DNA from: Escherichia phage C6
Strand: one strand, 5' to 3'
DNA: 64,000 bases
Sequence record: MW679410.1
Every line of letters begins with the position of its first letter. Within the stretch, counting starts at the first letter, position 1. A program made the position numbers and the translations under genes. The notes under the pieces are model-generated. The model saw only the letters and a list, made by a program, of their open reading frames with translations. It did no database searches and had not been told where the DNA came from. Positions 1 through 64,000 of the stretch are shown one piece after another.

Positions 1-37
1 ACATTATACTCCAAGGGAGGAGATTCCTCCCTATGCT

Positions 38-736
38 TTAGAACGAGTGGCTTGAGCCTGCTTCCATAGCCAATACATAAGAAGCTTGTGAACCTTCAAA
101 CTTGGCTGCGAAACGAGCATCTTGACCTTCACCACGAGCCCATAGCAATACATGGTAATCGGCTGGCATCATTTTCATATTGGTTTTGTTGATAATGAAT
201 TTGAATTCAGGGCCATCATGGTCTGCAACCACTAAGGAATACAATGGACGCGCCAGGTCCTTATCATCAACTTGTTTGTAACCATTGATTACAATTTTAC
301 CATTGTCTACAGTGATTGCAAATGTATCAATACTCAGTCCAGAGGACACACGCATCAACTGTTGGTAATCTTCAGCTTTAAGGTCAAAAATAACTTCAGC
401 CACTGGGAACGGAATAGCTTTGCTTGGGAATGCAATTGTGCTTGGGTCGGCAATAGGCCACTTAATAGTTGAACGTTGGTCTTTAATAATTAAAGTGGTT
501 TGGTCTTCACTTACCGAAACTTCAGCACTATCGGATACCAATGACAGAATACTTAAGAAGCCGTTCAAATCATAAATTGCGGCTTCGATATCAAAGGTGT
601 CATTTACAGTAGCTTCACCATAACTTGCACCCGTTACTGAACGAGTTAGAATAGTGTTACCAGGTTTAAGCATGATACCTGGGTTAATACCGGAGAAGTT
701 TTTCAGAATGTTCAGAGTTTCTTTAGAGAATTTCAT
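38..736 (-). CDS. 45: DNA polymerase sliding clamp gp45
   Basis: 232 aa; N-terminus and length match recalled T4 gp45 (MK.SK.T..LKNF..INSGIML); synteny with rpbA/46/47. Confidence 0.95.
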   Translation of the reverse strand: MKFSKETLNILKNFSGINPGIMLKPGNTILTRSVTGASYGEATVNDTFDIEAAIYDLNGFLSILSLVSDSAEVSVSEDQTTLIIKDQRSTIKWPIADPSTIAFPSKAIPFPVAEVIFDLKAEDYQQLMRVSSGLSIDTFAITVDNGKIVINGYKQVDDKDLARPLYSLVVADHDGPEFKFIINKTNMKMMPADYHVLLWARGEGQDARFAAKFEGSQASYVLAMEAGSSHSF

Positions 737-761
737 AATGTTTCCTTATCAAGTCAAATTA

Positions 762-1175
762 TTAAGCAATAACGATCATTTGTTTACGAATGGATTCAGG
801 CAGAGATTCAATATACTCTGGAATCTGGGAAGCAACAATAGCACCAGCTTCAAGCAGTTGTTCGTCAAAATCTACGCAATAATCATCTTCGAGACGTTCA
901 GAACCATCACGGTCGATAACCAGTTTAGCACCTGCGGCCAGTGAATCATTATAGTGGCGACGCATAATTTCTACCCACTTATCGGATACGTCGTTATCAA
1001 TGATACCGTAGAGCATGAACTTAGTTTCTTGTGGAAGAGACTGCAGACGACGTGCAGAGTCGGTATCAATATTCAGTACCCATGATTTACGGATACGGTT
1101 TTGGTTATGTGGGTTGGAATCGGTACGAATGGTTTTAACTTGGATATCTTTAACAGTAATAGCGTTAGCAAACAT
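762..1175 (-). CDS. rpbA: RNA polymerase-binding protein RpbA (by position)
   Basis: Track ORF starts at TTG; trimmed to internal ATG (MFANAITV); lies between 45 and 45.2 as in T4; start uncertain. Confidence 0.5.
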   Translation of the reverse strand: MFANAITVKDIQVKTIRTDSNPHNQNRIRKSWVLNIDTDSARRLQSLPQETKFMLYGIIDNDVSDKWVEIMRRHYNDSLAAGAKLVIDRDGSERLEDDYCVDFDEQLLEAGAIVASQIPEYIESLPESIRKQMIVIA

Positions 1176-1194
1176 AATATTTTCTCTCATTTGG

Positions 1195-1235
1195 TTGGTA
1201 GATGTATTATAAATCAATATTTTAAAGCACTTAAT
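1195..1235 (-). promoter_or_regulatory. Candidate T4 middle promoter (MotA box TGCTTTA plus -10 TATAAT) upstream of rpbA
   Basis: Minus strand reads AAGTGCTTTAAAATATTGATTTATAAT; MotA-box-like element about 12 nt upstream of a -10 hexamer. Confidence 0.4.
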
Positions 1236-1427
1236 TTAATCAAAGTATTCATAAACGAACCAGGCAGGGTTCCTGTTCGACATGATTTTAACATACTCTG
1301 ACTTAAAAGCATTTCGGAGATAATCTTCAGTAACAAGATGTTCGTCACCGGAGAAGTTGTTAACTAAAACATACCGCTTTAGTTCAGGAACGGCCAACAA
1401 ATGCTGGCCTGTTATAAAATCACTCAT
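1236..1427 (-). CDS. Hypothetical protein (45.2-like position)
   Basis: 63 aa ATG ORF; 4-nt overlap with gene 46 stop; synteny. Confidence 0.6.
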   Translation of the reverse strand: MSDFITGQHLLAVPELKRYVLVNNFSGDEHLVTEDYLRNAFKSEYVKIMSNRNPAWFVYEYFD

Positions 1428-3106
1428 TCCATCACCGTGAATCGTCCAACTTTCTTCATTTGAAGATGTTGGCCATAAGCTTGTGGGTCATGGTCTCGGT
1501 GAGAGATAATGAACACGTTCGTATCCTCAAGGCTATTCAAGATGGTTGCAATGGTCTTAACGCCTTCAGCGTCAGTAGCACTGTCAAATACCTCATCAAG
1601 AATTAACGTGCTGATATTAACACCTGATACCTTTGAAGCAATATCACGCCATGTAAAAAGTAGTGCGATATCAATACGTGCTTTCTCACCCTGTGAAAAT
1701 GAAGCATAACTAAAGTCTTCACGTCCACGTGATTTAATCGTCTCATTGAACTCTTCGTCCAGTGTAAAGACGTAGTCGGCTTCCATAATCTTCAAATAAG
1801 AATTTATCTGCTTATTAAAGATAGGAATGTATTTCTTAATAATGGAACCTTTAATACCGGTGTCCTTCAACATTTCTGTCAGAATTCCACGATGATATTT
1901 TTCCATTACTAAGGACGATTTGGTAGAGACGATTTTATCAAGCTCTGCTTGAAGCGTGGCAATCTCTTCGGCGTTACTTACGAACTCAGCAGCTGCTTGG
2001 TCGATTAATACTTTAACTTTTTTAGCTTTCTCTACAGCAGTAATGGCTTGTTGCTTATGAGTAGCTATCTGAGATTTAATAGCCAGCGCTTTATTACGTT
2101 GTTCGGTTACTTGGTCCTTAATGAGCTTGAGTTCTTGGTACTGCTCATTAATCTTATCCAAAGATTTTTGAAGCTCAAAGTTCTTATCCTTAATTTTAGT
2201 AAGGATATTTCCATGCTCTTCCAATCCTTGCATACATGTAGGACAACTACCGCCGGTTTCGTATAATTTCACGACCTTAGTAAAGGTTGCCATATCATTC
2301 TTGATTGCAAATCCTTTATTGCTCAGGTCACTCATAGAGTCGCTAGGGTCATCATCGACGATGACATTGAGTAATTCATCAGTCAGTTTTTCTATGTTGC
2401 CCTTCGCAGTCCTGGCTTCTTTAACGAGCTCATCGTACATTGTTTGTAGACGTGCTGCATTTTCACCAGATAATTTACGCTGACGTTCTTCATTGTCATT
2501 ATAAATTTTAATTTGCTGGGTAATAGAATCCTGTTTAACGTCGATTACTTGGATTTGGCTATTGGTCTCACGAATCAAAGATTTGTTCAACTTGTCCATA
2601 TCCGCTAATACAGAAACCTCTAAGAGGTCTTCCACAAGCTTTCGGCGCGCAGGGGTCGACAAACCCATGAAAGGGGTATACCCTGCTGTACCAAGTACGA
2701 CAATCTGTTTGAAACTGGTATATGACATTCCGATAAGCTGTTCAAATTCTGCTTGGAAGTCTTTACTGCTGGCAGATTCATCAAGACGTTCACCGCCACA
2801 AGAGATTTCAAAAATATTGGGTTTTTGCCCGCGCTTGATATAGTATTCTTTGCCATCATATTCCATCCACAGTTCGACCAAAAGGTCTTTCTTATTACTT
2901 GAGTTAATCAACTGCCCTTTCTTAACATCACGAAAAGGCTTACCGAACAGAGCAAATGTAACGGCTTCAAGGAACGTAGATTTCCCAGCGCCATTTTTAC
3001 CGGTGACTAAGGTCTTTTGGACCTTATCAAGTTGGATTGTAATAGATTGCTGACCTACCGACATAATATTTTTATACGTTACTTTCTTTAACTTAAACGT
3101 TTTCAT
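1424..3106 (-). CDS. 46: Recombination endonuclease subunit gp46 (Rad50/SbcC-like ATPase)
   Basis: 560 aa, same length as T4 gp46; Walker A GKNGAGKST; long coiled-coil middle; C-terminal LILDEVFD signature. Confidence 0.95.
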   Translation of the reverse strand: MKTFKLKKVTYKNIMSVGQQSITIQLDKVQKTLVTGKNGAGKSTFLEAVTFALFGKPFRDVKKGQLINSSNKKDLLVELWMEYDGKEYYIKRGQKPNIFEISCGGERLDESASSKDFQAEFEQLIGMSYTSFKQIVVLGTAGYTPFMGLSTPARRKLVEDLLEVSVLADMDKLNKSLIRETNSQIQVIDVKQDSITQQIKIYNDNEERQRKLSGENAARLQTMYDELVKEARTAKGNIEKLTDELLNVIVDDDPSDSMSDLSNKGFAIKNDMATFTKVVKLYETGGSCPTCMQGLEEHGNILTKIKDKNFELQKSLDKINEQYQELKLIKDQVTEQRNKALAIKSQIATHKQQAITAVEKAKKVKVLIDQAAAEFVSNAEEIATLQAELDKIVSTKSSLVMEKYHRGILTEMLKDTGIKGSIIKKYIPIFNKQINSYLKIMEADYVFTLDEEFNETIKSRGREDFSYASFSQGEKARIDIALLFTWRDIASKVSGVNISTLILDEVFDSATDAEGVKTIATILNSLEDTNVFIISHRDHDPQAYGQHLQMKKVGRFTVME

Positions 3107-3327
3107 GTATTGTTCTCACGAATTGTTTGTTCAGCATATTCTAGCATTTCTTCGGAAGAAGCAAACACGTCGTCAAGTTCCATGGCCCATGAAACACCTT
3201 CAGAATATTCAGAAGTGACATACATAGTTCCGGTATACCAAGAACCATCCACGTCCCATTCTACATTACCGAACCAGCCATCGCCAATATGAAAATCATG
3301 TTTATACATTTTCATCATTATAAGCAT
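3103..3327 (-). CDS. Hypothetical protein (46.1-like)
   Basis: 74 aa; ATG start; 4-nt overlap with neighbours. Confidence 0.5.
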   Translation of the reverse strand: MLIMMKMYKHDFHIGDGWFGNVEWDVDGSWYTGTMYVTSEYSEGVSWAMELDDVFASSEEMLEYAEQTIRENNT

Positions 3328-3565
3328 CCTTGATGCATGATTCAGCCATATGAATTAATGTTTCTGGAGTATCATCTACCATTACATTAAAGCTAAATTC
3401 CACAGCCCAATCAGTAGCAACATAAACTTTAATAAGCTCGTTGGTATCGCGAGTGCTCACGGCTTCAAACCAGAACTTAATTGTATTAGGTTGTCCGTCG
3501 TCATCAATAACGATACAGTCGTGTTCTAGTTCAAGTCCTGATTTTTTGAATTCATCTAAAGTCAT
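3302..3565 (-). CDS. Hypothetical protein (46.2-like)
   Basis: 87 aa; ATG start; translationally coupled to gene 47. Confidence 0.5.
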   Translation of the reverse strand: MTLDEFKKSGLELEHDCIVIDDDGQPNTIKFWFEAVSTRDTNELIKVYVATDWAVEFSFNVMVDDTPETLIHMAESCIKDAYNDENV

Positions 3566-4584
3566 CGTGTAACCTCATTATAAAGTTGTGCAGCCATAGT
3601 CTTAAGGGCTTTAACATCGTCTTCAGTGTGGCCATCAGGAAGGGCATCGATATAATCATACATCATATCCAAGAGGGACTTAACTTCATCTTCCTCTTCA
3701 GAATCATCGATATCAACACTGTTATCTACCTTAGACACGATACGTAAAGAATGGACCACCTTTTCAAGCTCTGATTCGAACTTAGTAAGACCGTCATCAA
3801 TTTTATCGACTATAACACGAACTGCGATATTTGTAAAATCTTTGTAATCGATAGTCGCGTTAGGATAATGAATCTTACGGTGCCAACAGGTTTCATTAAT
3901 GATGAAATCCATCTTATGAGTTTCTGTGTCGAAAATCCAGAATCCGCGAGGGTCGTTCTCGTCACCAGCAGTCAGGGTCCATGGCGTACCAATATACTTA
4001 ACGTTTGCTGCATCAGAAATAGTATGGAAGTGTCCAGACCATACCTGCTTATACTTCTTAAGGAAATCAGGTTCTAAACCATGAGATTTCATTCCTTTAT
4101 AGAAATAGAAACCATTTAATTCCCAGTGACCTATACAGAAATCTGCTGTGGTATTTTTGATATGCTCCATGATATCGGTAGTGTTTTCTTCACACATCCA
4201 TGGAATCAAATCAATTTCGGTGCCATCAAAATTAACCGTAGTAGGTTTCTCAATAACCTTGATATGGTCATATTTACCCAGAACTTCTGAAGCTGCGTTC
4301 GGAGTTAGGGTATTTTTGTAGTGCATATCATGGTTGCCAACGATAGTATACATGGTAATGCCGTTGGCTTTAAGCAAATCGGAGATTTCGCGAGCGAATT
4401 CCATGCACTTGTGGGTAATTGCTTTACGAACGTCAAAGATATCACCGTACTGAATCCAGACAGTAATGCCATTTGCTTTAGAATAATTAATAGCGTCTTG
4501 GATACCTTGACGTTGGATATTTTGTACCCATACATCATCGGCCTTAACTCCAAGGTGCCAGTCACCTGTGTTTAATATTTTCAT
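3562..4584 (-). CDS. 47: Recombination endonuclease subunit gp47 (Mre11/SbcD-like nuclease)
   Basis: Start trimmed to MKILNTGDWHLG, matching the recalled T4 gp47 N-terminus; phosphoesterase motifs GDWHLG, GNHD. Confidence 0.95.
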   Translation of the reverse strand: MKILNTGDWHLGVKADDVWVQNIQRQGIQDAINYSKANGITVWIQYGDIFDVRKAITHKCMEFAREISDLLKANGITMYTIVGNHDMHYKNTLTPNAASEVLGKYDHIKVIEKPTTVNFDGTEIDLIPWMCEENTTDIMEHIKNTTADFCIGHWELNGFYFYKGMKSHGLEPDFLKKYKQVWSGHFHTISDAANVKYIGTPWTLTAGDENDPRGFWIFDTETHKMDFIINETCWHRKIHYPNATIDYKDFTNIAVRVIVDKIDDGLTKFESELEKVVHSLRIVSKVDNSVDIDDSEEEDEVKSLLDMMYDYIDALPDGHTEDDVKALKTMAAQLYNEVTR

Positions 4585-4724
4585 AAGCCAAGCGCCGTTA
4601 TCGCAGTGCAAAATAAAATTATTGAAATGAACCCGTCAGGAGTGGAAAAGAATCCTATCCAACAAGCTCGTGTGAATGTATAGAATGCCATGAATAGCAC
4701 GACATATCCTAAAAATAATTCCAT
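4581..4724 (-). CDS. Small hydrophobic ORF (47 aa), stop overlapping the gene 47 start
   Basis: Read from sequence (MELFLGYVVLFMAFYTFT...); SD GAGGAGAA upstream; below track length cut-off. Confidence 0.3.
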   Translation of the reverse strand: MELFLGYVVLFMAFYTFTRACWIGFFSTPDGFISIILFCTAITALGL

Positions 4725-4763
4725 ATGTTCTCCTCAGTTTAGACTATTGTACTCCGATATACC

Positions 4764-4795
4764 TAAAGCAAAAAAGGAGCCTAAGCTCCTTTACC
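4764..4795 (-). terminator. Rho-independent terminator (minus strand)
   Basis: Minus strand GGAGCTTAGGCTCC hairpin followed by TTTTTT. Confidence 0.5.
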
Positions 4796-5227
4796 AACTA
4801 ATACACCGTACAGAGGTTCGTGATTAGACCTGAACTTGATAGGCTTATATGTAATAGTACCTTCATTTTCTGCTTTAATACGAGCGGCTTCAAATTTAAG
4901 CAACATCTCATTTTTGTCAGATTTAATCTTATCAAAATCCATCGAATTCGTCATTCATACAACCTCTTAAACTTTTTCATATTCGTCATTCATAAGCTTA
5001 AAAATCAGGGTGTTCGTCTTTCATTAGCCACCTGTCCATGTTATCATCGTTGCCACCATTTCTTAAGTTGGTGTGAATCCACCCAAACCTTGGCTACAGG
5101 CTCAATCTGAAAAATACCATCAGAATATTGACCCATCATTTTGTATTCGGTTTCGGACTGCTTAATACAGATATTACCGTATGAGCGAAGTCTAAAGGCG
5201 GCTCCAATAAGAAGCCGTTTAAAGGGT

Positions 5228-5539
5228 TTATTTACTAGAGCCATTGACGATTTCCCAAATTTGTTTGCGGGTAGATTCCCACATCAATTGAACAAGTTCA
5301 TCAGTAACAGGTTGACGGTAAATACCACGTAATTTAATTAAAGCGTACTTATATGCTTCAAAGTTGTTTTCAAGTACAGCGCCTTGGGCATGGAGATTTA
5401 AACGACGGATTTCACGAGCATTCTTCTTAAGAATCTTAGCCGCTTGAGAATTAGCTTCTTTAATATTGTGCTCTTCTAAACGTTGCTGGGCTTCTTCAAT
5501 TTGCTCATCAGTCAATTGAGAAATGTCATGGCTTTGCAT
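5228..5539 (-). CDS. Hypothetical protein
   Basis: 103 aa; ATG with AAGGA SD; occupies the position where T4 has a-gt/47.1. Confidence 0.55.
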   Translation of the reverse strand: MQSHDISQLTDEQIEEAQQRLEEHNIKEANSQAAKILKKNAREIRRLNLHAQGAVLENNFEAYKYALIKLRGIYRQPVTDELVQLMWESTRKQIWEIVNGSSK

Positions 5540-5540
5540 A

Positions 5541-5771
5541 TTAATCCTTTGGAGTCAATTCAATAGTGAAGTAGAAATTAGCGTTCTCAACATGATAACG
5601 ATAATCTACGTTATTGTCAGGAGAAGTGAATTCAATATTCCTGACGTTAAGTGGGTCAATATCAATAGGAAGGCCTTTAACATCCCGTAATATCAATTTA
5701 ATAAAATAAGGGAGTGCTTCGAAGTCTTCCATTCCATCTAAAAGTGGAGTGATATTAATCTGATGTTCCAT
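5541..5771 (-). CDS. Hypothetical protein (start uncertain)
   Basis: Track ORF starts with a non-ATG codon inside gene 55; trimmed to internal Met (MEHQ...); alternative start MEDF at 5732. Confidence 0.4.
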
Positions 5772-6312
5772 ATAAAAAATCCAGTTCGCCAACTTTAGGT
5801 TCGGCACTCTTATCAGACCCTGGTGCTTTAGTTAAAGAGGTTTCATACTGAGTCATTTTGTCGTAGATATCTTGGATAAAGGTTTCATCTGCAATACCTA
5901 CCATGTCGTCATCATTACTGTCATAGACGTTATGGACGAAGTAGCTATATTTCTTTGCCATTTCTTTACGTTCTTTTTTGATACGCTGAACGAAGGCATT
6001 AAAACAAGCCATAGTGATATATGCATGTGGGTTGTCGTATTTTGTTTCGTCGAAGTTGTGAAGACCTTTAATCGAAGCTTCGATTCCGTCAGCAATCATT
6101 TCTTGCTTCCAAGATTGGGTATATCCTGAGAAGTTGAAACGTTTACTTAGTCCTTCAGCAATGAGCATAATAGCCAAGCCAATAACGTCGTTCTGGCGAA
6201 CTATTTTATTAGGATCGGTATTTTCTCTGAGCTCTGTTTTCCATTGGGTAATAGCTTTCAGAAGCTCCTTATTATTTACATAGTTATTTTTAGTCAGTTT
6301 AATTTCGGTCAT
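5755..6312 (-). CDS. 55: Late-transcription sigma factor gp55
   Basis: 185 aa, same length as T4 gp55; long identical blocks to recalled T4 sequence ([57 protein letters not shown]). Confidence 0.95.
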
Positions 6313-6378
6313 TGTTACCTCAGATAACTCAAATCATAGGTCTATTATATCATAGTATTTGAAGACCCTTTTAAAGCA

Positions 6379-6642
6379 TCAACGGAGTAAGCAATAAGCC
6401 TGAAATACTGTTTCAAGGATTTTTTTGAACTCTTCAAAGGAAGGAGCTCCTTCAAACCCTTGGCTTTGAATGTAAAGACAGAATTGTTGGTAAAGGACCA
6501 AATATTCTGATTGGTTATATTTGGAAATATGAGACTTCCATACTTCGGAAGTCTCTCCACAAATAAACTCAACATTCATATAGCTATCTATTAAGAAAAT
6601 CCCTAGTCCTTCGTAGGCGAGGGTAGTGGATACAGGGGTCAT
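6379..6642 (-). CDS. Hypothetical protein
   Basis: 87 aa minus-strand ORF in early block. Confidence 0.45.
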   Translation of the reverse strand: MTPVSTTLAYEGLGIFLIDSYMNVEFICGETSEVWKSHISKYNQSEYLVLYQQFCLYIQSQGFEGAPSFEEFKKILETVFQAYCLLR

Positions 6643-6905
6643 TGTAGGAATCGAGCTCCTTCCAGTGCATCATCAAGATTATCAAACTCATCGACGTAAT
6701 CAACACCGCCAACTTCGTCCTTCGCATACAACCAATACTGGTGGAATTCGTATTCAATAATAAAGTGGTCGCCCTCAATCTGGAGAACCCCATCGCCATT
6801 AAATTGAACTGCATAACCGGTAAAGCGGACATCATTCAGGAGTTCTTCTTTCATAGCAATCATTTCCAAGTTTTTATCGTAATTAGAGAGTTTTATTTTA
6901 ATCAT
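6639..6905 (-). CDS. Hypothetical acidic protein
   Basis: 88 aa; 4-nt overlaps with flanking ORFs. Confidence 0.5.
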   Translation of the reverse strand: MIKIKLSNYDKNLEMIAMKEELLNDVRFTGYAVQFNGDGVLQIEGDHFIIEYEFHQYWLYAKDEVGGVDYVDEFDNLDDALEGARFLQ

Positions 6906-7146
6906 TTAAATAATCCTCAAATTCATTTAATGTCATGCCTTCGTCCCAAGCTGTTTTAGGATTAGGCATTTTCATATAAGTGGTCTCAGAGCTTATAGGA
7001 AATATCCTGAAATCACGACGGATTACACTTAGCCTCTTAGCCGCTTTTATAACAGTTTCAATATTATCCATCATGGGTGTACGTTGGAAACCGGCTAAAG
7101 CTTTAAGGACGATTATAACCGATACACCTTCAGGCAAATTACTCAT
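6898..7146 (-). CDS. Hypothetical protein
   Basis: 82 aa; translationally coupled. Confidence 0.5.
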   Translation of the reverse strand: MSNLPEGVSVIIVLKALAGFQRTPMMDNIETVIKAAKRLSVIRRDFRIFPISSETTYMKMPNPKTAWDEGMTLNEFEDYLND

Positions 7147-7472
7147 TTTGCCGCCTTAACAATTTTAAGGTCGACGAATTTTTTCTTACGTTGGTTTTTC
7201 ATACGACGGATAGTTTTATCCGAGATTTCACCAGGGGCCCAAGCTTTAGATTCTACACCAAAGGCAGCGACATCGAATTCATCAAGGATATATTGAACCA
7301 GGATTTCACGAATACCGTTCTTACCAATTTTCTGGTCTTTAGAGTGCATGATTGGTAACAGTTCAGCAACCCATTGGTCAAGAACCTGAGGAGTTACAAA
7401 ACCGGTTTTCATCAGTTCGTTTACTTTATCGAAAGCGAAAGAGTTCAGTACGTTTTTAATAGCTTGTGACAT
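7143..7472 (-). CDS. Hypothetical protein
   Basis: Track start is TTG upstream of a promoter; trimmed to MSQAIKNV with SD GAGGAAA. Confidence 0.5.
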   Translation of the reverse strand: MSQAIKNVLNSFAFDKVNELMKTGFVTPQVLDQWVAELLPIMHSKDQKIGKNGIREILVQYILDEFDVAAFGVESKAWAPGEISDKTIRRMKNQRKKKFVDLKIVKAAK

Positions 7473-7511
7473 AATAATTTCCTCAGTTTTAAAGTTATAA
7501 TCCGTAGGACC

Positions 7512-7541
7512 ATTATACTCTGGTCCCAAGAGTTTGTAAAC
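7512..7541 (-). promoter_or_regulatory. T4 early-type sigma70 promoter (-35 GTTTAC, -10 TATAAT)
   Basis: Minus strand GTTTACAAACTCTTGGGACCAGAGTATAAT; 18-nt spacer. Confidence 0.55.
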
Positions 7542-7741
7542 TATTTTTGTGCTTTAGCACCTTTCCAACCTTCATACATCATTGCGGCGGAAATTAACAA
7601 AGCACCCGAGCAACTTGAATATTTGTGATTCCAAAACCAGTTTAGAAAAACTTCGTCATCAATACCTTGGGCCATCATATTTTCAAAGAACTGACGACGG
7701 GCTTCAGCAATACGTTGTGATAATTTAGATTCAGGATTCAT
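7541..7741 (-). CDS. Hypothetical protein (start trimmed)
   Basis: Track ORF 7541..7789 overlaps upstream ORF; internal Met chosen. Confidence 0.35.
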   Translation of the reverse strand: MNPESKLSQRIAEARRQFFENMMAQGIDDEVFLNWFWNHKYSSCSGALLISAAMMYEGWKGAKAQK

Positions 7742-7742
7742 T

Positions 7743-7874
7743 TTAAATTTTCCAATTGCCATTTTCATCAATGAATTCAATCCAGTCATTTACTGACCAC
7801 TTGGTTGTATCGCCTTTTGGAGCCACATTTAAAGTATATAACCCTTGCTTAAAAAGCATTCGTTTGATATTCAT
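7743..7874 (-). CDS. Hypothetical small protein (start trimmed)
   Basis: Track ORF 7743..7967 overlaps upstream ORF by 86 nt; internal Met chosen. Confidence 0.3.
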   Translation of the reverse strand: MNIKRMLFKQGLYTLNVAPKGDTTKWSVNDWIEFIDENGNWKI

Positions 7875-7881
7875 ATTTTCC

Positions 7882-8175
7882 TCAGCTGTAACGATAACAT
7901 TCGTTTGATTTACGTTTTGCAACTTGATGAGAAGTATTGTAATCAGGTTCATCGTCGTTGTAAACATCTTTTTTCAGCTTTCTCACTTCTTTACGAAGCT
8001 GGCGATTCATTTCATTCTTAACTTCAGAATCAACACCGCGCATACGTTTCCACTTGTCAGAACGGAAGATATTTTCTTCAACCAAATCCTGACTTACGCC
8101 GTCCGGTGCTTTACGACGTCCGGAATAATAAAAATCTTTTACAGACAATTCTTTACGACGGATAGTTTTACCCAT
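7882..8175 (-). CDS. Hypothetical basic protein
   Basis: 97 aa, Lys/Arg-rich. Confidence 0.45.
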   Translation of the reverse strand: MGKTIRRKELSVKDFYYSGRRKAPDGVSQDLVEENIFRSDKWKRMRGVDSEVKNEMNRQLRKEVRKLKKDVYNDDEPDYNTSHQVAKRKSNECYRYS

Positions 8176-8177
8176 AG

Positions 8178-8432
8178 TTACCTCAGCAGTTTGTATCCAA
8201 TAAGATTTTTAATGTATTGGACATCTTTGACATCCAAATCTAACTTAATATCTTTCAGGCGTTCGGCCAGAGTAAGAAATGTTACACGTTTCCAATTCTT
8301 AACAGGACAGCAATAAGTTTTAGGGCCGTTAGCGATTTCAATATTCTTATCAGTGATGGTGATAAAAATCAAACGTTCATCATCAAGATTAAGGGTGGCG
8401 ACATTTTTCATTGAGTGTAATTTCAGGCTCAT
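8178..8432 (-). CDS. Hypothetical protein
   Basis: 84 aa ATG ORF. Confidence 0.5.
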   Translation of the reverse strand: MSLKLHSMKNVATLNLDDERLIFITITDKNIEIANGPKTYCCPVKNWKRVTFLTLAERLKDIKLDLDVKDVQYIKNLIGYKLLR

Positions 8433-8611
8433 GATTTAATTTCCTTTGCTACTGAACAAAATAAAGAACGGTCGCACACCATCAATGGGGCATCAGGGTG
8501 AGTCAAAGGTTGATACCATACATCAAGATTTGTTACCTTTGTTACTTGAACAGGGTAGCCATTTACTGAATAATACTGGTCGACTTTAATTTCTTTATCT
8601 TGGATAGTCAT
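8429..8611 (-). CDS. Hypothetical protein
   Basis: 60 aa; SD GAGGAG; directly downstream of early promoter. Confidence 0.5.
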   Translation of the reverse strand: MTIQDKEIKVDQYYSVNGYPVQVTKVTNLDVWYQPLTHPDAPLMVCDRSLFCSVAKEIKS

Positions 8612-8640
8612 AATGTTCTCCTCATGTGTTGATAGGATAG

Positions 8641-8669
8641 ACTATAACACGTGAGGAGAGGAAGTAAAC
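8641..8669 (-). promoter_or_regulatory. T4 early-type promoter with inverted repeat that can pair with the downstream SD
   Basis: Minus strand GTTTAC, 17-nt spacer, TATAGT; CTCCTCACGTGTT in spacer is complementary to AACACATGAGGAG at the SD. Confidence 0.5.
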
Positions 8670-8670
8670 A

Positions 8671-8988
8671 CTAATCTTCAATTAAATCTTGGTCATAGCC
8701 AAGTTCAATCAAAAGTGATTTGAAGGCAGGAATATTTTCTATTTTCTTATTATCGACAAAGATGACAGGATAGCGTATCGCTAAGCTCTTGAAGCCTGCA
8801 CGTTTGGCCAATGATACTATAAGAGGCTTGTCATATACTGCGCCTGACGGCGTCTGGTTAATCACAGGATAGAAAGTATGTGGGATAGAAAGGGAATTTA
8901 GGAGCGATAGAACTGCAATGCACCCTGGACAGCGCATGACTGTCTCAGGGATACCGTAAATCTCAATTTTAGTTAACTTTTGGTCCAC
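8671..8988 (-). CDS. Thioredoxin-fold protein (glutaredoxin/NrdH-like, CPGC motif)
   Basis: 105 aa; IYG...CPGC redox-motif context; lies where T4 has nrdH-type genes. Confidence 0.45.
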   Translation of the reverse strand: MDQKLTKIEIYGIPETVMRCPGCIAVLSLLNSLSIPHTFYPVINQTPSGAVYDKPLIVSLAKRAGFKSLAIRYPVIFVDNKKIENIPAFKSLLIELGYDQDLIED

Positions 8989-9265
8989 AGGAAATAACTC
9001 CTTGGTAGTCCCAGGTTTTTAGAACTTCGTCCTCATTAGTTCCATACGGGACGTAAATCTGAATAAGAAAACCAGTGTCATCGAAAGAGAAATAAACAGT
9101 CGGTTTAATACCATGAATCTCTGACAGGGCATAGATGTCCTTGAGGTCTTCTTCCTTACCGACAAAGAATTCCGGGTTCAGGTCACAGTCATGGAAGTAC
9201 CAATCATCACCGAATTTGTCCCATGCGGTCCAATTGGTAGCTACATATTCTTCAAAACGTTTCAT
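8969..9265 (-). CDS. Hypothetical protein
   Basis: 98 aa ATG ORF. Confidence 0.5.
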   Translation of the reverse strand: MKRFEEYVATNWTAWDKFGDDWYFHDCDLNPEFFVGKEEDLKDIYALSEIHGIKPTVYFSFDDTGFLIQIYVPYGTNEDEVLKTWDYQGVISCGPKVN

Positions 9266-9489
9266 TCTTTCACCTTCATCATTTTGGAAATAACACCATG
9301 AACAGACTGGATTCGTTTTTCGAACTCGGACCCTTCAAGACCTTTTTCAGTACTCAGGGCGCCGATAATAACAAACAGTAATCCAAACGGGATGACCAGG
9401 ATTAAAAGGCATACGATAAACAGGGCAAATGTAATATTGGCCAGGATATCAGAAACAGCATTACGAAATTTGTTCATTAAAGAACCCAC
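9262..9489 (-). CDS. Small membrane protein
   Basis: 75 aa with one long hydrophobic helix. Confidence 0.5.
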   Translation of the reverse strand: MGSLMNKFRNAVSDILANITFALFIVCLLILVIPFGLLFVIIGALSTEKGLEGSEFEKRIQSVHGVISKMMKVKE

Positions 9490-9598
9490 ATGTTAGTTAC
9501 AACAAATAACCATTGAGCAGGATACTCAACACCCATAATACGAACCGCATCGTTAAGAGATTCGGCTAAAGCATAAAATGTGTAGCCATAAAAATTAA

Positions 9599-10072
9599 TC
9601 ATTTAAGCGATTTCCTCAGTTGTTTTTTGAATGAATCCACCATTTGTTTCTTAGTGGCAGATTCATTATAAGTCATTCCGTGTGAAAGCATTTCAGCAAT
9701 CATTTCTTCCTTACCTAACCTGCTGAACTCTTTGGTTTTATCAGGAACGAAATTAGGATGAATATTGTTTTCAGTATAATCAGCTTTCAGATAGACCAGC
9801 AAATTCTCTAACCATTCGAGGTAGTCAACGTTTTGACCTTTAAGACCAGAACGGTTGAACTTATGCTTCATTTGTCCTTCTGCTGCATTGCACAGGTTAC
9901 ATAGTAAACCACGAACCTTACCGGCTTTTGGCCCGTTTAACTCGTGGTCGTGGTCAAGGTGGTTACTTTGAACATCAGGGTTTAATTCACGTTTACAAAT
10001 CAAACACTTACCACATTGTGCATCATAAAGTTTTTGTTTTTCTTCTTTGTATAATTTGCCGGTCAACAACAT
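9599..10072 (-). CDS. 49: Endonuclease VII (Holliday junction resolvase) gp49
   Basis: 157 aa, same length as T4 gp49; near-identical to recalled T4 sequence (MLLTGKLYKEEKQK..NHLDHDHELNGPKAGKVRGLLCNLCNAAEGQMKHKFNRSGLKGQ). Confidence 0.95.
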   Translation of the reverse strand: MLLTGKLYKEEKQKLYDAQCGKCLICKRELNPDVQSNHLDHDHELNGPKAGKVRGLLCNLCNAAEGQMKHKFNRSGLKGQNVDYLEWLENLLVYLKADYTENNIHPNFVPDKTKEFSRLGKEEMIAEMLSHGMTYNESATKKQMVDSFKKQLRKSLK

Positions 10073-10079
10073 AATAAAC

Positions 10080-10112
10080 CCTTACCATTATTAGATAAGG
10101 GTATTTATTAAT
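10080..10112 (-). promoter_or_regulatory. Hairpin over the gene 49 translation initiation region with adjacent late-promoter-like AATAAATA
   Basis: Minus strand TAATAAATA-CCCTTA-loop-TAAGGG-TTTATT-ATG; matches known T4 gene 49 arrangement. Confidence 0.35.
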
Positions 10113-10667
10113 ATCCTAATAGTTTAGCAGTGCAACTTAGCACTAACAACAATCCGAATAAAACAACTCCGACCCAAAATACCGTAATAAGGGCATCCAT
10201 ATCAGACCCCATAGAACGAACGATGCAAACGTTTAAATTGACGAATCATCTTTTTAGTAGGACGGGTATATAATCCTATACAGGTGGCCATAAACTGGTC
10301 GGTAGGGCTTCCTTTGATAAGAAGTTTCCAGACCTTATCACCATTCAACTTTTCGGTATAGACTAATTTGGTTTTCATCAGAACGCCTTATCAGCAAAGC
10401 GAAGTTGAGCTTCAAGCCAATGGATATAGTCGGCTGCAGCTTTAATCAAATCGGATTCTAGGTCAGGTAAAGAACCCGAATCCGACAACTCGTAAAGCGA
10501 ATGTTCAATCAGACGGCCTTTGTGAAGGCCAATTTCAATTTTGGTACTCATATCCAAACTCCATATCGATTAAATCATTGTTTGAAGGTTCATTATACTC
10601 TATTTCGGAATCGTTGTAAACCGGTTCCTCTGGCTCGGTAGTTTCCCACCGAGCGACATACCATGGC

Positions 10668-10976
10668 TTAACGGTCACACCACCAACTCGATACTTCAAA
10701 ATCAGGTTCACCGTCTTCCCAATACCAAGGGCCAATTGGGTGCCAATCGCCATGTTCATCTTCTTCAAATTCTTCAGATTCAAGCCCAACGTATTGCCAT
10801 TGGACTTCATAAGCAGTGCCACCAATTACAACGGTGTTCTCACCATACGGGTGAGCTACAACAAAGTCAATACCTTCTGCTTTAGCCAACCAAACCATAT
10901 ATTCGTATAGCTTATATTCCAGGTCATCTTCGGTGCCATCACCTAGAAAAATGGTTTGTTCGTTTAATTCAATCAT
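10668..10976 (-). CDS. Hypothetical acidic protein
   Basis: 102 aa; Glu/Asp/Trp-rich. Confidence 0.45.
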   Translation of the reverse strand: MIELNEQTIFLGDGTEDDLEYKLYEYMVWLAKAEGIDFVVAHPYGENTVVIGGTAYEVQWQYVGLESEEFEEDEHGDWHPIGPWYWEDGEPDFEVSSWWCDR

Positions 10977-11218
10977 AATTCCACCATAAATTCAAATAGC
11001 TGGTCACGTACACAAGTATCAGTCCAACCCCATTCGGTGGCTTCTTCTTTTAACCAATCCGGGAGATTTGCCAATACGGTTTCTTTACTAGGCGCAGGAG
11101 TATCAAACTCTCTTGCGCAGGTTCCATAAGCTATATCAAATTCAGTCATTTGAAGTTCCAGAATGAAGCACCAACCAGAAATAAAGGCCAACAAATCATA
11201 GACGTCAGCCACCAACAA
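10973..11218 (-). CDS. Hypothetical protein
   Basis: 81 aa; coupled to downstream ORF. Confidence 0.45.
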   Translation of the reverse strand: MLVADVYDLLAFISGWCFILELQMTEFDIAYGTCAREFDTPAPSKETVLANLPDWLKEEATEWGWTDTCVRDQLFEFMVEL

Positions 11219-11309
11219 AAGTCACCTGCACCGAAATCATCTAATTTAGCTAGGGTCTTAGCATAACCAATACCGATGATAAGATACAAAATACCCAACA
11301 ATAATTCAA

Positions 11310-11573
11310 TCATTTGAAATACGCTCGCAGTTGGTCAAAGCCACCAATAGAAGTTCCGTCTGGAGCAAATACCTGAGGCATAGTCAAACCCACCTGAGAT
11401 TCGCGACCAAGAGCAGCCAAGAGTTCAGCAATCTTCTCGTCATCAAATACACCTTTTTCCGGCATTACGTTAATGAATTCGTAAGGTTGTTTCTTAACAT
11501 CAAGCAGACGTTTGGCATTATCACAGAAAACACAACGGTGAATATTTGAATCGTAACCATAAACTTTAAACAT
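11310..11573 (-). CDS. nrdC: Thioredoxin (glutaredoxin) NrdC
   Basis: 87 aa; near-identical to recalled T4 thioredoxin (MFKVYGYDSNIH.CV.CDNAKRLL.VKKQP.EFIN.MPEKGVFDDEKIAELL). Confidence 0.95.
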   Translation of the reverse strand: MFKVYGYDSNIHRCVFCDNAKRLLDVKKQPYEFINVMPEKGVFDDEKIAELLAALGRESQVGLTMPQVFAPDGTSIGGFDQLRAYFK

Positions 11574-11574
11574 T

Positions 11575-11811
11575 TTAAATTCCTAATATTTGTTTGAATG
11601 CTTCAGAACGGTCAAGTTCTGTTCCATATTTTTCCATGTGCTCATATTTTAAATCATACACATCAGATAGTATATTATTATACGAGCGAGTTAAAGCAGA
11701 TTTTAAAACTGAATAACTATCCGGGAATTTACCATGCTCTTTATAATAAGCTAGAGTAAGTTCGCGGACTGCCTTATCGGCAGCCTCTACATATTCTTTA
11801 CGCTTTGCCAT
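11575..11811 (-). CDS. Hypothetical protein (start trimmed to MAKRKEY)
   Basis: Track ORF has hydrophobic N-terminal extension overlapping upstream gene. Confidence 0.4.
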
Positions 11812-12139
11812 TTTCGTCTCGCTCAAATTTATGTTTACAATGGCGACATTTGTAACGAAGATTACTAGTCTGCCAATGGACCAATTGAACCTGTTCTGTG
11901 CCGCACTTAGGACAGTTAGGAACATTCTTAGAAGCTTGTTCTCGTCGTGCGACCATAGCCATTACAGCGTCCCAATTAACGACATCACCATAATCATCAC
12001 AGCCATGAATTTTACCAACCAATTCAGCTTCAACATCCGCGGCTTTAATAAATTTTAAAAGACCTTTATTAAGTCCCGCTGCGGGGGCCCATTCTGGAAA
12101 TGCAGTTTCTGCAATATCTTCAGCTAAACGTTGTTTCAT
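11798..12139 (-). CDS. Zinc-ribbon protein
   Basis: 113 aa; CPKCG...CRHC cysteine pairs. Confidence 0.5.
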
Positions 12140-13146
12140 TTCAGCAGCTCCAGAGCCTGTTCAAGACGGTCTAAACGATTGGTAGACTCTTCCCAAAGTT
12201 TCTTGGCAGCGGTATATTGCCCGGTCAGTTTTTTGTTGATAGCCAGGGCATCTTTATACGCTTTTTCTAAGGCAACGATTTCCGGTAACTTGGATTTAGT
12301 AATTGGTGTAGGGGCCATGATAGGGCTGTTCAAGTCGTTAATCAAGTCTTCTAATGTAGCAGGCTCTTTATCAGTATTCACAATTTCCTCACATTTTTCT
12401 TGGTAAATTTCAGCGTCAGTTTTTGGAACAGGGCATTTGATTTCGCGAACTGTTACTAAAGCTTCATATCCTTTCCAGCCTAAGTGGTGTTTGATTTCTT
12501 GAATCTCATATTTCTCTACTGTATCCATCAAAGCTAAAGCCTGTTCTACCATATTCAGGGTATTGTAGGAAATATCTTGGTATTTCGAAACTTCAACTTC
12601 ATCTTTAGGTTTCCAACTAGGCGACCAAATAATAGAAATAAGTACCTTCCCTTTATAGTTGTTTGTTTTAATCATGCCATTAGCCATAGGGTGGATAGTA
12701 CGGCAATCACCCTTTACAAAGGTTTTGGTTGCTGCTTTTAGAATTAATGCAGAGTTAGCCTTAAATTCGCCAGCCCAACGTTGTGGAAATAGGCCCTTAG
12801 GGTCGGTACCTTTAATTTTGACATACCCTTTTAAAACATCACCAAACCATTGGTAGCTAACAACGTGGCTAGAACCTGGATATTTCTCTTTGCCAAACTC
12901 TGAAAGGATGTCCTTATTGACCAGACGCGAAAGCAGTCGAGAACTTTTAAATGTATCTACGATATCAGTAATAAACAAACGACCCGCAATCTTTTCGATT
13001 TCATCTTTGAAACAACCAGATAGTGCTCCATCAATTTGGTCTACCCATTTATTGATATTAGAAACTATTACCACATATGGGGTTAATGGAGGGGTGTTGG
13101 CAGTGATATACGTAGTAAAGGCATTAATGTATTCAGTACGAGTCAT
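12136..13146 (-). CDS. Hypothetical protein with C-terminal coiled coil
   Basis: 336 aa; SD GAGGAGAA; early promoter directly upstream. Confidence 0.6.
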   Translation of the reverse strand: MTRTEYINAFTTYITANTPPLTPYVVIVSNINKWVDQIDGALSGCFKDEIEKIAGRLFITDIVDTFKSSRLLSRLVNKDILSEFGKEKYPGSSHVVSYQWFGDVLKGYVKIKGTDPKGLFPQRWAGEFKANSALILKAATKTFVKGDCRTIHPMANGMIKTNNYKGKVLISIIWSPSWKPKDEVEVSKYQDISYNTLNMVEQALALMDTVEKYEIQEIKHHLGWKGYEALVTVREIKCPVPKTDAEIYQEKCEEIVNTDKEPATLEDLINDLNSPIMAPTPITKSKLPEIVALEKAYKDALAINKKLTGQYTAAKKLWEESTNRLDRLEQALELLK

Positions 13147-13172
13147 GATATTCTCCTCAAGTTGATAGAAAG

Positions 13173-13202
13173 ATTATACTCCATCCATCCTTGGATGTAA
13201 AC
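13173..13202 (-). promoter_or_regulatory. T4 early-type promoter
   Basis: Minus strand GTTTAC, 18-nt spacer, TATAAT. Confidence 0.55.
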
Positions 13203-13203
13203 A

Positions 13204-14109
13204 TTATTTTAGAGCTAATACTGCCGCGCGGAGCTTGTCACGCTGGAGTTCCATGTTCTTGATGCGAATCAATACGTCTTGGATACTCTTTTTCTCATCT
13301 TCGATCTGACCGTTTAAACGGTGGATTGATTCCTGGATGTAGTCCTCATGATACTTCTCGATAGGTTTCATCGTAGGGTTAGTAACCACCATAGAATTAT
13401 CAGGTGCAATTTTCCAATGATATGGTTTGGAATTGAATGGACTCGGCACAGCCGTGGTTTTGAATTTGTCATAGGCTGCATACTGGCCTACACTGTCACA
13501 TGATACTGTAGAAGTAGAGATAGAGATACGTCGTTCCATTTGTGGTTCCTTTTGTTGGGATTGATAAGGGGCATAAGACAAAAGGTATTCGCGAGTTAGT
13601 TTAATATTAAAATAAACTGCATCAGCCCGACCAGAACAATCAGCGTATTCATCGGTTGTAACTTTATATGATTCCACAGCCTTAATACGAGTCATTGCTT
13701 CTCTGAATAAGGTTTCAAATGCTTCACGAAGGGCTTTATTACCTTTTGAGGTAGGACGGAAACGAACTTGAATACCGTCTGCCAAAATATTAATGACCAG
13801 GTTACGAGCCGTAAAATTAATATTCTTGATATTAACAGGAACCGTAGAAATGCGCCCTGCTGTAGCCAAGAGGTCTTTGATATTAGCTCGCAATGTTGCA
13901 CCGAACAGGTGGGCCGGGCAACGGCAATAATCGTTCAAAGAAGAGATATAAGTTCCTTTACGGCCTACGCCATAAGTATAATTACCATTACAAATATGGC
14001 CAAAGTCAGCTAGGCGGTCAATAGCGATACGACGTGTGGTATCAAAATCATATCGGGAATATTCTTTACGTGTTTTAATGTTCATATTAAAGTCCAAATA
14101 ATTTTTCAT
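13204..14109 (-). CDS. Hypothetical protein
   Basis: 301 aa ATG ORF. Confidence 0.6.
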   Translation of the reverse strand: MKNYLDFNMNIKTRKEYSRYDFDTTRRIAIDRLADFGHICNGNYTYGVGRKGTYISSLNDYCRCPAHLFGATLRANIKDLLATAGRISTVPVNIKNINFTARNLVINILADGIQVRFRPTSKGNKALREAFETLFREAMTRIKAVESYKVTTDEYADCSGRADAVYFNIKLTREYLLSYAPYQSQQKEPQMERRISISTSTVSCDSVGQYAAYDKFKTTAVPSPFNSKPYHWKIAPDNSMVVTNPTMKPIEKYHEDYIQESIHRLNGQIEDEKKSIQDVLIRIKNMELQRDKLRAAVLALK

Positions 14110-14290
14110 AGAATTTAGCGATTGGCCAGGTTATAATAAAAACTATCCCAAACATAACAAGAACTGGCCAGATAAAGGTGGCAAACACTGCTTCACCACC
14201 TGAGTTAATTTCCATATGATTACGACCAATAAGGACAGTAATGAATCCTATCACAAGGTATCCAAAAATAAAACTGATAATTATAGCCAT
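14087..14290 (-). CDS. Small membrane protein
   Basis: 67 aa with two hydrophobic helices. Confidence 0.5.
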   Translation of the reverse strand: MAIIISFIFGYLVIGFITVLIGRNHMEINSGGEAVFATFIWPVLVMFGIVFIITWPIAKFYEKLFGL

Positions 14291-14291
14291 A

Positions 14292-15137
14292 TTAATCCTT
14301 AAGAAGATTTAGGATATCGATATATTTTTGACGTTCAGCCTTAGCTTTAGCATTCAGACCAGAGAGTCGGAAAATCTCATCATCTTGTTGTTGGATTGTA
14401 ACATTCAAGCAAGTAAGCAAATTGCTAAAATACTCGATTTGAGATTGATGCTTCTCATTGCTGCGCACTGGCACAGGTTCCATTTTAGGAGCTTGTTCTG
14501 AATGACTTTTAACTTCATTACCTGGCTTAACAAGTTTAATACGCCAGCCTGTACTGGTATTAACATTATCGAAGGTAAGAATACCGCTACGTTCGAGTTC
14601 GGACAAAGCCAATCGAAGATGGAATTTCCAGTTGTCATATTGACAACCACTAAAAGTTGAAGTAAGATACTCGTTTTCGTTACCCGGTTGGTTGACAATA
14701 TTAAAGATAATCCAATCGCCTGAACCATTAGTCTTAAATGGCATTTGCTTATCTTTACCTAAAGCCAGACGAGCACCCAGTGCTAGTAAACGACGTTGGT
14801 TAGTACGAAGGTCTTTAACAACTTCATCAAATGACATCGCCGGGATTAAACGACCATAGAGGTCGTAGCCTTTGTTATAATTTCTAAGAATAATTCTGGC
14901 GTTAGCACGAGTCAACATACCGGCCCTGTGAAGAGATTTCATGACTCGGTCTTCTAACGTAAACAAACCTTTAGTCTTGTCAAAGATTTTAGTGAATTCA
15001 TCTACAGAAATACAAACTTCAAACTTTTCCCACATCATGGCCAAAACCTTTTCAACCACTTCTTTATTCAGTGGAATACGACCAAATTTAATAACCTTTT
15101 TAACTTCAGAACGAATTTGATTAATTGCCTGTGACAT
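14292..15137 (-). CDS. Hypothetical protein
   Basis: 281 aa; its 5' region GAGGAAATTATTATGTCACA is identical to that of ORF 7143..7472. Confidence 0.6.
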   Translation of the reverse strand: MSQAINQIRSEVKKVIKFGRIPLNKEVVEKVLAMMWEKFEVCISVDEFTKIFDKTKGLFTLEDRVMKSLHRAGMLTRANARIILRNYNKGYDLYGRLIPAMSFDEVVKDLRTNQRRLLALGARLALGKDKQMPFKTNGSGDWIIFNIVNQPGNENEYLTSTFSGCQYDNWKFHLRLALSELERSGILTFDNVNTSTGWRIKLVKPGNEVKSHSEQAPKMEPVPVRSNEKHQSQIEYFSNLLTCLNVTIQQQDDEIFRLSGLNAKAKAERQKYIDILNLLKD

Positions 15138-15200
15138 AATAATTTCCTCAGTAAGTAATTAAGAACCTAGAACCATTATACCATCCTTGGTATAAAGCGT

Positions 15201-15725
15201 TTATGCGAGAACCGTCTTTAAACGCTCTTCAAATTTCTGAAGCAGAGCTTGGCGTTCAGCTCGTTGTGATTTGTACTGCTCGATACGACCTGAAGTGAGG
15301 GCGTACTGTTCATTTACTGATTCCCGCATGAATTCAGGAATCTCTTTACAAGCTTTGATTTCGTCAAACTTATCAATAACCGCTTGTTCCTCGGCAATCA
15401 GATTATCGAAATAAGCGATATCAGATTTAACGTTTGCCAGGTCGGATTCGGTAGGCATTAAACGTTTGTTACGTTCAGCTTGATAAGCTTGATTGTTTTC
15501 ACGACTCCAGTAAAGAATACGTTTTTTGTTGGTGTTTTTATAGAGCTCTACAATACCAACTGAATCGATGATAGCAATCCAGTTCCAACGGCTTTTGTAA
15601 ATCTCTCCTCCGGCAACGGTAATCTCATTACCACAAGCAACGTCGTTAAAGAACTTGCTTTGTTTTTCAGATTTGAAATTACCATTATTAAAATTAATCA
15701 GTGAAAAAATATCTTTAGCGTTCAT
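15201..15725 (-). CDS. Hypothetical protein
   Basis: 174 aa; SD GGAGG; early promoter upstream. Confidence 0.6.
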   Translation of the reverse strand: MNAKDIFSLINFNNGNFKSEKQSKFFNDVACGNEITVAGGEIYKSRWNWIAIIDSVGIVELYKNTNKKRILYWSRENNQAYQAERNKRLMPTESDLANVKSDIAYFDNLIAEEQAVIDKFDEIKACKEIPEFMRESVNEQYALTSGRIEQYKSQRAERQALLQKFEERLKTVLA

Positions 15726-15751
15726 GATAACCTCCAGTAGTTGATAGGTCT

Positions 15752-15780
15752 ATAGTATCATTTCTGCCGGAGATGTAAAC
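15752..15780 (-). promoter_or_regulatory. T4 early-type promoter
   Basis: Minus strand GTTTAC, 17-nt spacer, TGATACTAT extended -10. Confidence 0.6.
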
Positions 15781-15782
15781 AA

Positions 15783-16124
15783 CTAATAGAAACTTTTTTC
15801 ACCGGCTTGTCCACTAAACCAAGCGGACTGGGTGTTCTCTTTCCGTCGGTGTTCAATACGAATGCGATATTCATTCCTGATGGCGCAGAGTTCACCTCGG
15901 AAGTCGCCTGCCAACTGTACCTGCTTGCGGTCTAGATTTATTAAGGCTTGGGTCTTCGCTGCCAAGAGCAGTCTCCTGTAGTCTCCTTCTTCACAATCAG
16001 TTTTATAAACTTTATTAGTATATCCGTCGATAAGTTCTTTATCATAGTCCTCGACAGATTGTTTCATAGCTTTGGAAAAAGTCTGACCTGCATTAAAAAG
16101 ATTGTAAATAAATTGTTCGAACAT
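15783..16124 (-). CDS. Hypothetical protein
   Basis: 113 aa ATG ORF. Confidence 0.5.
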   Translation of the reverse strand: MFEQFIYNLFNAGQTFSKAMKQSVEDYDKELIDGYTNKVYKTDCEEGDYRRLLLAAKTQALINLDRKQVQLAGDFRGELCAIRNEYRIRIEHRRKENTQSAWFSGQAGEKSFY

Positions 16125-16134
16125 AATTTCACCT

Positions 16135-17115
16135 TTATTTCAGAAGGGTAACTTCAGCGATTTCGTTCCAGTCATTTTTATCGGTGGCAATGAAGTCCGC
16201 CAGATAAAGAGCTGTACGTAATGATACGTTACGAAGACGAGATACATTAGCCTTCATCCATGCTAAAGCTTGATAAGTCTCAGCATCAGTCAGACCTCGA
16301 TTTTGCATCATATCAGTGGACAGGATAACGTCTTCAACACGAACCATAATCTCTTCGTTAGAGTGAACTCCGAGGTCTAAGTAAACTGAACGAGATACTA
16401 AAGCCTGGAGGTGTGGAGCAAGTTTAGTTCCACGCTCTAATTCACGGTCGATATCAACGTTGGTGATGAACACGATGGTGCCTTCGTATTCGAATTCTTT
16501 ATCGATGTTTTTGTCATCGAGATAAGAACTTGAAGTGCTCCAGCACACCTTACGTTTTTCACCGGTATCCAATGCTGCTTTTAACAGGTTCAGGATATCC
16601 ATATCAGAGAATACATCAACATCATCGATAAGAAGAACACTATTAGGGCCGCGGTTATTCCAAAGCTGCTCGTAAAGACCGATTCCACTAATCTTTCCGT
16701 TGATTGATTTATATTCGATAGTTTCATTTTCGTGGGCATTCTGTAATGCTTTATCCAAAGAATACGTTTTACCAATACCTGCGGCACCAGAGATGATAAG
16801 GGAACGAATTTTACCATCGATGATTCCGTTAGTCATCATGTTCATTACTTTAAAACGTTTGTTGATGCGATGTTTCATTTCTTCAGAGGATTCAGTAACA
16901 ACTGCAGGAGCTTCAGCACCTTCCATTTCAACGTCACATTTGAACACCCATACACCACGTTCAACACCATCAATCTGTACGAATACCTTGCCATCACCGA
17001 GGTGAGCTTCGGATTCATGAATTTTATTAGGGAACCAGGTTTTACCTGAACTCATGAACGTACCAGAGATTTCATTACCGCGATAGATACCTTTGTTGAT
17101 TTTGATAGTTAACAT
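16135..17115 (-). CDS. P-loop NTPase (AAA-like ATPase)
   Basis: Start trimmed to MLTIK (SD GGAGAA); Walker A GAAGIGKT and Walker B-like LLIDDVD. Confidence 0.6.
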   Translation of the reverse strand: MLTIKINKGIYRGNEISGTFMSSGKTWFPNKIHESEAHLGDGKVFVQIDGVERGVWVFKCDVEMEGAEAPAVVTESSEEMKHRINKRFKVMNMMTNGIIDGKIRSLIISGAAGIGKTYSLDKALQNAHENETIEYKSINGKISGIGLYEQLWNNRGPNSVLLIDDVDVFSDMDILNLLKAALDTGEKRKVCWSTSSSYLDDKNIDKEFEYEGTIVFITNVDIDRELERGTKLAPHLQALVSRSVYLDLGVHSNEEIMVRVEDVILSTDMMQNRGLTDAETYQALAWMKANVSRLRNVSLRTALYLADFIATDKNDWNEIAEVTLLK

Positions 17116-17152
17116 TATATTCTCCATTTCACTCAGTAGATTTGATAGGTCC

Positions 17153-17181
17153 ATAATAACATGCTCTACGAGGTTGTAAAC
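17153..17181 (-). promoter_or_regulatory. T4 early-type promoter
   Basis: Minus strand GTTTAC, 17-nt spacer, TATTAT. Confidence 0.55.
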
Positions 17182-17187
17182 TACTTT

Positions 17188-17195
17188 TATAAATA
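17188..17195 (+). promoter_or_regulatory. T4 late promoter TATAAATA
   Basis: Exact TATAAATA about 23 nt upstream of the ATG at 17218. Confidence 0.65.
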
Positions 17196-17217
17196 TTTTA
17201 TTTAAAGGAGAAGGTTT

Positions 17218-17973
17218 ATGATTATATCAGCAAAAACCATCGATGAATTGAACGAGAAGGTCCAGTTAGCATTAGACGATAACTGGCATCTTTTTGGTTC
17301 AACGGTAGTCCTTCCTAATACTGTAACTGATAACAGCGAACGATTCTTTCAAACGATGTCAAAATCAGTTACCCAGATTCCAGGACCTCCTGGACAAAAA
17401 GGTGATAAAGGTGACCCCGGAAATCCTGGCGACCCGGGAGTTCAAGGTGAACCAGGAAAGTCTTCATACCAATTATGGATTGATGAAGGTAATAGTGGAA
17501 CAGTAGATGATTTTTTGACTGCAATAGCAGGAAAGAGAAGAAAATCAGAAGTGTTTTGGAGTGGTATAAACGTTCTATTAACTAATGGTGCGACTTCAAA
17601 CATAATTAGTATTTTAAAGGGGATTCCGCCGACAGCAGGGACTCTATCTCCGTTTTTTAGAACTGCTGATGATAAGATGTGGCCATATAACCAAGACAGA
17701 AGCCTAATGTTTAAACTCAACCTTATTGGTAATTTTACAGGAGTCTCGCAAGCTCGAAGTATAACATTAAATTTCGTTGGAACCAACGGAAACACCTATA
17801 CACAGAACCGTCCAGAAAATGCTACAGATATTTTGTCTTTTACGACGTTCTTTAGCATTGATAAAGATGGGGCAATGGCAACCAATGGTACAGCTATAAC
17901 TGTTACGCCAAATGGCGGCAACTTTACAATAACCTCTGCATTGTTAGTAGCTGAACAAACAGTGACTTCATAA
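17218..17973 (+). CDS. Collagen-like repeat protein, fibre-like, late-expressed
   Basis: 251 aa; strong SD AAAGGAGAA; nine G-X-Y triplets (GPPGQKGDKGDPGNPGDPGVQGEPGKS) followed by SSYQLWIDEGNSGTVDDFL; opposite strand to all neighbours. Confidence 0.7.
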   Translation: MIISAKTIDELNEKVQLALDDNWHLFGSTVVLPNTVTDNSERFFQTMSKSVTQIPGPPGQKGDKGDPGNPGDPGVQGEPGKSSYQLWIDEGNSGTVDDFLTAIAGKRRKSEVFWSGINVLLTNGATSNIISILKGIPPTAGTLSPFFRTADDKMWPYNQDRSLMFKLNLIGNFTGVSQARSITLNFVGTNGNTYTQNRPENATDILSFTTFFSIDKDGAMATNGTAITVTPNGGNFTITSALLVAEQTVTS

Positions 17974-17975
17974 AC

Positions 17976-18000
17976 AAAAAAAGGGCCATATGGCCCTTAG
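17976..18000. terminator. Palindromic hairpin terminator (strong on minus strand)
   Basis: GGGCCATATGGCCC perfect palindrome; minus strand followed by TTTTTTT, plus strand preceded by AAAAAAA. Confidence 0.6.
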
Positions 18001-18236
18001 ATTGCACTCCAAAAATTATGGAATCTTATAGTATTGATAGCCCAGTTAACAAACCTGCGAGTTTGTTTGGGAGTTGGTTTACATACATATTTGACATTGA
18101 CTCGGCGTCCGGTTTCTTTACAGACGGCTTCAAGATACCAACGTCGAGTTTTATGAGGTCTTCCATACGATAGAAAGACGTTAATTTCTTCTTTAGCGGT
18201 AATAAGCGTTGTGGTTGTCAAGGTACACCTCTTCAA
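17997..18236 (-). CDS. Hypothetical basic protein (doubtful)
   Basis: 79 aa; overlaps 3' end of upstream ORF by 44 nt; only one Met. Confidence 0.3.
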   Translation of the reverse strand: MKRCTLTTTTLITAKEEINVFLSYGRPHKTRRWYLEAVCKETGRRVNVKYVCKPTPKQTRRFVNWAINTIRFHNFWSAI

Positions 18237-19203
18237 CGAACTTGTCCCAGAACTTCATATCTACCTTATCAGGCATACCATTCTTAGCGGCCCAGATAGC
18301 ATTAGTTTCGACTTCATCAACGATAGCTTCAAGTTCGGCCTGTACATCTTTAAAAGCATGAAGCCCTTGTTTGATTTCAAGGATAAACGGTGCTGTACGT
18401 AAAGGATATTGGAGGTCGCCTGTTTGATAGATTTCCTTCAACTGATAACCAGCACGATAAGCGTGGCTCAGAGCTTTCCAGTCAATACCTTCATTAGCTT
18501 CAGCTTTACGAGCACGTTCACCGTATTCCGCATCGAGCTTATTCAGAGATTGCTTGAGCTCGATTAATGACAGAGTGGTTTGGTATTTACGTCCGAGAAC
18601 AGTATAGAACGTTTGAGGTCCGGTTTTCTCATGGTTATGGAATACCCATTCACAGAACTCATTTTCAGGGAGTCGATGTTTGATATCTTCTACCTTAGTG
18701 CGACGTTGCTTAGTCGAACCGTCTTCTTGATAATCGACCCACTGTTCAGGAATCTGGTTAACAATAGCCAGTACACCACGCAGAGCAGCCAGTCGAGAAC
18801 CCTTAACGCCATATTTAGAAGCTTGCTTACGGACGTACCCTAAATAGGCTTTCATGTTGGTTGTATAGAACAGAGAACGGTTGCCTTGGATAAATTTCCA
18901 TACATCAGGTAAATCAGATTTAACCACCATTTCAGGTGGAGTGTGAATCATATCCAGAGCAACGGTTTCGCCTTCAGCCGCTAGTTTAAAGAAATATTTC
19001 AGACTGTAAAGCTCGTGGTCAACATCATCTTTAGTGTTTTTGGAAGCGGTGTTATTCGTATTCAGGTTGGTATGGTTCATAGCCGTACCTAACAGAATAT
19101 CACGCGGATGTGGAACAAAGATTTCTTTAAAATCGACATCAGATTCCGGAGTACTTGTTCCGTAAAGATGGCTACCGAAGTAGCCTTTCATAACTGTTCT
19201 CAT
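18193..19203 (-). CDS. Pol-beta superfamily nucleotidyltransferase
   Basis: 336 aa; N-terminal GS-x9-13-DxD motif (GSHLYGTSTPESDVDF). Confidence 0.55.
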   Translation of the reverse strand: MRTVMKGYFGSHLYGTSTPESDVDFKEIFVPHPRDILLGTAMNHTNLNTNNTASKNTKDDVDHELYSLKYFFKLAAEGETVALDMIHTPPEMVVKSDLPDVWKFIQGNRSLFYTTNMKAYLGYVRKQASKYGVKGSRLAALRGVLAIVNQIPEQWVDYQEDGSTKQRRTKVEDIKHRLPENEFCEWVFHNHEKTGPQTFYTVLGRKYQTTLSLIELKQSLNKLDAEYGERARKAEANEGIDWKALSHAYRAGYQLKEIYQTGDLQYPLRTAPFILEIKQGLHAFKDVQAELEAIVDEVETNAIWAAKNGMPDKVDMKFWDKFVEEVYLDNHNAYYR

Positions 19204-19652
19204 TCTTTGTCCTCGAAGTGGATTACCGGACAGACCTTAGATTTACGAGCTTTGATATATTGAATAACGATATTTTCTTTAATTTCCTTTCCTTCACGTT
19301 TAGCTTTAATTAGTTGCCATTCCTTTTCTTCTTTACGTAAATCATACCAGGCCCATAAACTCATTATACAATACACAATACCAACGGCTACCGCTAGAAT
19401 AAGAGCCAGTGTAACCAGTCCTAAAATAAAACCCAAACCCAAACCAACAGGAGTACTCAATACAAAGAACTGCTCCAATATACCGGCACCTGCAACAGTT
19501 AAGCCGAAAATAGTACTACCTGCAAGCACAGAACACATAAAGAACACCCAAACCATTTTCCAGAAGTATGCGCATAATGAGCGCGGACGTGAATAACTGG
19601 CATAAAAACGGTCATGTAGTTTAACGTGCCAAGAGTTTGTATTGATAATCAT
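19200..19652 (-). CDS. Integral membrane protein (about 3 TM helices)
   Basis: 150 aa; hydrophobic helices then Lys/Glu-rich tail; 4-nt overlap with downstream nucleotidyltransferase. Confidence 0.55.
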   Translation of the reverse strand: MIINTNSWHVKLHDRFYASYSRPRSLCAYFWKMVWVFFMCSVLAGSTIFGLTVAGAGILEQFFVLSTPVGLGLGFILGLVTLALILAVAVGIVYCIMSLWAWYDLRKEEKEWQLIKAKREGKEIKENIVIQYIKARKSKVCPVIHFEDKE

Positions 19653-19662
19653 AATATTTTCC

Positions 19663-20223
19663 TTAAGAGTTCATAGTTGGGATAACAGAGTTCAGATAAG
19701 AGACTAAAACTTTTAGCTCGTCCTTAGTAAATACCACTTCATTTTCACCGTCGTGTCTTTGGGTCAAGGATAGCAAATCACGACCCTGATGTTGATACAC
19801 GGTTAATTCAGTATCGTAATCCAGTTCTTCTTCATCACCTTCAAAGGTTTCACTAGAACGAATCACAGCATCTTGGCCTGGGACTTTCCATTCAACTTCT
19901 GGATGGCATTCTTCCTGGAACAGTTTAAAAATACATTTAAAGAAATTAGCAGAATCACTAATGCTTAGACATTCCCCATCCGTTTCCAAATTAAACCCGT
20001 TGTCATGGTTATAAATCTGGGCCCACATATCATCGTTAATATTAAATACACCTCTAAAACTACCCTTAAGATATTCATGTTTGTCCAAAACCTTTAAATC
20101 GTAAAGTGGTTTGATATCTTGGATAGTCAGTACGATTTTATCGTCTTCTTGTGAAAGCACAATTGCATTATCAACTACTTCAGCGGTCAGGTCACCAAAC
20201 AGCCCAGATGTTTCAATAATCAT
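19663..20223 (-). CDS. Hypothetical acidic protein
   Basis: 186 aa ATG ORF. Confidence 0.55.
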   Translation of the reverse strand: MIIETSGLFGDLTAEVVDNAIVLSQEDDKIVLTIQDIKPLYDLKVLDKHEYLKGSFRGVFNINDDMWAQIYNHDNGFNLETDGECLSISDSANFFKCIFKLFQEECHPEVEWKVPGQDAVIRSSETFEGDEEELDYDTELTVYQHQGRDLLSLTQRHDGENEVVFTKDELKVLVSYLNSVIPTMNS

Positions 20224-20233
20224 TTTCTGTTCC

Positions 20234-20416
20234 TCATTTCACATTTTGTTTAATAAAATTTAACAACTCTTTAAGAGCTTCATCTTCTTCTTTAGAAAGC
20301 CTGCTGCATTCACTAGCTGGGTAATCATTGCAAAACGCAGTTTCAAATCTAGCAACTGTACCTGCATAGGCCTCGATAAGCTCTTCAAGCTTTAAATGCT
20401 TTTCTTCGGTTTTCAT
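20234..20416 (-). CDS. Hypothetical small protein
   Basis: 60 aa. Confidence 0.4.
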   Translation of the reverse strand: MKTEEKHLKLEELIEAYAGTVARFETAFCNDYPASECSRLSKEEDEALKELLNFIKQNVK

Positions 20417-20419
20417 AAA

Positions 20420-20638
20420 TCACCGGTTATGTTTTAAAATACTATAAAGCTCTTCGACCTGGCTCGCATTCAGACAAATCATATCATTTTCTTGTTGGAG
20501 CGTAATTCCACCTTTTTCTTCCCAATCTTTAACAAAGATGTCATCGTCAGATTCTTCAACATCTGCCAAGAGGACAATAATACCATCTTCAGAATTACCA
20601 CTCGGATCATATAACATTACAGTTTCCTCGCTAACCAT
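20420..20638 (-). CDS. Hypothetical acidic protein (start trimmed)
   Basis: Track ORF 20420..20692; internal Met MVSEE chosen. Confidence 0.4.
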   Translation of the reverse strand: MVSEETVMLYDPSGNSEDGIIVLLADVEESDDDIFVKDWEEKGGITLQQENDMICLNASQVEELYSILKHNR

Positions 20639-20737
20639 GAAAAGAATAAACCAATTAAAACGGGCCCTACAACCATTGTTAACCAAGCCCAAGGTTCAAG
20701 ATAGTAAATCATCTTCATGCTCCTGTGCCATCGGCCA

Positions 20738-20920
20738 TTATGCTTTCAACTCATTAAGATACTCAACCAAGGCCGCTTTAGAGTTAGCCAAATCTCGTTT
20801 ACACTGCTCTATTCCGGAATATGAATAGCCTTCGCAATGTTCTACTGCAATATCATAAGAATCCCGTTCAATAGCAGTGGCTAGTTTAAGGATTTGTTCA
20901 ATCTGTTCAGTAGTTAACAT
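20738..20920 (-). CDS. Hypothetical small protein
   Basis: 60 aa. Confidence 0.4.
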   Translation of the reverse strand: MLTTEQIEQILKLATAIERDSYDIAVEHCEGYSYSGIEQCKRDLANSKAALVEYLNELKA

Positions 20921-20924
20921 AATA

Positions 20925-21161
20925 TCACCAGTATTTGTTGATGGTAGAAATTAATTCTTGGACCTGGGCTGTATTCAGTTTACACCCACAACCCTTTAAT
21001 GTGTCTTTAAGGAGCCACGGTTCCTTGAGCTCGTCCTTTTCCAGACGAATTCTGTATCCTCGATAATCGGCAAAGATACTTCGGTCGTCGAATATCTTAA
21101 TCTCAAGGATACGACCGTTGATTTCATATTCTAATGAAACCGTAGTACTTGCAAGTTTCAT
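20925..21161 (-). CDS. Hypothetical protein
   Basis: 78 aa; SD GAGGAAAA; downstream of early promoter. Confidence 0.5.
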   Translation of the reverse strand: MKLASTTVSLEYEINGRILEIKIFDDRSIFADYRGYRIRLEKDELKEPWLLKDTLKGCGCKLNTAQVQELISTINKYW

Positions 21162-21188
21162 ACTGTTTTCCTCATTAGTTGATAGGTC

Positions 21189-21217
21189 TATAGTATCATG
21201 TTCCTAGAGGATGTAAA
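21189..21217 (-). promoter_or_regulatory. T4 early-type promoter
   Basis: Minus strand GTTTAC, 17-nt spacer, TGATACTAT; conserved GATAGGTCTATAGTATCATG block. Confidence 0.6.
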
Positions 21218-21259
21218 CACTAAAAATGAAAAAAGGTCCCACCGAAGTGAGACCTTTGA

Positions 21260-21643
21260 TTATTCTAACGTCAGCAAATACTTAGTCTGGTAAAAGACGC
21301 CAGTGATATCGTCCAAAGTCGACTGGATGGCCTTAGGAAGGGTGTCATAGATTTTATCAGATGCTTTAAGAAGCTCGTCAAGAAAATCTACCGGGTCCTT
21401 AGGCAAGTCTGAAGCAGACGGTAATGATGCTTTATATTCTTTGCCACTGAATCCAAGATATTGCTCACTAAATTGGTCCAGAGGTCCTTGAACTTCTACA
21501 TAATAGAAGTCATACGCTTTGTGTCTTGCATAGCTTTTGGTTTCTAAATGGGCTGACTTAAAATAGGCTAAAGAAACCAGTAGCCAACCAATATAAGAAT
21601 CCACTTCAGACCCTCGACCGGGTACGAAATCATTGAACTTCAT
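21260..21643 (-). CDS. Hypothetical protein
   Basis: 127 aa ATG ORF. Confidence 0.5.
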   Translation of the reverse strand: MKFNDFVPGRGSEVDSYIGWLLVSLAYFKSAHLETKSYARHKAYDFYYVEVQGPLDQFSEQYLGFSGKEYKASLPSASDLPKDPVDFLDELLKASDKIYDTLPKAIQSTLDDITGVFYQTKYLLTLE

Positions 21644-21923
21644 CTTCCACCTTCATTAGTTTTACATAACGCTCTCCGATGGCGCGACCTTCAATTGAGC
21701 ATGCTTCTATAGTCCGACAACTTGAATTCTTCCAGGAAGCCGTAACATAGGCCCAATAGTCTTCGGAGGCCTTTACGCTAGGTCTACTCATTTGCGCATA
21801 AACAGGCATCGCACTACTAGCAAACGCGTCCATCAATTTATCATTGGTATCATTTGCTAGTGAAACTGAAGGGCCTAAACATCCCGCCATAAGGATACAA
21901 GCCGCTGTACGGAAAATATCCAT
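21630..21923 (-). CDS. rI: Lysis-inhibition regulator RI-like protein
   Basis: 97 aa as T4 RI; N-terminal signal-anchor; C-terminal similarity to recalled RI; position upstream of tk. Confidence 0.5.
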   Translation of the reverse strand: MDIFRTAACILMAGCLGPSVSLANDTNDKLMDAFASSAMPVYAQMSRPSVKASEDYWAYVTASWKNSSCRTIEACSIEGRAIGERYVKLMKVEDEVQ

Positions 21924-22015
21924 ACAAATGTCCTTTGTTGTTTTATACTATTTGCCTTTCGGCCTTAACCGATAGCGATTACCAAAAGCTAAAGCTCTAC
22001 GGTTAGTATTATTAT

Positions 22016-22294
22016 TTATAGCTTTTTAAGCTTACGACAATAAGAATAGAACACGTCGTTAAAATTATATTCAACCCAATTCCTCTGTATAGGCGAGGTA
22101 ATGGAAAGCATATAATGCGCTTTAATTAAATCCATCCCATTTTTATTAGGACACTCTTTATTATTAGCATTATACGTCGCTGCTACAACCTCTATCTCTC
22201 TTTTGTAAGCCACACCATCCATGATAGGCAAAAGAACAATATAAGAAATAGCCACAGCGAACGCTAGAATTAAAATCTTTGAATTTAGGTCCAT
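22016..22294 (-). CDS. Membrane-anchored hypothetical protein
   Basis: 92 aa with N-terminal hydrophobic segment. Confidence 0.45.
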   Translation of the reverse strand: MDLNSKILILAFAVAISYIVLLPIMDGVAYKREIEVVAATYNANNKECPNKNGMDLIKAHYMLSITSPIQRNWVEYNFNDVFYSYCRKLKKL

Positions 22295-22301
22295 AGTACC
22301 C

Positions 22302-22874
22302 TCAACTCGTTATTTCTATCCAGTGCTTCCTGCACAATGACACGTAAGAATCGTTGCCACCTATAGAAACTTGGGCTCCGTCCTTAATTGCGATACCATC
22401 TTGGATACGAGCCGTCATAGTAGCTTTACGGCCGCAATGGCACACACCTTTGTACTCAACGAGTTTATCTGCTGTAGCGAGTAATTCAGCAGAGCCAGGA
22501 AACAGTTTACCCTGAAAATCAGTTCTTAGTCCATAGCACATAACCGGAACATTATAATTGTCTACTATCTTTGCCAGTTGTTTTATCTGTACAGGTTCTA
22601 AGAATTGCGCTTCATCCACAAACACACAGTGGATATCTTTTTGAGATTCAGCCCAACGATAGAACTCGTATAGGTCCATATTCGGAGTCACTGCATTAGC
22701 CTCTTGGCTAATCCCTATACGAGACGAAATGCTATGGCTTGATTCTCTATTGTCTATCGCAGGCTTTAAAAGAAGTACGCCCATACCACGTTCTTTGTAG
22801 TTATGAGCGGCTGTTAGCAATGAAGCAGTCTTTCCAGAATTCATTGCAGCATAGTGAAAATAAAGTTGGGCCAT
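22302..22874 (-). CDS. tk: Thymidine kinase
   Basis: 190 aa; P-loop NSGKT; VDEAQF; C-terminal zinc motif CHCGRKA...C. Confidence 0.9.
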   Translation of the reverse strand: MAQLYFHYAAMNSGKTASLLTAAHNYKERGMGVLLLKPAIDNRESSHSISSRIGISQEANAVTPNMDLYEFYRWAESQKDIHCVFVDEAQFLEPVQIKQLAKIVDNYNVPVMCYGLRTDFQGKLFPGSAELLATADKLVEYKGVCHCGRKATMTARIQDGIAIKDGAQVSIGGNDSYVSLCRKHWIEITS

Positions 22875-22883
22875 ATTACCTTC

Positions 22884-23090
22884 TTAAAGACTATTTACAT
22901 AAGCTATTAATTCATTTTCTTTCTCATCAAATCGATTGGCAAATTCTTCCTGATGTTCGGGAGATAGCGGGCCGTATTCATCATAAAAGGCGTTTGCTTC
23001 TGTATGCTCGTCCAAAAGCTCATGGATAAGCTCAAACAATTTATCTTTCTGTTCTTTACTCAGACTCATAACCATTGCACCTTTAAGCAA
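22884..23090 (-). CDS. Hypothetical acidic protein
   Basis: 68 aa. Confidence 0.4.
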   Translation of the reverse strand: MLKGAMVMSLSKEQKDKLFELIHELLDEHTEANAFYDEYGPLSPEHQEEFANRFDEKENELIAYVNSL

Positions 23091-23278
23091 TATTCTTCTA
23101 CATGCTGTTTACGTTTATTTTTATCTATAAAAGTATATTCAACATATTCACCGATATACCATTTATCGGTGTTGTGTTGACTTTTTATAGGGCATTTAGT
23201 TACTCGGGTTTCGGTCCAGTGTCGAATAATTTCCGCTTTGTTTTTAGGGTCAAACGGATGCGGGTAATGGGCTTTCAT
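23066..23278 (-). CDS. Hypothetical protein
   Basis: 70 aa. Confidence 0.4.
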   Translation of the reverse strand: MKAHYPHPFDPKNKAEIIRHWTETRVTKCPIKSQHNTDKWYIGEYVEYTFIDKNKRKQHVEEYCLKVQWL

Positions 23279-23717
23279 AATCTACCACCACTAAATTAAT
23301 ATCAGGAGTAAACAAATTAATCAATTGATAAACCTTGTCCCAATCACCACCAGCAATACCACAACCAATGCGAGGAATATAAATTCTTGGTTTAAACAAA
23401 AGACCTTTTGCGGTACGGTTTAATTCTATCATACAGTTTACTAAAGCACCATAATCAAGATTAGGGCCTGGTTCATATTGGGTATATAAATTATAGCAAA
23501 TTTGGCCGTTATTACCTGTGGCTTGAGTAAACGTGCCAAGTTTTTCCAAATTGCCTAAATAAGTGGTTTTATCGATAGCGAGAATAGGTGGATAAGCCTT
23601 AGCCAATTGTCCGGCTACACCTGAACCCATTGTGTGGAAACAGTTACACCCGTGTGCAACATTATTACCTTGAAGAAATAGGGCGACGATATCGCCCTTA
23701 ATATAATCAATAATCAT
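23250..23717 (-). CDS. Macro-domain protein (TARG1/DarG-like ADP-ribose hydrolase fold)
   Basis: 155 aa; GDIVALFLQGNNVAHGCNCFHTMGSGVAGQLAKAYP and PRIGCGIAGGDWDKV resemble TARG1-type macro-domain motifs. Confidence 0.55.
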   Translation of the reverse strand: MIIDYIKGDIVALFLQGNNVAHGCNCFHTMGSGVAGQLAKAYPPILAIDKTTYLGNLEKLGTFTQATGNNGQICYNLYTQYEPGPNLDYGALVNCMIELNRTAKGLLFKPRIYIPRIGCGIAGGDWDKVYQLINLFTPDINLVVVDYESPLPASV

Positions 23718-24070
23718 TTAGAGTTTAATCCTCGATTGTAAGAATCAACGAGTCTGTCTACCATAGACGCGCACATTTCTTTGTACTTTTTATCAGATGG
23801 AATACATTCAGTAACGTTTAGACGTTGCTCGTATCTTTTAGAAAGAGTTTTCTCTTTCATTCTGCGATGCTCTACGTCGTTCTGTCCATCTTTAAAAGCA
23901 GCTGTGATTTTTGAACTGAATTCGATAACGCATTCAGTATTACTTGGATGACAATAATCTTTTGCTGTACGGGTAGCATACTCAACAATTGAATTATTGC
24001 TATCATCAACTTGTGACGCTAATACTCCCGGAGCGATCAACATAAGCGCTATAGTCATCTGTTTAATCAT
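23714..24070 (-). CDS. Secreted small protein (vs-like by position)
   Basis: 118 aa; N-terminal signal peptide MIKQMTIALMLIAPGVLAS. Confidence 0.45.
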   Translation of the reverse strand: MIKQMTIALMLIAPGVLASQVDDSNNSIVEYATRTAKDYCHPSNTECVIEFSSKITAAFKDGQNDVEHRRMKEKTLSKRYEQRLNVTECIPSDKKYKEMCASMVDRLVDSYNRGLNSK

Positions 24071-24610
24071 TTAATATACCGCCTCAAACATCTTTTTAGA
24101 TTTTAGGTAATTGGCCTTTTCTAGAACTTCAGAAGCATATTTACTGCCTGCTTTGACGTTCCAGCCCGCATTATAAGAAGCAATCGCTTTTCTCAGGTCA
24201 CCTTTGTGAACATCAATCCAATAAGACAGTTCAATGTAGGCCCAAGAGGCACTGTTCTGTCGTTTTTGGACCATACGAATTATTTCTTTGTCAGACATCT
24301 TCCAACCTACCTGTTGAACACGACTTCTTAACGTAGGCAAGTAATTTTGGAACATGCCATAAGCATGGTGCTTATCTTTATTTAAACCTTGATTAATTCC
24401 GGCGGATGATTCCTGCCATAGTAATCCGGCCATGATATATCCTAATCCTTTTTGATTAGGGTTTTCTTTGAACTTTCCCGACTTTTGGTATTGTTCACCG
24501 AAAGCATACGCATAATGTAAATTATCGAGTTGTTCATTACTGAAAGTAGGCTCTACGCTATGGGCAGACATACTAACTGTCAATAGTAAAGTGGCTAATA
24601 CTTTTTTCAT
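24071..24610 (-). CDS. Secreted lytic transglycosylase (SLT domain)
   Basis: 179 aa; signal peptide MKKVLATLLLTVSMSAHS; SLT motifs ES...AYGMFQ and SYNAG. Confidence 0.6.
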   Translation of the reverse strand: MKKVLATLLLTVSMSAHSVEPTFSNEQLDNLHYAYAFGEQYQKSGKFKENPNQKGLGYIMAGLLWQESSAGINQGLNKDKHHAYGMFQNYLPTLRSRVQQVGWKMSDKEIIRMVQKRQNSASWAYIELSYWIDVHKGDLRKAIASYNAGWNVKAGSKYASEVLEKANYLKSKKMFEAVY

Positions 24611-24622
24611 GAGACCTCATTA

Positions 24623-25081
24623 TTAAAGATAGATTACTTTAGTGCTTGTTTTACCTTCTAAACGTTTAGAGTTAACAAATGCCATACGGCATTTAAGGGA
24701 ATATCCTTTATCAGGATGTTTACGGTCTACTGTCATACCTAGCCATAAGGTTTTATCGGTAATTTCGAGACGCAATGGACGATACACTTTACCAGGGACA
24801 ATTTCAGATTCTACATCAGGCAGAGGTTCCTGGATTAAGAATTCATGGATTTCTTTAACATGGTTATGGAGTTGCTTGAATAAAGCAAAAACGTATTTTT
24901 CGTCGATTTCACGTTGGATAGCACGGTCCAACAAATGATTAGAGTACTTAATAAAGAAGGCTGGGACTCCGCTCTTAATGGCGGCTTTTTTGATGGACGC
25001 ATTCAGTTCACGGAATTCGGTTTCGAACTGACGACGTAATTTGTTGCGGCGGATGAATACTTCTGAATTAATTTCTGACAT
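24623..25081 (-). CDS. regB: RegB site-specific endoribonuclease
   Basis: 152 aa; strong match to recalled T4 RegB (EVFIRRNKLRR.FE.EFR...HLLDRAIQREIDE.YVF). Confidence 0.9.
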   Translation of the reverse strand: MSEINSEVFIRRNKLRRQFETEFRELNASIKKAAIKSGVPAFFIKYSNHLLDRAIQREIDEKYVFALFKQLHNHVKEIHEFLIQEPLPDVESEIVPGKVYRPLRLEITDKTLWLGMTVDRKHPDKGYSLKCRMAFVNSKRLEGKTSTKVIYL

Positions 25082-25109
25082 TTTGTAATCTCCTGTAGTT
25101 GATAGGTTT

Positions 25110-25138
25110 ATAGTATCATGTCTACAGGAGATGTAAAC
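25110..25138 (-). promoter_or_regulatory. T4 early-type promoter upstream of regB, with spacer/SD inverted repeat
   Basis: Minus strand GTTTAC, 17-nt spacer, TGATACTAT; 9-bp CTCCTGTAG in spacer is the perfect complement of CTACAGGAG at the regB SD. Confidence 0.6.
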
Positions 25139-25142
25139 TGCT

Positions 25143-25394
25143 TTATTCTTGGAATGGGGTAAGTTTTCCAGCAGCTGAACAAATTTCTACCAGTACAGGG
25201 TAAAACTCTTTCACTTGTTCAAGGCGTTGGGCGGCATACTGTACTTCGCCTTCTTCGAGACAAGCCAATTGGTCGTCAAGCAAGTATTTGTGGTAACCAG
25301 TACAGGCTTCACCGACGATACGCTGGAAATCTTGTAAACTTTCAATTTTCATCAGTATTTTTCCTCGGGTTGGAAAACGGAACGGCACGCCCAC
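25143..25394 (-). CDS. Hypothetical protein
   Basis: 83 aa. Confidence 0.45.
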   Translation of the reverse strand: MGVPFRFPTRGKILMKIESLQDFQRIVGEACTGYHKYLLDDQLACLEEGEVQYAAQRLEQVKEFYPVLVEICSAAGKLTPFQE

Positions 25395-25630
25395 ATGCTT
25401 GCTTCTTTCAAGCGTTCGATTGCTGTACGAATCTGGGCTAGGCGTTCATGGGTGAGGTTAAATTCTTCATCACTCATTTTATCAACACCCGAGCATGTAA
25501 AGGCTTCAACATATTCTTCTTCCAAGGCTTTAAAGATTAACCCCAATCGAACTTCAGCATCTTTAATCGCATTCACTTTACTGATTTTGTCGTCGGTATG
25601 CGGTTTGTAACCCTTGATATCTTCAATCAT
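25352..25630 (-). CDS. Hypothetical helical protein
   Basis: 92 aa; in the vs.3-vs.8 equivalent interval. Confidence 0.45.
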   Translation of the reverse strand: MIEDIKGYKPHTDDKISKVNAIKDAEVRLGLIFKALEEEYVEAFTCSGVDKMSDEEFNLTHERLAQIRTAIERLKEASMWACRSVFQPEEKY

Positions 25631-25845
25631 TTCACTTCCTCATCAGATGCAGTATCATATTCTACCAAACGAAGCCCATCATATCCACCACTAACAGAGA
25701 TATATGTGCTCGGATAAACGGTTTCTTTACCATTCCATTGTCCACCATCCCAGCATTCCAAAAAGCCTTGTTCGCCCTGTTCGTGGAACCAGTCAACAAA
25801 CATCTTCAGAGCTTCATCAGAGCCTTCAATTGTCAATTTAGACAT
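25627..25845 (-). CDS. Hypothetical protein
   Basis: 72 aa. Confidence 0.45.
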   Translation of the reverse strand: MSKLTIEGSDEALKMFVDWFHEQGEQGFLECWDGGQWNGKETVYPSTYISVSGGYDGLRLVEYDTASDEEVK

Positions 25846-26182
25846 ATTTCTTCCAGTCAGAAATCATATGAATCTCTTGGTCATAAGTTAAGAGACTGCG
25901 AGTAATAATACCCTTACAAGGCCCTGAGATGAACTCGAGAGTGAAGTAAGGAACCTGTTTCATTAATCGGATACTTGGGGCATGACATCTAAAACGAGAG
26001 CCCTTAAAGGGCCCTGTCATGAACACGTATTCTAGTGGGTAAAAATAAGCATATTCAAAATTCGCGGTAAGGTCCTCTCTTCGAACCTTACGTGAGAAAT
26101 AACAGAACTCAAAAAGTTCTTCATCAGTCATCATTGCATTCCTATCACAAAGAACAGAGGCAAAGGTTTGTCGCCTTGGCAC
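25838..26182 (-). CDS. Hypothetical protein
   Basis: 114 aa. Confidence 0.45.
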   Translation of the reverse strand: MPRRQTFASVLCDRNAMMTDEELFEFCYFSRKVRREDLTANFEYAYFYPLEYVFMTGPFKGSRFRCHAPSIRLMKQVPYFTLEFISGPCKGIITRSLLTYDQEIHMISDWKKYV

Positions 26183-26658
26183 ATAAATTTATTAATCATT
26201 ACCTGATAAGCTTCATAGAACTTATCCATTGCCGGAAGGCGCATCGGCTCTTCGATAATAATCAATAATCGAGTAACAGATAGTCCACGATACTTATGGA
26301 AATGGTCTTCATCAAGGAAACTGCGCACAGTATCATAGACAATAAAACCAGGACCTTCGACTTGGAGATGTGGTTGTGCCTTAGAAACCTGTTTTATTAC
26401 ATTACAAATTTCCCGCGAGCGATGCGAAGAACTTGACATAACAATCACATCATTACCTTTGGAAACCCAATCAGCTGCGAACTGAGCAAGGGCACTTGTT
26501 TTACCTGTTTGGCGTCCGCCATCAAGTCGAAGAGTACCAAACTCTTGCATTCTTGAAGCAGGTTCGTACCAGGTATATTGGTCTGAGTCTAAACGTTCAA
26601 TGGCGCGTTCAGCGAAGGCGTGCATTAAGGTTAGATAAATGGGAGTTAAAAATTTCAT
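26131..26658 (-). CDS. P-loop protein
   Basis: 175 aa; Walker A-like GGRQTGKTSA. Confidence 0.5.
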   Translation of the reverse strand: MKFLTPIYLTLMHAFAERAIERLDSDQYTWYEPASRMQEFGTLRLDGGRQTGKTSALAQFAADWVSKGNDVIVMSSSSHRSREICNVIKQVSKAQPHLQVEGPGFIVYDTVRSFLDEDHFHKYRGLSVTRLLIIIEEPMRLPAMDKFYEAYQVMINKFMCQGDKPLPLFFVIGMQ

Positions 26659-26819
26659 AGTAGTCTCTTAGTGGTGGGGCCATTCCTTGGCACATTAAGT
26701 CATCCATGTATCCGTATGTAAACCCTTTACCGCACTTGGGCTCGACCTTATTACAGGTAGGGAAAGGCCCATCACTCAGAGGACACGACGTTCATGAGGA
26801 GAGGGTCGGCTTGCCTTTA

Positions 26820-27119
26820 TTAGAAAGAACCAGAACCTTTAATTGTGTTCTGACGACCTTTATTTTCTAATTCAGAGTGGTCGATTTCATATGCTTGTGC
26901 TACGCCAAAGGCCTTTTTAACTTTAGCTAAAGAACCTTTAGATGTAACAATATTAAAAGTATTACCTTTGGTAAAATCAACCAAATCCACTTGTACACCC
27001 TGTTTACCGAGGCTTGCTACAATAGCATCAACATATTCTTGGTCTAAATTGCCTTGAACTCCAATTTGAAATGCTTTAGGAGCTTTGGCTTCTGTAATAA
27101 ATTCTTGATAAGTTTTCAT
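26820..27119 (-). CDS. Internal-protein-like protein with capsid-targeting sequence
   Basis: 99 aa; N-terminus MKTYQEFITEA matches the T4 internal-protein CTS. Confidence 0.65.
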   Translation of the reverse strand: MKTYQEFITEAKAPKAFQIGVQGNLDQEYVDAIVASLGKQGVQVDLVDFTKGNTFNIVTSKGSLAKVKKAFGVAQAYEIDHSELENKGRQNTIKGSGSF

Positions 27120-27144
27120 TGTTATTCCTTAAGTTGATAGAAGT

Positions 27145-27174
27145 ATTCTATCACGGATTTAATTAAGCGTAAAT
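27145..27174 (-). promoter_or_regulatory. Candidate early promoter
   Basis: Minus strand ATTTAC, 18-nt spacer, TAGAAT. Confidence 0.35.
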
Positions 27175-27579
27175 AGCCTTGCCATAATGTTTGTACCAGG
27201 TAGGACGCTGTGCAATTTTTTCGTCCAAACGGGCCTGAGATATAGCAATAGAAGCTTCGTGTGGAGTATAGTCACCACGGAATTCCTGAGGAATATCACT
27301 AATGTCCTGGACCGTAGTATCCTTGATATTAAAACCACGTTTTAAACATTCCGCTATAAGCTCGATTTGACGTTTACGTAAAAATTCAAGCTTATCATAA
27401 AAGAAAGTAACATGGCCGGTACCAAGGATAAAAGTAGAGCTAATTTTAAAATCACGAACACGTTTACCATTAGCAACATGCTTACGAACTGCACCGAAAA
27501 CACGTGGTAATTCGCGATATTCAGCCATTAAGTGTTGGTCGGCCAATTCAGATACTAAGGTAAGGTTAATACGAGTCAT
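27163..27579 (-). CDS. denV: Endonuclease V (pyrimidine-dimer DNA glycosylase) DenV
   Basis: Start trimmed to MTRINL (138 aa); near-identical to recalled T4 DenV. Confidence 0.95.
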
Positions 27580-27639
27580 TTTAGTGTTCTCCATGTTTGT
27601 GTGAGAACACTATATCACAGCTATTGTAAAAGTAAACTG

Positions 27640-27942
27640 TTATTTACCTTTAATTGCTTTAGCTGCTTCGGTAGCCGCTTGCTGAAGGTCATCCATAGAC
27701 ATACCAAACTTAGAAGCAAAGTTATCAATTTTCTTTTCGACAGAATTCAAAGGCTTGGCCTGTTTACCTTCATTAGCGCCCGGGAGAGCGAGAATACGCT
27801 CTTTCTCAATATAAAGGCTTACAAGTTTCTTACGGTCTTTATCTGGCAAATCATGAAATGAATGGGCCTTTTTATTTACGGCGGCTTCTAATTTACCTGC
27901 AGTTACGCGGGCTTCAGTGATAAATTCTTGATAGGTTTTCAT
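27640..27942 (-). CDS. ipII: Internal protein II
   Basis: 100 aa; CTS MKTYQEFITEA; position between denV and ipIII as in T4. Confidence 0.8.
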   Translation of the reverse strand: MKTYQEFITEARVTAGKLEAAVNKKAHSFHDLPDKDRKKLVSLYIEKERILALPGANEGKQAKPLNSVEKKIDNFASKFGMSMDDLQQAATEAAKAIKGK

Positions 27943-27983
27943 ATGTTTCCTTTAAAGGTAAATAGGTCTAAGTATTCGCTTTA

Positions 27984-28580
27984 TTAATTACCACGGGCCG
28001 CATTAGCAACGGCGTAAGCGTACTGGATATTAGCGTCTTTAAACGTACCTTTAGAGGTATCTAGTTCTGCCTTAAAGCCAGCTTTAGTCATAACATCAGC
28101 GAATTCTTTACGGAAAGCCATTGTATCAAGACCTTTCCATGTTGATTTGTGCTTGGCAAATTCAAGACCAGCGAAGTTGACAGCCTTAGCCAATTTATTA
28201 TCAATAGCCCATTTACCTGCTTTAGGTACAAATACCGGGCCTTTCTGTTTAGAGAACAGTTTTAAATTCCAGCGACGAAGGTCACCGTCGGCTTTAATAA
28301 AAGCTGCGTCCAAGTTACTAGCAACAACATCTTGGATATGGCCAAATTTAAGTCCATCAGCTTCAATATTTAGGTCGTTACGCCAGCGAAGTCCTTCCCA
28401 GGCGAAAGCTTTAAAGTCGGAAGCCTTTGTAGCTAAATACCGTTCAATAGGAGCTGTTTTAGCGTCAAAACCGTTTCCTGGGTTGTCAACGCCGTTTCCT
28501 CGGTAAGTCCACTCATCTTTATTAATGCCTTGGACCTTTCCTACAGAAGCTTCGGCGATAAATTCTTTATACGTTTTCAT
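27984..28580 (-). CDS. ipIII: Internal protein III
   Basis: 198 aa; CTS MKTYKEFIAEA; matches recalled T4 IPIII length and sequence blocks. Confidence 0.8.
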   Translation of the reverse strand: MKTYKEFIAEASVGKVQGINKDEWTYRGNGVDNPGNGFDAKTAPIERYLATKASDFKAFAWEGLRWRNDLNIEADGLKFGHIQDVVASNLDAAFIKADGDLRRWNLKLFSKQKGPVFVPKAGKWAIDNKLAKAVNFAGLEFAKHKSTWKGLDTMAFRKEFADVMTKAGFKAELDTSKGTFKDANIQYAYAVANAARGN

Positions 28581-28633
28581 ACGGGTTCCTTAAAGGTAAA
28601 TATTTTAATTGGTATGTTCAAGTAACTGTAGAT

Positions 28634-28662
28634 ATACTATCACAATTCTAGGAGATGTAAAC
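28634..28662 (-). promoter_or_regulatory. T4 early-type promoter upstream of ipIII
   Basis: Minus strand GTTTAC, 17-nt spacer, TAGTAT. Confidence 0.5.
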
Positions 28663-29061
28663 TTATTTGTAGGTTTTCATCCAATTCTTGAACAAAGCCG
28701 CGACGTCTTTCTCTTTAACGTTCAGTTTAACGTCCAACATTTTACCACCCGCTGCTCTCGTTTGGCGAATCTTAGCAGTACCGGTTTCACCATTCCACTC
28801 AACATAATACTGTCCAGTGTTCATTGCAATACCGTCACCGTAGTCTTCATTTTTAGAAGTGGTGAAGGCCAGCTTCATAGTCTTAGAGACGCGAGCCTGC
28901 ATGCCTGTCTGCAGAGCGTTACGAACTCGAATAACCTGAGGAGTGGCCTGGGTCAGGTTCTCATTCAGTTCTTCAGTGAACTCTTCAGATTCAAACATAT
29001 CCAAAAGTTCTTTAGATGCAGGAATTACATTCTCTGCGATAAATTCATTATAAGTTTTCAT
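28663..29061 (-). CDS. Additional CTS-bearing internal-protein-like protein
   Basis: 132 aa; N-terminus [11 protein letters not shown]; C-terminus ends ...NWMKTYK, a vestigial CTS start. Confidence 0.6.
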
Positions 29062-29542
29062 ATGCTTTCCAAGTACCTGTTTTAAATGTAGAAATCACGC
29101 GCTTAGCACGATTAGGAGTTTGTCTATACCAACGAGATTGGGCCAGGTTAACTGCCGCATCGTCCCAACGTTTCTGTTGGAGCATACGTAAAGAGTTAGT
29201 GAACCCGGCTACACCTGCTTCACCCATCTGGAAGACCATGTTAATTAAAGCACAACGACGAACTTCGTCCAGCACATCATAAACAGGTTTCAATTTAGGA
29301 TTACGCAGAATAGCTCTACGAGCATTTTCAACCGATCGGTTAAAGAGTTGCTCAGCTTCAGCCATAGTAATACGGCCATTACAAACCCGGCCCATAAGCT
29401 TATCAAGTTCAGCGCGAGCAACATCTTTAGATGGGTTCTTGGTAACCAACTGACCAATCCCAATAGTCCAATAACCTTCGGTGTCTTTATAAAGATTTAA
29501 ATCAAGACCTTCGTCTTGACGTAACATATCAAAAATATCCAT
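29048..29542 (-). CDS. e: Lysozyme (endolysin) gene e
   Basis: 164 aa, same as T4 lysozyme; extensive identity to recalled T4L (IFEMLR.DEGL.L.IYKDTEGY.TIGIG...[32 protein letters not shown]). Confidence 0.97.
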
Positions 29543-29572
29543 AATACCTCCTGAGTATAGGAGGTATTTATA
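29543..29572 (-). promoter_or_regulatory. Gene e hairpin sequestering the SD, with embedded late promoter TATAAATA
   Basis: 10-bp inverted repeat AATACCTCCT/AGGAGGTATT includes the SD; minus-strand TATAAATA overlaps the 5' arm; known T4 gene e arrangement. Confidence 0.7.
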
Positions 29573-30022
29573 TCAAAAGAGCGAATCTAAAACCTTAAAC
29601 ATCGACGGGCCCATGACATATTCCCATTGTGGACGTTTAATCAAAGCGAATGCATCGAATTCAGGAATCGTGCGACCGTCAGGGAATGTATGGTAAGCTG
29701 TACATTTGCAATCCTTGAACTGCTCGTGTTCCACAGGCACAGTATATAAGAACAGGTGTAGATTCTTATTGCTTGAATATTTGAACTCACCTAGGTCTTT
29801 CAGGAACGCAGGGTCGTATGCTGTGAATCCAATCTCTTCTTCGGTTTCACGCATCGCCGCTTGAATAGGCTCTTCGCCTGGTTCTACATGACCTTTAGGG
29901 ATGTCCCATTTATGACGCATATTCTCTGGATTACGAGAGCCTGTTACACGGCCCATGACCAGTTCTTTATCAACGGTCATGAATAAAATACCTGCCGATA
30001 ATTCTTTCGCTTTCTTACTCAT
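29573..30022 (-). CDS. nudE: Nudix hydrolase NudE
   Basis: Start trimmed to MSKKAKE; Nudix box GHVEPGEEPIQAAMRETEEEIGF. Confidence 0.85.
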   Translation of the reverse strand: MSKKAKELSAGILFMTVDKELVMGRVTGSRNPENMRHKWDIPKGHVEPGEEPIQAAMRETEEEIGFTAYDPAFLKDLGEFKYSSNKNLHLFLYTVPVEHEQFKDCKCTAYHTFPDGRTIPEFDAFALIKRPQWEYVMGPSMFKVLDSLF

Positions 30023-30260
30023 CGTCTCGTTCCCATGATTGTTTAAAAATATCTCGTATAATAATTTCAACACACGTTTCTGTTGACGGACTTTCACTAT
30101 CAGATATTTGGACCATATAATCAGAAATAGGTCGGAACATATCCAAGTCGCTTTCTAAATCTTCTTTGATTTTCTCTTCTGATGTTCCGGTGTCATAGGA
30201 ATACAGATAAGAATCACATGACTCGGATTTAATATAAATTGCAATACTCATTTGCGGCAT
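30015..30260 (-). CDS. Hypothetical acidic protein (doubtful start)
   Basis: 81 aa; overlaps nudE start region. Confidence 0.3.
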   Translation of the reverse strand: MPQMSIAIYIKSESCDSYLYSYDTGTSEEKIKEDLESDLDMFRPISDYMVQISDSESPSTETCVEIIIRDIFKQSWERDDE

Positions 30261-30835
30261 TCCTCAATAAAGGAGTTCAATGTATTTTTCTTGGTGTTAT
30301 CATCATATACCTTTTTAACTTTAGAAATACGAAAAGGTACTTCGATAACCGAGGTCCATAAAAATGATGCAATAAGACCCGAGATAGCTGCAGACATCGC
30401 TGAAGCAAATACACAAATAGGCAGGTCATTATCTGTTGTCAGGAAAAACCAAAGGAGTGGAAAAAATAATATTCCCATCCAAACATAGAACCTAGAACTC
30501 ACTAATTTGTCATATTCGTCACTCCATGCACGAAAGCCGTATTTTTTGCTATAACAAATCAATGGGTCAGGTGTCTGTTCTTTGAGCGGTTCTGGTTGCC
30601 AACCGTTTACAATATAGCCCATTTTATATTCCTCAATTAAAAGCCGTTTCATTTCAGCAGTACAACCTGACCAATCTATCGTACTAGCTGGAATTCCTTC
30701 ATCACCATCATCAATATTTCGCCAGGACTTTTTAATAATCATATGCTCACCACTTGGGATAATAATTCCGGCATTTTCCGACCGACGGATGAAGTTTGTA
30801 TCAATGCCCATACACCCGGGTTCATAAAGGGCCAT
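30248..30835 (-). CDS. Membrane protein
   Basis: 195 aa; hydrophobic helices in C-terminal half. Confidence 0.5.
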   Translation of the reverse strand: MALYEPGCMGIDTNFIRRSENAGIIIPSGEHMIIKKSWRNIDDGDEGIPASTIDWSGCTAEMKRLLIEEYKMGYIVNGWQPEPLKEQTPDPLICYSKKYGFRAWSDEYDKLVSSRFYVWMGILFFPLLWFFLTTDNDLPICVFASAMSAAISGLIASFLWTSVIEVPFRISKVKKVYDDNTKKNTLNSFIEECRK

Positions 30836-31524
30836 TACCAGCCCTCCATAGGGAATTCCAGATATACTTGAGCATTAACACGGATTTCATTAGTAATCTT
30901 TTTAACACGGTCGGTATTACGAGACACACGACCAAACCAGCGCCAACCGTTACTTACTGCACGAGAACCCGTATGCCATGTCTGCCAATCAAACTGGAGC
31001 AACGTGCGGTCAGGAGCATCCCACTTGGTTAATTCATTAGACTCAATTTTTTCCAGAACTTCTTTATGCCACTGACGATAGATAAGTTCGCCTTCAGGAA
31101 TCTGGCTAAATTGCGCAGTTCCGGTTGCAAAATGGGTAGGACACACATCAGCGTTAACAAGACCAAGAATATGTTCAGAATGGTAACGAGGATTATCATA
31201 ATCAGGCTGCCCTGCGGTAATAAAGTGTTGACCGACCGGAATATCCGGGCGTGGTACATCATCATGGTGGAAGCCTGGAATTGCAGGGTACCAGCCGGGC
31301 ATTAACATGTGTACACGGGAATCAAATACAATATCAGGGCCACATTGCCAATCTTCAGGCAGGTTTTCAATAAAGCTACGAGTAATAGGACCGCCGTGTT
31401 TATGAGCAAAATAAGCATCGCAATTAAAGAACATAGGCTCATTTTTAATCATATCATTACTGATATCTTGAGCAAAATTACCTACTATAGAAGCTTTAGA
31501 ATTAAAAGTTTTTGGGCCATTCAT
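30835..31524 (-). CDS. Hypothetical protein
   Basis: 229 aa; His/Asp-rich motifs; no confident family assignment. Confidence 0.5.
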   Translation of the reverse strand: MNGPKTFNSKASIVGNFAQDISNDMIKNEPMFFNCDAYFAHKHGGPITRSFIENLPEDWQCGPDIVFDSRVHMLMPGWYPAIPGFHHDDVPRPDIPVGQHFITAGQPDYDNPRYHSEHILGLVNADVCPTHFATGTAQFSQIPEGELIYRQWHKEVLEKIESNELTKWDAPDRTLLQFDWQTWHTGSRAVSNGWRWFGRVSRNTDRVKKITNEIRVNAQVYLEFPMEGW

Positions 31525-31538
31525 AATATTTTCCTCAC

Positions 31539-31751
31539 TTACTTTTTGTTGAAAAAGTACATTTTACCTTTAGGGGATAAGGATACACGAAGTGCGTTAC
31601 CAATACCAACTGAACATTTAACCAGGTCAGCAGATTTCAATTCACCAAATGCTTGACGAAGGTCACCGTCACGAGTGTTAACCATCAGGCATTTAGCACC
31701 AGCTGCACGAACTTCGTTTAACATGTTGATTGCTTGGTTAGAAAGTTTCAT
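31539..31751 (-). CDS. Hypothetical protein (start trimmed to MKLSNQ)
   Basis: Track start lies upstream of the promoter; internal ATG with SD GGAGAA. Confidence 0.45.
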   Translation of the reverse strand: MKLSNQAINMLNEVRAAGAKCLMVNTRDGDLRQAFGELKSADLVKCSVGIGNALRVSLSPKGKMYFFNKK

Positions 31752-31788
31752 TTTATTCTCCGTTTCACTCTGTTGTTTTGATAGGTCT

Positions 31789-31817
31789 ATAGTATCATGC
31801 CTATAGACCTTGTAAAC
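31789..31817 (-). promoter_or_regulatory. T4 early-type promoter with 10-bp dyad
   Basis: Minus strand GTTTAC, 17-nt spacer, TACTAT; AGGTCTATAG...CTATAGACCT dyad; 45-bp block identical to the one near 40790. Confidence 0.6.
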
Positions 31818-31829
31818 AATTTTATGCAA

Positions 31830-32789
31830 TTATTTTTCGAAAGGACGAATTAAATGATGATTATCTTGGAAACGCTTGATGTAGTCGTTTTCACCTAAAG
31901 TCTTGTACATATTAACCACAGCTTGGTAGTTTTCCCAGGCATACTCGCGGAACCAACCTGAAGTGATTGAGGTACACACTTTCTCAAGGGCCATATAGAA
32001 ACTTAATGATGGTGAAATATTGAAGTCATTAGGAACCTGTGAACGTTCTAGTGCCAGGACACAAGTTTCTTCATACACACCAGCCAATTTAATAGCTTCA
32101 GGCAAAGCCTCGAACTTCTCACGAGAAGTCATGACTTCAGAACCTTCCTTCATATAAAAGGTATATGCAGGGCGTCCGGCCAATGCCACAGCTTCATGGA
32201 TAGAGTCATGGTCTAGGGTATAAATGGTGTCATTAAAGAACGATGATTTGTTTACATCTAATTTAGGATGAGAATAGCTCAACGTTTCTTTTTGACGTTG
32301 CAGCATAATTTCCTGGAGTTCTTCATTCAGGGTGATACCTTTATTACGAAGGTATTTGATGTGGGACATAGTTTTCAGGAAGAACGGATTATTCTTCAGG
32401 AAACGATGAGAGGTTTTGATAGCCAGACAGATATCAGGCGTAGCCCAATAGAAACCTGTAAGACGGTCCTTTTTAATATGATTTTCAGCATATTTCAGGA
32501 GACGATAACTTGAGGTGAAATCTTCGTCTTGGAGCTCACCAGTGATTTCACGTACGTTAGTCAGAGCACGAACGATATATGCTTCAAAATAGGTTTCTTT
32601 ACCGTTGTACATGCATTTAAAAGCCTGGACATCAGGGTTATCCACAGGAACATGGGCGCCGAACATCCGAGCTTTAAAGTGATTCCATGAGCCTTGGTCG
32701 GCAATGAAATCCCAATCAGAATTTTCGATATACTTATTTTCAATCAGACCAGCGTGGTGCAGTGCACGAGAACCAATAACTAGCATCAT
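31830..32789 (-). CDS. Hypothetical protein
   Basis: Start trimmed to MMLVIGS with SD GAGGAAA; 319 aa. Confidence 0.55.
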   Translation of the reverse strand: MMLVIGSRALHHAGLIENKYIENSDWDFIADQGSWNHFKARMFGAHVPVDNPDVQAFKCMYNGKETYFEAYIVRALTNVREITGELQDEDFTSSYRLLKYAENHIKKDRLTGFYWATPDICLAIKTSHRFLKNNPFFLKTMSHIKYLRNKGITLNEELQEIMLQRQKETLSYSHPKLDVNKSSFFNDTIYTLDHDSIHEAVALAGRPAYTFYMKEGSEVMTSREKFEALPEAIKLAGVYEETCVLALERSQVPNDFNISPSLSFYMALEKVCTSITSGWFREYAWENYQAVVNMYKTLGENDYIKRFQDNHHLIRPFEK

Positions 32790-32808
32790 AATATTTTCCT
32801 CAGTAAAC

Positions 32809-33048
32809 TTAAATTTCGGCAACGTAAGTGTTATGCAATTCCCACATATCATTGGAATTACTCTCAACGATAGGAATTATCTCATTAGAAATTTCTTCTG
32901 CATAAGGGTCATTGATACAGTGAGCATCTTCAAAACGAACACCGTAATCAGACTTCTTATAAGCAAAGCCATAAATCTTTTTAAACTTGGCACGAGTAAT
33001 GCGTACTGGTTCATTAGACTTATCGGACATCGGAGCGTAATACCACAT
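32809..33048 (-). CDS. Hypothetical protein
   Basis: 79 aa. Confidence 0.45.
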   Translation of the reverse strand: MWYYAPMSDKSNEPVRITRAKFKKIYGFAYKKSDYGVRFEDAHCINDPYAEEISNEIIPIVESNSNDMWELHNTYVAEI

Positions 33049-33091
33049 ATGTTCTCCTCATGTTTGTGTAGGGTAATAGTAACACGTATTT

Positions 33092-33421
33092 TTAGAGTTG
33101 TACATCACTTCTGCAATATTCTAAAAATAATTTATCGTTGTCTACCGTATCCCAACGACGCCAAGATGGATTCCAGACCAAAGCGTTGTCACCACAATCA
33201 TTGAGCTTAAAATGGTCGTAGTACATAGCTATACGTCTAGTTTCGTCACCAGAGAACCCCAGTATAGGCTCGCCATGGGTGTGATACATATGATGGTGCA
33301 TTGAGAGGTCGCATTTGTAAAACATCTCACGTTTACCACGAACGAACAAGAAAGCTTGCCCATTCATATAGAATTCTTTATCTGTTTTCAAAAGATATTT
33401 GAATACTGAATCTTTATGCAT
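33092..33421 (-). CDS. Hypothetical His-rich protein (start trimmed)
   Basis: Track ORF 33092..33442; internal Met MHKDS chosen. Confidence 0.4.
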   Translation of the reverse strand: MHKDSVFKYLLKTDKEFYMNGQAFLFVRGKREMFYKCDLSMHHHMYHTHGEPILGFSGDETRRIAMYYDHFKLNDCGDNALVWNPSWRRWDTVDNDKLFLEYCRSDVQL

Positions 33422-33451
33422 AAATCCTCCTACCACATCCATGTGGTTAAA

Positions 33452-33679
33452 TTATTTTCCTAACGAAACACGAGTAGGTTTTTTACCAAAATAGTCTTCA
33501 TAAGAACCATCTAAACGGCCTGCTTTAGACCGACAATACGAATCATACTTTTTGTAATAAGTCATCTCGGTATTATAACGTGGGTGTCTATCGGCCATAA
33601 TAATACTTAGTGGCCAACCTTTGGCATAATCGCGAAGACTGTTTATTTTACGAATGTATCGTTTTTTCAATTTTAGCAT
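33452..33679 (-). CDS. Hypothetical basic protein
   Basis: 75 aa. Confidence 0.4.
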   Translation of the reverse strand: MLKLKKRYIRKINSLRDYAKGWPLSIIMADRHPRYNTEMTYYKKYDSYCRSKAGRLDGSYEDYFGKKPTRVSLGK

Positions 33680-33897
33680 GAGCTTGGGTACCAGATTTCA
33701 CCATCGGCACGAGCAACGAAGGTACGACCAGCTTCTTCACCATAACAAGAGCTGTTCAGCCAATCTTCGAGACGAACTTCGCCGTCATAATCGTCGAGCT
33801 CAACACCAAAATCCTGAGCAGAAGCCATATCTTTTACTTTCTTATACAGTGCAGCCAGTTCAAGTGCCGCTTTTTCTAATTCATTAATAGTAGTCAT
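33673..33897 (-). CDS. C-terminal W-x-S-S-C-tail family, member A
   Basis: Start trimmed to MTTINELEK (SD AAGGTGA); ends GEIWYPSSC-stop. Confidence 0.5.
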   Translation of the reverse strand: MTTINELEKAALELAALYKKVKDMASAQDFGVELDDYDGEVRLEDWLNSSCYGEEAGRTFVARADGEIWYPSSC

Positions 33898-33907
33898 TTT
33901 TATCACC

Positions 33908-34117
33908 TTAGCAAGACATAGAGGATGTAAACCAGAAACCTTCACCTTCTGGAATACCGTAATCATCACGGACCCATTCGTAATCATCATATTCCGGACT
34001 AGAAGCTGGAATATATTCTTCGCCACCAGCGTGGAAGTGCTGACCTGTTTCGTCAGCCACGGACTGGCCTTTACGTACTAATTCGCGGATTTGTTTTTCA
34101 ATTTCATCAATAGTCAT
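33908..34117 (-). CDS. C-terminal W-x-S-S-C-tail family, member B
   Basis: Start trimmed to MTIDEIEK (SD AAGGAAA); ends GFWFTSSMSC-stop. Confidence 0.5.
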   Translation of the reverse strand: MTIDEIEKQIRELVRKGQSVADETGQHFHAGGEEYIPASSPEYDDYEWVRDDYGIPEGEGFWFTSSMSC

Positions 34118-34127
34118 TTTTATTTCC

Positions 34128-34325
34128 TTAGCATTCGTAAGAGGAGGACACCCAAGAGGTACCACTAATAGTAATACAACCGTTATAAAGCGTGATATGT
34201 CGTTCTAGGTCACGAACACCATCGATATAGATATCAGCTTCTTCGCGTTCTTCTTTACAAATCTGGATAACGTTTTCAATAGCTGCCGCGGCAGTACGGA
34301 TTGCACAATCTAGTTCACGAGACAT
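34128..34325 (-). CDS. C-terminal W-x-S-S-C-tail family, member C
   Basis: 65 aa; SD AAGGAA; ends TSWVSSSYEC-stop. Confidence 0.5.
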   Translation of the reverse strand: MSRELDCAIRTAAAAIENVIQICKEEREEADIYIDGVRDLERHITLYNGCITISGTSWVSSSYEC

Positions 34326-34334
34326 AATAATTCC

Positions 34335-34616
34335 TTAACATTCAGAAGAAGAGGATACCCATCCACCATTTTCTAGGCTGGTAGTGTAATCATGTTGGTT
34401 TACAATAGCGTACTGAGCTTCACCGTATTCTTCCCAGTGGGCAAGGTCGGCTTTCAGGGCGCCAGGAGAATAATAGTCACCGCCCATACCGCGAGCAGGG
34501 TATATATTAAAATGAGTCTCATATTTGTTAGCAATTTCCTCAGCACGACGAATAGCTTTATGGATATCATTTACTGCTTCAGCCAGTTCTTTATTTTTAC
34601 GGTAATCATTCATCAT
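34335..34616 (-). CDS. C-terminal W-x-S-S-C-tail family, member D
   Basis: 93 aa; SD AAGGAAA; ends GGWVSSSSEC-stop. Confidence 0.55.
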   Translation of the reverse strand: MMNDYRKNKELAEAVNDIHKAIRRAEEIANKYETHFNIYPARGMGGDYYSPGALKADLAHWEEYGEAQYAIVNQHDYTTSLENGGWVSSSSEC

Positions 34617-34625
34617 AGCGTTTCC

Positions 34626-34916
34626 TTAGCACATTGCTGAAGAGGAGACCCAAGCACCAACTGTAACGACGCCGTTTTCAACTTCACCGCCGTTGTTTTC
34701 AATTTCATCTTTAAACCACTGGGAGCATTCATAACCGACAGGATAATATGTACGGCCTGAACCATAATCACCGGTACCGAATTGGATACCATACTTATCG
34801 GCAATAGCTTCACATTCATGTTCGATGGTATTCACTTTACGCAACAGGTCATAGATGGCTTTTTCTGCAGATTTTTCGTCGTTGTGTTCTGGGATTTCAA
34901 TTTCAATTTTATTCAT
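34626..34916 (-). CDS. C-terminal W-x-S-S-C-tail family, member E
   Basis: 96 aa; SD AGGAA; ends GAWVSSSAMC-stop. Confidence 0.55.
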   Translation of the reverse strand: MNKIEIEIPEHNDEKSAEKAIYDLLRKVNTIEHECEAIADKYGIQFGTGDYGSGRTYYPVGYECSQWFKDEIENNGGEVENGVVTVGAWVSSSAMC

Positions 34917-35266
34917 GATTTACATTCCTTAATAAAGATTTCAAGGTCATTACGTTTAGTTTGATTTACATACTCATTATAATTAGCCATCTCTAAAGCA
35001 TATCTCTTACGGATGGGAGCATTCAAAGCGTTTGTATGGCAAATATCATACACAACAGGGATAAAATAAGCCACGACAGCAGGAGCGATTATCATATAGA
35101 AACCCATCTCAATAGGCATGACTCCTTCGATTGCCGCCATAACCGTGGTCATTACCAGACCAACCAGACCTCCTAGCATACCGGTGACAATTCCCATAAA
35201 TAAGGAAATAGCAATATCATATTCAGCCAATTGATAAACATGTGATGAAAGACTAGGCCGTTCCAT
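34913..35266 (-). CDS. Small membrane protein (start trimmed to MERPS)
   Basis: 117 aa; two hydrophobic helices; stop overlaps ATG of family member E. Confidence 0.45.
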   Translation of the reverse strand: MERPSLSSHVYQLAEYDIAISLFMGIVTGMLGGLVGLVMTTVMAAIEGVMPIEMGFYMIIAPAVVAYFIPVVYDICHTNALNAPIRKRYALEMANYNEYVNQTKRNDLEIFIKECKS

Positions 35267-35795
35267 TTTGAACCTCTTTAGCGTATTCGCGACATTCAGC
35301 AATAAAACGATTAAGCTTCCGTTGTTGTTTTCGAATCTCTGATGTATACTCATTAGCCAAAATAATAAGCTCATCTTTATCGTAATTTTTAATATCCGAA
35401 TAACTCGGGCGGCGGTCGACCATACCAAAGTGGTCACCATTTTCTAACATCAAATAGCATACTAAATGGTAATCATCGTCAGCATCAACAAGCTGTTTAC
35501 AATCACTTGGTTCATTTAAAGCGTATACTGAATAGCATAATCCAGAGAATTCCACTCGTTGAATACCCAGATTTAAGTCAATAATTTCTAAAGCTTCTGC
35601 AAAAGAAAGGTCCTCAGCTAAAGCAAAGATAAAAGGTAATTTGCTAGTGTATCCACGGCTATTTGTTCGACTTAAGAAATCATTGGAATAACCTAAGTCT
35701 TGGCGAATTCTATAAAGAACTGAATTAGTTTCATGTGAAAGACCACTATGCTTAAACCAATCAATATTTGATATCAGGTCATCATATAAACTCAT
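35253..35795 (-). CDS. Hypothetical protein
   Basis: 180 aa ATG ORF. Confidence 0.55.
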   Translation of the reverse strand: MSLYDDLISNIDWFKHSGLSHETNSVLYRIRQDLGYSNDFLSRTNSRGYTSKLPFIFALAEDLSFAEALEIIDLNLGIQRVEFSGLCYSVYALNEPSDCKQLVDADDDYHLVCYLMLENGDHFGMVDRRPSYSDIKNYDKDELIILANEYTSEIRKQQRKLNRFIAECREYAKEVQNGTA

Positions 35796-35843
35796 AATAT
35801 TCTCCTCTCCTCCAAATAGGGAGACCGAAGTCTCCCGGTAACA

Positions 35844-36437
35844 TTACTTAAGTGAATTAATGTAGTCGTCGATATCAGCAGAAGTCGTATCCATTCCAAC
35901 TTGTGGGCCTTTAAATGTTTCTACACGCAGCAGGGTATCTTCAATATCAATCTTAGTCAATGCAGCGATTTCAACAACATCATCGGCAGTAGCAATACCA
36001 AGGGCAGCCATATTACGAGTTTCACGGATGTACTCGAGCTTAACGGCTAGTTCCTGACGAGAGTCATCAAGTTCCTTGACCTTCAGTTTAATTTCATTAC
36101 GCATTTCGATATAATCATCGGCTTTCTTACGAAGCTGAGTAGCTGTACGACGATAAAGGAGACCGAGTTTAGCATGTACCTGGACATCAGCGCCTTCGGC
36201 AATCAGTTTACGAATTTCACGTTCTTTAGAAGCAGCGAGCTGGTCTTTTTCATTAGCCAACGCACGAATACGTTTTTCTTCATTCACAGACTTAACATGA
36301 GCAGTCTGGAGTTCAGTGATTTTATCAATCAGGGTAGAAGCAGCTTTAGTATACTGGTCTTCGATTGACAGGTTCTGAGTCATTGCGGTGCCCAGTTTAG
36401 AACGAATGAATTCAACGAGTTTCTTTAAAGTGTTCAT
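35844..36437 (-). CDS. Coiled-coil protein (PspA-like character, tentative)
   Basis: 197 aa; heptad-rich helical sequence; SD AAGGAAA. Confidence 0.5.
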
Positions 36438-36479
36438 AGTATTTCCTTCAGTTGATTAAGATTTATAATCCATGAGGAC

Positions 36480-36509
36480 ATTATACCCTGTCCTCTGAGG
36501 GTTGTAAAC
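36480..36509 (-). promoter_or_regulatory. T4 early-type promoter
   Basis: Minus strand GTTTAC, 18-nt spacer, TATAAT; GAGGACA...TGTCCTC dyad around the -10. Confidence 0.55.
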
Positions 36510-36512
36510 ATT

Positions 36513-36785
36513 TTATTTCATTTTTGCTAGGCAGATTTCATTGGCTTCCCATTGAGCTTGCTTAATAATAGCTTTGGATACAGGAGCCCTTTGGCCATAA
36601 GTTTTTGACGTTGAGAGAACAATACATTTGTTTGCTTCATTATGCCAGCCCCATGATTTTTCGCCATGGGTACCTTTAACTACAGCTGACACCTCAACAG
36701 AGCAACCACCATCAGAAATCTTGGTTTCGACAATCCATTCATTTCTCTCGGCTGCTTCAAGTTCTAATCTAGTTTTTTTCTTCAT
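36513..36785 (-). CDS. Hypothetical protein
   Basis: 90 aa. Confidence 0.5.
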   Translation of the reverse strand: MKKKTRLELEAAERNEWIVETKISDGGCSVEVSAVVKGTHGEKSWGWHNEANKCIVLSTSKTYGQRAPVSKAIIKQAQWEANEICLAKMK

Positions 36786-36969
36786 ACATGGCAGCCCAAT
36801 CAGTTTTTGCCAAGTTGAAAGTAAGAGCTTTCTCTAATTCTTTGGCAGCTTTTTGTTGTTCAGGTGTTAATGAATTATACAACTCTTGCATTTCTTTATC
36901 TTCGATATTCATTATGTTCTCCTCAAATTACGGGCTCATAATATCTTAATCATGAGCCCATGTAAACTT

Positions 36970-37233
36970 TTATTTCATATTATTGAAATAATCTTCCGCA
37001 TCAAAATCGTTATCATGATAAACTTTGGTAGACGATTTGGCGTAACCTTCAGCTGAGAACATATTAATCACAACTTTAATTGTATACCACTGTCCATCTT
37101 CATTACCCATTACTGCATAGGTTTCATACACTGGGTGTTCAGGACCGATAACCTTAATATCGTTAACTGTGGCACCAAATTCTTCCGGAACGCATTTCAT
37201 AAAGAAATTAAACAATTCACCATAATTATCCAT
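36970..37233 (-). CDS. Hypothetical protein (start trimmed to MDNYGELF)
   Basis: Track start is GTG; internal ATG with SD AAGGAGA. Confidence 0.5.
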   Translation of the reverse strand: MDNYGELFNFFMKCVPEEFGATVNDIKVIGPEHPVYETYAVMGNEDGQWYTIKVVINMFSAEGYAKSSTKVYHDNDFDAEDYFNNMK

Positions 37234-37268
37234 TTTACTCTCCTTCACTCTGTTGTTTTGATAGGTCT

Positions 37269-37297
37269 ATAGTATCATGTTTAAAGTAGGTGTAAAC
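37269..37297 (-). promoter_or_regulatory. T4 early-type promoter
   Basis: Minus strand GTTTAC, 17-nt spacer, TGATACTAT. Confidence 0.6.
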
Positions 37298-37356
37298 AAC
37301 TTTGTGAAATTATTTTTAGTCTAAACCCCCAAAAAGGAGACCGAAGTCTCCTTTCA

Positions 37357-37974
37357 TTATTTACGGGTCTTTTCGAACTGAGCGGCGTCACCAGCAAGGC
37401 GGCGTGCTTGACGAAGTTTGTTGTCGATTTCTTCGTGCATAGGCTGGGTATACTTAAGGCCTTCAACCGTCAGATAGAGACGATAAAGGTCTGGGGTATC
37501 CAGGTTGTTAATGTGCTGTCCGTTACGAAGAGCATTGAACTCTCGAACGAGTTGTTTAGTTTCAGATTCGATTTCCGAAACCAAAGAAGCCAGTTGATTA
37601 TATTTTTTAACTATAGTGCTGGTGTCAAACTTGATTTTAGGTTTAGGAGCTTCTTTTACCGGTTCGGCTTTAGGCGTTGGTTTCGGCGCTGCAACTTTGG
37701 TCTGGGCCACAGGTTTAGCAACAGGAGCTTTAGCTGGTTTAGCAGGCTTAGTAGCGCCGCCAGCTACGATATCTTTAAAAGCTTTGGAAGCTTTGTAATA
37801 TTCTTTCTGGTTACTAGTATCAAAACCATACATATCATAAACGTTTTTAAAGAACTCAGTACTAGTTTTAGCCCCAGAAATTTTATCATAAGCGGCTTGC
37901 CACATATCTTTAGTCATGCGCACGCCGGCTTCAGTCAGAATGTTTTCGTTCAAAAATTCATTGTAAGTTTTCAT
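37357..37974 (-). CDS. CTS-bearing internal-protein-like protein with Pro/Ala/Lys-rich linker
   Basis: 205 aa; N-terminus MKTYNEFLNEN; low-complexity KPAKPAKAPVAKPVAQTKVAAPKPTPKAEPVKEAPKPK segment. Confidence 0.6.
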   Translation of the reverse strand: MKTYNEFLNENILTEAGVRMTKDMWQAAYDKISGAKTSTEFFKNVYDMYGFDTSNQKEYYKASKAFKDIVAGGATKPAKPAKAPVAKPVAQTKVAAPKPTPKAEPVKEAPKPKIKFDTSTIVKKYNQLASLVSEIESETKQLVREFNALRNGQHINNLDTPDLYRLYLTVEGLKYTQPMHEEIDNKLRQARRLAGDAAQFEKTRK

Positions 37975-38007
37975 TATTGTTTCCTGTGTTAATTAACTTA
38001 TCTATTT

Positions 38008-38040
38008 ATACAAAAAAGGCCCAACCTTTCGGAAGGGCCT
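38008..38040 (-). terminator. Rho-independent terminator ending the tRNA transcript
   Basis: Minus strand AAAGGCCC-loop-GGGCCTTTTTTG. Confidence 0.55.
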
Positions 38041-38217
38041 TTAACCTAGGGTAACCTTGTCGGGGTTCCACCTGCTAGGCAAGTGTTCAAAAATAAGGTG
38101 CGCCGTTTCAGCTGTGAGATAAGGGACTTTAAGAGGAACTCATGTACGCCTTAAAGTCGGGTCTTATTCAGGGAACTTCAGTCCGACGACTTACCGGTAG
38201 CGACCCGGTTTCTTGTT
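38041..38217 (-). ncRNA. Candidate structured small RNA downstream of tRNA-Arg
   Basis: About 175 nt without a protein ORF; several stem-loops (e.g. GACTTTAAG...CTTAAAGTC); no tRNA cloverleaf found. Confidence 0.25.
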
Positions 38218-38293
38218 TGGCCGAGACAGTAGGGATCGAACCTACGACCCAGGACTTAGAAGGTCCTTGCTCTTCCTTCTGAGCTATGCCTCG
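38218..38293 (-). tRNA. tRNA-Arg (anticodon UCU)
   Basis: Manual cloverleaf: 7-bp acceptor, GGTTCGATCC T-arm, anticodon loop CTTCTAA, encoded CCA. Confidence 0.75.
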
Positions 38294-38297
38294 TATT

Positions 38298-38372
38298 TGG
38301 CGGACATGCATGGATTCGAACCATGGACCAATTGATTAACAGTCAACTGCTCTGCCACTGAGCTACACATCC
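38298..38372 (-). tRNA. tRNA-Asn (anticodon GUU), putative
   Basis: Manual cloverleaf: T-loop TTCGAAT, anticodon loop CTGTTAA, encoded CCA; acceptor has two G-U pairs. Confidence 0.55.
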
Positions 38373-38376
38373 AAAT

Positions 38377-38450
38377 TGGTGGCCCTGGGTGGAATCGAAC
38401 CACCATCCAGCGATTATGAGTCGCTCGCTTGACCGTCCAGCTACAGGGCC
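38377..38450 (-). tRNA. tRNA-Ile/Met (anticodon CAU)
   Basis: Manual cloverleaf: perfect 7-bp acceptor, T-loop TTCGATT, anticodon loop CTCATAA, encoded CCA; T4 tRNA-Ile also uses CAU. Confidence 0.75.
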
Positions 38451-38455
38451 TTAAT

Positions 38456-38728
38456 TTAAATTACAAATCCAGCAGGAGCATTATCATCTTTAGCCATGTG
38501 CTGAATTGTATGATAAGTCATTTCTTCAGGAGCAACCAGATAAGCCGCAGCGTTAACTAGTGGAATTATTTTTGGTTTAGCGAATGTGCTATCGGCAATT
38601 GTCATAAAGGGCTCGCCGTCGGTCTCAACTTCGCCAAATTGACATTCATATGAAATAGAACAACGTTTGGTAGTTGTTGTCTTGGTTTCCGGGTCATAAA
38701 AAGCTAATTTTAATACTAACATAAACAC
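38456..38728 (-). CDS. Hypothetical protein
   Basis: 90 aa. Confidence 0.45.
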   Translation of the reverse strand: MFMLVLKLAFYDPETKTTTTKRCSISYECQFGEVETDGEPFMTIADSTFAKPKIIPLVNAAAYLVAPEEMTYHTIQHMAKDDNAPAGFVI

Positions 38729-38852
38729 CTCAAATAAAAATTAAGTAAAGTAAGTTTGATTAATAGACCTTGTCTATTATGAAAGGTTCTTTGAGGGAAG
38801 AACCTTTGGTAATAGAGGGTATTAATGATAGAGTAATAATATCACATAATTC

Positions 38853-39338
38853 TTAAAGCATATCAAGTGCTTTAACACTAGGTATTTGGATTTCTTCTTC
38901 AACGATGTACAGCTTAACATAAGAAATTACGCGCATGAAATCGCCGTCATATTCACAAGCCATACCAAGGAGCTCAGTAAGGGCTTCATTCAAGTAGTAT
39001 GCTTCTTCATCGTCATTCAACAAGGCTTCTAAGTCTTGAATACCTAGGACCTTATCCAAAAATTCAGGAGTCAACTGACCGGATTTTACACCAGATTCAA
39101 TGTGAGCAATAACCAAATGCTTAACTACGTCCCAGTCTTCGTTACCACATTTATTGTGGTTGTTGCAATGCGAACCATGGAAAAGTTCTAAGATGTATTT
39201 GTACTGTTGGATTTCCTGTTCTTCTACACCAAATACAGTCTGGGTTTTATAGTTATCACCATCATTTTCCCAAGTTTCGATTTCAAGAACATAACCTTTA
39301 GGAATAACTTGTCCAAATTTAATATTCATTGTGGCCAC
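38853..39338 (-). CDS. Hypothetical acidic protein
   Basis: 161 aa ATG ORF. Confidence 0.55.
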   Translation of the reverse strand: MATMNIKFGQVIPKGYVLEIETWENDGDNYKTQTVFGVEEQEIQQYKYILELFHGSHCNNHNKCGNEDWDVVKHLVIAHIESGVKSGQLTPEFLDKVLGIQDLEALLNDDEEAYYLNEALTELLGMACEYDGDFMRVISYVKLYIVEEEIQIPSVKALDML

Positions 39339-39616
39339 ATATTAATGTAATCAAGTTTAATAGAAGCAATCTTCAAAGGATTTTTAAATATGTCATATTC
39401 GACCAATCCGTTTTCAGTTGCGGTATAAAAAGTAAAGTTAACAGAATTATAACGATGGCTGTTAACTTTGAGTTTAACATCACTTGAACTACGGCCAATA
39501 TTAACCTGTTGAACATCAAGCACAGCATCTTTGCCGTAATTTCGAATCAACAACTCGGCTGCAACCTGATCGGATTTATAGCCATTCTCTGGATTAGTAA
39601 CCTTAACGTATAGCAT
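39326..39616 (-). CDS. Hypothetical protein
   Basis: 96 aa. Confidence 0.5.
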   Translation of the reverse strand: MLYVKVTNPENGYKSDQVAAELLIRNYGKDAVLDVQQVNIGRSSSDVKLKVNSHRYNSVNFTFYTATENGLVEYDIFKNPLKIASIKLDYINMWPQ

Positions 39617-39997
39617 TTAACCCTCGTCTACAATTGTGTGGGTATTGGCATTAACAATTTGCCACCAGTCAAAACGATTAGACCCATATTGAGGCTTATT
39701 CTCGTTTTCTTTAATGATATCACGTAGTTCATCTTCAGTAGCAGCTTTTGCGATTAAGTCGGCATAGCCGCCACGAGGATAATAGTTATCACCTGCGAAA
39801 AGTAAAAAGTTTGTTTTGATATTATTGAACTCTTCAAGAGTAATAACCGTTCCGTTTGGTTGAACAATATCTATATAACTATATCCTAATTTCTGAGCTT
39901 CGGAAACCGCTTCAAGCAGGGTATCATGGGCCCATCCAATTTGACAATCGGGTTTTTCGGATGGATTAGCTTGGTAGTCCGCATACACTTTATACAT
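39617..39997 (-). CDS. Hypothetical protein (start trimmed to MYKVYADY)
   Basis: Track ORF 39617..40045; internal Met avoids overlap with upstream gene. Confidence 0.45.
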   Translation of the reverse strand: MYKVYADYQANPSEKPDCQIGWAHDTLLEAVSEAQKLGYSYIDIVQPNGTVITLEEFNNIKTNFLLFAGDNYYPRGGYADLIAKAATEDELRDIIKENENKPQYGSNRFDWWQIVNANTHTIVDEG

Positions 39998-39998
39998 T

Positions 39999-40184
39999 TT
40001 ACTCACCTTTAGAGATTTTATCCATAACAAAAGAGATTGAACCAATTAAAAATGCCACTACTAAAGAGATTATATTCTCGGAAGTTGAAAGCATATCGAG
40101 CATGAATCCTGCAAACATACTAAAGCCAAAAGCAGTAACGGCGGCCAGTGCAGTAACATTTCTAATTAATTCACAACGTTTCAT
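39999..40184 (-). CDS. Small membrane protein (start trimmed to MKRCE)
   Basis: SD GGAGAA; two hydrophobic helices. Confidence 0.45.
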   Translation of the reverse strand: MKRCELIRNVTALAAVTAFGFSMFAGFMLDMLSTSENIISLVVAFLIGSISFVMDKISKGE

Positions 40185-40220
40185 TTTATTCTCCAATCAC
40201 TCATTTGTTTTGATAGGGCT

Positions 40221-40250
40221 ATAGTACCATCACTAGAGCCCGTTGTAAAC
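40221..40250 (-). promoter_or_regulatory. T4 early-type promoter with covarying dyad
   Basis: Minus strand GTTTAC, 18-nt spacer, TACTAT; dyad GGGCTCTAGT/ACTATAGCCC in the same position as the AGGTCTATAG dyads. Confidence 0.5.
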
Positions 40251-40252
40251 AA

Positions 40253-40525
40253 TTATTTTAAATAAATTGCATACTTTTTATAACCAGCCGTTTCGTGACG
40301 CAGCCCTTTTTCATTAGCAAAACGTTCAATATTGTTAATTTGATTCCGGTCAAGCTCTGAAGTATCAAAAACAAAAAAATTTCGCTTATTGCCTAAAGTT
40401 ACGTGATTAGTCAAATCAATGTTATAGAGATGATTTATATCATCAATCATAGTCTTAACAGATTTGTTAATTTTTACTTCCTCATTAAGAATAGATTCAG
40501 AGATAAATTCTTGATAAGTTTTCAT
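40253..40525 (-). CDS. CTS-bearing internal-protein-like protein (ipI-locus position)
   Basis: 90 aa; N-terminus MKTYQEFISES. Confidence 0.6.
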   Translation of the reverse strand: MKTYQEFISESILNEEVKINKSVKTMIDDINHLYNIDLTNHVTLGNKRNFFVFDTSELDRNQINNIERFANEKGLRHETAGYKKYAIYLK

Positions 40526-40526
40526 T

Positions 40527-40752
40527 TTATTCTACGCCAGCGGCTTTCAAAAGTTTTTTAAGATTGGCCGTGCCTTGAGCAGAAAATGTGACCTTGCCGT
40601 CTTTTTCGCCGATACTCCCGGTCAATTTAGCAAGTTTATCACTAGGGATTTTTTTAAAATCAGCCAATGTACCGTCAAAGGTTTTTGTAACAACTGGCAG
40701 TTGGTCTTCGTGTTTTTTTAGCTTCGGTAATAAATTCTTGATAAGTTTTCAT
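40527..40752 (-). pseudogene. Frameshifted CTS-bearing gene (A7/T7 homopolymer)
   Basis: ATG-MKTYQEFITEAKK then stop after 25 codons; removing one base of the 7-nt homopolymer near 40713-40719 restores a 74-aa ORF ending at 40527; no intact ORF in the track. Confidence 0.5.
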
Positions 40753-40789
40753 TTTGATTTCCGTTTGGTTAGTTTGTTTTGATAGGTCT

Positions 40790-40818
40790 ATAGTATCATG
40801 CCTATAGACCTTGTAAAC
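40790..40818 (-). promoter_or_regulatory. T4 early-type promoter with 10-bp dyad
   Basis: Identical 45-bp block to the one at 31777-31820. Confidence 0.6.
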
Positions 40819-40825
40819 AACTTTT

Positions 40826-41503
<678 letters not shown>

Positions 41504-41511
<8 letters not shown>

Positions 41512-42265
41512 TTTTATTTCCTAATAATTTATCAATAGTAGTGTATAGTTCAGAAAGAGTGCCGTTATTTTCAACAACAACGTCACCAGGTAAAATTGGT
41601 AGACCCGCTTCAGTGATGTGCGAGTCTTGTACTTGACCGGTTTCAGAGCGAACCACATGAATAATCGTAGCACCCATCGCTCTGAGCGAATCAATTTCGT
41701 GTGTTTGACGAACATCAGGTACGACATAGTATTTCGCATCAGAGTATATTTTATCAAAATAGTCTAAAGCGAACAACTTAACCCAATACATCTTATCAAA
41801 TTGGTTAACAATAATATCAGTCCCAAGGGTCTGCATGAGACGACGTACTGACCAATTGTTATTTTTATTTATTACTTCAAACAGTTGGTCTTTTGTTTCT
41901 TCAGACAGATACTGGACTGGGGTAAGACCATAATGATATGCGGTACGAACATCCATTCCTGGAATAGGAAGGATATTATTCAGTTTGACAATAGCATTTT
42001 CAAAGATATCAATCACATCATATGGTTTTAAAGGAAGGATTTCTTCACGGTCGTAACCTATACCTTCAAAACAGTTAAAATCGAGTTTAGGCATATAACT
42101 ACGGTCGAATACAGGGTCATCAGAGATGTATTCATAAGCTTCAGCCAGATACTTTTTAATAGGACCTGCGAGCTGAAATTTTACCGAATCCATATTTTCG
42201 ATTACATAGTTAGCAACGGTATCCTTACCGCTACGTTTGATTCCTACAATTGATATTAGTTTCAT
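41504..42265 (-). CDS. 1: Deoxynucleoside monophosphate kinase, gene 1
   Basis: 253 aa; P-loop GIKRSGKDT; blocks matching recalled T4 gp1 (WSVRRLMQ.LGTD.IVN.FD.MYWVKLFALDY, ATIIHVVR). Confidence 0.9.
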
Positions 42266-42855
42266 TATTTTCTCATAGATGGATGCATAGACATACGAGC
42301 CACTCGTTGTTCGGCATACGAATCAATTTGTGGACGACCTGTAACTATTGTACCATCTATTTCTACAGCAAACGATTTGAAGTTGAATGTTGCTGTGGCA
42401 ATTATCGCTGGGTCAGAATCCTCTTTATAAGAGTACTGGATTTCCGAGAGGTCGGATGGCCAACCACCGTAGTAATGAATGCTCATTACTATTTTCTGTT
42501 TGTTGTTATCAAGGATGTGGAGGGTGATAGCTTCTGGTTGACCTTTAGGATGCCAGGCTTCTGAATCATGGGTTACGTAGTTGTTTAATGACAACATCCA
42601 CTTATAAACGTCAAGCCATGATTTCAATTCACGGTCTACAAGAAAGTTCACAATCAATGGGTCGAATTCTACAGTAGAACCTGGAAGCTTAGCACGATGT
42701 ATACCCTGGGTCGATCCTGGGACGTCTGAGATCGGAATATGGATACCAGGTAGTGTTACATCTTGCACGTTCAATTTGAATGCCTGCGTCATTCCTGCAT
42801 CACTAACCTCTAAGATAAAGTTGGTGGTGTTAGTTTGGTTAAATAAACCGTTCAT
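42265..42855 (-). CDS. 3: Tail completion / sheath stabiliser gp3
   Basis: Position between gene 1 and gene 2; size near T4 gp3; start may be the internal Met. Confidence 0.7.
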   Translation of the reverse strand: MNGLFNQTNTTNFILEVSDAGMTQAFKLNVQDVTLPGIHIPISDVPGSTQGIHRAKLPGSTVEFDPLIVNFLVDRELKSWLDVYKWMLSLNNYVTHDSEAWHPKGQPEAITLHILDNNKQKIVMSIHYYGGWPSDLSEIQYSYKEDSDPAIIATATFNFKSFAVEIDGTIVTGRPQIDSYAEQRVARMSMHPSMRK

Positions 42856-43603
42856 AGGATTCCTATATTGCTTAAGTCCCAGACAGTGTATAATGGTCCT
42901 AGGTCTGTTCCATTCAATAACTGGCTGGGATAATAGATTATTTTATAAATTCACGTAGTCTTACTGGTGTCATAAAAGGCCATTTGGCTATAGTTGGTTT
43001 TATCCAGTATCTTTCGTGACATGTAGCTTTAAATGCCCGAACCATATCTTTGGCCTCTTCTATAGTATCCACACCAAATTGTTCACAAGTTTCCTTTCTG
43101 GCTTTATCCCATCTCCTTTTAGAAAGCTCTGATTGGAGTTCTTTATTGGCAAAATGGCCATTATTCCTATTATGAGTGGTTCCTTTTGTAGGACTCCATC
43201 CTCGTCCCTTTACAAATCCTTCAGGAATCGGTTCACCCGGAAACAGCTTAATACACTTCTTGCCATTATTATAATAAACCTTTCCTGTTTGGGTTGCCGT
43301 GATATTCTCAGAGTGCTTACGTTTAAGCCAGCCGTAAAGCTTATTATAACGACGAGGGCCTTGAGTCATTGTCATAGCTGCAAAAGTTAGACCAGGATGT
43401 CCTGGATGCATTTTAACTAATAGTTGATGTGCTAAATAATGTTCTTCAGGAGTTAAATCAACTAAGTTTGTAGATTCATCACCTCCACCCATACATCTAG
43501 GTAAAATATGATGAGATTCGGTATAACAGGATAGTGCTCGTCCTTGAGCACGTGTAATTAATGAAGAATATATTTTCTGGTAATTCATTATGCATTCTTC
43601 CAA
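42856..43603 (-). mobile_element. Free-standing HNH homing-endonuclease insertion between genes 3 and 2
   Basis: Genes 3 and 2 are adjacent in T4 as I recall; here an HNH ORF lies between them. Confidence 0.55.
42938..43588 (-). CDS. HNH homing endonuclease
   Basis: Start trimmed to MNYQKIY (ATG overlaps gene 2 stop); HNH motif HHILPRCMGGGDESTNLVDLTPEEHYLAH. Confidence 0.75.
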   Translation of the reverse strand: MNYQKIYSSLITRAQGRALSCYTESHHILPRCMGGGDESTNLVDLTPEEHYLAHQLLVKMHPGHPGLTFAAMTMTQGPRRYNKLYGWLKRKHSENITATQTGKVYYNNGKKCIKLFPGEPIPEGFVKGRGWSPTKGTTHNRNNGHFANKELQSELSKRRWDKARKETCEQFGVDTIEEAKDMVRAFKATCHERYWIKPTIAKWPFMTPVRLREFIK

Positions 43604-44415
43604 ACTTTCTGAGCTGAGTAACGCTTGCCTTTCGATACAAATTGCTGAAGTGGTAATCCTATTACATTAGCCCAATCAGCAGGTTTTATCTCTACTAAAG
43701 GTCCTTTAATATTTCCAGGGATATAAGCCTTAATCATCACGTCGGCTCCAGCGAATCCTTTTACCTTACTCCAATCGATTTTTAATTTAGTCGAGTTCGT
43801 AATGGTAGGCGTACTCGCGTATTGCTTCAGCAATTCTTCCAGAAATTGTTGGCGTGCTTTAGGCGGGATATAGTGTAAGTTCAGCCCGTACATTAAATTA
43901 TGCTTACCTAACCCAAGATAAATGATTAAAGGATATTTGTCCCAGTATGGTAGGGTATCCTTATGTTTGGCATCATAGATATAAGCATAAAGCTTACCGG
44001 GAGATGGTTTAGATACCTGGTGTCCACGAATTCCTTTCTTTAATGTTTCTGTAAACCATTTAGCTGATTTATTGTTTACAGCGGCGCCTTCGTTAGCAAT
44101 CTTATCACGAATACTCTTTCTAAAACTATTCACCAAAATTAATTGGCGTTCGGCTTTGGTTAATTTATTGCCAGGTTTATTCTGAAGTTTTTCAACCTGT
44201 ACAGCAGTTTTAATTCGACTCGAATATCGAGACATCGCAGATGTAAAGCTAGAATATTTAATGCCTTTATCTTCAGCGAATTTCTTAGCCGAGACACCTT
44301 TAGCCTTAGCTTTAGCGTATTCAACACCTAAAGCTATCCATTGTTGTTCTGAACGGGTAGGCTTGGAACCCTTTGTGGTTTCAGTAGCCTCATTGATGTA
44401 GGAAAATATACTCAT
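43588..44415 (-). CDS. 2: DNA end protector gp2
   Basis: Start trimmed to MSIFSYI (275 aa); position between 3 and 4. Confidence 0.8.
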
Positions 44416-44861
44416 CCTTTCCATCCTAATTTTTTCAGTGAATGTTCGGTAATCAATCTAAAGGTGATACCCATTTTATCTGCTGTAGCTTTAGCTGCTT
44501 TCCACTTATCAGTATTAACAGACCAAGTATAATGTTCGTTGATATATCTCTTTTTAGCAGCTGTAGTCATTTTAACAGGCACCGCAGGAGCATGGGTTTC
44601 TTTAAAAGGTTTGACTTCAAAAAAGAATTGTTGGCCTGTATCAAATTTAACCCAGAAGTCCATAAAATATCGTCTTTTCTTTCCTTCGGCATTGCAAAAG
44701 TATGGGATAACCACCTCTTCTGAATTCCACTGGACTACATTAGGATGGTTGTCAAGCCAACGCATAAACCATGCTTCCCAAGAGGAACGATATTGGATTT
44801 TCTTCCAATCACCTTTATATTTTTGTAAGTTTGTAGGTTTAAATTTCCCTGAGTAAGCCAT
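44412..44861 (-). CDS. 4: Head completion protein gp4
   Basis: 149 aa (T4 gp4 about 150 aa); divergent to gene 53. Confidence 0.8.
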
Positions 44862-44872
44862 AGTTGCCTCCT

Positions 44873-44880
44873 TATAAATA
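44873..44880 (+). promoter_or_regulatory. T4 late promoter TATAAATA for gene 53
   Basis: Exact TATAAATA 28 nt upstream of ATG 44908. Confidence 0.7.
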
Positions 44881-44887
44881 TTAATAT

Positions 44888-44895
44888 TATTTATA
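44888..44895 (-). promoter_or_regulatory. T4 late promoter TATAAATA for genes 4-2-3 (divergent)
   Basis: Plus-strand TATTTATA, i.e. TATAAATA on minus, upstream of gene 4 start at 44861. Confidence 0.6.
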
Positions 44896-44907
44896 CTCGG
44901 AGGCCCT

Positions 44908-45510
44908 ATGCTCTTCTCATTTTTCGATCCTATCGATTACGAATCAAAAACAGTCAAGCCGGATTCGGGCTCATTAACAAATGCCGATGTACTGAGCGTG
45001 CCGATGACTGATATATTTAGAAATTATAAAGAATATTTTGATAAAGTGGCTAAAAATTATACACTAAAGACTTATTATATCAACGGGGCTCCTCGTCCAG
45101 AAGAATTGGCCAATCAACTTTATGGCAACGTCCAATTATATTGGGTTTTATTGATGTGCAATAATATATATGACCCCTATTACGGCTGGATTACAGGTCA
45201 AGAAGTTGCATATCAAGCGGCAATCCAAAGATATTCTACTGCAGGTGGTAATCAAGTTCTTTATCACGTTAATGAAAAGGGTGAGAAATTCTGGAATCTT
45301 GTTAATACTCCAGAAAACCCGTATACTTGGTATGATAAAGGCGATACAGAAAAACGTTATCCTCAATATGAGGGCCCTTTGGCCGCAGTAGATATTTACG
45401 AGGATGCTATTCGTAAAAATGAATATAAGCGCGAAATAAAGATTGTAGACCCTAATGATATTGAGTCCTTTATTTCTGCCCTTATTCGCGAAATGGAGAA
45501 AGCCCTCTAA
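44908..45510 (+). CDS. 53: Baseplate wedge protein gp53
   Basis: 200 aa; position before gene 5; late promoter. Confidence 0.85.
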   Translation: MLFSFFDPIDYESKTVKPDSGSLTNADVLSVPMTDIFRNYKEYFDKVAKNYTLKTYYINGAPRPEELANQLYGNVQLYWVLLMCNNIYDPYYGWITGQEVAYQAAIQRYSTAGGNQVLYHVNEKGEKFWNLVNTPENPYTWYDKGDTEKRYPQYEGPLAAVDIYEDAIRKNEYKREIKIVDPNDIESFISALIREMEKAL

Positions 45511-47252
45511 TGATTAACATGTCTGATAATGTAAGTTGGTTCGTCGGTGTAGTTGAAGACCGAATGGACCCACTCAAACAGGGCCGCGTGCGTGTACGCG
45601 TATGGGGTATGCATCCCTATGAAAAAGTACAGGGCCCTGTAAAAGGCCTTCGTACAGAAGATTTACCATGGATGTCGGTATTAATGCCTACATCTTCTGC
45701 CTCTGTTTCTGGTATACAAACCGCTATGACTGGTATGGTCCCTGGTACACAAGTTTATGGCCACTTTCTTGATAAATGGAAATTAAACGGGCTTGTCCTT
45801 GGTACATACGGTTCCGCTTCAAAACAAAAAGCAAACCCTAATGAAGGCTTTAGTGACCCAACAGGCCAATATCCGCTTTATTTAGGTAACGATGCCGCTG
45901 CACTAAACCGAGGTGGTGAAGTTGGATATGATGCAACTTCTAACGTAATACAAGATGCAAACACTGATGTAGGTATTAATCCTGATGGTTTAGATTTAAG
46001 TCAAGTCAAGCCTGACGATAATCCTAATTTCACAATAGAAAACATGCTTCATCGTGATGAAGGGCTTAGACTGAAGGTATATTGGGACACTGAAGGATAT
46101 CCTACTATAGGTATAGGTCACCTTATTACGCCACAACCTATTAGAGATATGAACCAGATAAACAAAATATTATCTAATCAGGTAGGTCGAGAAGTTAAAG
46201 GTAACCCTGGTGCAATATCAATGGACGAGGCTTCTAAATTATTCCAAGAAGACCTTAAAAAAGTCCAAAACGATATAGGCAGGCATAGTGTTGTAGGTCC
46301 TGTTTACAATAAAGAAAACCGTTCAAGGCAAATGGCTCTTGAAAACATGGCTTTCCAAATGGGATTAGGTGGATTGGCTAAATTCCGTGGTATGCTCAGT
46401 GCTATGTTAATAGGTGATTATAAAAAGGCATTTGAGGAAGCTCGTAATTCAGTGTGGTTTAACCAAACTAAAGGACGTGCATCAAGGGTGTCAATGATTA
46501 TCCTCACAGGTAACATGGAATCATATGGTATTATGGCCCCTAAAGAAAGGTCATTTAAAGGGCGTTCGTATAGAATGATTCAAACCTTTGCAGCCCCTAC
46601 AAATTCAGACCCTGCCGACCCATGGACTCCAGAAGATACAAGGATTCTTTTTAAAGAACCCGATTCTAGTTATAAAGGCGAATATCCATATGTCCAAACC
46701 ATGCAAACTGAAGGTGGACATGTCCAAGAATTTGATAACACCCCAGGTCAAGAACGTTATCGTTTAATCCATCCAACCGGTAGTTATGAAGAAGTTGCTC
46801 CTGATGGTCGCAAAACTTCTAAGACGGTAGCCGATGGGTATTATATGACCCAAGGCGATTCTAATACTTATGTTGGTGGTAATAATAAAGTCAACATAGG
46901 TGGTGATGAAACCTATTATAATATGGCAAACGTGCGCCGTCAAACTGACGGGTCCGAAAGCATCCATATTCGTGGTAATGAAACCAAAACAGTAGAAGGT
47001 GATGGAACCCTTATTGTTAAAGGAAACGTTACGGTTATTGTCGAGGGTAATGCAGATATAACTGTTAAGGGTGATGCAAAAACACTAGTTGAAGGCAACC
47101 ATGATTATACAGTAAATGGAAACGTTAAATGGTCGGTAAATGGAAACGTTGATATGACTGTTGCAGGCAATTGGTCTGAAACTATGTCAACCATGAGTTC
47201 TATCGCATCAGGTCAATATACTATTGATGGTTCGAGGATTGACATTGGCTAA
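45510..47252 (+). CDS. 5: Baseplate hub and tail lysozyme gp5
   Basis: 580 aa; N-terminus matches recalled T4 gp5; central T4-lysozyme-like domain (EGLRLKVYWDTEGYPTIGIGHLIT); C-terminal beta-helix repeats. Confidence 0.95.
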   Translation: MINMSDNVSWFVGVVEDRMDPLKQGRVRVRVWGMHPYEKVQGPVKGLRTEDLPWMSVLMPTSSASVSGIQTAMTGMVPGTQVYGHFLDKWKLNGLVLGTYGSASKQKANPNEGFSDPTGQYPLYLGNDAAALNRGGEVGYDATSNVIQDANTDVGINPDGLDLSQVKPDDNPNFTIENMLHRDEGLRLKVYWDTEGYPTIGIGHLITPQPIRDMNQINKILSNQVGREVKGNPGAISMDEASKLFQEDLKKVQNDIGRHSVVGPVYNKENRSRQMALENMAFQMGLGGLAKFRGMLSAMLIGDYKKAFEEARNSVWFNQTKGRASRVSMIILTGNMESYGIMAPKERSFKGRSYRMIQTFAAPTNSDPADPWTPEDTRILFKEPDSSYKGEYPYVQTMQTEGGHVQEFDNTPGQERYRLIHPTGSYEEVAPDGRKTSKTVADGYYMTQGDSNTYVGGNNKVNIGGDETYYNMANVRRQTDGSESIHIRGNETKTVEGDGTLIVKGNVTVIVEGNADITVKGDAKTLVEGNHDYTVNGNVKWSVNGNVDMTVAGNWSETMSTMSSIASGQYTIDGSRIDIG

Positions 47253-47286
47253 TATTTTACCTATGAGCACAGATTTAGGAGACTCC

Positions 47287-47784
47287 ATGGAAGGAAGCTC
47301 TATCGATGTTACGTTTACCGCTCAATTAGAAACAAACGAAACATTAGTTGAAATAAATATAACAGAATATGAGCCTACAGAAGGCATTATTGTCGATGGG
47401 GCCCGTTTATATGGAACCTATGAATCAGTATTTGGATTCTCTGAGGATGCATTAAAATACCGATTAAATGATGAATTTAAAACTGCAGGCTCATGGAAAG
47501 ATTTACCAGAGGACAAGAGCACTCAATTATACCTCTGGAAAGCTCCTAGTAATCTCCAGAAGACGTTTTCTTACACAGTCACATTAACCTATGACTTTCA
47601 AGAAGAGTCATCAGGAGGTGATACAGGGAGCTCAGGAGGGAGTAATTCTAGAGCCGGTAACGAAACAGACCCTCCTCCAGCACCTGTAAGAAAAACCCTT
47701 ACTAAGGTTTATACCAAGGTTATAGTGGGTAATTGGAGCAAGTGGGCTTCACAATTAAGAGAATATGTATACGCGAGGCCATAA
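47287..47784 (+). CDS. 5.1: gp5.1
   Basis: Start trimmed to MEGSS with SD AGGAGA; position after gene 5. Confidence 0.6.
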
Positions 47785-48077
47785 TGTCAGGCTTAAGTTA
47801 TAACCAATGTATAACAGCAGGTCATGAAGCATGGCCTCCTACAGTAATAAATGCCACCCAAGGTAAAGTATTTACAGGTGGTATTCCTGTATTAGTTGCA
47901 GGAGACCCTATTACAGAACACACAGAAATTAAAAAACCATATGAAACCCACGGTGGGGTAACCCAACCTAGAACATCTAAGGTATATGTTACAGGCAAAA
48001 AGGCTGTCCAGATGGCAGACCCTATTTCATGCGGAGATACAGTCGCACAAGCCTCATCCAAAGTATTCATAAAATAG
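47784..48077 (+). CDS. 5.4: PAAR-repeat spike tip protein gp5.4
   Basis: Start trimmed to MSGLSYNQC (97 aa as T4 gp5.4). Confidence 0.8.
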
Positions 48078-48085
48078 GAATTAAA

Positions 48086-50044
48086 ATGGCTACTCCTACG
48101 AATTACCAATTAACAAGAACCGTTAACGCTATCCCAAAAGTATTTGTGGGAGCTACGTTTGAAGAAATTAAAAAGAATATTATAGATTGGCTTTCTAGCC
48201 AGGACGAATTTAAGGATTATGATTTCGTTGGTTCTCGAATGAATATCCTTATTGATATGCTTGCTTATAATACCCTTTATATGCAACAGTTTGCTAACAC
48301 CGCGCTCTATGAATCATTTATTGGTACGGCTAACATGCGTTCTTCAGTAGTCCAGGCTGCACAAGATAATGGGTATCTTCCTAGTTCTAAATCAGCGGCA
48401 AAAACCACCGTAATGCTTACGTGTACTCAAGCCCTTAATGAAAAGAATATTCGTATTCCACGTGGTACTAAATTCCTGGCTTATGCTCGTGATACATCCG
48501 CCGATCCATATGCTTTTGTGACCACTGATAACGTTATTGCAGTTCGTGATGTTAATAACCAGTATTGGCCCATTGTTTCTCTGGCTCAAGGACGTATTAT
48601 TCGTACCGAACTTAAATATGACCCTAAAACTCCTATTCTTATTCGTGACCCGGATATTGATAGACAAGAAGTTAAACTTTATGTTGATGGTGCAGAATGG
48701 ATTAACTGGACCAATAAATCAATGGTTCATGCTGGTAGCACCTCGACAATTTACTATATGCGCGAAACCGTAGATGGTAATACTGAATTCTTCTTTGGTG
48801 AGGGTGAAGCCGAGAAATCTGTTGCAGGTGGAGTATTAGAAGCTAATTATATTGGCGGTCTAAAACCTGTTAAAGATTCTACCATTGTTATAGAATACCT
48901 TCGTACAGATGGTGAAGTTGCAAACGGTGCTGTCGACTTCAGTTATGCCGACTCCTTGGCTTATATTACTGTAGAAAAAATTACCGAAAACTATAACGAC
49001 GACCCTGATTATGTTGGCGCCGATGGTGGTGGTGACCCTGAAGATATTGAACGTATTCGCGAGTTGGCTGTAGTTAAGCGCGAAGCCCAGATGCGTGCTG
49101 TAACAGGAACCGACTACGATACATTCGTATCCGAACGTTTTGGTTCTATTGTACAAGCAGTACAAACCTTTACAGACCCAAATAAACCAGGTTATGCTTT
49201 TGTAACCATTAAACCTAAATCAGGGTTGTATTTGACCGCGGTCCAACGTGAAGATATTCAAGACTACCTAAAAGAATTTAACTTGGCCCCTATTACCGCT
49301 TCTGTTATTTCTCCCGATTATTTGTTCTTAAAGCATAAAATTAAGGTTTCGTATGCCTTGAATAAATTACAGGAATCTGAACAGTGGTTATCGGCTCAAA
49401 TTCTTTCTCAGATAGACCGTTATTATATTAACGAAGTAGAAATTTTTAACCATGGATTTGCCAAGTCAAAAATGCTGACTTATATTGATAATGCTGACCA
49501 TAGTATTTTAGGCTCCTCTGCTACCATAACAATGGTTCGTGAAGTATTGAACTTTTTCAAAACCCCTGAATCAGGTATTAAATACTATAATCAATACACT
49601 AACCGTTCTGTGGTTTCTAGTGAATTTGAGTTTGTCCCTACTATCGTTTCTGAAGACAGCCTGGCATATAATGTCAGAATTGCGGCTACAGATAAAGACG
49701 AACGTGGTGATGGTAAAATTGTTATTGGTCCTTTCCGTCCCGGAGATGTAATCGAAAACCAATATATTAAACCATATACAGGAAATGACTTTGATAAAAT
49801 GCCTGCTCCTGCAGACCAATCCGTTTATTACGTTATAGGTGAAATTGATTATTATTCAGATTTCATTTTCTGGGACATTGCGGCTATCGGTTTATCGTCC
49901 GATCGTTTTGAAGTTCAATCTATAGAACTTTATGCGGGACCTGACCAAGACAACATCTTTACCAAAGACGGTTCGTTAATCGTATTTGAAGATGACCTCC
50001 GCCCTCAATACACGACCATTGAATTAGAACCTATTACAATATAA
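48086..50044 (+). CDS. 6: Baseplate wedge protein gp6
   Basis: Start trimmed to MATPTNYQL with SD; about 652 aa versus T4 660 aa; synteny. Confidence 0.9.
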   Translation: MATPTNYQLTRTVNAIPKVFVGATFEEIKKNIIDWLSSQDEFKDYDFVGSRMNILIDMLAYNTLYMQQFANTALYESFIGTANMRSSVVQAAQDNGYLPSSKSAAKTTVMLTCTQALNEKNIRIPRGTKFLAYARDTSADPYAFVTTDNVIAVRDVNNQYWPIVSLAQGRIIRTELKYDPKTPILIRDPDIDRQEVKLYVDGAEWINWTNKSMVHAGSTSTIYYMRETVDGNTEFFFGEGEAEKSVAGGVLEANYIGGLKPVKDSTIVIEYLRTDGEVANGAVDFSYADSLAYITVEKITENYNDDPDYVGADGGGDPEDIERIRELAVVKREAQMRAVTGTDYDTFVSERFGSIVQAVQTFTDPNKPGYAFVTIKPKSGLYLTAVQREDIQDYLKEFNLAPITASVISPDYLFLKHKIKVSYALNKLQESEQWLSAQILSQIDRYYINEVEIFNHGFAKSKMLTYIDNADHSILGSSATITMVREVLNFFKTPESGIKYYNQYTNRSVVSSEFEFVPTIVSEDSLAYNVRIAATDKDERGDGKIVIGPFRPGDVIENQYIKPYTGNDFDKMPAPADQSVYYVIGEIDYYSDFIFWDIAAIGLSSDRFEVQSIELYAGPDQDNIFTKDGSLIVFEDDLRPQYTTIELEPITI

Positions 50045-50072
50045 GCCTCTTAGGAGGCTTTGAGGAGATTTA

Positions 50073-53000
50073 ATGTCTGTGCAAGCGCCTTCCGTTACTA
50101 GTTTGAGAATTGATAAACTCTCGGCTAACCATGTAAGTATTCTTTGGGATGACGTAGGCGCCAATTTCTATTATTTCGTAGAACTGGCCCAAACCAAGGA
50201 TGCGGGTGAATCTATACCCGATGATAAGTTATTTTGGAGAAATTTAGGTTACACCCCGAACAATAACTGGTTCGAAGAAAGATTTATTTCTCCTAATTCG
50301 TTTTATAAAATGCGTGTCGCTGTAGCTGCTCAAGGATTTGAACAATCCGACTGGGTTTATACAGAAGAATTCGAGACATTTTCTACTAACGCATATACCT
50401 TCGAGCATATGCGTGAATTCACTTTATCCAATAAATTCATTGAAGAAAAATTTACCAAAAATAACCAGAGTTACGTGGATTTTAATAGTGATGCCATTAT
50501 GGCTTCTATGATGACCGAAGATTTTACTTGGACTCCGGCATATTCACACCTTTCTTCAATTTCCAATTATGTATTAAAAGCCGACCGCTTCCACGAGATT
50601 CAAGGAAGTATCCAAGCTGTTTGTAAAGACCCTAATCGTTCTATTTTAATGGAGCTTGGTGGCGTACTTTACCTTTTAGAAAGATTCCAGAACACTGCTA
50701 AGGTATCTAACGATAAGGCCCAGAACTGGCATTATATCCGTTTGTTTAATGATAGAGTAGGTAATCCGGTTTCACGTACGGCTCATTATCAAACAGACAC
50801 GACAACTTATGTTCTAGGTTATGACCGTATATTTTACGGACGTAAATCAAGTGATATTCGTTGGTCTGCTGATGATGTACGATTTAGCTCACAAGACGTG
50901 ACATTTGCCAAAATTGGTAGTGATATCGACCTGGACTTTGAAATCGAAATTTTCGGTTCTTATGCTCGTTTACCATTAGCTATTTCTACTATCGCAGAAG
51001 CTATGTGCGCTTCGGATGATTTTATTTACGTTGCTGCTCGTGACAGAGTTTATAAAGCAAAAACTACTGATGCCCCTATTGATACCGACCCGGGTTCTCC
51101 TACTTATGGTGAAAAAATATTTGAAAGCGGATATTCGACAATAACCGGTAATCCTAAAGCAGTTTGTTATAAATTGGATTCTATCCAAGGAAATACCTTT
51201 GCCTTAATTACGGGTGAAGTTAAAGAAGAAAGAATGGACCCTACTAAAGAAGAAAACGTGGTTGATTCCGAATCTAAAGGTGTTTATTGGTTGGATGTCG
51301 AAACTGATACATGGACCCGAGTATTTGGTAATACTGAAGAAGAGAGACGTCGTATTGAGCATGGTTATACTAGCATGTCTACCGATGGCGAAGAAATATT
51401 CTTTAGCTCAAGTAACTTCAAATATGAAGTAGAAGTTGATAACGAATTACCTTTGGAATACCCTATTATGGCTTCAGCGGTAAAATACGTTAAGGACGAA
51501 CAGTGGATTCACGATAAACATTATCTGATGATGAGCTTTAGAGCTAACAGTAAGTCAGATTTTAAAGAATTCAAACCTGGTCGAATGGCCTATTATGCTG
51601 AACCATTCTTTAGTTGGTCTAGACGTGACGGGACCCGTTCTTGGATTACCACAAGTAATCATGCAATGGTTGTTTATAATGATGCCTTGTATCAGAAAAT
51701 TATTGATTTAAACAGTGGTTCTTCTCCTGAACGTATTATTCGTGAAATTTGGGATAAAGGCTTTTGTACCGTAACATGTCCTAACATCGAATTCAATGGG
51801 TTTAAAAAATACTCTTCAGGTATAATGATTCACAAATCATCGGGTGAATTGGTTGGATATTTCGAGTTCGACTACCGAGTTCGAGATGAAGTTAGAATAA
51901 TCTGGAAGCCTAAAGAAATAATGTTTACGGCTGAACTTCAAAACCAAGAGCATGAAATTCCATGGACCCCTAAAGAGGAAACCGGCGAACAAGACCCAGA
52001 TTTGCGTCCTTTATTGGTTAAAATGGTTCCTGATAGTTATTTGCTTCAAGATTCTAACTTTGAAAAATTCTGCGAATATTACCTCCAGTTTATTAGTGAT
52101 GGCTCCGGCACTCATTATAATAATCTATTAAATCTTATTCGTAACCAATACCCTAGAGAAGAAGATGCGTGGGAATACTTATGGTCTGAAATCTATAAAC
52201 GCAATATCTATTTGTCTAAAGAAAAACGCGACGAAGTAGTTCGTTTCTTCCAAGCAAGACAATCGGATTTCTGGTCTACAAAAGGTACCGAAGCTTCATA
52301 TAAATTCCTGTTTAAATTGCTTTATAACGAAGATGTTGAAATTGACATCGAGTCCAAGAACTCGATTGAATATGATATCATCGTAGAATCCGACAATATC
52401 AGTGAAGATATCGTAGGCCAAACGATTTATACCCCTACAGGAAGAAGTAATGTTACTTATATAGAACGAAATTACAAAGATGGTAAATTGCAATGGCGTT
52501 TAACCATTCACAATCTTTTAGGCCGTTTTATAGTTGGACAAGAGATTAAATCTGAACGCACCTCATTTAAAGGTATGATAGTGCAGGGTGTACGCGGTAA
52601 AGAATTGTTAAGTAACAATATCGATTATATTAACCGTAACCGTTCTTATTATGTTATGACTATTAAATCCAACCTCCCTACTTCTCGATACCGTAATGAC
52701 GTGTTGAGATTTGTCCACCCTGTAGGATTTGGTTTTATAGGTATTACGTTGCTTTCTATGTTTGTTAATGTTGGTTTGACATTAAAGCACACGGAAACCA
52801 TTATTAATATACTTAAGAACTATAAGTGGGACTCAGGTCTTCCGTCCGAGTGGTACGATAGAGTTGCTGTAATCGGATTTGATGGTAATATAGAAAGAGA
52901 CCCTAGAACAGGACTTCCGGTTTATAACGTTGGACCTAAAGCAGGCGAGCCGTTCCCTATTCCTGTTGATTATGATGCAGAAAATGATTTCTCTGTATTC

Positions 53001-53165
53001 CAAGGTCAATTACCTCATGAACGTATTAAAAAGCATAGTCCTTTATTTGACCAAAGTGCAGTAACATTTTCAAAATGGCGTGCTTTAGTTGATGACAGAC
53101 TTAAAGCTGATATTGGAAACCCTAGAGACCCGCAAGACCCAACTCAGGTAAAAATTGATGATTAA
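50073..53165 (+). CDS. 7: Baseplate wedge initiator gp7
   Basis: 1030 aa (T4 gp7 about 1032 aa); synteny. Confidence 0.9.
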   Translation: MSVQAPSVTSLRIDKLSANHVSILWDDVGANFYYFVELAQTKDAGESIPDDKLFWRNLGYTPNNNWFEERFISPNSFYKMRVAVAAQGFEQSDWVYTEEFETFSTNAYTFEHMREFTLSNKFIEEKFTKNNQSYVDFNSDAIMASMMTEDFTWTPAYSHLSSISNYVLKADRFHEIQGSIQAVCKDPNRSILMELGGVLYLLERFQNTAKVSNDKAQNWHYIRLFNDRVGNPVSRTAHYQTDTTTYVLGYDRIFYGRKSSDIRWSADDVRFSSQDVTFAKIGSDIDLDFEIEIFGSYARLPLAISTIAEAMCASDDFIYVAARDRVYKAKTTDAPIDTDPGSPTYGEKIFESGYSTITGNPKAVCYKLDSIQGNTFALITGEVKEERMDPTKEENVVDSESKGVYWLDVETDTWTRVFGNTEEERRRIEHGYTSMSTDGEEIFFSSSNFKYEVEVDNELPLEYPIMASAVKYVKDEQWIHDKHYLMMSFRANSKSDFKEFKPGRMAYYAEPFFSWSRRDGTRSWITTSNHAMVVYNDALYQKIIDLNSGSSPERIIREIWDKGFCTVTCPNIEFNGFKKYSSGIMIHKSSGELVGYFEFDYRVRDEVRIIWKPKEIMFTAELQNQEHEIPWTPKEETGEQDPDLRPLLVKMVPDSYLLQDSNFEKFCEYYLQFISDGSGTHYNNLLNLIRNQYPREEDAWEYLWSEIYKRNIYLSKEKRDEVVRFFQARQSDFWSTKGTEASYKFLFKLLYNEDVEIDIESKNSIEYDIIVESDNISEDIVGQTIYTPTGRSNVTYIERNYKDGKLQWRLTIHNLLGRFIVGQEIKSERTSFKGMIVQGVRGKELLSNNIDYINRNRSYYVMTIKSNLPTSRYRNDVLRFVHPVGFGFIGITLLSMFVNVGLTLKHTETIINILKNYKWDSGLPSEWYDRVAVIGFDGNIERDPRTGLPVYNVGPKAGEPFPIPVDYDAENDFSVFQGQLPHERIKKHSPLFDQSAVTFSKWRALVDDRLKADIGNPRDPQDPTQVKIDD

Positions 53166-54162
53166 TTCAACAGTAATATACCGTTCTATTGTTACTTCTA
53201 AATTTAGAACGGAAAAGATGTATAACTTTTACAGAACAATCGGTGATGGTGAAGACCAGAACACGATGTATGTATCTTTCGGGAGAGCCCAACCATGGGC
53301 TCCTAACGAAAACGACCCAGGCTTTGCACCACCTTATCCTGTAGATGATTCTGAGGGCGTAGAAGACGTCTGGACAAACATGATGGGTTGTGTTAAGGTT
53401 TATAAGAGTATGTTGGATTGTGTTGTTCCTCGCAAAGACTGGGGCGATACCTCTTATCCTAACCCTTTCACTTTCCAAATCGGTGAAATTGTAGTGGCTA
53501 ACAGCCAACCTCAAAACCGTACTGATGTTGGTGCAGGTTGGATGGTTTATCGTTGTGTAGACGTGCCTGAATCAGGAGCATGTTCTATTTTATCTCTTGA
53601 TAACAAAACCGAGTGTATTAAACTTGGCGGTAAATGGACTGCTAACGTTCCTTCAGTTAAAGCTCCAGCAGGACAAGGCGATACGGAAGGTATGGTAGAC
53701 ACTGGTGATGGTTATCTTTGGGAATACCTTTATGAGATTCCACCTGATGTAAGTATCAACCGTTGCACTAATGAATATATTGTGGTTCCATGGCCAGAAG
53801 AAATTGCTGAAGACCCTGAACGTTGGGGATACGAGAATAACCTTACTTGGCAGCAAGATGATTATGGTTTAATTTATCGTATTAAAGGCAATACTATTCG
53901 TTTTAAAGCATTCTTGGATTCAGTTTACTTCCCTGAATTTAGTCTGCCTGGTAACAAAGGGTTTAGACAGCTTTCGATAATTTCTAACCCGTTAGAAGCT
54001 AAAGCTCACCCATCCGATCCGATCATTAAAGCTGAAAAAGAGTACTATGATGTTATAGACCTCTCCCGCCATTCAGGTGAAATGATTTATATGGAAAACC
54101 GTCCTCCGGTTATTCGTTCCATGGACCAAACAGAAGAAATTAACATTATCTTCGAATTCTAA
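53158..54162 (+). CDS. 8: Baseplate wedge protein gp8
   Basis: Start trimmed to second Met (334 aa); extensive identity to recalled T4 gp8. Confidence 0.95.
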   Translation: MINSTVIYRSIVTSKFRTEKMYNFYRTIGDGEDQNTMYVSFGRAQPWAPNENDPGFAPPYPVDDSEGVEDVWTNMMGCVKVYKSMLDCVVPRKDWGDTSYPNPFTFQIGEIVVANSQPQNRTDVGAGWMVYRCVDVPESGACSILSLDNKTECIKLGGKWTANVPSVKAPAGQGDTEGMVDTGDGYLWEYLYEIPPDVSINRCTNEYIVVPWPEEIAEDPERWGYENNLTWQQDDYGLIYRIKGNTIRFKAFLDSVYFPEFSLPGNKGFRQLSIISNPLEAKAHPSDPIIKAEKEYYDVIDLSRHSGEMIYMENRPPVIRSMDQTEEINIIFEF

Positions 54163-54188
54163 TAAGGGCCGCAAGGCCCTTTCGGGGG
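54163..54188 (+). terminator. Hairpin terminator after gene 8
   Basis: AGGGCC-GCAA-GGCCCT followed by TTT. Confidence 0.45.
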
Positions 54189-54196
54189 TATAAATA
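54189..54196 (+). promoter_or_regulatory. T4 late promoter TATAAATA for gene 9
   Basis: Exact TATAAATA about 27 nt upstream of ATG 54223. Confidence 0.7.
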
Positions 54197-54222
54197 CATT
54201 ATATCAATAATGAGGCATACCT

Positions 54223-55083
54223 ATGATTAAGCAAACTGGTAAGTTACTAATTGACGTCGGTGAGATTGGTAATGCCAGCACCGGCGACATCTTATATGAC
54301 GGTGGTGTTAAACTGAACACCGACTTAAACAACATCTATAATACTTTTGGCGACCAACGTAAAACAGCCCTTACAGGCGAAACTACCGGTCAAAAATTAC
54401 ATGCCACTGGATACTATCAAAAATTCGGTGATACTGACCAAGCAGGTTCTGTTGATTTAGGCTCTTTGGTGGATGTCGATGCTTCTACGGGTTCTATAGT
54501 TTTAACAACTGTAAAAGGAGCTGTGGGCGAAGGTATTGAAATAATTAACTCTAATGGAAGTATTTCAGCTACCAACTATCTTGAAATCCGTATATTGGAT
54601 TCGTTTTTGAACCATCCTACATCAAGCTTAAGAATAGTAACTCCTTATACTCGAATTCTTTTATGGTGTGTAAGTGATATAAATGGTATAGCTGTATGGG
54701 ATTATTCTATTGAGAGTATGTTTGGTGACAAACGAGTACCATTAAATAGAACATATAACATTTCTAACGTACCTAGAGATATCCCAGTGGTTTTTTCAGG
54801 TCAATATTCTTTAGTTAAGCTTTTAGTTACGGCAGTAAATGCCAATGAAACCATTTATAAAGCTTCTGAATATCTTTTGTTTATGGATAACCAAGCTAAA
54901 AAAATATATTCTACGGAATACGCTGTTATCCGTCGTGGACAAGCCACTGATGAAGACGAAATTTACAATCTCGATTTTAAATTTGATACATCCAACTATA
55001 TAGTGGCTACGGCATCATCTGAAATCCCTATGAGATTGGCAATTAAAGTCGTAGATACCCAAACTATTGGAGTCCCAGTATAA
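54223..55083 (+). CDS. 9: Baseplate protein gp9 (long tail fibre socket)
   Basis: 286 aa (T4 288 aa); synteny. Confidence 0.9.
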   Translation: MIKQTGKLLIDVGEIGNASTGDILYDGGVKLNTDLNNIYNTFGDQRKTALTGETTGQKLHATGYYQKFGDTDQAGSVDLGSLVDVDASTGSIVLTTVKGAVGEGIEIINSNGSISATNYLEIRILDSFLNHPTSSLRIVTPYTRILLWCVSDINGIAVWDYSIESMFGDKRVPLNRTYNISNVPRDIPVVFSGQYSLVKLLVTAVNANETIYKASEYLLFMDNQAKKIYSTEYAVIRRGQATDEDEIYNLDFKFDTSNYIVATASSEIPMRLAIKVVDTQTIGVPV

Positions 55084-56894
55084 TGAAACAAGAATTAAAA
55101 ATCGGCCAGGCCGTTGACGATGGCTCCGGAGATTACCTGCGCGCAGGTGGTCTAAAAATCAATAATAACTTTAATGAGTTATATTATCAATTAGGTGATG
55201 GAGATAATCCACACGCTGCTGGTGCCTGGAAACAATATTCTACTGCAGACGGTCCTTTACTTAATGCCGTTATGGGTCATAGCTATACATTGAATACTCA
55301 AGGTGGAAGGATTAACGTTCAACTTCCTAAAGGCACCCCATCAGAATATAACTTTGTAATTCGTTTACGTGACGTTTATTCCTCTTGGCAAGCTAACCCT
55401 GTGACTATTATACCGGCCCCAGGCGATACAATTAAAGGTTCCGCTGTACAGGTTGAAATAGCTCGTAATTTTGCTGACCTTGAACTTGTTTACTGTGCCC
55501 CAGGACGTTGGGAATATGTTGAGAACAAGCAAGTTAACCGTATTCCAAATAACGACCTCGCTACTGTAGCAACTAAACAGTTTATTGCCACTGAAGGCCA
55601 GACCGATTTCTTGGATATTTTCCCAGGTCTAACCTATAATATTTCAAGTCTTAGCGTTATCCAACGTGGTAACAACTTGTTCTACGGTGTGGATGATGTA
55701 TTTGATGAAGCTACTTCTGAGTTTGGTAGCCCAGGCGCAAACCCGGGTGAATTAGTTGAATTGAACGGTAAAGATATCCGTTTGAAATATCCTTGTGAAG
55801 CTGGCGATACGGTAATTATTAAATCATATAACGATGGATTGGCCCAATGGCGTAGTTCTTATAATCGTCGCGATATTACTATTTTAGATAGAACCCTGAC
55901 CCATGAAACCACAGTTAATGGTTCTAAAGTAGTATTAGACCTTTCTACTATACAGACTATTACATCGGCAGAATTAAACGTTTCTCCTACAAGCCCTATT
56001 AACCCTAATGCTTGTCAGGTAATGCTTAACAGTACTTTATTGCATCAAGCTGGTACTGCAGGGTTCCCTGCTTTCTATTGTGAAGGTGTTGATACAGATG
56101 ATGCAGGCCTTTGTGCAGATTCAGGTGGTGTATGGACCCAATCTAAATCTGATTATATTTTGAATATAGCAGATGATGACAAAATAGAGTCATTTGAATT
56201 TGGACGTAAACTGGAACATGGCGATATCCTTACTGTGATTTGGTATAATAACGATATCGGTACCACTATGACTATTGATGAGATTTTAGATACCACAAAC
56301 GATATCTATATTTCTCAAGGTCCTTCGGTATCTTTGACTGGCCAGGTTCGTATTACTGATGTGGATAATCCATTTTCTCCTAACTTTGAACCTGTAGCAG
56401 AATCTGAAGTTTCTATTAATACGGCAGCAGTGATGTTTGATTTGTTCCACCCTATTGGAACGATTTATGAGAACACCGTGAACCCTAATAACCCTGCAAC
56501 TTATATGGGTATGGGTAGCTGGAAACGTCTGTCTGATAGTTTCCTTGTAGGTTGGTCTCCGGATGCTGACTCGTTGTTCAATGCGAACAATAATGATTTA
56601 GACTCTGGTGGTGTTCCTAAATCTACTGCAGGCGGTACAGGTGGTTCTCATAATATTTCCATTAAATATGAAAACGTTCCTGAACTTAATACAGACGACA
56701 ATGTATTAGTTGCTGATGATAATGGCCCTATTGTTATTGGTGGTTGTTTGGTAGACCCGGATGCCCAAGGCCCGGCTTATACAAAATATCGTGAAGATAA
56801 AGCTACGATAAACAAACAGCAATCTACATCGCCTATTCCTATTGATACTTTGCCTCCATATACAACCGTTTATCGCTGGGTGAGGATTGCGTAA
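55083..56894 (+). CDS. 10: Baseplate wedge protein gp10
   Basis: 603 aa (T4 602 aa); synteny. Confidence 0.9.
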   Translation: MKQELKIGQAVDDGSGDYLRAGGLKINNNFNELYYQLGDGDNPHAAGAWKQYSTADGPLLNAVMGHSYTLNTQGGRINVQLPKGTPSEYNFVIRLRDVYSSWQANPVTIIPAPGDTIKGSAVQVEIARNFADLELVYCAPGRWEYVENKQVNRIPNNDLATVATKQFIATEGQTDFLDIFPGLTYNISSLSVIQRGNNLFYGVDDVFDEATSEFGSPGANPGELVELNGKDIRLKYPCEAGDTVIIKSYNDGLAQWRSSYNRRDITILDRTLTHETTVNGSKVVLDLSTIQTITSAELNVSPTSPINPNACQVMLNSTLLHQAGTAGFPAFYCEGVDTDDAGLCADSGGVWTQSKSDYILNIADDDKIESFEFGRKLEHGDILTVIWYNNDIGTTMTIDEILDTTNDIYISQGPSVSLTGQVRITDVDNPFSPNFEPVAESEVSINTAAVMFDLFHPIGTIYENTVNPNNPATYMGMGSWKRLSDSFLVGWSPDADSLFNANNNDLDSGGVPKSTAGGTGGSHNISIKYENVPELNTDDNVLVADDNGPIVIGGCLVDPDAQGPAYTKYREDKATINKQQSTSPIPIDTLPPYTTVYRWVRIA

Positions 56895-57559
56895 TGACTT
56901 TAACAGAAATGAAAAGCGGGTTAAAATCCCGCCTTGCCGACTTTTTAGAATTTTCTTTTACAACTAATCAACCTGCCGCAGTGGCAGGTCAACGCCCTAT
57001 TGGTGGTCCATCGGCAAACCAAACCCAAAAAGGCGTTTATTATCCTACAGTCCAAAGTGCTATTGATGATATTGCTTTCCGTGCAGAACTTCCCGTTAAT
57101 GCAGTGATAACTACTACTGAAAACAGGGCACCTGGCTTTATTCAACAATCAGATAAATTAACTTTCTCTGGCTCCATTTCTTCTGGTGGCGAATTAGGCG
57201 ATACGGTTATTATTAAGGTATTCGGTTTGCCTGTTGAAGTTATTGTAGGTGATTCTTCGGTCCTGGTTGCTTCTAAAGTTAACGATGCTTTTATAAGCGC
57301 TATTGCCGATAGTTATATTTTGGCAGAAACGTCTATCGACCCTCTAGACCAGTCTACTTTAAACATTAAATATAATGACTACCAAAACCATATTTTTGAG
57401 CCATTTAAACAAGCAGGATGCACCATTTCTCAGACTATAGTTCAAGAGCCTCGTGCAGGTTATGGATACTGGGAATATTTAGGTTCTACTACAGAATCTA
57501 TGACAGGTGGAACCGTAAATGGAACAACAACCTTATATCACTATAAGCGAGTAAGTTAA
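56894..57559 (+). CDS. 11: Baseplate wedge protein gp11
   Basis: 221 aa (T4 219 aa); synteny. Confidence 0.9.
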   Translation: MTLTEMKSGLKSRLADFLEFSFTTNQPAAVAGQRPIGGPSANQTQKGVYYPTVQSAIDDIAFRAELPVNAVITTTENRAPGFIQQSDKLTFSGSISSGGELGDTVIIKVFGLPVEVIVGDSSVLVASKVNDAFISAIADSYILAETSIDPLDQSTLNIKYNDYQNHIFEPFKQAGCTISQTIVQEPRAGYGYWEYLGSTTESMTGGTVNGTTTLYHYKRVS

Positions 57560-59091
57560 TGTCTACAAATACACTAAAACACATAAGTGATAAATCAGAA
57601 TTTAAAACATTCGACCCTACCGGGTCGAATTTTGACCCCTCTATTACTAATGTCCAGGATGCATTGGCGTCTATTTCCGCTATAGGTGTTACAGGTAATA
57701 TACCTTCGGCTTCTGAAACAGAACAGGGTATTATTAGATTAGCGACCCAACAAGAAGTTATTGATGGCACTGATACTTTCTCTGCGGTAACTCCGGCCAC
57801 TTTAAAAGGCCGTTTAGATATTCCTACTCAAGCAACAGAAACTTATGTAGGTATCACCCGTTACGCCACTAATGCTGAAGCCATTGCTGGGACAGAAACC
57901 CAGGCTGCAATCGTAGCATCGTCTTTGAAAGCTACTATAGATTATACGTTCACCAATCGTTTAGCCACAGAGAACACTACAGGCGTACTCAAGATTTCAA
58001 CCCTGCCGGCTGCTCTAGCAGGTACAGACGATACAACGGCAATGACACCTCTGAAAACCGCTCAGGCAATTGGTGCCGCTACATCCGCATTACCGACTTA
58101 TGCCAGTGCTACTCAAACTACTGAGGGTATTGTTAGAATCGCAACAAATGCCGAAGTGGCAAGTGGGTCGTTAACTAATGGTGTGGCTATTTCTCCATCA
58201 GGGCTTATTTCTTTAACTTCTAATACTTCTCGACGTGGACTGGTTCAATTAGCCACTGGAGCTGAAGTTTCAGCCGGAACTGACCCTAATAAAGCTATTA
58301 CACCTCAAACACTTTTGTCAAGAACAGGTAATACCGGTAGAATAGGCCTTCTTAAAACCACAACTACCGTAGGTTCTGGTGATAGTAATACGGCATTGGC
58401 ATATAATGCTAACGTTATTTCTACCACAGGCGGCACCATTAATGGTACTTTAAACGTTAACGGTACTTTACGTCGCAATGGGCGTGATGTTGTTACTATC
58501 GACCAATTAAAAGATTCTGTCCCTATCGGTACTATTGTTATGTGGGGAGGCCAGATTAATAATATCCCTGCAGGTTGGGCTGTTTGTGATGGTGGTAACT
58601 CCGGTGAACAAGGATTCCGAAATGTAGTTGGTAGTAAATGGGGTTCAACCGGCGCTCGTCCTGATTTCCGTGGATTATATCCTCGCGGTGCAAACCAAAC
58701 TAATGACGGTGGATTAAAAGAATGGGACGCTAACGTCAGAATTAGAGATGCCAAAGGTAATGATGCCAAAGGTAAACCTAAATTAGGTGTAGGTTGTGGT
58801 TCATATGGCCATGGTACTGTACAAGCCCAGCAACTTCGTTTCCATAAACACGCCGGCGGCTTTGGTGAACATGACAATGCGGGTGCATTTGGTAATACCG
58901 TTCGTTCCAACTTTGCTGGTACTCGTAAAGGCCTGGACTGGGATAACCGTTCTTACTTTACAAACGAAGGATACGAAATTGACGGTTCAGGTTCACGAGA
59001 TTCAAGAACTACTCTAAACAGCGAAGGGTTGGTTGGTAACGAAAACCGTCCTTGGACTATGTCCATCCTATTCATTATTAAAGTTGCTTAA
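57559..59091 (+). CDS. 12: Short tail fibre gp12
   Basis: 510 aa; Thr/Ala/Gly-rich repeats typical of gp12; synteny. Confidence 0.9.
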   Translation: MSTNTLKHISDKSEFKTFDPTGSNFDPSITNVQDALASISAIGVTGNIPSASETEQGIIRLATQQEVIDGTDTFSAVTPATLKGRLDIPTQATETYVGITRYATNAEAIAGTETQAAIVASSLKATIDYTFTNRLATENTTGVLKISTLPAALAGTDDTTAMTPLKTAQAIGAATSALPTYASATQTTEGIVRIATNAEVASGSLTNGVAISPSGLISLTSNTSRRGLVQLATGAEVSAGTDPNKAITPQTLLSRTGNTGRIGLLKTTTTVGSGDSNTALAYNANVISTTGGTINGTLNVNGTLRRNGRDVVTIDQLKDSVPIGTIVMWGGQINNIPAGWAVCDGGNSGEQGFRNVVGSKWGSTGARPDFRGLYPRGANQTNDGGLKEWDANVRIRDAKGNDAKGKPKLGVGCGSYGHGTVQAQQLRFHKHAGGFGEHDNAGAFGNTVRSNFAGTRKGLDWDNRSYFTNEGYEIDGSGSRDSRTTLNSEGLVGNENRPWTMSILFIIKVA

Positions 59092-59100
59092 GGAAATAAA

Positions 59101-60645
59101 ATGATTGACAAACTGAGTATTAAAGAACTTCCGTTTGTCGATGGTGTACCCGATGCATCCCAAGAGCGTATCCGTTGGATACGCAATGGAGAATGTATTG
59201 AAGGAGCCACGACTAAATACGGTCACGACGGTAATTTGAATGCCCCTGCTTTAGGAGTACAAACCAACGTAGTTAGATTAGAAGAAAACAGTATAGCTTC
59301 TAAAGACAAAATTAACGAGCTTGTGGATAACGTTAATTTGATTAATGAAGCCCTAGATATTTCTACTGATACGGGTGTTATTCAGCAAATTGAAAAGAAC
59401 CGAGTTGATATACTGGCTGTGGATGAAAAGGCTTCCGAAACTAAACAAGAATTGGGTGACTTAACCGTTAATTTTAATTTTTTAGAAGAAGATGTAGGTT
59501 ATTACGACCCGTCTTTAGATGGCCCATATCTCACCGTCAGAGAAAATATAAATCTTCTTAAATCTGAAATTGGTCATTATGCGAACCAGGATATAAACAG
59601 CCAACCGCTTCCTCCAGGTGAAACTTCTGAAGCCACCGGCATGAAACGTCGCATTATGGATAATACCAGTGCTATTGTCGACCATTCACAACGTATAGAT
59701 ACCCTTGAAAAGAATTACGAAGATTCTGATGTAGGGCAACTTGGGCTTAAGATTAACGAAATTCGTGAAGAACTCGGCCCTCATATCGATACCGTAGGTA
59801 AACAACCAGCGTATACCAGGATTTCTACTCTTGAAACTGCTGCTATAAGCTTTAACGAATCAATAGATTCTATCAAAACCAGTATAGGTTTTAATAAAGG
59901 CCCTATTGATACAAGAGTAACCACGCTGGAAACTAAAACTTCCACTTTAGAAAACACGGTTAATAACGGTTTGGTTCCTAGAGTTACTGCGGTGGAAACC
60001 GCTATCGGTGCGGCAGATACCCCTACTTCTATTAACGGTAGATTAGGTGGCTTACGTACCGATGTTAATGAACTAAAAACTATAGTAGGTGCTAGTTCAT
60101 CCGAAGGGCTTCGTTTCCAGGTTTCCGATATAGACCGTAAAATTGGTGCCGATGTAAGTCCGGCTGCGGGAACAATTAATAAACGTTTGAATGACCTTAC
60201 GACTCAAGGTAATACTTCAGCCTCAACTATTCAGGATTTACAGGCTGAAATTGGTAACAACCAAACGGGTATTAAAGGTTCTATTCTTAAAATTACCAAC
60301 CAAATTGAAGGAACAAACCCTAACGGTAGTACTGTAGAAGAACGAGGGTTAATAAATTCTGTTAAAGGCCTTGAAGCTCAAATGCCTACTAAATTGAGTG
60401 ATGCTCCTGCCGATGGTAAATTATACGGACGTAAAGATGCGGCTTGGGCTGAAATCCTTGGCACTACAGAAATTGATACAGTCAAAGCTTCTTTATTGGT
60501 GGCTGAAGGTAAAATCACTGCACTAGAAACTGAGTTGGCTAAACGCCCTCCTGTTGCTCCTGTGGCTGACGGACTTCCGTATGTTCTGGTTGATAACGCA
60601 TGGGTACTATTGTCAGATTTTGTGACTTTAAACCCAGCACCATAA
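59101..60645 (+). CDS. wac: Fibritin (whisker) Wac
   Basis: 514 aa; long coiled-coil heptads; C-terminal foldon-like GLPYVLVDNAWVLLSDF. Confidence 0.9.
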   Translation: MIDKLSIKELPFVDGVPDASQERIRWIRNGECIEGATTKYGHDGNLNAPALGVQTNVVRLEENSIASKDKINELVDNVNLINEALDISTDTGVIQQIEKNRVDILAVDEKASETKQELGDLTVNFNFLEEDVGYYDPSLDGPYLTVRENINLLKSEIGHYANQDINSQPLPPGETSEATGMKRRIMDNTSAIVDHSQRIDTLEKNYEDSDVGQLGLKINEIREELGPHIDTVGKQPAYTRISTLETAAISFNESIDSIKTSIGFNKGPIDTRVTTLETKTSTLENTVNNGLVPRVTAVETAIGAADTPTSINGRLGGLRTDVNELKTIVGASSSEGLRFQVSDIDRKIGADVSPAAGTINKRLNDLTTQGNTSASTIQDLQAEIGNNQTGIKGSILKITNQIEGTNPNGSTVEERGLINSVKGLEAQMPTKLSDAPADGKLYGRKDAAWAEILGTTEIDTVKASLLVAEGKITALETELAKRPPVAPVADGLPYVLVDNAWVLLSDFVTLNPAP

Positions 60646-60646
60646 T

Positions 60647-60670
60647 AAAAGGGCTTCGGCCCTTTTTTGC
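60647..60670 (+). terminator. Rho-independent terminator after wac
   Basis: AAGGGC-TTCG-GCCCTT followed by TTTTTT. Confidence 0.7.
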
Positions 60671-60678
60671 TATAAATA
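60671..60678 (+). promoter_or_regulatory. T4 late promoter TATAAATA for gene 13
   Basis: Exact TATAAATA 22 nt upstream of ATG 60700. Confidence 0.7.
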
Positions 60679-60699
60679 CGGTTATTAGAGGAATAAAAC

Positions 60700-61632
60700 A
60701 TGGCAAGCGAATCATTTAACCCTAAGCAACTCAAGGACGCTATCCTGCGCCGCCTGGGTGCGCCGATTACAAATATTGAAGTAACTACAGACCAAGTATA
60801 CGATTGCATCCAGCGAGCCCTAGAGCTCTACGGTGAGTATCATTATAACGGGTATAACAAAGGTTATCAGGCTTTTTATATCGGTCATGACGATGAAGAA
60901 AAATTCCGTAATGGGGTATTTGACCTTAAAGGCCGTAATATATTTGCAGTGACACAAATTTTGAGAACCAATGTAGGTTCTTTAACATCTATGGACGGGC
61001 AAGCAACTTATCCATGGTTTACTGATTTTGTATTAGGCCTAGCCGGAATTAATGGTGGGTTAGGGTCTTCGTGTAACAGTTTCGGACCTAATGCCTTCGG
61101 TGCTGACCTTGGTTATTTTACCCAACTAATGCAATATCGTTCTATGATGCAGGACCTTTTGGTTCCACTACCTGATTATTGGTATAATGATGCCACTGAA
61201 CAGTTGAAGGTAATGGGTAACTTTGTTAAAGGCGATTTTATTGTAATTGAAGTTTATACTCGCTCTTTTAATGGGGTTGATTCTATGGTAGGAAATACCG
61301 TAGGATACGGTTATGCTTCAGCTTGTGGTGAAGATGCATGGAGCCCGGGTGCTATTTGGGATAATCCAGCGCGTCGTATTTCTGGTATGCGTGTAGGTGA
61401 GGACCTTGGTCTTCAAGATGGTGCATATAATAACCGTTGGGTTAAAGATTATGCTACGGCATTGGTTAAAGAAGTCAATGGTAATATTTTGGCCAAACAC
61501 CAAGGCATGCAACTTGCAGGTGGAACCACCGTGGATGGTATTCGATTGATTGAAGAAGCTCGTTTAGAAAAAGAACGTCTTCGTGAAGAATTAGATTTGC
61601 TCGACCCACCAACACCTATTTTAATTGGATAA
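60700..61632 (+). CDS. 13: Neck protein gp13
   Basis: 310 aa (T4 309 aa); synteny. Confidence 0.9.
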
Positions 61633-61634
61633 TT

Positions 61635-62408
61635 ATGGCTACTTTCGATTCGAGTTTATTCGCTAAGCTAGAAGATAATACTGGCTATGCTAATACGAAC
61701 GAAACTGAAATAATGAACCCTTTCGTCAACTTTTATCGCCATGAGAATACCCAAACATTGGCTGATGCTTTAGTTGCTGAGTCTATTCAAATGCGTGGTA
61801 TTGAGCTTTATTATATACCACGTGAATACGTTAAACCAGACCAGCTATTTGGCGAAGACCTTCAGAACAAATTTACTAAAGCCTGGAAGTTTGCAGGATA
61901 TTTGGATTCCTTTGAAGGTTATTCCGGTGACAATACTTATTTCAGTAAGTTCGGTATGATGGTTAATGATGAAGTAACAATCACAATTAACCCTAACCTT
62001 TTTAAACATCAATGCAATGGCACTGAACCTGTTTCAGGCGACTTGATTTATTTCCCAATGGACAACAGCCTATTCGAAATTAACTGGGTACAACCTTACG
62101 ACCCATTCTATCAAGTGGGTGCTAACGTCCAGCGTCGAATCACTGCTACCAAGTTCATTTACAATGGTGAAGAACTTCGTCCTGAATTACAGAGAAATGA
62201 AGGTATTAATATTCCTGAGTTTAGTGAGCTTGATTTAATGCCTGTTAAGAATATCGACGGGTTGGCTGATATCTCTGACATTCAATACGAAGAGGTCAAT
62301 GAGATTAATGCTGAAGCGGCTGAATTCGTACATCCTTATGTTGTAATTAATGGACGAGGAGAAAATGCTCCTCCTACAGCATTTGATGATGCTTTTTTAG
62401 ATGATTAA
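61635..62408 (+). CDS. 14: Neck protein gp14
   Basis: 257 aa (T4 256 aa); synteny. Confidence 0.9.
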
Positions 62409-62446
62409 ATAATACATGGCGCATGGTGCGCCATTTAGGAGGTTTG

Positions 62447-63313
62447 ATGTTTGGACATTGGTATAATAGTTCGCTACGTCGCTATATTGTTTTGATGGGT
62501 GATTTATTTTCCCATGTTCAAGTAGCACGTCAAAGAGAAGATACAGGACTTAAATTTATTAAGGTTCCTATTACGTATGCTTCTAAAGAAAGATTTATGG
62601 CAAATTTGGGTAAATGGACTGCTGTTCAAAATATTCCAAACCCTAATATGTCTCCTAAAGAACGAGCTGAACAAAAAGCTAAAGTGGAAACAGTTCTTCC
62701 ACGTATGAACCTTCAAATGGTTGATATGCTTTATAACTCACAATACAAAACAGCTCTTCAGAACAGAACCCAAATTCAATTTGAGAATGGTGACCCGAGA
62801 AAACGAGTTAGCCAATATTCTCCTACTCCGGTTAAAATGATTTTCGAACTGGGTATTTACACTAGAACCCAAGATGATATGTTCCAAATTGTGGAACAGA
62901 TTATGCCTTATTTCCAACCTCATTTTAATACTACAATTACCGAACTCTATACAAACGAGATTAAATTTGACCGTGATATTCGTATTGTGTTCCAGTCTAT
63001 TGCAATGGACGAACAATTAGAAGGTGATACCTCTTCTCGTCGTCGTTTAGAATGGTCTATGATGTTTGAGGTTAACGGGTGGTTATATCCTCCAGTTAAA
63101 GAAATGGAAGGCGAAATTAAAACCATTTATCTTGATTTCTTTGCTAATTCAAAGGAACTCGCTCCTGAAGGTAATTTCGAATCGGTTGATAGCGAAGTGG
63201 TTCCGAGAAATGTAGAACAAACAGAATGGGATGGAAGCTCCGTTCAAACATATTCACAAGATATTCCAGTGCCTGTCGAGCCCGCGCCTCCAGCACCAAG
63301 GAGAAACCCATGA
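62447..63313 (+). CDS. 15: Tail sheath stabiliser / tail completion gp15
   Basis: Start trimmed to MFGHWYNSS; strong match to recalled T4 gp15. Confidence 0.9.
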
Positions 63314-63801
63314 GCGATTTAGATATCAGTAAATTAATGGATATTACCGACCTCCCTGGAGTGACCGGGGAGGAAGTTACAGCCTATGAACCAATAGTAT
63401 TAAAAGAAGTAGAAAGTAATCCACAGAACCGTACTCCTGATTTGGAAGACGACTATTCTGTGGTTCGTAGAAATCTCCATTTTCAACAGCAAATGTTAAT
63501 GGATGCCGGTAAAATATTTTTAGAAGTCGCTAAGAACGCTGAATCGCCGCGTCATATGGAAGTATTTGCCACATTAATGGGACAGATGACTACCACTAAC
63601 AAAGAGCTTTTAAAACTTCATAAAGAAATGAAAGATATTACCGCTGAACAAATCGGTACTAAAGGTGGAGAGCCTAATCAAACTAATATCCAAAATGCCA
63701 CTATTTTTATGGGTTCACCGACCGATTTAATGGATGAAGTGGGCGACGCTTATGAAGCCCAGGAAGAACGTGAGAAGGTAATTAATGGAACAACCAGTTA
63801 A
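63310..63801 (+). CDS. 16: Terminase small subunit gp16
   Basis: Start trimmed to MSDLDISKL (163 aa); near-identical blocks to recalled T4 gp16; ATGA overlap with gene 15 stop. Confidence 0.95.
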
Positions 63802-64000
63802 CGTATTAAGCGATGACCATCCACTAAACGAAGGCAAGACTATAGTCATTAAGCCACCGGGTTCGCTTGAACGTAAAACAGAAGAAGGTATCAATTGGAT
63901 TAAATCCCAATGGGACGACAAATGGTACCCTGAAAAGTTTAGTGATTATTTACGCATCCATAAAATAGTTAAAATTCCTAATAACGGGGACCGTCCAAAC
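63785..64000 (+). CDS. 17: Terminase large subunit gp17 (5' partial, runs off window)
   Basis: [15 protein letters not shown]...[28 protein letters not shown] matches recalled T4 gp17 N-terminus. Confidence 0.95.

What the first reader, a model, noticed from the sequence alone, without database searches (positions are those of the whole stretch)
40527..40752. CTS gene at the ipI position is interrupted by a frameshift in a 7-nt homopolymer
The ORF starts ATG-MKTYQEFITEAKK and stops after 25 codons; deleting one base of the A7 run (mRNA sense, about 40713-40719) restores a 74-aa CTS protein that ends 1 nt before the next CTS gene. This is either a recent inactivation, a homopolymer sequencing error, or slippage-dependent (phase-variable) expression of an injected protein.
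Basis: seen in the sequence. Interest (0 to 1): 0.5.

Follow-up and report, generated by a model that had tools for sequence, protein, structure and literature searches.

The report
Extra A breaks phage ip8 gene
A small, already known gene for an injected head protein (Ip8) of a T4-like coliphage is broken by one extra A in a run of six; this is an ordinary sequencing miscall or a recent slippage mutation, not a special expression mechanism.

Summary
On the minus strand an ORF starts at 40752 (MKTYQEFITE...) and meets an A7 run at 40713-40719. It stops after 25 codons. Removing one A gives a 74-aa protein ending at 40527, one base before the next gene.

The gene is Ip8, a polymorphic internal head protein first named in phage RB15. 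It sits in the 57B-trna.4 (ipI) locus of a Dhakavirus, probably Escherichia phage C6.

All 25 relatives' loci inspected at DNA level (fewer distinct phages) have A6 or AAAAGA at this site. In 106 of 107 phage records the gene aligns in one piece. The A7 allele was found nowhere else.

A second A6-to-A7 frameshift breaks another conserved small gene at 36773-36779.

Nothing suggests programmed recoding. The out-of-frame arrangement is not conserved and no RNA structure follows the run. Published reporter assays show E. coli RNA polymerase and ribosomes do not slip detectably on seven A.

My estimates:
- Homopolymer miscall in the assembly: about 0.52.
- Real, recent and reversible slippage mutation of the kind recently called a phage contingency locus: about 0.40.

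Only the reads or resequencing can decide. Interest is low.

The parts
40675..40752 (-). Truncated ORF as it stands: 25 codons (MKTYQEFITEAKKTRRPTASCYKNL) plus TGA
40723..40752 (-). Capsid targeting sequence MKTYQEFITE, ending in the I-x-E motif after which the T4 prohead protease cuts (the cleavage rule is from established T4 knowledge)
   Evidence: Sequence. The same N-terminus occurs on four other ORFs of the window. The CTS concept is described in PMC3012670.
40713..40719 (-). A7 run (T7 on the plus strand) that carries the extra base; it is A6 or AAAAGA in all relatives inspected
40527..40712 (-). +1-frame continuation encoding Ip8 residues 14-74 and TAA. It has no internal stop and is 97-99% identical to the closest relatives. 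Its last 46 codons are identical to GenBank protein QVW28295.1 of Escherichia phage C6.
40649..40655 (-). Second A run of ip8 (AAA AAA ATC, A7, in frame here). This is the site of independent A7-to-A6 frameshifts in phage ZCEC14 and in a Logan contig.
40554..40559 (-). Third A run of ip8 (A6, in frame)
40253..40525 (-). ip9-like CTS gene (90 aa, PHROG 7673). It starts 1 nt after the restored ip8 stop, so it is probably translationally coupled to ip8 (inference).
40790..40817 (-). Sigma-70/T4-early-like promoter (TTTACA-16-TACTAT, with TG) inside a repeated cassette at 40774-40833. A second copy lies at 40205-40264, downstream of ip9.
36773..36779 (-). Second A6-to-A7 frameshift of the window. 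It breaks a conserved 132-aa gene (PHROG 8232, 36516-36912).

Best explanation
The locus is an ordinary ip8 gene: a small basic internal head protein with a capsid targeting sequence, packaged in the head and injected with the DNA. Its reading frame is broken only by a one-base difference in homopolymer length (A7 instead of the A6 found in its subclade). It is not a programmed recoding site.

I think the extra A most likely exists only in the deposited assembly, as a homopolymer-length miscall. In that case the phage makes a normal 74-aa Ip8, cut after ITE to a 64-aa mature protein.

Shown here: the identity of the gene, the uniqueness of A7, and the second identical event. Inferred: that the cause is technical.
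For: - The corrected product is a full-length member of the Ip8 family.
- All 25 relatives' loci inspected at DNA level (several are copies of the same phage genome) have A6 or AAAAGA at this site.
- In 106 of 107 phage records the gene aligns in one piece.
- The A7 allele has no true match in IMG/VR, JGI metagenomes or GTDB genomes. The single metagenome hit is a chance match inside an IS66 gene.
- The downstream 61 codons have no stop. They differ from SHP1 by seven synonymous changes and one conservative change, so the gene was under selection until essentially now.
- A second conserved small gene in the same 64 kb is broken by the same A6-to-A7 change. Of 104 IME341 proteins with a match in the window, only these two are split across frames.
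- Each such event occurs in roughly 1-2% of records per gene. Two independent fixations in one genome are therefore unlikely, whereas a platform with homopolymer errors produces several per genome.
- The deposited annotation of phage C6 calls the 46-aa downstream fragment as a gene. The submitters therefore did not curate the site.
Against: - No reads are available and the sequencing platform is unknown. No paper on phage C6 was found.
- The assembly otherwise looks clean. About 30 of the 33 comparable runs of six or more have the same length as in IME341.
- Single-base differences in intergenic runs go in both directions, as natural divergence of about 4-5% would give.
- Both broken genes are small accessory genes, as expected if selection had filtered real mutations.
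- A6 runs are genuine frameshift hot spots in T-even phages.
Confidence: 0.52

Rival explanations
1. The extra A is real. Replication slippage of the phage DNA polymerase on the A6 run produced a +1 frameshift, giving a recent null (OFF) allele of ip8. The phage would make only a 25-aa CTS peptide, and probably less Ip9 because translational coupling is lost. Because A6/A7 runs in T-even phages mutate back and forth at high frequency, the allele would be reversible in a population. In the terms of Gomez, Barrick and Waters (2025) it would be a putative contingency locus caught in its OFF state.
For: - T2 and T4 runs of six or more bases vary at a mean frequency of 2.9e-4 in populations. An A6+1 insertion in T4 rIIA reverts about 10,000 times more often than a point mutation (bioRxiv 10.1101/2025.10.21.683753).
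- ip8 carries three such runs in 225 nt. Other ip8 alleles are broken at run 2 in phage ZCEC14 and in a Logan contig.
- Genome-wide, Lys-Lys is written AAAAAA in only 20 of 70 cases, but in 3 of 3 in ip8.
- Both broken genes are dispensable-looking accessory genes.
- Real single-base run-length differences from relatives exist in intergenic spacers.
- The ipI locus gains and loses genes freely among relatives.
Against: - Ip8 is intact in about 98% of records and evolves under purifying selection.
- Two independent OFF alleles fixed in one isolate are improbable at the measured frequencies.
- The A6 of run 1 is a derived feature of one Dhakavirus subclade (AAAAGA, Lys-Arg, elsewhere). The tract has therefore not been maintained as a switch.
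- No second sequence carries A7.
Confidence: 0.4
2. Programmed expression-level slippage. Full-length Ip8 would be made from the A7 template by RNA polymerase skipping an A or by a +1 ribosomal frameshift at AAA-AAA-A, setting a low regulated dose of the injected protein.
For: The last Lys-tRNA could re-pair perfectly one base forward on the A7 run, and the downstream frame is fully open. Low-level non-programmed frameshift suppression of about 1% exists in E. coli (PMC10861913).
Against: - The out-of-frame arrangement is not conserved in any relative.
- E. coli RNA polymerase, which transcribes T4-type genes (established knowledge), showed no detectable slippage on fewer than eight A and no deletion slippage on poly(A) (PMC6260861).
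- Ribosome sliding needs about A11 (PMC4363877).
- The 96 nt around and after the run fold no better than shuffles (z = 0.19).
- The required shift is +1, and there is no stop or obviously rare codon in the A site (ACA).
Confidence: 0.04
3. The 25-aa ORF is the intended product: a new short CTS peptide, with the downstream frame a decaying remnant.
For: The ORF keeps the start codon, the promoter-like element and the complete CTS.
Against: The downstream frame is intact and conserved at 97-99% identity with mostly synonymous differences. No relative encodes the 25-aa form.
Confidence: 0.01

Closest known systems
Ip8 of phage RB15 (GenBank Z35082; polymorphic internal proteins of the T-even ipI locus, Repoila et al. 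1994, cited in PMC3012670); PHROG 8765 'internal virion protein'
   Same: - Same position between 57B and trna.4.
- Same CTS N-terminus.
- 85% amino-acid identity over all 74 residues after frame correction.
- Same neighbour, ip9.
   Different: Here the frame is broken by one extra A. Run 1 is AAAAGA (Lys-Arg) in RB15 and A6 or A7 in this subclade.
T4 IPI* (injected inhibitor of the GmrSD type IV restriction enzyme)
   Same: It occupies the same genomic slot and uses the same CTS-based packaging logic. It is likewise a small basic protein that is injected with the DNA. The review PMC3012670 regards the diverse Ip proteins as anti-defence proteins.
   Different: There is no sequence similarity beyond the CTS. 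The AlphaFold model of Ip8 (pLDDT 79.7) has no significant PDB match. The target and function of Ip8 are unknown.
Putative contingency loci of T2/T4 (agt A9, rIIA A6; Gomez, Barrick and Waters, bioRxiv 10.1101/2025.10.21.683753)
   Same: It is a mononucleotide run of six or more inside a non-essential, defence-related gene of a T4-type phage, with a +/-1 length change that switches the gene off.
   Different: Reversibility, population heterogeneity and a fitness trade-off are shown there and untested here. Here even the reality of the extra base is unproven.
Homopolymer-length errors in deposited phage genomes
   Same: It is a single-base over-call in a 6-7-nt A/T run that splits a conserved gene. 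A second case lies in the same assembly, and the fragment is annotated as a separate tiny gene.
   Different: There are only two such sites among about 45 long runs in 64 kb. That is fewer than a strongly error-prone assembly would show.
Programmed transcriptional slippage or ribosomal frameshifting (dnaX, IS elements, prfB, phage tail chaperones)
   Same: There is a slippery A-rich heptamer at the frame junction.
   Different: The arrangement is not conserved, the run is too short for E. coli RNA polymerase, the direction is wrong for A-AAA-AAG-type -1 sites, and there is no stimulator.

Membership tests
T-even polymorphic internal proteins (Ip8 / PHROG 8765) | N-terminal capsid targeting sequence MKTYQEFIxE ending in the I/L-x-E protease motif | tested here: met
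   MKTYQEFITE at 40752-40723. The same motif heads four other ORFs of the window.
T-even polymorphic internal proteins (Ip8 / PHROG 8765) | Location in the variable 57B-trna.4 (ipI) locus | tested here: met
   The window's order is gp1, 57A, 57B/Acb1, ip8, ip9, trna.4. Relatives and RB15 show the same layout.
T-even polymorphic internal proteins (Ip8 / PHROG 8765) | Sequence homology over the whole protein | tested here: met
   Met after removal of one A: PHROG 8765 E 5e-27, and 74-99% identity to 107 records including RB15 Ip8.
T-even polymorphic internal proteins (Ip8 / PHROG 8765) | Uninterrupted reading frame | tested here: not met
   The sequence as given stops after 25 codons.
T-even polymorphic internal proteins (Ip8 / PHROG 8765) | Protein present in the head and injected | not testable with these tools
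   This needs virion proteomics.
Programmed recoding site (transcriptional slippage or ribosomal frameshift) | Out-of-frame arrangement conserved among relatives | tested here: not met
   None of the 25 loci inspected has A7. In 106 of 107 records the gene aligns in one piece.
Programmed recoding site (transcriptional slippage or ribosomal frameshift) | Slippery run long enough for the host machinery | tested here: not met
   The run is A7. E. coli RNA polymerase needs at least eight A and shows no deletion slippage on poly(A) (PMC6260861). Ribosome sliding needs about A11 (PMC4363877).
Programmed recoding site (transcriptional slippage or ribosomal frameshift) | Stimulatory element next to the slip site | tested here: not met
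   Folding of 40630-40725 gives -10.7 kcal/mol, z = 0.19 against shuffles.
Phage contingency locus (Gomez et al. 2025) | Mononucleotide run of six or more inside an ORF | tested here: met
   ip8 has three runs: 40713-40719, 40649-40655 and 40554-40559.
Phage contingency locus (Gomez et al. 2025) | +/-1 length variants at the run among related genomes | tested here: inconclusive
   Run 1 is A7 here against A6 in relatives. Run 2 is A7-to-A6 in ZCEC14 and a Logan contig. None of these can be told from sequencing error.
Phage contingency locus (Gomez et al. 2025) | High, reversible switching within a population, and a fitness trade-off between ON and OFF | not testable with these tools
   This needs deep sequencing of populations and host-range or competition assays.
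Homopolymer sequencing artefact | Length change confined to a long homopolymer, unique to one record, in an otherwise conserved intact frame | tested here: met
Homopolymer sequencing artefact | Further events of the same type in the same assembly | tested here: met
   36773-36779 is A6-to-A7 in a second conserved gene.
Homopolymer sequencing artefact | Reads or an orthogonal method disagree with the consensus | not testable with these tools
   No reads are available and the platform is unknown.

The most novel reading that the evidence does not exclude
The three A runs of ip8 (and the run in the 36516-36912 gene) are real, selected contingency tracts. T4-type phages would then stochastically switch an injected internal protein ON and OFF at the DNA level. 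This would hedge between hosts where Ip8 neutralises a defence and hosts where the injected protein is costly or is itself sensed. The window would have caught a lineage with two such switches OFF.
Probability: 0.07. Interest if true: 0.55.

Novelty: already known. Interest (0 to 1): 0.17.

Why it matters
As it stands this is mainly an annotation and quality issue. The record, probably Escherichia phage C6, should either be corrected to an intact ip8 or carry ip8 and the 36516-36912 gene as pseudogenes, rather than a 46-aa 'hypothetical protein'.

If the extra bases prove real, the locus would be a natural example of the homopolymer ON/OFF variation recently proposed for T2 and T4. It would sit in a gene class (injected internal proteins) thought to counter host restriction. 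That would give a cheap test of whether such tracts matter outside the laboratory.

Tried and rejected
- **Exact searches for the A7 allele.** There were no hits in IMG/VR or GTDB genomes. The one JGI metagenome hit is a chance 21-mer inside an IS66 orf2.
- **Look-ups of exact window proteins, to find another assembly of the same phage.** ip9, the 46-aa fragment and the 47-aa fragment of the second broken gene are not on record. 57B and trna.4 led only to relatives, all with intact genes at the ip8 position where the gene is present.
- **Literature on phage C6.** None was found, so the sequencing platform is unknown. Repoila 1994 is not held.
- **Screen for a systematic over-call bias.** The window has three unique +1 changes against two relatives. 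Intergenic single-base differences go both ways, however, so the screen does not decide.
- **dN/dS on the window's own branch.** There are only three changes, which gives no power.
- **UFV-AREG1 as a possible precedent for a corrected homopolymer error.** An old 101-aa UniRef product departs from Ip8 after residue 49. Its tail is not a shifted frame of ip8, so I rejected it as a precedent.
- **Function of Ip8.** There is no Pfam hit. The AlphaFold model (pLDDT 79.7, beta-alpha-beta-beta-alpha core) has no PDB match below E 0.1.
- **A -1 frameshift reading.** Rejected, because that frame runs into a stop.

Full report
**What the window is.** The window is a T4-type phage of the genus Dhakavirus (the JS98/IME08 group). 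A 22-kb stretch around the finding matches IME341 at 95.6% and IME281 at 92.5%, and the ip locus matches ABTNLsp5, IME08 and IME341 at 95.8%. No record in the phage collection is the same genome.

The genes here run on the minus strand:
- gp1 dNMP kinase (41504-42265)
- 57A (41281-41511)
- 57B (40826-41281; Pfam Acb1)
- the finding
- an ip9-like gene (40253-40525; PHROG 7673)
- trna.4 (39999-40184; PHROG 1692), followed later by tRNA genes

This is the classical ipI position of T-even phages.

**Checking the observation.** The minus strand reads atg aaa act tat caa gaa ttt att acc gaa gct, then seven A (40719-40713), then ca cga aga. The ORF is 25 codons and stops at TGA 40677-40675. Dropping one A gives a 74-aa product that ends at TAA 40529-40527. 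The ATG of the next gene is at 40525, so the spacer is one base.

The needed correction is +1 (or -2) during expression, or loss of one A in the template. The -1 frame is closed.

**What the gene is.** The corrected protein matches PHROG 8765 'internal virion protein' over its whole length (E 5e-27). By tblastn it is found in 107 phage records at 74-99% identity. One of these is the 1994 RB15 entry Z35082, where the gene is named ip8 and sits with ip5, ip9 and ip7 between 57B and trna.4.

The first ten residues, MKTYQEFITE, are the capsid targeting sequence shared by the internal proteins. Four other ORFs of the window begin the same way. The review PMC3012670 describes these proteins as a diverse set of injected defence-countering proteins that share only the CTS, and cites Repoila et al. 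1994.

The number and kind of genes between 57B and trna.4 differ widely among relatives, so the locus is as plastic as described. An AlphaFold model of a 97%-identical homologue is confident for residues 20-74 (mean pLDDT 79.7). It has no significant match among solved structures, and there is no Pfam hit. The molecular function of Ip8 remains unknown.

**Is the frameshift shared?** No.
- I read the site at DNA level in 25 loci from relatives, several of which are copies of the same phage genome. Eighteen have GCTAAAAAACA (A6) and seven have GCTAAAAGACA.
- More distant genera have AAAAGA, AAAATG or AAGGGG. The A6 is therefore itself a recent Arg-to-Lys change in one Dhakavirus subclade.
- All 107 records cover at least 80% of the protein at one place, and 106 do so in a single piece.
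- An exact search for the A7 allele found nothing in IMG/VR or in GTDB genomes. The one hit in JGI metagenomes is a chance 21-mer inside an IS66 gene. The A6 version is present in five IMG/VR contigs.

**Likely source of the window.** A protein search returned a 46-aa 'hypothetical protein [Escherichia phage C6]' (QVW28295.1, on a 169,530-nt contig). It is letter-for-letter the TTG-started ORF 40527-40667 of the window, that is, the downstream fragment of the broken gene. The window is therefore most probably phage C6, and the extra A is in the deposited record. No paper on this phage is held, so the platform is unknown.

**State of the rest of the window.**
- I translated 120 annotated IME341 genes and compared them with the window. 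Of the 104 that find a match, exactly two are split between frames: ip8 and a 132-aa gene at 36516-36912. Two further multi-frame flags, gp9 and gp10, are weak cross-matches between neighbouring genes.
- The second break is again A6 to A7 in the mRNA sense (36773-36779, GAAGAAAAAAACTAG against GAAGAAAAAACTAG). Its corrected product matches PHROG 8232 end to end (E 1e-74) and is intact in SHP1, PSD2002, JS10 and others.
- Among 78 runs of five or more bases that can be compared in the window, IME341 and IME281, the window has three unique length changes. All are +1 A in the mRNA sense: the two frameshifts, plus an A4-to-A5 change in a Shine-Dalgarno spacer at 34117-34121. IME341 has one unique change, in the T tail of a terminator, and IME281 has none.
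- A full list of single-base indels shows that unpaired differences in intergenic spacers go in both directions. There is no clear assembly-wide over-call.
- A scan that adds or removes a base at every long run found no other plausible broken gene. The only coding gap of note is the ip8 site.

**Is it a programmed recoding site?** The evidence says no.
- The out-of-frame arrangement is unique to this sequence.
- T4-type phages use the host RNA polymerase (established knowledge). In a systematic reporter study, E. coli polymerase gave no detectable slippage on fewer than seven T or eight A, and no deletion slippage on poly(A) (PMC6260861).
- Ribosome sliding on poly(A) becomes robust at A11 and is slight at A9-A10 (PMC4363877).
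- The 96 nt around and after the run fold no better than shuffled sequence (z = 0.19).
- Background frameshift suppression of the order of 1% is known in E. coli (PMC10861913). A trace of full-length protein cannot be excluded, but that is leakiness, not a mechanism.

**Artefact or real mutation?** Both fit the local data. The downstream frame is open and differs from SHP1 by seven synonymous changes and one conservative change. The break is therefore either very recent or not there.

For a real mutation:
- A6 runs are the classical frameshift hot spots of T4. A 2025 preprint shows that runs of six or more in T2 and T4 vary at a mean frequency of 2.9e-4 in lysates.
- The same preprint shows that an extra A in the rIIA A6 run reverts about 10,000 times faster than a point mutation, and calls such runs contingency loci.
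- ip8 holds three such runs in 225 nt. Two other ip8 alleles are broken at the second run: phage ZCEC14 and a Logan contig.
- Across the window, Lys-Lys is written AAAAAA in only 20 of 70 cases although AAA makes up 73% of Lys codons. In ip8 it is 3 of 3.

For an artefact:
- Ip8 is intact in about 98% of records and clearly under purifying selection.
- At the measured frequencies, two independent fixations in one isolate are unlikely. A platform with homopolymer errors yields several such breaks per genome.
- The depositors evidently did not inspect the site.

My estimates are artefact 0.52, real reversible null allele 0.40, programmed expression-level slippage 0.04, and other readings the remainder.

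**Consequences if real.** The phage would make a 25-aa peptide that still carries the CTS and the I-T-E cleavage site. Translational coupling to ip9 (stop and start one base apart) would be lost. Both statements are inference.

**Verdict.** This is a known gene (ip8) at a known variable locus, with a one-base homopolymer discrepancy of a well-known kind. The finding is correctly observed but ordinary. Its only wider interest is as a possible natural instance of the recently proposed phage contingency loci, which needs reads or resequencing to establish.

Noticed in passing
window 36516-36912 (run at 36773-36779): A second conserved small gene (132 aa, PHROG 8232, function unknown) is broken by the same A6-to-A7 change. 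It is intact in IME341, IME281, SHP1, PSD2002 and JS10.
   Followed up: yes
window 40826-41281 (-): Gene 57B, annotated 'RNA ligase' in RefSeq relatives, matches Pfam PF23474 Acb1 (anti-CBASS phosphodiesterase) at E 1e-58. An anti-defence gene therefore sits directly upstream of the internal-protein genes.
   Followed up: partly
window 40774-40833, 40205-40264, 37253-37312: A repeated roughly 60-nt cassette holds an early-promoter-like TTTACA-16/17-TACTAT. In the copy read by eye (40774-40833) the -10 element lies in an inverted repeat (ggtctatag...ctatagacc). The cassettes bracket the ip8-ip9 module. They resemble the promoter stem-loop cassettes proposed to mediate module shuffling in T4-type phages (a recollection, not tested here).
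   Followed up: partly
window 42938-43603 (-): A 640-nt insertion relative to IME341 lies between gp3 and gp2. It encodes a 221-aa homing endonuclease (PHROG 655, E 1e-55).
   Followed up: partly
window 26820-28580 and 37498-37974 (-): Three more CTS proteins lie at 26820-27119, 27640-27942 and 27984-28580. A gene with a variant CTS-like start, MKTYNEFLNE (159 aa, PHROG 2280, unknown function), lies at 37498-37974.
   Followed up: no
whole window; 40373-40827: Lys-Lys dipeptides avoid AAAAAA (20 of 70, against about 53% expected from 73% AAA use). Yet five of the window's 48 listed long runs (A/T of six or more, G/C of five or more) fall within 455 nt of the ip8-ip9 locus. By my own hand calculation from the run lists, the Poisson probability is about 2e-5; this is post hoc and largely reflects the Lys-rich proteins.
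   Followed up: partly
window 34117-34121: A window-specific A4-to-A5 change lies in the Shine-Dalgarno-to-ATG spacer of a small gene (taaggaaatAaaaatg).
   Followed up: partly
window 60644-60668: An intrinsic terminator (AAAAGGGCTTCGGCCCTTTTTT) lies between wac and gp13, followed by a late-promoter-like TATAAATA. Its T tail is T6 here and T7 in IME341.
   Followed up: partly
L002 (IME08, NC_014260.1) 1277-1501: RefSeq IME08 has an intact 74-aa ip8 that is not annotated.
   Followed up: partly
L021 (ZCEC14, OP168898.1) and L052 (Logan ERR12726535): Two other ip8 alleles are frameshifted, both by A7-to-A6 in the second A run. In ZCEC14 the CTS is also altered (MKTSKEF) and an antisense ORF is annotated instead.
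   Followed up: partly
P0018 (UniRef, phage UFV-AREG1): An older 101-aa product departs from Ip8 after residue 49 into unrelated sequence. The current record (KX009778.4 / NC_031030.2) encodes an intact 74-aa Ip8. This points to a past revision of this locus in that record.
   Followed up: no

Follow-up and report, generated by a model that had tools for sequence, protein, structure and literature searches.

Between genes 2 and 3 of Escherichia phage C6, a free-standing gene probably encodes a functional homing endonuclease of the T4 Mob (HNH) type, belonging to a lineage specific for the gene 2/gene 3 junction. The conclusion draws on the 64,000 nucleotides of record MW679410.1 analysed here (hereafter the window) and on their comparison with related phages. 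The gene itself is already annotated in relatives and is an ordinary, expected feature of T4-like genomes. New here are a comparative prediction of its target, inside gene 2, and a set of natural alleles that appear to be of sensitive type, resistant type and resistant-empty type. We found no account in the literature of an endonuclease at the gene 2/3 junction.

The endonuclease gene, its neighbours and its expression

The open reading frame listing gives a minus-strand frame at 42938..43603, 221 aa long if counted from a TTG at 43603. We took the ATG at 43588 as the start because M1, Y3 and Y7 of the product that begins there (MNYQKIY...) are at least 90% conserved in 119 homologs; the TTG start was dropped, and the gene is 42938-43588 (-), 216 aa plus stop. 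It is not a chance frame: a search of the protein database returned 1479 homologs of the product, and PHROG 655 ('homing endonuclease') recognises it at 2e-55. The first-pass annotation of this DNA had described a 216-aa HNH frame between gp3 and gp2, with an ATG sharing one base with the gene 2 stop, and had given genes 3 and 2 as adjacent in T4. These statements hold. The listing and the sequence contain the frame, residues 26-54 read HHILPRCMGGGDESTNLVDLTPEEHYLAH, identical to the motif that it quoted, the gp2 stop TAA (43590-43588) and the endonuclease ATG (43588-43586) overlap as TAATG, and the two genes are separated in T4 by a 106-nt spacer with no open reading frame between them. Its assignment to the homing endonucleases is upheld by the tblastn matches to Mob genes given below, and its description as a free-standing element by a separate intergenic frame that lies in neither an intron nor an intein. 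The span that it gave, 42856-43603, also includes the 82-nt gp2-gp3 spacer and 15 nt of gp2.

The neighbouring genes gp3, gp2 and gp4 (Table 1) were named from the annotation of phages 93-97% identical to the window, and among precomputed matches the Pfam model Phage_T4_gp2 matches the gp2 neighbours of orthologous loci. Genes gp53 and gp5 are on the plus strand, divergent from the gp1-gp3-endonuclease-gp2-gp4 genes. The endonuclease gene has 37.9% GC, compared with 38.5% for gp2 and 39.3% for the window, and base composition gives no foreign-DNA signal relative to either. A search for paralogs of the endonuclease within the window found none. Residues 39-139 of gp4 match Pfam PF08722, a TnsA-like endonuclease N-terminal domain (E 2e-23), and this match is also recorded for gp4 orthologs at other loci.

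Table 1. Features of the gene 2/gene 3 region of the window and of the endonuclease (positions in nucleotides of the window unless residues are given).
Feature	Position	Strand	Basis or content
gp1, dNMP kinase	41504-42265	-	Pfam DNMK 3e-90
Gene 3 (tail completion/sheath stabiliser), downstream neighbour	42265..42855	-	annotation of relatives
Native 82-nt gp2-gp3 spacer	42856..42937	-	intact 3' of insertion
Mob-type HNH endonuclease gene, free-standing	42938..43588	-	ORF listing, PHROG, tblastn, alignment, AF2 model
HNH nuclease domain	residues 1-~100		H26 H27 N41 H50 H54
beta-hairpin motif	residues ~103-130		VYYNNG...IPEGFVKGRG
Helical C-terminal domain, presumed DNA-binding	residues ~145-216		
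TAATG stop/start overlap	43586..43590	-	sequence; arrangement in orthologs elsewhere
Gene 2 (DNA end protector), upstream neighbour, presumed target gene	43588..44415	-	
Predicted target/immunity tract, 3' end of gene 2	43631..43668	-	carrier/non-carrier substitution cluster
gp4 (head completion)	44412-44861	-	annotation of relatives

From the stop/start overlap and a late-promoter box, TATAAATA, at 44888-44895 (-) upstream of gp4, we infer that the gene is expressed within an operon and coupled in translation to gp2. This box is the nearest that could drive a gp4-gp2-endonuclease(-gp3) transcript, and it is a pattern match of which the window holds 8, with 7.6 expected by chance. The gp2-gp3 spacer and the sequence immediately ahead of the endonuclease frame contain no TATAAATA box. 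A weak SD-like GGAAG lies 8 nt upstream of the ATG, and in other genera, too, the orthologous frames adjoin or overlap the stop of gp2. A second TATAAATA box, at 44873-44880 (+), points toward gp53 and stands back-to-back with the first in the gp4/gp53 intergenic region. Inside the frame, at 43392-43405 (-) (codons ~62-66), there is a terminator-like hairpin, CCAGGACATCCTGG followed by TCTAACTTTT, which recalls the internal terminator limiting mobE transcripts in T4. By our reading of the alignment this hairpin is kept with a wobble pair in phage dhabil and is not kept in Kosakonia phage 305; four terminator-like sites were found, with 2.4 expected by chance, and the hairpin may be a chance one.

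The spacer downstream of the endonuclease gene contains TCTATTATC, a stable hairpin and an invariant CCATTATAC motif. It is almost invariant in all Dhakaviruses and ~95% identical in Kanagawavirus, where the coding flanks are ~75% identical. Many T4-like genera keep TAA-TCTAT(T/C)ATC in this spacer, a hairpin that is stable across genera (z -1.3 to -3.9) with a stem sequence that differs between them, and an invariant (A/C)CCATTATA(A/C) motif ~30-45 nt before the gp3 start (compared in L016, L018, L020, L021, L024, L030, L035, L038, L040, L041, L045, L046, L056 and the T4 locus, L006). Rfam had no match in 42000-45200, and RNAalifold on the gp2-gp3 spacers of 11 phages, which aligned poorly, returned no consensus structure. 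The spacer might pair a hairpin that acts as terminator or stabiliser with a processing site or a non-canonical promoter.

Protein family and orthologs

By every feature testable here, the endonuclease belongs to the T4 Mob family. Besides PHROG 655, three more PHROG families, named as homing or HNH endonucleases, match its N-terminus, and tblastn against phage genomes returned 1063 records. Specifically, residues 1-94 are 45.5% identical to T4 mobE (J03968; E 1e-19) and 50% identical to LZ7 mobE (E 2e-18), both of which sit between nrdA and nrdB, and residues 1-142 are 36.8% identical to the T4 region adjoining topoisomerase gene 39 (mobA; E 1e-13). The same search matched the N-terminal ~95 residues to many T4-like 'Mob' genes at 45-60% identity. 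Alignment of the 119 homologs showed conservation of the catalytic His, the structural Asn and the metal-ligand His of the HNH motif; G35, N41, E49 and H54 are invariant, and H26, H27 and H50 are at least 90% conserved. The AF2 model has a pLDDT of 91 over the whole protein and 94 over residues 1-105, and a strand at 24-27, a strand at 42-45 and a helix at 47-60 form the beta-beta-alpha arrangement in the AF2 models.

The HH...N...H...H beta-beta-alpha-metal motif is shared with I-HmuI, I-TevIII and McrA, and neither sequence nor fold matches them significantly (E >0.3). The HNH motif aligns with that of McrA over residues 21-54, but the endonuclease is without the CxxC zinc-binding pairs of McrA (TPEEH here, CPNCH in McrA), and unlike I-HmuI and I-TevIII it is not intron-encoded. 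Foldseek with the full-length model against the PDB returned nothing at E <=0.001, McrA being a weak match, and the PDB sequence search gave nothing significant, its McrA and maturase matches being limited to the HNH motif. The default Pfam search was empty, and at E up to 10 no Pfam HNH model matched the endonuclease. Matches that were set aside are a Pfam NrS-1 helix-bundle hit (E up to 10), which is unrelated and spurious, an NCBIfam IscB hit at E 0.06, which falls far below the cutoff of that model, and chance matches to Alphavirus E2 in the PDB sequence search.

In the literature, all Mob proteins are described as combining a common N-terminal HNH domain with lineage-specific C-termini. 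The endonuclease likewise joins a family-conserved N-terminus, homologous to the HNH domains of T4 MobE and MobA, to a locus-specific C-terminus; like the T4 mob genes, its gene is free-standing between conserved genes and appears dependent on upstream transcription. It is none of mobA-E. The insertion site is gene 2/gene 3 rather than nrdA/nrdB or 60.1/39, within a late structural-gene cluster, the presumed target is gene 2, and its C-terminal domain bears no relation to theirs. Experiments show both MobA and MobE to be homing endonucleases that nick target DNA and gain over-inheritance in crosses (PMC2988022, PMC2790892). Of the five Mob enzymes in T4, MobE alone is given as active, and MobA is known through a personal communication (PMC2988022).

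Coverage of the C-terminus is restricted to ~25 of the best 120 of the 1479 homologs. All full-length orthologs whose context was examined (47-80% identity) directly follow gp2. These include the orthologs of Kosakonia phage 305 (Kanagawavirus; 80% aa identity), e11/2 (Tequatrovirus; 62%), P479 and L048 (Gaprivervirus; 62-63%) and Serratia SP1 (Muldoonvirus; 51%), and those of Serratia phage 4S and two metagenome contig types. Gene gp3 was seen downstream in the Kanagawavirus, Tequatrovirus, Gaprivervirus, Muldoonvirus and Serratia phage 4S orthologs, and the two metagenome contig types end right after the endonuclease, the downstream side lying outside them. P0026, a homolog in the N-terminal part only, sits in an unrelated context. 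The C-terminal half appears to go with the locus, which is the modular pattern expected if, as we presume, the C-terminus sets target specificity.

Annotated orthologs occupying this junction, with 51-98% full-length identity, are QL01 YP_009202879, dhabil_208, Kosakonia phage 305 YP_010650126, e11/2 e112_157, P479 QWQ55982 and Serratia SP1 UNA02522. Their labels in relatives (QL01, E33, dhabil and others) are 'homing endonuclease' or 'putative site-specific intron-like DNA endonuclease'. The window copy differs from its Dhakavirus orthologs by 1.2-2.0% (QL01-like group) and 8% (dhabil). In the record of Salmonella phage SHP1 (L065, KY979109), which is 62.8 kb and not a full genome, product names seem to be out of register by one or two genes, with 'site-specific intron-like DNA endonuclease' standing on gp1 and gp3 and 'head completion protein' on gp2, and the endonuclease CDS is annotated as 432 nt only, although the 216-aa frame is intact.

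Carriers, empty sites and selection

Megablast of positions 42200-44500 against the phage collection placed the window in Dhakavirus (JS98-like T4 relatives), with best matches to SHP1, 04086, QL01, E33, ABTNLS3 and LQ5 at 96.7-97.4% identity. The whole query was matched by 10 records, comprising seven Dhakaviruses (QL01 twice) and Kosakonia phage 305 (twice), which makes eight Dhakavirus carriers when the window is counted. Approximately 43 records at >=90% identity match in two pieces that cover 72% of the query, and in these the endonuclease frame is therefore absent. Overall, the gene is missing from ~85% of Dhakavirus records and from T4. Carriers and non-carriers also coexist at the same site in Kanagawavirus, Gaprivervirus and Tequatrovirus.

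The first-pass annotation had left the junctions to a comparison with T4-like genomes lacking the insertion, and had named presence in all close relatives, T4 included, as an observation that would speak against a mobile element. T4 and most Dhakaviruses have an empty site, and the junctions are clean. Alignment with JS98 and IME08 defines a cassette of 647-650 nt between the last sense codon of gp2 and TAA-TCTATTATC, around which gp2, the spacer and gp3 are intact and collinear with empty-site relatives. In a Kanagawavirus-like contig without the endonuclease (L019, ~3300-3345), three tandem copies of the gp2 stop/junction motif, TCTTAATC TTCTTAATC TTCTTAATC TATTATCC, stand precisely where the empty insertion site lies; this could be a slippage product or the footprint of a past insertion or loss. 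Metagenome contigs L076, L077 and L078 (orthologs P0025, P0017) stop 25-75 nt past the stop of the endonuclease frame, as would be expected if the populations are cassette-polymorphic and the assembly graph branches there.

Among carriers with diverged backgrounds and the IGL-type tract described below (window, SHP1, 04086, QL01 group), the endonuclease gene differs by 0.8-2.0% and gp2/gp3 by 3.3-5.0%, that is, 2-6 times less in the endonuclease gene than in its flanks (Fisher p 0.03 to 3e-7). In the comparison of the window with QL01, the endonuclease gene has a dS of 0.037, gp2 one of 0.185 and gp3 one of 0.148. Flank haplotypes do not track carrier status among Dhakaviruses; over the first 400 nt of gp2, the closest relative of the window is the non-carrier IME08, with 6 differences, compared with 19-20 for the carriers QL01 and E33. 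Given this low divergence and the flank haplotypes that do not follow status, the cassette is younger than its background and unlinked from it, a pattern expected of a gene spreading horizontally among co-infecting relatives, and the gene is probably mobile. Between genera, the endonuclease gene is as diverged as its flanks, with dS saturated. Recent transfer between genera was rejected on these grounds, and the association of the endonuclease with the gene 2/3 junction appears to be old.

The endonuclease gene is under purifying selection. dN/dS ranges from 0.07 (window vs. dhabil or Kosakonia phage 305) to 0.22 (window vs. QL01), and in either half of the gene dN lies far below dS in all comparisons that gave an estimate of the two. 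Once fixed, homing endonuclease genes often decay, and T4's own I-TevIII is defunct (PMC2790892), yet a decaying, inactive relic of a past invasion is a highly improbable description of this frame, which keeps its 216 aa in 8/8 Dhakavirus copies, is intact in the orthologs of other genera and combines these low dN/dS values with conserved catalytic residues. We also consider it improbable, if less so, that the protein is a domesticated or repurposed Mob-like nuclease that is kept for the benefit of the phage, for example in excluding the markers of co-infecting relatives or in attacking parasite or host DNA, and that no longer homes selfishly. Such a role would agree with the strong purifying selection and with divergence that parallels host genes across five genera, suggesting long co-residence, and relatives of phage homing endonuclease genes with roles of this kind are the subject of two articles (PMC10448857, PMC13096335). 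The absence of the gene from most Dhakavirus records and from T4, however, marks it as dispensable, its younger age relative to the flanks among carriers is a signature of horizontal spread, and benefit to the phage and homing are not mutually exclusive.

A candidate target tract in gene 2

Each carrier was compared with its closest available non-carrier in seven pairs spanning four genera (window/IME08, window/JS98, dhabil/JS98, Kosakonia phage 305/L016, P479/L021, L048/L022 and e112/T4). Within pairs the ~1500 nt of flanks are 95-100% identical, save for a cluster of differences 35-85 nt upstream of the insertion point. Differences per nt amount to 0.18-0.29 at -85..-35 and 0.018-0.052 elsewhere (Fisher p 5e-4 to 7e-11); the interval had been set by inspecting the Dhakavirus pair, and the cluster reappeared there in three other genera. 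In the window the tract reads AAT GTA ATA GGA TTA CCA CTT CAG CAA TTT GTA TCG AA. It carries amino-acid changes within an otherwise conserved part of gp2. Non-carriers have VM(L/M) and carriers IGL or TLL in Dhakavirus; the corresponding alleles are VMM and TLM in Kanagawavirus, VML...FM and VLL...FF in Gaprivervirus, and QQFV (T4) and QSFY (e112) in Tequatrovirus. Among Dhakaviruses, alleles other than VM(L/M) occur in 8/8 carriers and VM(L/M) in 10/12 non-carriers, counts that are not independent, the carriers being partly related by descent.

This pattern resembles the one that polymorphism logos of carriers and non-carriers display for MobE around its mapped nick site in nrdB, where status-linked polymorphisms likewise lie in a neighbouring essential gene (cf. 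Figure 8 of PMC2790892). We consider the tract, inside gene 2, a likely target or immunity tract of the endonuclease. Two phages, vB_EcoM_005 (L010) and LHE83 (L071), have no endonuclease gene and yet combine the carrier-type IGL tract with an empty-type junction (…KNS*). They are candidates for natural resistant empty sites, for products of incomplete co-conversion, or for loss of the endonuclease gene. Alleles of this kind are expected if the break falls in the tract and repair stops before the cassette, at least 40 nt away.

Homing would then run as follows. Late transcription of the endonuclease gene together with gp4 and gp2 would be followed by weak translation, coupled to the gp2 stop at TAATG. 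In a mixed infection with an empty-site relative, the C-terminal domain would bind gene 2 near its 3' terminus while the N-terminal HNH domain would nick or cut ~40-80 nt upstream of the insertion point, after which recombinational repair from the carrier genome would copy in the 650-nt cassette and the adjacent resistant gene 2 tract. The carrier genome would itself be protected by the tract substitutions (VML to IGL or TLL codons). The mode of expression, a nick as opposed to a double-strand cut, the exact target and homing itself are steps that we infer.

A different site is conceivable for an active enzyme, though we judge it unlikely. As with intron-encoded enzymes, recognition might span the insertion point (the end of gp2 plus TAA-TCTATTATC), so that the cassette splits the site and makes carriers immune, and the upstream cluster would then be either donor sequence that hitch-hiked or a part of gene 2 that is hypervariable in general. 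The junction and the 82-nt spacer would make a good target, being extremely conserved even between genera with ~75% identity in their coding flanks. Part of the tract signal is indeed general hypervariability, since pairs of non-carriers also vary there at 2.1 times the flank rate, and the differing positions change from genus to genus; those between T4 and e112 lie downstream of those in Dhakavirus, and there is no single common 'immunity' position. Against a site at the junction, the tract differs at 5.4 times the flank rate in carrier/non-carrier pairs, compared with the 2.1 times among non-carriers. Divergence is also not continuous outward from the cassette, the last 33 nt of gp2 and the spacer having almost no status-linked differences. 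In addition, characterised free-standing T4 enzymes such as MobE cut away from their own genes (PMC2790892), and the two empty sites with a carrier-type tract are more easily explained by a distant cut. We therefore retain the tract as the presumed target.

Endonuclease genes also occur at neighbouring junctions of other phages. GIY-YIG (Seg-like) frames of 214-247 aa lie between gp4 and gp2 in L031, L039 and L041, and Mob-like HNH frames lie just upstream of gp4, toward gp53, in L020, L024, L027 and L055 (129 aa and truncated in L020). P479 (L009, 33-680) has two endonuclease genes, one on each side of gp2. Endonuclease genes seem to have landed repeatedly in the gp53-gp4-gp2-gp3 block. These genes, together with the mosaic flanks, may point to a recombination hotspot at the gene 2/3 region, as the first-pass annotation had put forward.

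Taken jointly, the observations may describe an old pair of homing endonuclease and target that has co-diverged at one junction across at least five T4-like genera and has diversified gp2, in a block that serves as a landing pad for multiple endonucleases. We offer this broader reading tentatively and with less than even confidence. The gene would spread among close relatives only, cutting 40-80 nt inside the essential gene 2. Repair that stops short of the cassette would repeatedly yield resistant empty alleles, such as those of vB_EcoM_005 and LHE83, and would also make the gp2 patch hypervariable, amino-acid changes included.

Dhakaviruses are often proposed for phage therapy, and the gene accounts for a presence/absence difference between otherwise near-identical members of the genus. 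For the Mob family, it adds a lineage whose insertion site is defined and for which gene 2 holds a concrete predicted target. A sixth Mob lineage for which sensitive-type, resistant-type and resistant-empty alleles are on record would be convenient for studying the route from nick to homing and the escape of targets. If the old-pair reading is true, a virion protein is visibly being diversified, at the protein level, by a selfish nuclease.
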